Positions 1 to 24,587 of a stretch of 24,587 nucleotides of DNA are shown here, piece after piece; position 1 is the stretch's first letter; every line of letters starts with the position of its first letter. The notes under the pieces were generated by a model, which saw nothing but the letters and a program-made list of their open reading frames with translations, was not told the DNA's origin and ran no database searches. The DNA comes from Candidatus Udaeobacter sp. GTDB lineage: Bacteria > Verrucomicrobiota > Verrucomicrobiia > Chthoniobacterales > UBA10450. The translations under genes and the position numbers were made by a program. Where the stretch lies: contig DASTZJ010000067.1 of the NCBI GenBank assembly GCA_035764345.1, positions 1 to 24,587 of the forward strand, written 5' to 3'.

Positions 1-320
<320 letters not shown>

Positions 321-424
321 TTAGCATCGCGCGGTCTCTTGCAATCGAAAGCTAAACGCAGCACGCGCTCTCTTAGCAACAACATCAAAGCGATGCAAGC
401 ATCGTTTTAATGTTCGTTAAAATC

Positions 425-507
425 GATGAAGCGTTAAAGCGTTGAAGCGGCTCGGGGCCGCCTGACAATTGCCCTTCAACGTTTCAACCTTTTAAAGCTT
501 CAACGCT
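425..507. repeat. Opposed arrays of 8-nt tandem repeats (GTTGAAGC-like / GCTTCAAC-like)
   Basis: Left units gatgaagc-gttaaagc-gttgaagc (425-448); right units ccttcaac-gtttcaac-cttttaaa-gcttcaac (473-504). 438-448 is the perfect reverse complement of 497-507. Confidence 0.85.
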
Positions 508-516
508 GCGCACGAA

Positions 517-553
517 GGCAAATTTGCCAAAGATTTTTTTTGACGCTTATACT
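517..553 (+). promoter_or_regulatory. Candidate sigma70-type promoter of dnaE with an overlapping palindrome
   Basis: TTGCCA (524-529), 18-nt spacer, TATACT (548-553), ending 14 nt before the dnaE ATG. Perfect palindrome GGCAAATTTGCC (517-528) overlaps the -35. Pattern match only. Confidence 0.45.
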
Positions 554-567
554 GAAATTGAAAACTG

Positions 568-3500
568 ATGCCTCGCGACTCTTTCGTTCACCTCCATTTG
601 CACACTGAATATTCGCTGCTGGATGGCGCCATCCGGATGAAAGAGCTGATGAAAAAAGCGGCTGAATTCAAAATGCCGGCAGTCGCGATCACCGATCACG
701 GGAATTTATTTGGGGCGATTGAATTTTACCAGGAAGCGCAGCGTGCCGGGGTGAAACCGATCATCGGTTGCGAAGCCTATATTGCCCCTGGATCAAATAA
801 AGACCGCCCGGGATCGCGGCGCGATGCTGCCTATCATTTCACTCTGTTGGCGGAAAACGAGACTGGCTACCGAAATCTCGTCAAGTTGGTGACGGCAGCG
901 CACCTCGAAGGGTTCCATTATGCGCCCAGGATCGACAAGGAACTGCTCGCCGCGCACTCGGAAGGATTGATTGGGCTGAGTGGCTGCCTTGCGGGCGAAA
1001 TCAACACCGCAATTCAGGCAAACAACATTGAGAAGGCGAAACAGAGCGCAGCCGAATATCGGGACATTCTCGGCGCGGCGAATTTTTTCATCGAATTGCA
1101 CGATCACGGGATGGAAGAACAGCGGAAATGCATGATAGCGCTGCCGCAAATTGCGCGGGATCTTGGCGTCGGATTGGTCGCGGCAAACGATGTTCACTTT
1201 TTGCGCCGGAGCGATCATCAGGCGCACGATGTCATGCTTTGCATCGGCACCGGTAAAATGGTGCAGGACGAGAACCGGATGCGTTACGTGCCGGAGCTGT
1301 ATTTCAAGTCACCTGCTGAGATGCGCGAGCTATTCCGCGATTTTCCCGAGGCAATTGCGAACACGCTCGAAATTGGCGAACGCTGTCACCTCAATCTCGA
1401 GTTTGGGTGCTCCAAGTATCCGGAGTATCCGGCGCCGCCGGGGAAGACGCGCGAAGAATATTTACGCAAATTGTGTTACGACGGCTTGCGGCAGCGCTAC
1501 GGGGAACGCGCGGCGAACGACCTGGAATTGATTCGACGGCTGGATTACGAGCTGGGCGTTTTCGAAAAAACCGGATTCGTCAGCTATTTGCTCATTGTTT
1601 GGGATTTCATTCATTTTGCCAAAGAAAAAGGCATTCCCGTAGGACCCGGACGCGGCTCTGCCGCTGGTTCGATGGTTACTTACGTTCTCGGGATCACTGA
1701 CATTGATCCGCTCCAGTACGGATTGCTTTTCGAGCGGTTTTTGAATCCGGACCGTGTTTCTCCGCCGGATATCGACGTTGATTTTTGCGAAGCGCGTCGC
1801 GGAGAAGTGCTCGAATATGTGCGACAGAAATACGGTCAACGTCGCGTCGCGCAAATCATCACGTTTGGCAAACTCAAGGCAAAAAGCGTGGTGCGCGATG
1901 TCGGGCGGGTGATGGGGTGGAGTTATCGCGATGCGGATCGCATTGCGAAGATGATCCCAAATGAGCTGAATATCACGCTCGATTCGGCGGTGGAAAAAAA
2001 TCCGGAACTAAAGCGAGCGGTCGCCACGGAGCCGACGACGAGGCAGCTTTTTGATTACGCAAAAATTCTCGAAGGCTTGTCGCGCAATGCGGGTGTGCAC
2101 GCCGCGGGAGTAGTGATCGCCGACCGCGATTTGTCTGATTACATCCCTCTTTGCCGCGATGTGAAAGGCAACGACGTGATTAGCCAGTACGCCATGGGAC
2201 CGCTGAATGATCTGGGCCTCCTGAAGATGGATTTCCTCGGATTGAAAACGCTGACAGTCATTGAGGATACACTGGCCCTGATTCACCAGCGCGAGCCAAA
2301 CTTTTCGCTAAAGGACATTCCACTCGATGATGCGGCTGCGTTTGCCCTCTACAACCGCGGCGAAACGATCGGTCTTTTCCAGATGGAGTCTGGCGGAATG
2401 ACCAGTCTATCGAAACAGTTCGACGTAAAGAAGCTCGACGACATCATCGCATTGATCGCGCTTTACCGGCCCGGGCCCATGGAACTCATCCCTGAATACG
2501 TGAAAGCGAAAAAAGGGATCACGCCGATCAAGTATCTGCATCCGCTGCTCGAAAATATCTGCGCCGATACGTATGGCGTGATGATTTACCAGGAACAGGT
2601 CATGGCTGCGGCAAGCAAACTTGCCGGTTACTCACTCGCGCAAGCCGATCTTCTCCGGCGCGCCATGGGCAAGAAAGACAAGGAGAAGATGGCGAAAGAG
2701 AGAAAAAATTTCATAGAAGGCTGCGCACGCACAAACAAGATTCCGGAAAAGAAAGCGAACGCCATTTTCGATTTGCTCGAAAAATTCGCGGGTTATGGGT
2801 TCAACAAGAGCCACAGTGCAGCCTACGGCGTGATCAGTTATCAAACCGCGTATCTCAAGGCGCATTACCCGGTGGAATTCATGGCGGGTCTGCTGAGCAA
2901 CGAAATCAATAACACGGAAAAAATATCGGTTTTCGTCGGCGAATGCAGAAGGATGGGCGTTTCCATCCTGCCACCGGATGTCAATAAGAGCGGCTTGAAA
3001 TTTATTCCGGAAACTGTAGCCGGGAGCGCTGACCGCGGCAGCGCAGAAAGCACAAAAACCGCCGCAGCCAACGGCAGCGGCTACAATGCCATTCGTTACG
3101 GTCTTGCCGCTATCAAACACGTTGGCGAAACGGCCATGGAAACGGCAATTCGCGAACGCGAACAGCGAGGTGATTTTGTTTCACTGGAGGATTTCTGCAC
3201 GCGGTTGGACTCGCGCGTTGCCAACCGCAAGATGCTTGAGAGCCTTATCAAGGCCGGCGCATTTGATTTCCTGGGTCGCAACCGTTCCGAACTTTTTAGC
3301 TGTATTGATGACGCCGTGACCGCGTCCGCTGCAGCGCAGCGCGACAGAATCGCTGGCCAAGTTTCACTCTTTGATGAAGCAAGCGCTCCCACCGGATCAA
3401 GAAAAAGGCCGGCCACTACGTGGAGCGAGCACGAAAAACTTTCCCACGAGAAAGAGCTGCTCGGTTTTTATGTTAGCGGTCATCCGCTCGACGCATATGC

Positions 3501-4080
3501 AGATATTTTCGCGGTAAAAAACTATCGATCGATCGCTTCGCTGGGCGAACTGGACGATCGTGCGTCGTTCAAGATTGGCGGCGCGATTGTGGAGGTTGAG
3601 AAAAAGTTTACACGGAAAGAGGGCAAACCGTTCGCGGTAGTTTGGGTCGAAGATCGGACGGATATGCTCGAGGTGGTGGTGTGGAATGAAGTTTATCTGA
3701 AAGTCTCAGCCGCGCTCGTGGCGGGACGCGTTGTTGAAATAAAAGGAACGCTGGATAAGCGGGATGAGATTCCTCGCGCTGTGGCACAGGAAGTCAAGAC
3801 GCTTTCGCCTCGAAAGCCCAACGGCGCGACTGAAGGCTCGACAGACTTGGATCAGGAATCTGCGGTGCTTTTGCAGTTCTCTCCGGCTACAACGGGGGAT
3901 GAATTACGAGAAGTGCGCAGGATTCTTGCCAGCTCGCCGGGTCGGCGACCGGTTCGATTGCTGTTTGATCGCGCGAACGGCAACGCGCTGCGTCTGGATG
4001 CAGGCGCGGAGTTTAGTGTGAATCTCACACGTGACCTCGAGGAAAAGCTTTCGCGCTGGCTGGTGACAGAGAAATCGTAA
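568..4080 (+). CDS. dnaE: DNA polymerase III alpha subunit
   Basis: 1170 aa. PHP motif HLHLHTEYSLLDG, GRGSAAGS, catalytic PDIDVDF, KMDFLGL, GYGFNKSHSAAY, C-terminal OB fold. No intein evident. Confidence 0.99.
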   Translation: MPRDSFVHLHLHTEYSLLDGAIRMKELMKKAAEFKMPAVAITDHGNLFGAIEFYQEAQRAGVKPIIGCEAYIAPGSNKDRPGSRRDAAYHFTLLAENETGYRNLVKLVTAAHLEGFHYAPRIDKELLAAHSEGLIGLSGCLAGEINTAIQANNIEKAKQSAAEYRDILGAANFFIELHDHGMEEQRKCMIALPQIARDLGVGLVAANDVHFLRRSDHQAHDVMLCIGTGKMVQDENRMRYVPELYFKSPAEMRELFRDFPEAIANTLEIGERCHLNLEFGCSKYPEYPAPPGKTREEYLRKLCYDGLRQRYGERAANDLELIRRLDYELGVFEKTGFVSYLLIVWDFIHFAKEKGIPVGPGRGSAAGSMVTYVLGITDIDPLQYGLLFERFLNPDRVSPPDIDVDFCEARRGEVLEYVRQKYGQRRVAQIITFGKLKAKSVVRDVGRVMGWSYRDADRIAKMIPNELNITLDSAVEKNPELKRAVATEPTTRQLFDYAKILEGLSRNAGVHAAGVVIADRDLSDYIPLCRDVKGNDVISQYAMGPLNDLGLLKMDFLGLKTLTVIEDTLALIHQREPNFSLKDIPLDDAAAFALYNRGETIGLFQMESGGMTSLSKQFDVKKLDDIIALIALYRPGPMELIPEYVKAKKGITPIKYLHPLLENICADTYGVMIYQEQVMAAASKLAGYSLAQADLLRRAMGKKDKEKMAKERKNFIEGCARTNKIPEKKANAIFDLLEKFAGYGFNKSHSAAYGVISYQTAYLKAHYPVEFMAGLLSNEINNTEKISVFVGECRRMGVSILPPDVNKSGLKFIPETVAGSADRGSAESTKTAAANGSGYNAIRYGLAAIKHVGETAMETAIREREQRGDFVSLEDFCTRLDSRVANRKMLESLIKAGAFDFLGRNRSELFSCIDDAVTASAAAQRDRIAGQVSLFDEASAPTGSRKRPATTWSEHEKLSHEKELLGFYVSGHPLDAYADIFAVKNYRSIASLGELDDRASFKIGGAIVEVEKKFTRKEGKPFAVVWVEDRTDMLEVVVWNEVYLKVSAALVAGRVVEIKGTLDKRDEIPRAVAQEVKTLSPRKPNGATEGSTDLDQESAVLLQFSPATTGDELREVRRILASSPGRRPVRLLFDRANGNALRLDAGAEFSVNLTRDLEEKLSRWLVTEKS
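3015..3085. repeat. GTAG-tagged REP-like doublet inserted in frame in dnaE
   Basis: Perfect 8-bp terminal inverted repeat TGTAGCCG (3015-3022) / CGGCTACA (3078-3085). Two 24-nt palindromic arms (3016-3039, 3061-3084) and a 21-nt spacer. Encodes VAGSADRGSAESTKTAAANGSGY (residues 817-839). Confidence 0.75.
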
Positions 4081-4127
4081 CGACGCTTGCGCTTTCCTTC
4101 AACTCCCGCACTAGCGAAACGCCAACC

Positions 4128-6443
4128 TTACTGGCGTTCCTTCGCTTGTTTTCTTGGGCGAGGCGTTGCTGCCGGATGCGCTTCTGGCCGCGCAAGCGCT
4201 CCCAGCACTAATGTTGCTCGTTCCGGCCCAGCACCTGAGAAACACAATCGAAATTCACGACTGACGCCGTTGGGATCTGGAATGTCGGAGGATTCGGCGA
4301 TCGTTCGCTCTTTTAAACCAATGGTCCAATTGGATTGAAAGAGCCCACCGCAGAACTGCAACTCTGCTACAGCGGGCGCGAGAGTGAACGGCACCGACGC
4401 AAATTCGATTTTATTCATGCAGTCAATTTGGTGGGGCGTCAGATCGAAAATCGGCATCGCTCCACTTACCCTGACCGTCACATTCTTCGTATCCTGAAAA
4501 TCGATCTCTCCACGAAGTGAAAGATCTGAATCCCTGGTCGCAACATTGAGAAACTCTATCGACCCGTGATTTCCTCCAAAAACAATGCGGCCGCTTGCTT
4601 CGGTGAGATTGATAGAGCCTCCTGCGTCGGACAGCTTTCCGTTTACCAGCTGGATGTCTCCATCGAGGTGGGGATGTTGCAATGTTTCGGAAAGCGAAAT
4701 GTTTCCGCTCAAAATGCCGTCGCGGAGAATTTGTGGATGAAAGAGCTGAGGCGCGTTCGCGAGAAAGATTGATGGAAAGTTGAGTGTGATATTCAGCGGA
4801 GATATCCGAAAAGCGTTCCAATCCGTCCCGATTCGCAAAGGAAAATTGGCCGTGAAACTCACCGGGTTGGAATTGGGCATATGGATAACACCGCGTACAT
4901 CCCACTTGCTGGTATCGATGGTTGCCTGAACATCAGCCGGGACTGGGTTTGCTTTTTCAGCGCCTCCGCGCGGAACCGACAGGTAATCGAGCAGGTTATT
5001 CAATCTGGCTTCGAGCGTTCCTGAATAGTCATGCTCGTGCGACAGATCGACTTTGCCCTGTCCGCTGAGGGAATCGTTCTTGCGCGTGATCGCCAATTGT
5101 TCGATCTGCAGGTCGGTCGCTTTCAAATTCAATTTCGCACTCAGGTTGTCGATAGCAGTCTTAAAAAATGTGAGCGAGGCGCCCTCTACCATGAGATGGC
5201 CGCCAAATTTGCGGTCGCGGGTGTCCATTGCTCCATCAATCGTGATTTTGCCCGCAAAATCGCCGGCGTTCGCGCCAAACAGAGCCGCGAAATCGCCCAG
5301 TTGATCGATCGACGCGGAAATGTTGCCCCGAAAATCCGGACTGAGCCAGCCAGATGCACTTGAGGGAAATGCAGCTTCACCGCTTAAAGTGAACTGATTT
5401 GCTCGTTGTTTTATATAGAGCTGCTGGAGTTGAATCTGCCGGTTATAGAGGGCTGCGCCGAGCATGATCGCTTCGGCCGTACGATTGCGCCAGGTAAGAC
5501 CGGTCAGTTCGCTCCAGAGCGATGCGGTCACGCTGTCCGGCTCGGCAAGATTCCCGCGAAAAGTGAAGTTACCAGCGTGGAGCAAGCCGCTAACGCGATC
5601 GGCGAATCCGAATGCTTCCGATGTTTGCTCGAGCGAAATATCCGTAGCCCCGCCGGCAATTTTCCAGTTGGAATGTTCAGAGCGCCATTCGTGCGAAATG
5701 TTTCCGCGAATTTTTCCGCCGAACGCGTCGGCGTCGAACTGCAATCCCACGCGTTGGTTTCCCAGGCGCGACAAGTCTGCCGTAGCAGACTGCAAATCGA
5801 GGCCATGTGTTAAAGTGAGCCCGGCGATTGTCAGGTGATCACCTTCCCAATGAGTTGCACCGCGCAATTGTGAAAACGTTTGATGAAACCATGGTGACGC
5901 AATCATCACCTCGGCAGCACTAAAACGACCCGCTTCGGTCTGATTCGCGGAGAGAAATCCGTTTCGCAGCAAAACAAGCGTCGGCCCGTTCTCAATCCGC
6001 ACCTCCGAGTTGGTGACGGTCAGATTCTCTGGAAGCATTCGGTGCAATGTTGCCCAGCCACGCCGGGTTACGGCTCGCACGGTTGGATTGCTTCGGCGCA
6101 ACTCCCCATGCAATTCCCGAATCGATAGGTTGCGAATGGCGCGACCTCGTCTGTGCAAGAGGATGTGTTTGAAATTCAAGTCGAACATCGCATCCGTGAT
6201 TGTAAGATTAACGCGGAGCGTGCCATCGTGCGCGTTTCTCAGGCGAAGCTGCGTGATCACAACAGGACGCAGGAATGGTGCATCGATCTTGTCGATGTTA
6301 ACAACGAAGCCCTCCTGGCGCGCTCTCCAGCAAATCCACCAGCGAACACCGTGCGAAACGGCAAATGGCGTAAACCAAATTGCCAGCAACGCCGCGAGCA
6401 GGAGAAGCAAACTAGCGAGGAGGAATCGATTTTTTAAGGGCAT
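4128..6443 (-). CDS. AsmA/TamB-like envelope protein (N-terminal membrane anchor, long beta-rich periplasmic region)
   Basis: 771 aa. Hydrophobic N-terminus FLLASLLLLLAALLAIWF, followed by repetitive amphipathic beta-strand segments (e.g. LSGNISLSETLQHPHLDGDIQL) typical of AsmA-like proteins. Family assignment by eye. Confidence 0.6.
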   Translation of the reverse strand: MPLKNRFLLASLLLLLAALLAIWFTPFAVSHGVRWWICWRARQEGFVVNIDKIDAPFLRPVVITQLRLRNAHDGTLRVNLTITDAMFDLNFKHILLHRRGRAIRNLSIRELHGELRRSNPTVRAVTRRGWATLHRMLPENLTVTNSEVRIENGPTLVLLRNGFLSANQTEAGRFSAAEVMIASPWFHQTFSQLRGATHWEGDHLTIAGLTLTHGLDLQSATADLSRLGNQRVGLQFDADAFGGKIRGNISHEWRSEHSNWKIAGGATDISLEQTSEAFGFADRVSGLLHAGNFTFRGNLAEPDSVTASLWSELTGLTWRNRTAEAIMLGAALYNRQIQLQQLYIKQRANQFTLSGEAAFPSSASGWLSPDFRGNISASIDQLGDFAALFGANAGDFAGKITIDGAMDTRDRKFGGHLMVEGASLTFFKTAIDNLSAKLNLKATDLQIEQLAITRKNDSLSGQGKVDLSHEHDYSGTLEARLNNLLDYLSVPRGGAEKANPVPADVQATIDTSKWDVRGVIHMPNSNPVSFTANFPLRIGTDWNAFRISPLNITLNFPSIFLANAPQLFHPQILRDGILSGNISLSETLQHPHLDGDIQLVNGKLSDAGGSINLTEASGRIVFGGNHGSIEFLNVATRDSDLSLRGEIDFQDTKNVTVRVSGAMPIFDLTPHQIDCMNKIEFASVPFTLAPAVAELQFCGGLFQSNWTIGLKERTIAESSDIPDPNGVSREFRLCFSGAGPERATLVLGALARPEAHPAATPRPRKQAKERQ

Positions 6444-6460
6444 TTAGATCGCGGTGGAAA

Positions 6461-6577
6461 TCACGAAGCACGAATGACGAAGGCGGTCCAAATGACGAAG
6501 CTCAAGAAAGCAGGCAGCCATCTTCTCTCTTTCATCATTCGAGCTTCGATATTCATTCGTCATTAGGTATTCATCGT
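6461..6577. repeat. Opposed GAATGACGAA-type tandem repeat arrays
   Basis: cgaagcacgaatgacgaa (6464-6481) matches the reverse complement of ttcatcattcgagcttcg (6531-6548) at 16/18. aatgacgaa (6473-6481 and 6491-6499) is the perfect reverse complement of ttcgtcatt (6556-6564). Confidence 0.8.
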
Positions 6578-7252
6578 TCATTTGGCTTCATTTGCGTCGC
6601 CACCCTTGAAAATCAAATGCACTGGTTGCGGCGCGTGCACGCGTTGCTCGATTTGCTGCTGTAAGGTTCGCTCGGCTTCGGCTGGCAAGTCGCTTTCTGC
6701 TGCTCTTTCTCGTGCAAGCTCAGGTAGAATCGATAATTCGCCTTGCATATCCTGTCCTGAAATGCGGTTCCACAATCCATTTTCAAACGCGAGCACGTCC
6801 ACCTGATCCTGCTCGATACCGAGGATCCGGGCGTGCGGCAACTGGACGATGATTTCATTCGGGCGAACGTCGATCGACAGGTTCTGCCGTAGATCGAAGC
6901 CAGCTTTGGCGATGAACGTGCCATGCAACTTTACACGCTTCGAACTGCCCGCCCAGGTATGGAGGAGTTCGTGTTCAACTTCGATGCGCCGTGACACAAC
7001 AACCAGCTCGCTCACGGGTGTCGTCTGTTCCATATAAACACGGTTGTTAATCGTGATACGCGGCTGCAAATGCGCGATGTCGATAAAAGCGGTGCGCAAA
7101 TCCTTCCCCAGTTTCTCGAGCTCCGCGGTGCTTTGTTGCGCTGTCCGTGCCGGCCAAGTTTCGATGCGCCAAAAAATAATCACGACCACCATGGCGATCA
7201 GCAGCGCCACCAGTGTGAAAGCAAGCGGCCACGAAATTCGGCCCGAATTCAC
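6578..7252 (-). CDS. DUF4230 domain membrane-anchored protein
   Basis: Single N-terminal TM helix (WPLAFTLVALLIAMVVVIIFW), then VKLHGTFIAKAGFDL and IIVQLPHARIL motifs characteristic of DUF4230. Start placed at the in-frame GTG at 7252 because the ORF-track extension to 7297 is made of repeat units. Confidence 0.75.
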   Translation of the reverse strand: MNSGRISWPLAFTLVALLIAMVVVIIFWRIETWPARTAQQSTAELEKLGKDLRTAFIDIAHLQPRITINNRVYMEQTTPVSELVVVSRRIEVEHELLHTWAGSSKRVKLHGTFIAKAGFDLRQNLSIDVRPNEIIVQLPHARILGIEQDQVDVLAFENGLWNRISGQDMQGELSILPELARERAAESDLPAEAERTLQQQIEQRVHAPQPVHLIFKGGDANEAK

Positions 7253-7263
7253 TGATGTCGACA

Positions 7264-7412
7264 TTGAGCGTTTGGACGTTTTCTCTTGTTCGAGCATTCA
7301 CCGAGCAAGAGCAAGAACAAGAACGAAACAGTGAAACGGCGACTTCGCTGACTCGCCGACTCGCCCATTCTTCGTTTCAGGATTGAGCGTTCGGCGTTGA
7401 CCCTTGGACGTT
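7264..7412. repeat. Cluster of three short tandem repeat families (6-, 7- and 8-mers)
   Basis: Hexamers gagcaa-gagcaa-gaacaa-gaacga (7303-7326); octamers gactcgcc x2 (7350-7365); heptamers ttgagcg-ttcggcg-ttgaccc-ttggacg (7383-7410), with a second heptamer pair at 7264-7278. Confidence 0.75.
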
Positions 7413-7587
7413 TTTTCCTCCAAAAAATTACCGCCCCCCACACCCGATAGGCGTGAAGGGCGGCTGTTCCCCCCAGAACAATCGTGAAAAACTTCGAGGC
7501 TACTAAACGAGCTTCCACCAGATCGCAACAAATTTTATCTGAAAAAATTCGCGGGGAACGGGTCGCAGCAAAATGAGGATTGAAATT

Positions 7588-7685
7588 AATGGCGAAGCGC
7601 GAATGTCGAACAACGAAGAAAAATTGAATGACGAAATCCGAAGAGAGGCGAAGCATATTCTTCTTTCCATTTGAGCTTCATCATC
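7588..7685. repeat. Degenerate second copy of the GAATGACGAA opposed-array element
   Basis: aatggcgaagcgcgaatgtcgaa (7588-7610), gaatgacgaa (7626-7635), opposing ttgagcttcatcat (7671-7684). Resembles 6461-6577. Confidence 0.6.
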
Positions 7686-7773
7686 TTTCGAGGGCGCGTC
7701 TTGCGTCGCCGCGATGCGGCATTGTTACCGAGCCGTGCTTGCGGAAGCGCGTGTCGCAGTCTCTAGTTTTTAC

Positions 7774-8340
7774 GTGCGTAATTTTGATGATGAGCCATCC
7801 TCGTGCAGTCTTGCTGGCTCATTACTGGTTGCTCATCCCAGTATGCTCGATCCCAATTTCCGACGCACTGTGCTTTTCATTTCCGAGCATGATCCAGGCG
7901 AGGGTGCTCTCGGTGTGATTATCAATCGGCCGCTCGACAGACAGGTAGCGGATCTGGTGACCGAGGCACCGCCAGCAGGCCTTGCTGAGGTGCCTGTTTT
8001 TCTGGGCGGACCGGTTGGGAAAAATCAACTGATGTTTGCTGCGTTTGAGTGGCATCAAAGCAGCGGTCTCAAGCTCAATCACAATGTCGGTGTGGAGGAA
8101 ACAAACGATGCAGCTGACAAGAAAAAAATAATAACAGTTTGCGCGTTCGTAGGCTATGCGGGCTGGGGAGCAGGACAGCTTGAGAGCGAGATGAAGCAGA
8201 AAGCCTGGCTCCGTCAAAAAGCCAATCCCTCAGCGCTTAAACTTGATCGCCTTCCGAACCTGTGGTTCGACATCATGCGCGGCCTCGGACCGTGGTATAA
8301 AATGCTGGCTGCGGCGCCAGACGATCCGTCGTTGAATTGA
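7774..8340 (+). CDS. YqgE/AlgH family protein (UPF0301)
   Basis: SLAGSLLVAHP, DPNFRRTV, GALGVIINRP, VFLGGPV, FVGYAGWGAGQLESE motifs. Start uncertain: in-frame GTG at 7774 or ATG at 7714; a natural-looking ATG at 7790 is out of frame by one base. Confidence 0.9.
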   Translation: MRNFDDEPSSCSLAGSLLVAHPSMLDPNFRRTVLFISEHDPGEGALGVIINRPLDRQVADLVTEAPPAGLAEVPVFLGGPVGKNQLMFAAFEWHQSSGLKLNHNVGVEETNDAADKKKIITVCAFVGYAGWGAGQLESEMKQKAWLRQKANPSALKLDRLPNLWFDIMRGLGPWYKMLAAAPDDPSLN

Positions 8341-8417
8341 TGTGAGACCTAAAAGGTGAGACATGAGAAGTGATTTAGCTTGATTCCACATCTCACATCT
8401 CCCTAATCACTTCTCAC
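8339..8417. repeat. Opposed GTGAGA-type tandem repeat arrays
   Basis: gatgtgaga (8339-8347) / tctcacatc (8391-8399) is a perfect 9-bp inverted pair; tgagaagtgatt (8364-8375) / aatcacttctca (8405-8416) is a perfect 12-bp inverted pair. Confidence 0.8.
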
Positions 8418-8424
8418 TTTCCGT

Positions 8425-9522
8425 ATGATCATTGGTGTCCCGAAAGAAATTAAAGAGCAGGAAAAACGCGTCGCGCTGCTGCCTTCGGCTGCGAGTCAAC
8501 TCACGCGACGAGGTCATTCAGTCGTGGTACAAAAGAACGCCGGTATTGGCTCGGGTTACCCGGACGAAGAGTACGTCAAAGCTGGCGCTGAGATTGTTGA
8601 TCAAGCGAAAGAAGTTTTCGCGCGGGCTGACATGGTCGTGAAAGTCAAGGAACCACTCGAAGCGGAGTTTCCTCTGTTGCATAAAGGTCAAATCCTTTTC
8701 ACCTATCTGCATCTGGCTGCGAGTAAATCTCTTACTGAGGCGCTGCTAAAATCGGGCGTGACCGCCGTGGCGTACGAGACGATTCAGGTGGATCATCGTT
8801 TGCCGTTGTTGGAACCGATGAGCGAAATCGCTGGTCGCATGTCGGTGGTGATGGGCGCCAATTTTCTCGCCAAATACAATGGCGGCAGCGGAGTTTTGCT
8901 GGGCGGAGTGCCGGGAGTCTTGCCCGGACGCGTCATTGTTGTGGGCGGAGGCACCTCGGGTGTCAATGCCGCGCGAATGGCTGCTGGTCTTGGCGCAGAC
9001 GTAACAATACTCGATGTGGATCTTGAACGTTTGCGCTATCTCGATCTCTCAATCGTGAGCGCAAACACCCTTTATTCGAACGAAGCGAACTTGCATGATC
9101 TGATGCCCGATTGCGATTTGCTGATAGGCGCGGTGCTTTTGCCCGGTGCGAAAGCGCCGAAGTTAATCACGCGCCAGATGCTGCGAAAAATGAAGCCGGG
9201 CAGTGTGCTCGTGGATATTTCCATCGATCAAGGCGGTTGCGCGGAAACATCCCGGCCCACCACTCACCTTGATCCAGTTTACGTCGAGGAAGGTGTTACG
9301 CATTATTGCGTGGCGAACATGCCCGCTGCCTACGCGCGCACGGCCACCCAAGCGCTTACAAACGTCACGTTTCGTTACGTAGAATTGCTCGCCGATCTCG
9401 GCCTCGATGGTGCATGTAAAAAACAACCGGCGCTCATTGGTGGCATTAACACTCGCGATGGACGGCTCACTTGTAAGGCGGTGGCGGAGGCGCATGGCCT
9501 CAAATACGAAGCCCCGCTTTAA
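8425..9522 (+). CDS. ald: Alanine dehydrogenase
   Basis: 365 aa. IGVPKEIK, KVKEP, FTYLHLA, EPMSEIAGR, GGGTSG Rossmann motif, DISIDQGG, HYCVANMP. Confidence 0.97.
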   Translation: MIIGVPKEIKEQEKRVALLPSAASQLTRRGHSVVVQKNAGIGSGYPDEEYVKAGAEIVDQAKEVFARADMVVKVKEPLEAEFPLLHKGQILFTYLHLAASKSLTEALLKSGVTAVAYETIQVDHRLPLLEPMSEIAGRMSVVMGANFLAKYNGGSGVLLGGVPGVLPGRVIVVGGGTSGVNAARMAAGLGADVTILDVDLERLRYLDLSIVSANTLYSNEANLHDLMPDCDLLIGAVLLPGAKAPKLITRQMLRKMKPGSVLVDISIDQGGCAETSRPTTHLDPVYVEEGVTHYCVANMPAAYARTATQALTNVTFRYVELLADLGLDGACKKQPALIGGINTRDGRLTCKAVAEAHGLKYEAPL

Positions 9523-9629
9523 TCGGCGCTGATCAAGCATTTGCTGCGAAAGAGAGAAATCGAATGCGGTCAAAAACTGCCTTGCTCCGATTAATCTGTT
9601 AAAGCAATATGCCTCTTCCAATTAACACT

Positions 9630-9854
9630 ATGAAAAAATACATCTGCATTCTGGCCAGTGCCGCGCTCCTTGCGGCGTGCGAGCAAAAGACCGAGACAAC
9701 CGAACCCGCGGCAAGTCCAGCAGCCACGAGCCCACCCACAACAACTGAAGCAACCAGTCCGGCGTCGACTACGGAATCTCCCGCTACGACACCAGAGTCT
9801 CCTGCCGGAACAACAGAGTCTCCCCCTGAGCCTGAGACCTCGCCTTCTCCCTAA
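9630..9854 (+). CDS. Small Ser/Thr/Pro-rich lipoprotein
   Basis: MKKYICILASAALLAAC: basic N-terminus, hydrophobic core, LAAC lipobox. Then about 57 aa of TTESPA-like repeats. Start moved to the in-frame ATG at 9630. Confidence 0.8.
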   Translation: MKKYICILASAALLAACEQKTETTEPAASPAATSPPTTTEATSPASTTESPATTPESPAGTTESPPEPETSPSP

Positions 9855-9880
9855 ATTCGTCGGCTCTTCTCTTCTTTGCG

Positions 9881-9914
9881 AAGTCTTCTCCTGAGCCTCT
9901 GGGAGAAGACTTTT
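9881..9914 (+). terminator. Candidate intrinsic terminator after the lipoprotein gene
   Basis: Perfect 11-bp stem aagtcttctcc (9881-9891) / ggagaagactt (9902-9912), ending in a T4 run (9911-9914). Confidence 0.5.
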
Positions 9915-9938
9915 GCTGTACGGATGCCGCCTCCCTCA

Positions 9939-9994
9939 TTGGAGGGGCGAGCTCCGCGAGCCCACGATTGGCGTCGCAGAGCTCCGCCCTCCAA
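9939..9994. repeat. GGAG-tagged REP-like doublet
   Basis: ttggaggggcgagctccgcgagccc (9939-9963) and ggcgtcgcagagctccgccctccaa (9970-9994) are imperfect inverted 25-mers, each internally palindromic. Confidence 0.8.
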
Positions 9995-10029
9995 CTTTTT
10001 CGGGCTATGGTAGCGAATCGACAACCGAT

Positions 10030-10392
10030 ATGAAGCGGGCGAGTTCGCTTTCATTTCCAAAGCAGCGCCGCTTGAAGCGCGCGTCCGAATACGAGCGCGT
10101 AAAACGAGACGGCCTGGTACGGCGCGGCAAGCTGCTAACGCTCAGCGCGACGGCAGTCGAAAATTCCGGGCTTTGTCGTATCGGCTTCATTACTTCTCGC
10201 CGCCTCGGAAGCGCGGCAGTTCGCAATCGTGTCCGGCGCCGTTTGCGGGAGATTGTGCGCCAGCACCAGCATGACTTGCGACAAGACTTTTGGATCGTGC
10301 TTATTGCAAAACGCGACGCTACGAACGCGAGCTATCGCGCCTTGGAACATGAATGGTTGCGTCTCGCGAGACGCGCTTCTATCCTGCTCTGA
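10030..10392 (+). CDS. rnpA: Ribonuclease P protein component
   Basis: [38 protein letters not shown] (RNR motif). Start at ATG 10030; the ORF-track extension runs through the REP doublet. Confidence 0.96.
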
Positions 10393-10709
10393 TGCTCTGG
10401 TTGCTTCGTTCTATAATTCGCGTTTATCAATGCACGCTGTCGCCGCTCCTCTGTTTGTTGTGCGGACCTGATTCCGGCTGCCGATTTACGCCGACCTGCT
10501 CGGCATATTTTTTGGAAGCAGTTGAGACACACGGTGTTTGCCACGGAAGCTGGCTGGGATTAAAACGCCTCGCGCGATGCCAACCGTGGGGCGGACATGG
10601 GTATGACCCGGTCCCAAGTGGCAAAAATTTATCCCCCAGCTTGCCTATCGCGACGGCCATGGCGCATCAAGAATCGGGTTTGACGATTGGGCCCGGCTCT
10701 GCTGAGTAG
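10392..10709 (+). CDS. yidD: Membrane protein insertion efficiency factor YidD
   Basis: [40 protein letters not shown] overlaps the rnpA stop (TGATG). Confidence 0.96.
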
Positions 10710-10733
10710 CCGCTCGAACACGACCTACGATTT

Positions 10734-12455
10734 ATGGATCGAACTGCGTGGATTGTCGTTGCCCTTTGTGTAATCGGACTCGTATTGTGGCAAATTTACG
10801 TGGCAAAACAGATGCCGCCGAGACCCGCGCCGGTCAGCGTCGCGCCTGGACAAGCTTCGCCGACTGCAACCGCGAAAATTTTTCAACCTTCTCCGCCGCC
10901 AGTCGTCCCAGAAGCCACGCCGAAGAGCGCCGAGCCGGTTCCTAATTTTGCCGAGAAGATAGAAACGTTGCGAAATTCAGATATCGAGCTGCGTTTAACG
11001 AATCGCGGAGGCGGAATCAAGGAAGCGATCCTCCTTAAGCAGATGGCTGAGAAAGGACAACGCGTTGTGTTGAATTCGGCGCTGAGCGCGCCAATCGGCG
11101 CAATCATTGAACAACCATCAGCGCCAACGCTTCCTGAGTTTACCGCATCGACTGAGTCCAATTCATTTGTGCAATTTGAGCGCACGACTGCCGAGCAAGT
11201 CGCCATCCGGAAGAAATTCTTTTTCGAAAAATCCTCGGAAAACAAAGACAACTACGTGATCGAAATGGATGTCGATCTTGAGAACCGGGGGACCAATCCG
11301 TATCAAAGCGCCGGTTACTTTGTGGCACTAGGGTCGGCAGCGCCTGTTCATCCCAAGGATTATCCTTCCTACACGCGGCTCGTCTGGTGCATCGATGGAA
11401 GGGCAAAAGGAATCGACGTTGGTTGGTTTGGCAGCAGCGGCGGATTTCTTGGGCTGGGCCAACGCGCTGCGCGACCTTATTACGAGGAGAATATCGCCGG
11501 CGCGGAATGGGTTGCCGTGAGCAATCAATTTTTCACCACGCTGCTGGCGCCGCTCACCGCCAAGGCCACTGGCATCTGGGGACGCCGTTTTGATGTCGAA
11601 TATTCGCCGGACCAAAAACTGCCAGCTATCGAGGGCGCGCTTGGCATGCCGGGATTTCAATTGCAGCCCGGGCAAACGTACAGCGCGCGTTTTGAAATCT
11701 ATGCCGGTCCGAAACTTTATCATCGCCTCGCCCAACTTCCGCACAATGAAGCCGAGGTTATGGACTTCGGGATGTTCAAGATCGTCTGCCAGTTTTTGCT
11801 CAACTTCATGAACCTGCTCCACAGCTGGCTGCACGACTATGGCCTCGCCATTCTGGCTCTCACCACGATTATCAAGCTCACGCTCTGGCCGATCCAAAAC
11901 CGGGCGAACCGCTCCATGCGCCAGATGGCTGCGCTCTCGCCAAAAATGCAGGAGTTGAAAGACAAGTACAAAGACGATCCGACGCGGATGAACCAGGAGT
12001 TGATGAAGCTTTACAAACAGTACGGCATCAACCCAGTAGGTGGCTGTTTGCCTATGATGATTCAAATCCCGATCTTTTTCGGTCTCTTCAAGATGCTGGG
12101 TCAGGCGGTGGAATTGCGAAACGCAAAATTTCTTTGGGTAAGAGATCTTTCCCAGCCGGACACGATAGCGCACCTGCCGATCCTCGGGTGGCCGGTCAAT
12201 ATCATCCCTCTTTGCATGGCTGCGACGCAGATTTGGCTCATGGCGATGACGCCAAAGACGGGTGATCCCACTCAGCGCCGGGTCATGATGTTCACGCCGC
12301 TGATCTTTTTATTTATCTGCTACAATTTTGCTGCAGCTCTGGCATTGTATTACACCGCACAGAATCTTTTCAGCATCTTACAATTTTATCAGAACAAACG
12401 ACAACCCATGCCGACGCTGGAAAAAGTTGTGCCCGCCGGAAAACGGAAACGATGA
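10734..12455 (+). CDS. yidC: Membrane protein insertase YidC
   Basis: 573 aa. N-terminal TM, periplasmic domain, YGLAILALTTIIK, LSPKMQELKDKYKDD, INPVGGCLPMMIQIPIFF, LALYY. Confidence 0.98.
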   Translation: MDRTAWIVVALCVIGLVLWQIYVAKQMPPRPAPVSVAPGQASPTATAKIFQPSPPPVVPEATPKSAEPVPNFAEKIETLRNSDIELRLTNRGGGIKEAILLKQMAEKGQRVVLNSALSAPIGAIIEQPSAPTLPEFTASTESNSFVQFERTTAEQVAIRKKFFFEKSSENKDNYVIEMDVDLENRGTNPYQSAGYFVALGSAAPVHPKDYPSYTRLVWCIDGRAKGIDVGWFGSSGGFLGLGQRAARPYYEENIAGAEWVAVSNQFFTTLLAPLTAKATGIWGRRFDVEYSPDQKLPAIEGALGMPGFQLQPGQTYSARFEIYAGPKLYHRLAQLPHNEAEVMDFGMFKIVCQFLLNFMNLLHSWLHDYGLAILALTTIIKLTLWPIQNRANRSMRQMAALSPKMQELKDKYKDDPTRMNQELMKLYKQYGINPVGGCLPMMIQIPIFFGLFKMLGQAVELRNAKFLWVRDLSQPDTIAHLPILGWPVNIIPLCMAATQIWLMAMTPKTGDPTQRRVMMFTPLIFLFICYNFAAALALYYTAQNLFSILQFYQNKRQPMPTLEKVVPAGKRKR

Positions 12456-12937
12456 TGACGCCAAAGGATCTGCTCGATACCATGCTGGGTTATCTCGGTT
12501 TCGTTGTGCAAATCGAGGAGACCAGCAACGAGGGTGGCAACCCGACACTGCAGATTTATACCGAGGAAAGTGGTCGCCTGATTGGGCGCAACGGCGAGAC
12601 ACTGGAGGCCATCCAGTTTTTGCTCAACCGACTGTTGCAATCAAGGGACAAGGATGCTGAAAAAGTAATTGTGGATTGTGAGCATTACCGCTCCATGCGC
12701 GAAGACCGCATCGTGCAAAGGGTTCGGGAATTGGCCGAACGCGTGCGCATTACCGGCCGTTCGCTTCAGCTCGAGCCGATGAATTCCTACGAACGCCGCC
12801 TCGTCCATAATGCTTTCAAAGACGATCCCGATGTAGCGACTTGGAGCCCCTCCGATTCAGCGCGCATCAAACAAATCACGCTGGTGAAGCGCCAGCCAAA
12901 AAAAGAACCAGCGTCAAAAGAGCGGATATCATCCTGA
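12452..12937 (+). CDS. jag: Jag/KhpB-like RNA-binding protein (KH + R3H, lacking Jag_N)
   Basis: LIGRNGETLEAIQFLLN (KH), VIVDCEHYR, LEPMNSYERRLVH (R3H). ATGA overlap with yidC. Confidence 0.9.
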   Translation: MMTPKDLLDTMLGYLGFVVQIEETSNEGGNPTLQIYTEESGRLIGRNGETLEAIQFLLNRLLQSRDKDAEKVIVDCEHYRSMREDRIVQRVRELAERVRITGRSLQLEPMNSYERRLVHNAFKDDPDVATWSPSDSARIKQITLVKRQPKKEPASKERISS

Positions 12938-12947
12938 GCGAAGCGAA
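12929..12947. repeat. Possible remnant of a TCATCCTGAGCGAAGCGAA-type dispersed repeat supplying the jag stop codon
   Basis: tcatcctgagcgaagcgaa resembles a widespread bacterial palindromic repeat recalled from memory. The 3' half of the palindrome is missing here. Confidence 0.4.
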
Positions 12948-13093
12948 CACCTCTCTCGGAGTCGCAGGTTACTCTTAAACACGCTCGTTGCCTAGTATAC
13001 CAAGCGGCATTGGCGAATAATCTGCCAAAGAAAAATCTTGTAATTATCTGGTAGCGGAGTGCCGAAAATCTGAGAAGGGTAATCGCTTAAATT

Positions 13094-14164
13094 ATGAAAA
13101 CACTCACGCTTACGCCATTTGCTTTTTGCCTCGCCATTCTCGCACTTGGCGGGACCGTTTCCGCACAAAACGATTTAAACCTGCCTGATGTAAGTCAGGC
13201 TGCCAAGGTCAAACAGCGCATCGCCCTGACGGATATTACCGTCAATTATCATCGGCCGTTGGTGAACGGACGAAAAATTTGGGGAGGCCTCGTCCCCTAC
13301 GACAAAGTCTGGCGCGCGGGTGCTAATGAAAACACGACGATTGAATTTAGCGATCCGGTTTGGGTAGAGGGGCAACCGCTAGCCAAAGGAACTTATGGTC
13401 TGCACATGATCCCGAACCCGGATTCGTGGACGGTGATTTTTTCAAAAACCAACACGGGGTGGGGAAGCTACAGCTATAAGCAGGACGAGGATGCTTTGCG
13501 CGTGACTGTGAAACCGAAGCCGCTTGCTGAGCCGAAAGAGGCGCTCGAATTTGATTTCGAAGATTTGAAACCGGATTCGACAGCCCTGACGCTAAAATGG
13601 GAGAAATTGGGTGTCCCCTTTACTGTCTCGATTAAGGACGCGGATCAGACGCTGCAGAACATCCGGGCGCAGCTAAAGGGACGCGGCCAGTTTACCTGGC
13701 AAGCTTTGGACGAGGGGGCGCAATTTTGTTTAACCAGAAAGATTAATCTCGATGAAGCGTTGCGCTGGGCCGATGCCTCAATTCAGAATGAGGAAAGGTT
13801 CGATAACCTTAGTACCAAAGCCGATATCCTCAAAGCCCTGAATCGCCCGGATGAGGCGAAAACCGCTTGGAACCGTGCAGTCGAAATTGCCACTCCGGTA
13901 CAGCTCTATTCGTATGGTCGACGTTTACAGAGTCAGAAGCAGGGTGTCGAAGCGATGGAGATCTTCCAACAGGCGGCGAAACGGTTTCCGCAAGGAGTCT
14001 ACGGAGATCTGGCGCGAGCGCGCATCAAGTCTGCAGCAGGTGATTTCGCCGGCGCGGCCAACGAGGCCAAGCAGGCGCAAGCTGCCGCTCCTACGGATGC
14101 GCAGAAACAGAGCATCAAAGCTCTGATCGATCGCCTGGAGGCGAAGCAGGATATCAACAAGTAG
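13094..14164 (+). CDS. DUF2911 domain protein with C-terminal TPR-like helices, signal peptide
   Basis: Signal peptide, then SQAAKVKQRIALTDITVNYHRP, GRKIWGGLVPYDKVWRAGANENT, GTYGLHMIP; alanine-rich helical C-terminus. Confidence 0.9.
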   Translation: MKTLTLTPFAFCLAILALGGTVSAQNDLNLPDVSQAAKVKQRIALTDITVNYHRPLVNGRKIWGGLVPYDKVWRAGANENTTIEFSDPVWVEGQPLAKGTYGLHMIPNPDSWTVIFSKTNTGWGSYSYKQDEDALRVTVKPKPLAEPKEALEFDFEDLKPDSTALTLKWEKLGVPFTVSIKDADQTLQNIRAQLKGRGQFTWQALDEGAQFCLTRKINLDEALRWADASIQNEERFDNLSTKADILKALNRPDEAKTAWNRAVEIATPVQLYSYGRRLQSQKQGVEAMEIFQQAAKRFPQGVYGDLARARIKSAAGDFAGAANEAKQAQAAAPTDAQKQSIKALIDRLEAKQDINK

Positions 14165-14237
14165 CGCGTTGGCGCATGCTGTCCCCGGACCCGGGAGGAT
14201 AGCGCTCGATAGGACATTCACAATCGGGAGTCCGACG

Positions 14238-16763
14238 TTGCACGTAACGCACCAGAGCATTTCGCGCTGTTGGCGAGCAGCTGTTTGGATTGCGATGATC
14301 GCCGTCCGGTGCCCGGCCAATTCGGCCGATGCGCCGCCGTTGTTATCTCCTGCGCAGATGAATGGTGGCGAGATTCAGCTCGCACTACAGAAGCTCAACG
14401 TGCTTGGCCGGGTCCTTTACATTGCGGCTCACCCTGATGATGAGAACACGAATCTCATGGCCCTCTGGGCGAACGGCTCACTTTATGACAGCGCTTACCT
14501 TTCAATTACACGCGGGGATGGCGGTCAGAATTTGATCGGACCGGAACTGCGCGAGCGCCTCGGCGTTATTCGAACGGAAGAATTGCTGGCAGCGCGGCGC
14601 ATCGATCACGGCAAACAATTCTTCTCACGAGCAATCGATTTCGGGTTTTCCAAGACAGCCGACGAGAGCATGCGCATCTGGAATCACGACAAAATTCTAG
14701 CCGATGTGGTCTGGGTGGTCCGGAAGTTCCGACCGGATGTAATGGTGACGCGCTTCAGTCCGGAGGATCAACTGACGCATGGCCATCACACGGCATCGGC
14801 CATTCTGGCGCGTGAAGCATTCGCGGCCTCTGGTGACCCAAATCGTTTCCCAGAGCAACTGGCTTTTGTAAAACCCTGGCGCCCGACGCGGCTGGTTTGG
14901 AACACGTCGCCATTTTTCTTTTCGAACCGCAATCTTCCTTTCGATCCGACAGGTCTGACTGTTTTGGAAGCGGGCGGTTACAATCCGCTTCTTGGGAAAG
15001 CGTATACGGAAATTGCGGCCGCAAGTCTAAGCATGCACAAGAGTCAGGGCGTGGGCAGCCCGCCCCGGCGCGGAGCGCGAAAAGAATATTTCAAACTATT
15101 GGAAGGTCAGCCCATGACGAGCTCGCTTTTCGAAGGCATCAATACGAGCTGGTCGCGAGTCCCGAATTCGGAATCGGTCGCTACAGAAATTGGTCAGATC
15201 ATTTCACAGTTTCATCCAACCGATCCAGCCGCGTCCGTGCCTGAGTTATTGAAGCTACGGCAGGCGATGAGTGGAATTAAGGATGACTCCTGGGTCCCGG
15301 AGAAGAAAGCCGAATTGGACGAAATTATCGCCGCTTGTCTCGGTTTGCATGTGGAAGCATCAACAAGCAACGAGACCGTCACGCCAGGACAAACGGAGAA
15401 GATAAAGTTAGAGGCAATTAACCGCTACGATATTCCAATCACACTACAGGAGGTACGATTTCCGCCGTCCGGCGACTCGATGAAGATCGATGCGGCGCTT
15501 CCATCCAACGAGCTCGTCGCGAAGGATGTGTCGTGCAAGATCCCGGAGAATACTCCTTATTCGCAGCCCTACTGGCTTCGTAAACCTGGAACGCTCGGCG
15601 CCTTCGCTGTGGATGATCAAACACTGGTCGGCTTGCCCGAAAATCCCCCGGAACTCCCAGTCGAGATAATCCTGCAAGTAAATGGACAGGAACTCCACTA
15701 TATCGTGGACACGAAGTATCGCACGGTCGACCCGGTGGCGGGCGAACTGCGACGACCGTTGGTCATCGCGCCGCCTGTTTTCGCGAAAATCGCGGACAAC
15801 GTGTTGGTATTCCCGACAAATCAACCAAAACCTGTTTCAGTACGTGTCACCGCGGCCACCGGCCCAGTGAAGGGAGACCTTAAACTAGCTGTGCCCCAGG
15901 GGTGGGAAGTCGAACCGGCGTCTGTGCCCATAGATTTAAATGGAGCCGACGTCGAGACCGCGGCCACGTTTACCGTCAAACCACCGGACCAGAATAGCGA
16001 AGGGACGTTGCGAGCCATCGTTTCGATTGACGGCCGCGACTATTCCTTCGAGCGCGTGCGGATTTCCTATCCGCACATCGGCGTCCAAACGCTGATGCCA
16101 CCGGCGGAAGTAAAACTTATTCGGGCTGATATCCGCAAGAAAGGCGATCGCATCGGCTACATTCCCGGTGCCGGCGATGATATTCCGGAAAGCCTGCAAC
16201 AAATCGGTTACTCAGTGAAGATGTTGAGCGAACCGGATATCACGGCGAAGAACCTCGCGCAGTTCTCTGCCGTTGTGCTAGGGATCCGGGCCTTCAACAC
16301 GCAGGAGCGAATTGCCAACTGGTTGCCGGAACTATTTGCCTATGTACAAGCTGGCGGAGTTGCGATCGCGCAGTACAACACCCTGGCAGAGCTTAAGACC
16401 GAGCAACTGGGGCCGTATCCATTGGAAATTTCACGCGACCGCGTCACCGACGAAAACGCGGAGGTGCGTATTCTGGCGCCCAATCATCCGCTTATGACTG
16501 CGCCAAACAAGATCACGTCGAAAGATTTCGAGGGATGGGTGCAGGAACGCGGACTTTACTTTCCTAAGAAATGGGATCCCGCCTGGACACCGATCTTGTC
16601 GTGCAACGATCCAAAGGAAAAGCCACTCGATGGTGGTTTGCTGGTTGCAAAATTAGGCAAAGGTTTCTTTATCTACACGAGTTATTCGTGGTTTCGACAG
16701 TTACCTGCCGGCATCCCGGGAGCTTATCGGTTAGTCTCGAACATGTTGTCATTGGGAAAATGA
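14238..16763 (+). CDS. Large PIG-L/LmbE family Zn-dependent deacetylase with Ig-like (NEW3-like) and C-terminal GATase-like regions
   Basis: AAHPDDENT, TRGDGGQN, DFGFSK, RPDVMVTRF, HGHH metal motifs; C-terminal GYIPGAGD, LGIRAFN, GWVQERGLYF. Start uncertain: TTG at 14238 follows GGGAG (14226-14230) and gives a signal-peptide-like N-terminus; the ORF track uses TTG at 14169. Confidence 0.9.
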   Translation: MHVTHQSISRCWRAAVWIAMIAVRCPANSADAPPLLSPAQMNGGEIQLALQKLNVLGRVLYIAAHPDDENTNLMALWANGSLYDSAYLSITRGDGGQNLIGPELRERLGVIRTEELLAARRIDHGKQFFSRAIDFGFSKTADESMRIWNHDKILADVVWVVRKFRPDVMVTRFSPEDQLTHGHHTASAILAREAFAASGDPNRFPEQLAFVKPWRPTRLVWNTSPFFFSNRNLPFDPTGLTVLEAGGYNPLLGKAYTEIAAASLSMHKSQGVGSPPRRGARKEYFKLLEGQPMTSSLFEGINTSWSRVPNSESVATEIGQIISQFHPTDPAASVPELLKLRQAMSGIKDDSWVPEKKAELDEIIAACLGLHVEASTSNETVTPGQTEKIKLEAINRYDIPITLQEVRFPPSGDSMKIDAALPSNELVAKDVSCKIPENTPYSQPYWLRKPGTLGAFAVDDQTLVGLPENPPELPVEIILQVNGQELHYIVDTKYRTVDPVAGELRRPLVIAPPVFAKIADNVLVFPTNQPKPVSVRVTAATGPVKGDLKLAVPQGWEVEPASVPIDLNGADVETAATFTVKPPDQNSEGTLRAIVSIDGRDYSFERVRISYPHIGVQTLMPPAEVKLIRADIRKKGDRIGYIPGAGDDIPESLQQIGYSVKMLSEPDITAKNLAQFSAVVLGIRAFNTQERIANWLPELFAYVQAGGVAIAQYNTLAELKTEQLGPYPLEISRDRVTDENAEVRILAPNHPLMTAPNKITSKDFEGWVQERGLYFPKKWDPAWTPILSCNDPKEKPLDGGLLVAKLGKGFFIYTSYSWFRQLPAGIPGAYRLVSNMLSLGK

Positions 16764-16879
16764 AAATGGGCGATACTAAGCCAGATGCGCGTTCCTGGCG
16801 CAAAGCGTATGGTCTGGCGCTTTCTCTTTTTGCAGTGGAGGTAGTGCTTCTCTACCTTTTCACCGTCCGGTTTTCGTGA
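16760..16879 (+). CDS. 39-aa single-pass membrane peptide, putative partner of the symporter
   Basis: MKMGDTKPDARSWRKAYGLALSLFAVEVVLLYLFTVRFS. ATGA overlap with the PIG-L stop and GTGA overlap with the symporter start. Confidence 0.8.
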   Translation: MKMGDTKPDARSWRKAYGLALSLFAVEVVLLYLFTVRFS

Positions 16880-18582
16880 ACCGGCTGGACTATCTCGTTC
16901 TCATCGCCACGATTCTGGCGATCCCGCTTTATGGTCTCTGGCGAACCCGCGGAAGCGCTTCTTTAGGTCAGTATCTCCGGGGCGATGCGAGTATTCGGTG
17001 GGCCACAATTGGACTCTCCATGCTCGCGACGCAGGCAGGACCGATCACGTTTCTTTCCATGCCGGGCCAGGCCTATGAGAGCGGCATAGGGTTTATCCAG
17101 AATTATTTTGGACAGCCGCTCGCGCTTATCGTTGTGTGCGCAGTCTTCGTTCCGATCTATCAGCGGCTGAAAGTTTACACGGCCTATCAGTACCTCGGCG
17201 AGCGGTTCGATCGGAAGACGCAGCTACTCGGCGCCTTCCTGTTTCTTGTGCAGCGAGGCATCGCTGCTGGAATCACGATCTACGCACCGGCCATTATTCT
17301 CTCCGCCTCGCTCGGGTGGCGCTTGAACCTGACCATTTGGCTCGCGGGTGGATTGGTTATCATCTACACGGTCGCGGGCGGAACCAAAATTGTAAGCATC
17401 ACCCAACGCTACCAGATGATCGTGATTTTGCTCGGCATGGCGATTGCATTTGCGGTCGCGGTTTACCGGCTATCGCCCGATCTCTCGTTTGAAAGCGCGC
17501 TATCGGTCGCGGGCAAAATGGGCAAACTGGAGGCGGTCGATTTTTCCGTCGATCCGCACAAGCGCTATACATTCTGGTCGGGCCTGATTGGCGGCTTTTT
17601 TCTCGCACTTTCCTATTTCGGAGCGGATCAATCGCAGGTGCAACGATATCTTGCGGGGGGCTCGCTCAAAGAGAGTCGTCTCGGATTGCTGTTCAATGCC
17701 GTGGTGAAGGTACCGATGCAATTTTTCATTCTGGCACTAGGCGCGATTGTTTTCATGTTTTATCAATTCGAAAAACCGCCTGTTTACTTCAATCAGCCGG
17801 CGTACCAGCGTGCGGTGGAGAGCGGCTATGCACCGCAGTTAGCGGCGTTGCAGACACAATTCGATAACGTCTTCGTGCAAAAACGTGCTCTAATTCGCGT
17901 TGTTTCCAGCGCATCGCCGCAGCGTCCGTCGAACGAGCGTGATGCGGCCATGACCAGGCTGCGCGAGCTCGACGCGCAGGCGCGCGAGTTGCGCGATCGC
18001 ACCAAGGGAGTTCTCGAGCAAGCGGGCGTCGATCCAAAAAACAAGGACTCCGATTACGTGTTCATTACTTTTATTCTTCAACAAATGCCGCACGGGCTTG
18101 TCGGATTACTCATCGCAGTGATCTTGTGCGCGACCATGTCGGCGACGGCAGCAACTCTGAATGCTCTCGGTTCTACCACAGCCATCGATTTTTATCGGCC
18201 GTTGATTCGTACAAACGCGAGCGACCATCATTATGTCGTCGCGGCGAAAGCACTGACAACGGCGTGGGGTTTGATTGCAATCGGAGTCGCGTCGTTTGCC
18301 AGTTTGGTCGAAAATTTAATCGAAGCCGGCAACATCCTGGGGTCGGTGTTTTATGGTAGCATTCTGGGTCTTTTTTTGGCGGCTTTCTTTATTCGACGAG
18401 TTACCGGATCTGCGGTGTTTTTCGCGGCGCTTTTTGCCCAAGCGCTTGTCTTCATCCTGTTCGCTACGACGAATATCGGTTACCTCTGGTACAATTTTAT
18501 TGGGTGCGCGGCCGTGCTGATCGTGGCGCCAGTTCTGCAGCAAACCGTCTTTCGCGGCACGGAAGCTCCCGTTGGGGTATGA
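16876..18582 (+). CDS. Sodium:solute symporter (SLC5/SSS family)
   Basis: 568 aa, many TMs. GLSMLATQAGPITFLSMPGQAY, TAYQYLGERFD, YTVAGG, YFGADQSQVQRYL, LVGLLIAVILCATMS. Confidence 0.95.
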   Translation: MNRLDYLVLIATILAIPLYGLWRTRGSASLGQYLRGDASIRWATIGLSMLATQAGPITFLSMPGQAYESGIGFIQNYFGQPLALIVVCAVFVPIYQRLKVYTAYQYLGERFDRKTQLLGAFLFLVQRGIAAGITIYAPAIILSASLGWRLNLTIWLAGGLVIIYTVAGGTKIVSITQRYQMIVILLGMAIAFAVAVYRLSPDLSFESALSVAGKMGKLEAVDFSVDPHKRYTFWSGLIGGFFLALSYFGADQSQVQRYLAGGSLKESRLGLLFNAVVKVPMQFFILALGAIVFMFYQFEKPPVYFNQPAYQRAVESGYAPQLAALQTQFDNVFVQKRALIRVVSSASPQRPSNERDAAMTRLRELDAQARELRDRTKGVLEQAGVDPKNKDSDYVFITFILQQMPHGLVGLLIAVILCATMSATAATLNALGSTTAIDFYRPLIRTNASDHHYVVAAKALTTAWGLIAIGVASFASLVENLIEAGNILGSVFYGSILGLFLAAFFIRRVTGSAVFFAALFAQALVFILFATTNIGYLWYNFIGCAAVLIVAPVLQQTVFRGTEAPVGV

Positions 18583-18597
18583 AGCTCGTTCTGAGGG

Positions 18598-19365
18598 ATG
18601 GATCACCCGATAATTTGTTTCGGCCAGCAACCGTGTGGATTTTTTCCCAAGCGATTTTTGTTCGCTAAGATTCTGACGGCTCGTCGTCTCCAAAAGGAAA
18701 TTGGCGGTGAAATCGTCTTTTTCTTTCACGACAGCGATCATGACCCGCGCGAGACGACCACGATTTTGCGAGACCAAACCAGCAACCAGGAAATGGCCCT
18801 AAACTTTCAGTTCGAGAATCGGATCCAAAAGCAGTTTTCTCCTCTCTACGCCAAACGGGTTCTCCCGGAATGGCAGGAGAAAACTGCGCGCCAACTTCCA
18901 AGTTACGTAGGGCGGCCTCTGGTAGCACATTTCAAGGAAACCAAATGTTCGAATGTCGCCGACTTCTGTCTCGAGATGTACACCCGGATGGGGTTGCTGG
19001 AGGGTGTGCGGGTGGAGCGGTCCAGTGCACCCGAATTCAGAGCGCGTGCTATGACGGTCTCAGATTATTTCGTCGATCAGCGTTATGAAGGAGAGATCGT
19101 TCGCGCACGTTACCACGACGGGAAATTGCTGCTACACAAAGGAGGCGATCGATTTCTAGAGATTCCCGGAGAAGAATTCGGTCCGAAGCAGATCAGCCCG
19201 ACCCGCGATACGCGTTTCCGTTGGATGCAATCAGTAATTCGATGCACGCATTACGTCGCCGGTGCGAGCGAGCAGCATTACATCAACAAGGCGGATGCTC
19301 CCAAGGTGAAATTCATCAAGCGCGACGAGATTTCTGACTTCAACAAAGCTTATACGGAGCTGTAA
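18598..19365 (+). CDS. Short BshC-like protein (putative cysteine-adding enzyme, catalytic core only)
   Basis: GQQ (9-11), K24-IL, FFFHDSDHDPRE and SPTRDTRFRWMQ...HYVAGASEQHY align by eye with BshC motifs GQQAG..KII, FWVAGEDHDLDE and SNNVVTRPLMQ...FIAGPGEINY. Only 255 aa. Confidence 0.75.
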   Translation: MDHPIICFGQQPCGFFPKRFLFAKILTARRLQKEIGGEIVFFFHDSDHDPRETTTILRDQTSNQEMALNFQFENRIQKQFSPLYAKRVLPEWQEKTARQLPSYVGRPLVAHFKETKCSNVADFCLEMYTRMGLLEGVRVERSSAPEFRARAMTVSDYFVDQRYEGEIVRARYHDGKLLLHKGGDRFLEIPGEEFGPKQISPTRDTRFRWMQSVIRCTHYVAGASEQHYINKADAPKVKFIKRDEISDFNKAYTEL

Positions 19366-20492
19366 TGGAATCGGGGCCGCTCAAAATTGGGATTGCATGT
19401 TTTCCGTTGATTGGCGGCAGTGGGATTTTGGCGACAGCCCTCGGGTCAGAACTGGCGCGCCGCGGTCATGAAGTTTACTTGTTCAGTTATGCTCAGCCCG
19501 TTCGGCTAGAACTGCCGCAGGAGGGTCTTCATTTCCATCGAGTCGAATTTGCGGACAACGCTTTGTTTCCCTGTCCCGACTACACTCTACCGCTCGCAGT
19601 GAAAATGGCGGAAGTGGCGCGTTCCCAGCAACTCGATCTTTTTCATGTTCATTACGCGGTGCCGCACGCACTGGCCGCGTGTTTAGCCTCGCAGATTGTA
19701 GGACAGTCAGCTCCGCGCATCGTCACAACCTTGCACGGAAGCGATACCACTCTGCTGGGGCAGGATCCCGATTACCGAACCGCCATCGAGCATGCCCTTG
19801 TGCATTCCGATGCGGTGACAGCAGTGTCAGAAAATCTTCGGAATCAAACCCAGGAAATCTTTCATTTAAAACGACCGATTGAAGTGATTCCGAATTTCTT
19901 CACTCCCAATAAACCGAAGAGAAGTCGTGAGGAAGTTCGACGCGATTGCGGCGTAGCCGACAAATTTCTCGTGTTACACATGTCGAATTTGCGACCGGTC
20001 AAACGCATAGACCTTTTATTGCGCACGATTGCTTTGTCGAAAAACCGGGCACGTCTTCGATTATTCATTTTAGCGGGCGGCCCTTTTGATCCATACGAAC
20101 CACTGGTCGATGAATTGGGACTCCGCGATAGCGTTATTGTTCGCCAAAACATGGCTGTGGTAGAAGAGTATTTGGAGGCCGCGGATGCGGGACTCTACAC
20201 CTCCGAATACGAAAGTTTCGGTCTGGGCATCCTTGAGACGGTATTTTATGGTAAACCGGTCGTCGCCTTTCGCGTCGGCGGTATTCCCGAAGTTATGGGC
20301 GATTCTTGTCCCCTATATCCTTTCGGTGATGTAACCGCGGCTGCTGCTGCGTTAGACGCGTTGGTTGAATCTCCGAATTTGGCCCGCGAACTAGGTGAAC
20401 GCAGTCGCGCTCGCGTGCTTGAAAGGTTCTCAGCAGATCGCGTTGTCCCTCGGTATGAAGCGTTGTATCGCCGCATAGTTGCCGGTCGATAG
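19365..20492 (+). CDS. bshA: N-acetyl-alpha-D-glucosaminyl L-malate synthase-like GT4 glycosyltransferase
   Basis: LKIGIACFPLIGGSGILAT, HVHYAVPHA, IVTTLHGSD, HMSNLRPVKR, ESFGLGILE, GGIPEV are colinear with BshA. TAATG overlap with the upstream gene. Confidence 0.9.
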   Translation: MESGPLKIGIACFPLIGGSGILATALGSELARRGHEVYLFSYAQPVRLELPQEGLHFHRVEFADNALFPCPDYTLPLAVKMAEVARSQQLDLFHVHYAVPHALAACLASQIVGQSAPRIVTTLHGSDTTLLGQDPDYRTAIEHALVHSDAVTAVSENLRNQTQEIFHLKRPIEVIPNFFTPNKPKRSREEVRRDCGVADKFLVLHMSNLRPVKRIDLLLRTIALSKNRARLRLFILAGGPFDPYEPLVDELGLRDSVIVRQNMAVVEEYLEAADAGLYTSEYESFGLGILETVFYGKPVVAFRVGGIPEVMGDSCPLYPFGDVTAAAAALDALVESPNLARELGERSRARVLERFSADRVVPRYEALYRRIVAGR

Positions 20493-20530
20493 GCGCGTCT
20501 TTATTCAGAATTTCTATCCGTTTCCAAACA

Positions 20531-21721
20531 TCACGTCGTCGATTCAGGCTCGCTCCGGAAACGTGCAACATCTGTTCCGCTTCCCGTACGCACTTCAGGT
20601 CGCCAACGAAACTTTTCCAGAATTGGATTGAATTTTTCCTCGACGGCATCGGCGATGATTTCGCCGAGGACGGGCGCAAATTTGAATCCATGCCCGCAAT
20701 CGCCGGCAGTGATCACCAGTCCTTCGCGCTCCGGATCGGGCGCGATCCAAAAATTTCCATCATGCGTTTCGCAGTACATGCACACGCGCGTATAAACAAT
20801 TGGTGCATCGGCCAGCGCGGGAAACGCCCATGATAAAAACTTGCGCAGATTCTCTTCTTCCTCGGAAGTGACGATGCGTTGGGGCGATTCGGGCGACATC
20901 TCACGTCCTGGACCGTGGTTTGCGATCTTCACAATGCCCTCATGGTTGAGCGGAAATCCATAATAGCCGGTCGTCGTAATGTCTGCGCCAAAGACAGGGA
21001 ACTGTGCAGGCGCGAACAGCTCAGGTTGCCGAGGTTTCAGATGAAACACCGGTTGGCCGCTGGCGCGAAAGAACCTTTTCGTGAAAGGCAACACATATGG
21101 AGTCCACGCACCGGCCGCCATCACCACCGCATTCCCCGTGATGCGCTCTCCGTTGTCCAGGACAATTCCTTCAATGCGGTCATCGCGCTCATCCAAATCG
21201 GCGAAACGGCTGCCGCTGCGTAGCTCGACGCCGATGGACACTGCGCGTTGAACTAAGGTCGCGACCGCACGGCCGCTTTCTGCATAGCCTGCTTCAACCT
21301 CAAGAAGACCATCTCGGAACAATTCCGGATTCCAGGCTGGAAATCGCTTCCACAGTTGTGCTGAATTCATTCGCTCAATTTTGTGGCCACGCTGTTGTAA
21401 CGTTCTGAAACTTTCGTACTCAAAATCGCCGGGCTTCATCTCTCGACGGCGTACGAACATCACCCCGACCTCATGATACAACTCGATGCCGAATTCTTCG
21501 TTCCATTTACGCCAGAGTTTAATCGAGCGTTCTGCAAGCTCTGTGTAGTCTTCGTCCGCTCCATAAGCCGCGCGAACGGCTTTGCTGATGTCGGTGGATG
21601 CCCCGAGCGGATGCGGTAACGGTCCCGGATCGACCAAAATCACTCCGTAGGCACGTTTCTTTAATTCGATGGCGGCAGCGACCCCGTTAACTCCTGCACC
21701 AACAACGATGACTTTCGACAT
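20531..21721 (-). CDS. FAD-dependent amine oxidase, sarcosine oxidase / fructosyl-amino acid oxidase family
   Basis: VIVVGAGVNG dinucleotide motif, ASTDISKAVRAAYG, AAGAWT, RVCMYCET (covalent-FAD Cys position), GDCGHGFKFAPVLG. Start at ATG 21721. Confidence 0.88.
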   Translation of the reverse strand: MSKVIVVGAGVNGVAAAIELKKRAYGVILVDPGPLPHPLGASTDISKAVRAAYGADEDYTELAERSIKLWRKWNEEFGIELYHEVGVMFVRRREMKPGDFEYESFRTLQQRGHKIERMNSAQLWKRFPAWNPELFRDGLLEVEAGYAESGRAVATLVQRAVSIGVELRSGSRFADLDERDDRIEGIVLDNGERITGNAVVMAAGAWTPYVLPFTKRFFRASGQPVFHLKPRQPELFAPAQFPVFGADITTTGYYGFPLNHEGIVKIANHGPGREMSPESPQRIVTSEEEENLRKFLSWAFPALADAPIVYTRVCMYCETHDGNFWIAPDPEREGLVITAGDCGHGFKFAPVLGEIIADAVEEKFNPILEKFRWRPEVRTGSGTDVARFRSEPESTT

Positions 21722-21739
21722 GTTACAAGAGCGCACGTT

Positions 21740-21764
21740 GTGGCGGCGCTTGTGTCAAGCGCCG
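21740..21764 (+). repeat. GTGG-tagged single REP-like hairpin
   Basis: GTGG followed by a perfect 9-bp stem cggcgcttg / caagcgccg with a tgt loop. Confidence 0.7.
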
Positions 21765-21773
21765 ATGTTGCTC

Positions 21774-21972
21774 AGCGCCAAAGGCGCAGCGCATTCACTC
21801 TTAGCCTGGGCAGGGTCCCAGGAACGTATCGCGGCCCAATTAATTAGCGCTGAAAGCGCGGTTCATTTCCGGCACGCCGTTTATTGAAACGCGCTTTGAG
21901 CGTTTGCGTTAACGACGATTTGACTTCCTAGGGCGATGCCTTGGGCTCGCATGACGCAGCGCCTTTGGCGCT
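21774..21972. repeat. 199-bp nested imperfect palindrome (REPIN/MITE-like)
   Basis: Perfect 14-bp termini agcgccaaaggcgc (21774-21787) / gcgcctttggcgct (21959-21972). Middle pair agcctggg..cccagg (21803-21822) / cctaggg..ttgggct (21927-21947). Inner pair 21846-21865 / 21885-21904 matches 17/20. Confidence 0.8.
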
Positions 21973-21992
21973 AATCAGACATGAAGTCTACG

Positions 21993-23255
21993 CTACGATG
22001 CCATTCGCAGCGCGCGTTCCCGTTCGAGCAGGGTCGGATGCGAGTAATAGAAGGCACTGTAGAGCGGGTGCGGCGTGAGATTGCTCAGGTTTTTTTCGCT
22101 CAATTTGCGCAACGCTTGAATGAGTGATTGTGCCTCTTCCATTGTCACACGCGCGAATGTATCCGCCTGGTATTCGAAACGGCGCGACCAGAAGTGAAGC
22201 AACGGCGAAAACCAGAAAGTTATCGTCCCCGCCAGCAGCGCGAACAGCAATATCGCGGGAACGACATTGGTGGCAGCAAAGCCTCCCTGATACGCAAAAC
22301 CGAATGCGCGATAAAACCATTGTTGACGCGCCAGCCAGGCGATCGCGGCGAAAGCCACAAACACACCCGCGATGGAAACGCTGAGCATCTTAATTATGTG
22401 GCGCTTTTTGTAATGGCCAATTTCATGCGCGAGGACCGATTCCAGTTCCAGTTCGGTGAGCTGATCGATGAGTGTGTCGAACAGAACGATTTTTCGAAAT
22501 CGTCCAAACCCGGTGAAGAAGGCGTTGGAGTGACGCGATCGTTTGCTGCCATCCATTACCTCGATGCTTCGCGTGGGAAAATGGGTGCGCTGCGCCAGTG
22601 CAAACAGCCGCTCGTGCAATGCTCCTTCTGGCAGCGGTGTGAACTTGTTGAAAAGCGGCATGATAAGCGCCGGCGCGACGAACAGCAGAAGCAATTGAAA
22701 CGCCATAACAACCGCTGCGGCCCAAAGCCACCAGTTTGCGCCAGTCCACTCGATCAGTTTCAATACCAGCACAAGCAACGGATAGCCGAGCAGCACCGCG
22801 AGCAGAAATCCTTTCACACGATCGAGGACCCACGTCTTCATGCTGGTGGTGTTGAAACCGAATCGCTCTTCGATTTTGAATTGCGCGTACCATGCGAATG
22901 GCAAGGCTGGGATGCTCAACACAATCCCTGTAAGAAAAAGAAAACCAGCCATTGCCCAGACCGAACTGCCGAAACTCGCGCTGAATCTCCCAAACGCCCA
23001 TGACAGCACGCCGCTGAAAAGCACTGCCATAAGTATCACCGCATCGAACACGCCGGCGATATCTCCGAATCGGCTCCTGGCGAGTGTGTAATCGACCGAG
23101 CGGCGATACGTCGCGCCGTCCATGACTCCACGAAACTCGCGCGGCACTTCGTTCCTGCGTTCGCTTACGTGATTCTGGTTCAGTCGGCTCAGCCACAGTT
23201 CGGTGAAGACGCGTGCAAGAATCAGAGCCAGGGCAATGACAGCGAACGGCGACAT
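21993..23255 (-). CDS. M48 family zinc metalloprotease (Ste24-like)
   Basis: 420 aa, multi-TM. FNKFTPL, VMDGSKRSRHSNAFFTGFG, LAHEIGH (HEXXH), EYQAD, YYSHPTLLER. Confidence 0.95.
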   Translation of the reverse strand: MSPFAVIALALILARVFTELWLSRLNQNHVSERRNEVPREFRGVMDGATYRRSVDYTLARSRFGDIAGVFDAVILMAVLFSGVLSWAFGRFSASFGSSVWAMAGFLFLTGIVLSIPALPFAWYAQFKIEERFGFNTTSMKTWVLDRVKGFLLAVLLGYPLLVLVLKLIEWTGANWWLWAAAVVMAFQLLLLFVAPALIMPLFNKFTPLPEGALHERLFALAQRTHFPTRSIEVMDGSKRSRHSNAFFTGFGRFRKIVLFDTLIDQLTELELESVLAHEIGHYKKRHIIKMLSVSIAGVFVAFAAIAWLARQQWFYRAFGFAYQGGFAATNVVPAILLFALLAGTITFWFSPLLHFWSRRFEYQADTFARVTMEEAQSLIQALRKLSEKNLSNLTPHPLYSAFYYSHPTLLERERALRMAS

Positions 23256-23297
23256 AACCTGATGCGAAGTCTTCTACGTCAAATCCCAAGCGCCCGT

Positions 23298-23396
23298 CAA
23301 AGCGGCGGAACACCGCCGCACTCCACAACGTGGCCGCAATTTCCCAGCGCACATCCGCGCTTGCGTCTTGGAGTGCGGAGCCGCTGCGCCGCTTTG
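23298..23396. repeat. GGAGTGCGG-type REP-like doublet
   Basis: caaagcggcggaacaccgccgcactcca (23298-23325) and tggagtgcggagccgctgcgccgctttg (23369-23396) are inverted 28-mers with identical outer 10+10 nt. Confidence 0.82.
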
Positions 23397-23404
23397 GATT
23401 CCAT

Positions 23405-23438
23405 AAGAAAAACGCAAACCACGCGCAGGCCGGTTTGC
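23405..23438 (-). terminator. Candidate intrinsic terminator of the TPR gene
   Basis: 7-bp stem gcaaacc (23414-23420) / ggtttgc (23432-23438), followed on the minus strand by GTTTTTCTT. Confidence 0.4.
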
Positions 23439-24587
23439 TACTCGCGAGCGCTGACAGCAGTCGGAGCCGTTGCTTTGGCCTGGGCGGCACGAAATTCGCG
23501 GACGTGATTCAATTCATCTCGCGAGCCGCTAGACTTTGCCGTTTGTGCGGCCAACTTCGCGTAATAGCGGCTTGCATTCTCCTTATCACCCGATTGCTCG
23601 GCTGCCCGCGCCGCTCCATATAAACCTCTGAACCGTCCTGGATAGATCTTGAGCGCAGCCTCGAATTCACGTTGCGCTTCCTTCGATTGGCCGACTTCGA
23701 GCAACAGGCTGCCGAGTTGTTCGCGAATCGGAACAAACACACCCGGCGATACCGGATGCTTGCCCAGAATGTCTTCCGCGTCGGCGACGCGGCCCAGTGT
23801 CTCGATCGCTTCCTTCTTTTTGCCCTCGGCTGCTGCTACCCAAGCCAAAGCCGCTTGCATCTGCAGTTCAAGATGGTTTTTGAAATAGTCGAACTTGGGA
23901 TCCTTTGTTGCGTCGCGCAGTTGCTGCATGCGCGCGATTGCTTTCCGTGCACCGTCGAGATTGCCCGTATGCGCGCGTCCGAGCGCGTGACCATATTCGA
24001 TCAGAGCCTCCATGAATGGGAATGAGGACCAGTGCGGAAGATTCGGAACAGTCAATGCTGCCGCCGCCGACCAATCATTCCGCTCGAACGCGTAACGTGT
24101 TGGAATGGCAGCCAGTGCGTAAGCGGCGCTGAATTCCAGCTCCGGATTTGTCTTCCGCACCTTGGCAGCAAGATCGACAATCTTTTTCGCCTCACTGTCC
24201 TGGGCTTCCTGTAAATAAGAGTACGCCATGTAATCGAGCGCGTGTAACTCTTCGGCTTCGGTGGCATCACGATGGCGCATAGCCGCGTAAGCGCGCGAAG
24301 CATCGGCCGAAGCTCGATTCGCGGCGATGGATTCATCCCACATACCTAAGCGCGTGAAGATGTGCGATGGCATGTGCAACGCGTGAGGTACCCACGGCGC
24401 GATGGAAGCATAGCTCTGCGCGGCGGCCAGACCGCGCTGGGCGAGGGCAGGATAGTCGTAGCAATGGATCAGGTAATGAACGACGCCTGGATGGTTTGCG
24501 TTTTGTTTCCATAGCTTTTCCAGGATGGCAGCTGCCTCGAGTTGTTTCGACAAGCTCGTGTCATTGGGCGTGGCGTATCCGACACCC
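23438..24587 (-). CDS. TPR-rich helical protein, 5' end outside the window
   Basis: Frame stays open beyond the ORF-track TTG to the window edge (GVGYATPNDTSLSKQLEAA...). HPGVVHYLIHCYD, HALHMPSHIFTRLGMW, HALDYMAYSYLQ and C-terminal TPR-like EAQREFEAALKIYPGRF. Confidence 0.85.
   Translation of the reverse strand, partial: GVGYATPNDTSLSKQLEAAAILEKLWKQNANHPGVVHYLIHCYDYPALAQRGLAAAQSYASIAPWVPHALHMPSHIFTRLGMWDESIAANRASADASRAYAAMRHRDATEAEELHALDYMAYSYLQEAQDSEAKKIVDLAAKVRKTNPELEFSAAYALAAIPTRYAFERNDWSAAAALTVPNLPHWSSFPFMEALIEYGHALGRAHTGNLDGARKAIARMQQLRDATKDPKFDYFKNHLELQMQAALAWVAAAEGKKKEAIETLGRVADAEDILGKHPVSPGVFVPIREQLGSLLLEVGQSKEAQREFEAALKIYPGRFRGLYGAARAAEQSGDKENASRYYAKLAAQTAKSSGSRDELNHVREFRAAQAKATAPTAVSARE

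Follow-up and report, generated by a model that had tools for sequence, protein, structure and literature searches.

A 255-residue remote homologue of BshC is encoded next to bshA in Candidatus Udaeobacter

We analysed a stretch of 24,587 nucleotides, here called the window, from a metagenome-assembled genome (MAG) of the soil bacterium Candidatus Udaeobacter (2.2 Mb, 70% complete). The nearest relatives of this MAG bear the labels Candidatus Udaeobacter or Chthoniobacterales and belong to the phylum Verrucomicrobiota. The gene under study is an open reading frame of 255 codons on the forward strand, which we refer to as the short gene and its product as the short protein (Table 1). A TGA codon lies in frame at 18592–18594, 3 nt before the ATG, and the symporter gene upstream runs up to 18582, 15 nt ahead of the short gene; because of these two features, an N-terminal extension of the short protein is impossible. 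At the other end, the last A of the TAA stop codon (19363–19365) is also the first base of the bshA start codon (19365–19367), giving a TAATG overlap. The 255-residue reading frame coupled to bshA that an earlier note on this DNA had described is thus present.

Table 1. Features of the short gene and its upstream and downstream neighbours in the window
Feature	Coordinates	Strand	Assignment or evidence
DUF2911 + TPR protein	13094..14164	+	PF11138
Large PIG-L-domain protein, ~860 aa, signal-peptide-like N-terminus	14169..16763	+	PF02585
Sodium:solute symporter (SSF)	16876..18582	+	PF00474, TIGR00813
Short BshC-like gene, 255 aa, Rossmann-like catalytic core only	18598..19365	+	ORF, hhalign, AlphaFold2, 4WBD, dN/dS
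GQQ motif (G9, Q10, Q11), end of strand 1, position of HIGH in class I aminoacyl-tRNA synthetases	18622..18630	+	BshC-invariant G91, Q92, Q93
DSDHDPRE block (D45–E52), after strand 2	18730..18753	+	D47, H48, D49, E52 = BshC-invariant D135, H136, D137, E140
C-terminal signature S200...R206...Q211...Y219..G222..E225..Y228	19195..19281	+	BshC S333, R339, Q343, Y352, G355, E358, Y361
Codons of C7, C124, C216, H218	18616–18618, 18967–18969, 19243–19245, 19249–19251	+	Residues that BshC lacks
bshA (GlcNAc-malate synthase, GT4)	19365..20492	+	TIGR03999 equivalog, 358.2 bits, cut-off 273.7

Further upstream, the window holds an alanine dehydrogenase gene (8425–9522) and an ordinary run of rnpA, yidC and a KH/R3H (Jag/KhpB-like) gene (9913–12937); an M48 peptidase gene lies at 21993–23255. 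Convergent with bshA is a gene for an FAD-dependent amine oxidase (20531–21736, reverse strand), whose closest match, N-methyl-L-tryptophan oxidase, reaches 227 bits and stays below the cut-off, and which is conserved within Udaeobacter only (13 of 80 loci).

The same neighbours recur around the short gene. Across 80 related loci, the symporter lies directly upstream in 77 and bshA adjoins downstream in 75, and the large PIG-L and DUF2911-TPR genes are found in 64 and 59, respectively. The symporter also directly precedes the short gene in two other family- or class-level lineages. A PIG-L protein of ~850–900 residues together with a Na+/solute symporter is encoded upstream of the short gene in Udaeobacter (14169–18582), in another family of the class (L104 8498–13147) and in a Kiritimatiellia-labelled genome (L105 721–5062). 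The best NCBIfam match of the large PIG-L protein is weak and points to the mycothiol conjugate amidase Mca. The true start of its gene is probably downstream of 14169. Three orthologues have a hydrophobic N-terminal stretch ahead of the AHPDD domain and, because of this signal-peptide-like N-terminus, the protein is probably exported. The large PIG-L protein and the symporter may work together as a module for transport and for salvage or conjugate processing that is linked to a thiol pathway.

In more distant Chthoniobacterales, a gene for a BshB1-like deacetylase of ~240 residues (TIGR04001, 127–140 bits) stands between the short gene and bshA, and the order short gene, bshB1-like gene, bshA recurs in further families of the class as well as in a genome labelled Kiritimatiellia. 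Most of the lineages with the short gene show this order. The verrucomicrobial genome G109 carries a canonical operon in the order methyltransferase, bshC, bshB1, bshA. Since bshC-bshB1-bshA in G109 stands against short gene-bshB1-like-bshA elsewhere, the short gene occupies the exact slot of bshC. The methyltransferase gene of G109 (L103 2799–7024 for the whole cluster) encodes a SAM-dependent enzyme and overlaps the start of the canonical operon; it is possibly an NmbA-like bacillithiol N-methyltransferase.

We compared the distribution of the short gene with those of BshA and BshC. A PF10079 search of this genome and 40 relatives gave no match, and among 41 relatives the short gene stands beside BshA in every one of the 18 genomes with BshA above the cut-off. 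BshA is present in 22 of 301 Verrucomicrobiota genomes; 20 of these 22 have the short gene adjoining bshA and the remaining two carry full-length BshC, counts that should be read as a pattern and not as a statistic, since the surveyed genomes are related. None of the 301 genomes has both the short gene and BshC, and in no case does the short gene occur where BshA is absent. Among these genomes, the short gene is mutually exclusive with canonical BshC and strictly linked to bshA in both position and presence.

Family models do not recognize the short protein. Against Pfam and NCBIfam, it matches no family at E≤0.1 (none in Pfam even at E≤10), and the BshC family HMMs (PF10079/TIGR03998) give no match above their curated cut-offs. 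A search of PDB sequences with the single sequence returned no match. The sole match of a family-profile search of PDB sequences was an aminotransferase, which we rejected since its E-value of 0.36 is at chance level. Pairwise BLASTP between the short protein and a verrucomicrobial BshC aligned the block from GQQ to DHD with an E-value of 0.6, which is not significant.

For profile–profile comparison with hhalign, we used an alignment of 13 clean full-length members of the short family and one of 20 diverse BshC proteins, a member of which matches the BshC structure 4WBD with an E-value of 5e-118. Local alignment of the two families gave a probability of 92.7% (E 4.2e-7) and global alignment one of 96% (E 2.4e-9), with BshC residues ~83–418 pairing with residues 1–255 of the short protein.

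The AlphaFold2 model of the short protein is compact and confident (pLDDT 94.4, pTM 0.91), and its top PDB match in Foldseek is 4WBD, B. subtilis BshC (E 2.2e-10). VIA-align superimposes 237 of the 255 residues on 4WBD with an rmsd of 2.7 Å and a Z-score of 20.1; the runner-up is class I LysRS (1IRX; Z 14.6), followed by other class I synthetases with Z-scores of 8–10. BshC families were also returned by the AFDB clusters and by the feature search of the ESM Atlas. Prediction of a homodimer from two copies of the short protein gave no answer (score 0.00), which bears neither way on the oligomeric state. The short protein is a remote homologue of BshC that shares its Rossmann-like core fold. 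The earlier note had staked its reading on a profile or structural match to BshC, and the matches by hhalign, Foldseek and VIA-align are all significant.

To compare the two families at the residue level, we mapped the columns that are invariant in 20 BshC sequences onto 13 + 79 short-family sequences; putative active-site residues were chosen by their conservation across BshC. About 15 of the BshC-invariant core residues are identical and invariant in the short family. K24 corresponds to BshC-invariant K106, and the equivalents of the other motif residues are given in Table 1. The four motif blocks previously proposed to follow the BshC order are aligned in that order by the profile–profile comparison and fall on BshC-invariant columns. 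In the AlphaFold2 model, the first strand is formed by residues 5–10 (IICFGQ), so that the protein does begin directly at the first Rossmann strand (IICFGQQ), as had been claimed; its end shortly after HYVAGASEQHY is likewise borne out, with 27 residues between this block and the C-terminus.

Three parts of BshC are missing from the short protein. The N-terminal ~82 residues of BshC, which include the conserved R53 and N64, have no counterpart, and a helical insert at ~238–285 (~40 residues) is missing. The short protein ends at BshC position ~418 at the latest and lacks the C-terminal coiled-coil/dimerisation domain (PF24850), where the invariant residues P502, Q507, E508, R509 and H539 of BshC have no counterpart.

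The short family also has residues of its own. Of the two extra Cys residues that the earlier note had pointed out near the GQQ motif, C7 is kept throughout the family (13 of 13 diverse members and 79 of 79 Chthoniobacterales; Val in BshC), and C13 is conserved in Verrucomicrobiota only, with Asn in distant short-family members and an invariant Gly in BshC. Together with C7, C124 is invariant, and C216 and H218 are near-invariant.

A word-indexed search returned 6885 homologues of the short gene, with a length of ~255 residues for all of the 120 matches listed. An exhaustive search gave 243 clusters at 50% identity, with no protein of BshC length among the 150 listed, and 572 species-representative genomes encode a relative of the short protein. 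The median pairwise dN/dS of the short gene is 0.107 (79 orthologues), close to the values for bshA (0.099) and the symporter gene (0.087); the short gene is under purifying selection. Same-length homologues and a dN/dS near that of bshA rule out a strain-specific truncated pseudogene, the outcome that had been named beforehand as fatal to the minimal-BshC reading. Since the match to BshC is significant and the truncation reading failed, the proposal of a naturally minimal BshC without both ends is upheld, and we class the short protein, which shows no HMM match, N-terminal segment or C-terminal domain of BshC, as a minimal variant inside the BshC superfamily and not as a BshC orthologue. It may also need a partner protein or add a different acyl group, as the earlier note suggested. 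A frameshift or an assembly error divides the short gene of one congener into two overlapping frames (G006:C22:627608-628370), and two other MAGs (G002, G004) each have two copies on separate contigs, probably due to strain mixtures.

Short homologues with 31–59% identity also occur on contigs whose gene content is archaeal (PolD, eIF-2 beta, Alba, Rpp14 and archaeal Dph6). In two such contigs, which are independent of each other (L100 6001–7430 and L107 5801–7277), the short homologue and a convergent gene for a BshB1-like PIG-L deacetylase (118 and 155 bits) overlap, and a BshA-like gene was seen in neither within 6 kb. A GNAT acetyltransferase gene lies immediately upstream in L107. Among the named carriers of a short homologue are an Aenigmatarchaeota MAG, a Polarisedimenticolia MAG and an Opitutales MAG.

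We searched for the remaining components of a bacillithiol pathway. No orthologue of BshB1/B2 was found in five Udaeobacter genomes, comprising this one (70% complete) and more complete congeners, whose PIG-L proteins are only the apparently exported large one and unrelated paralogues. The small BshB1-like gene that other lineages have between the short gene and bshA (cf. L078 8888–9604) has been lost from the genus Udaeobacter. A cytoplasmic PIG-L protein of 373 residues, encoded on contig C162 of this genome (L108 1459–2580), and small PIG-L paralogues of the congeners are candidate cytoplasmic deacetylases. The BshB-like proteins of short-type loci score 118–155 bits, below the equivalog cut-off of 182.5, and those of short-type operons score 127–140 bits versus 207 bits in the canonical operon. 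BshA scores 345–423 bits in short-type operons versus 451–461 bits for the canonical operon, and is above its equivalog cut-off everywhere.

Among eight short-type genomes searched, none has the bacilliredoxins YtxJ/BrxC or BrxA/B, and the five of them searched for YpdA gave no match above the cut-off, whereas both Verrucomicrobiota genomes with long BshC carry YtxJ and BrxA/B. The absence of YtxJ and bacilliredoxins is weak evidence, since in control genomes of Thermus and Bacteroides the BshC model was matched and the YtxJ and bacilliredoxin models were silent. Glutathione synthetase was not found in five genomes that carry the short gene.

We consider it likely that the short protein, as a minimal enzyme of the BshC superfamily, does the job of BshC, which is to complete a bacillithiol-type pathway. 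Glucosamine-malate with a free amino group would come from BshA and a PIG-L deacetylase, and the short enzyme would join cysteine (or a close analogue), in activated form, to this amino group. The N-terminal segment and the C-terminal coiled-coil/dimerisation domain of BshC would then be dispensable for the chemistry. In Udaeobacter, the short gene, which lies behind the genes for the symporter and the apparently exported large PIG-L protein, is translationally coupled with bshA and would be co-transcribed with it. A bacillithiol-type thiol in the carriers is plausible, and the product or the redox partners of the short-type pathway may differ from the Bacillus paradigm.

We infer the catalytic activity, substrates and product of the short enzyme from its homology and gene context, and the statement that it works like BshC carries the uncertainty that comes with a reference enzyme whose own reaction was never reconstituted. 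Counting against a BshC-like function are the silence of the BshC HMMs and the N- and C-terminal invariant residues without counterpart, as well as the lack of BshB1/B2 in the Udaeobacter genomes searched, the missing bacilliredoxins and the BshB-like scores below cut-off.

The enzyme could also be a BshC-type ligase whose product is a variant of bacillithiol, with another amino or acyl group or with another aglycone made by a diverged BshA, and with non-canonical redox partners. The absence of YtxJ and BrxA/B from short-type genomes, set against their presence in the long-BshC genomes of the phylum, lends this idea some weight, as do the lower BshB-like and BshA equivalog scores in short-type operons, the family's own C7, C124, C216 and H218, and the symporter and large PIG-L genes conserved beside the operon. 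However, BshA remains over its equivalog cut-off everywhere, and the Thermus and Bacteroides controls weaken the argument from redox partners. Moreover, the residues held in common with BshC are exactly those that are invariant across BshC, which argues for the same chemistry. We regard a variant product as rather unlikely.

A role outside biosynthesis, in which a BshC-fold protein serves the salvage or catabolism of GlcNAc-malate-type compounds together with the exported PIG-L protein and the symporter, or acts as a regulatory or binding protein, strikes us as very improbable. The short gene is accompanied by the symporter and large PIG-L genes as consistently as by bshA, Udaeobacter is without a recognizable cytoplasmic BshB, and the C-terminal domain with its invariant BshC residues is missing, all of which would fit such a role. 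Against it stand the mutual exclusion with BshC among BshA-positive genomes and the occupation of BshC's operon position, the invariance of the putative active-site residues, and the archaeal members, which are outside the symporter and large PIG-L context yet have kept a BshB-like neighbour.

A truncated pseudogene, or an artefact of gene calling or assembly, would suit a gene of half the BshC length that the family models miss, but it can be dismissed in view of the thousands of homologues (same-length wherever listed), the fixing of both gene boundaries by neighbouring genes, the dN/dS of 0.107, the confidently predicted compact fold and the conservation across classes and in Archaea.

The preferred reading, a minimal enzyme for the last step of a bacillithiol-type pathway, has a bearing on the chemistry of BshC itself. 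The BshC reaction has never been reconstituted (PMC5790435; PMC4360819), and more than a decade on, bacillithiol synthesis has no other step whose reaction and activated substrate are still unknown (PMC5790435). A natural single-domain version with the conserved core only narrows what this chemistry needs, and the short protein is a simpler target for biochemistry and crystallography than BshC.

Verrucomicrobia have been placed among the lineages without a documented or predicted low-molecular-weight thiol (Hiras et al. 2018, PMC6282198), and a BLAST survey of 2025 found the pathway in no archaeon (PMC12719100). Both surveys required full-length BshC and would therefore have missed the short family. 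From the short gene beside bshA, a bacillithiol-type thiol is predicted for a phylum that was believed to lack one. Our literature search found no paper that pairs Udaeobacter with bacillithiol and none that describes the short family, for which there is no Pfam or NCBIfam model and whose members are called 'hypothetical protein' wherever they are named. Public metagenomes hold thousands of near-identical homologues of the short gene from Candidatus Udaeobacter.

It is possible, if on the doubtful side, that the short family adds Cys or another amino acid in a separate low-molecular-weight thiol system that has so far escaped detection, with a bacillithiol-like backbone and a non-canonical product or non-canonical redox partners. 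The users of such a system would be Udaeobacter, other Chthoniobacterales, the Opitutales MAG, Kiritimatiellia and some Archaea (the Aenigmatarchaeota MAG). If this were true, abundant soil Verrucomicrobiota would be among them, and a single-domain enzyme of 255 residues could allow the BshC reaction to be reconstituted.

Among known proteins, the closest is BshC (B. subtilis YllA; 4WBD; PF10079 Rossmann-like_BshC and PF24850 CC_BshC; TIGR03998), the putative enzyme for adding cysteine in bacillithiol synthesis, which has the core fold and the motif order GQQ, K, DHD..E, S..R..Q, Y..G..E..Y in common with the short protein. The two differ in length (~520–570 residues for BshC versus 255) and have a sequence identity of about 16–19%.

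Class I aminoacyl-tRNA synthetases (LysRS 1IRX, TyrRS, GluRS and CysRS) resemble the short protein much more weakly than BshC does, having likewise a Rossmann-fold nucleotide-binding core. Their HIGH motif is replaced by GQQP(C/N)G in the short family, the sequence of the short protein shows no KMSKS-like loop, and the anticodon-binding domain is missing from it. Class I synthetases and MshC, the CysRS-related cysteine ligase of mycothiol synthesis, form an amide or ester bond with an activated amino acid, and by analogy the short enzyme might do the same. We know of no BshC for which ATP-dependent adenylation of Cys, the chemistry of MshC, has been demonstrated.

In size, the short protein is close to the WbqC-like proteins (~190–260 residues), which are small, uncharacterised and encoded in polysaccharide gene clusters. 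They differ from it in genomic context and show no match at the sequence level (PF08889 is not hit by the short protein), whereas predicted structures of several of them in AFDB match its model with Foldseek E-values of 8e-7 to 2.5e-4 and TM-scores of ~0.5–0.56, a likeness at the level of the fold only. Judging from these models, small BshC-fold proteins, including the WbqC family, may make up a wider superfamily.
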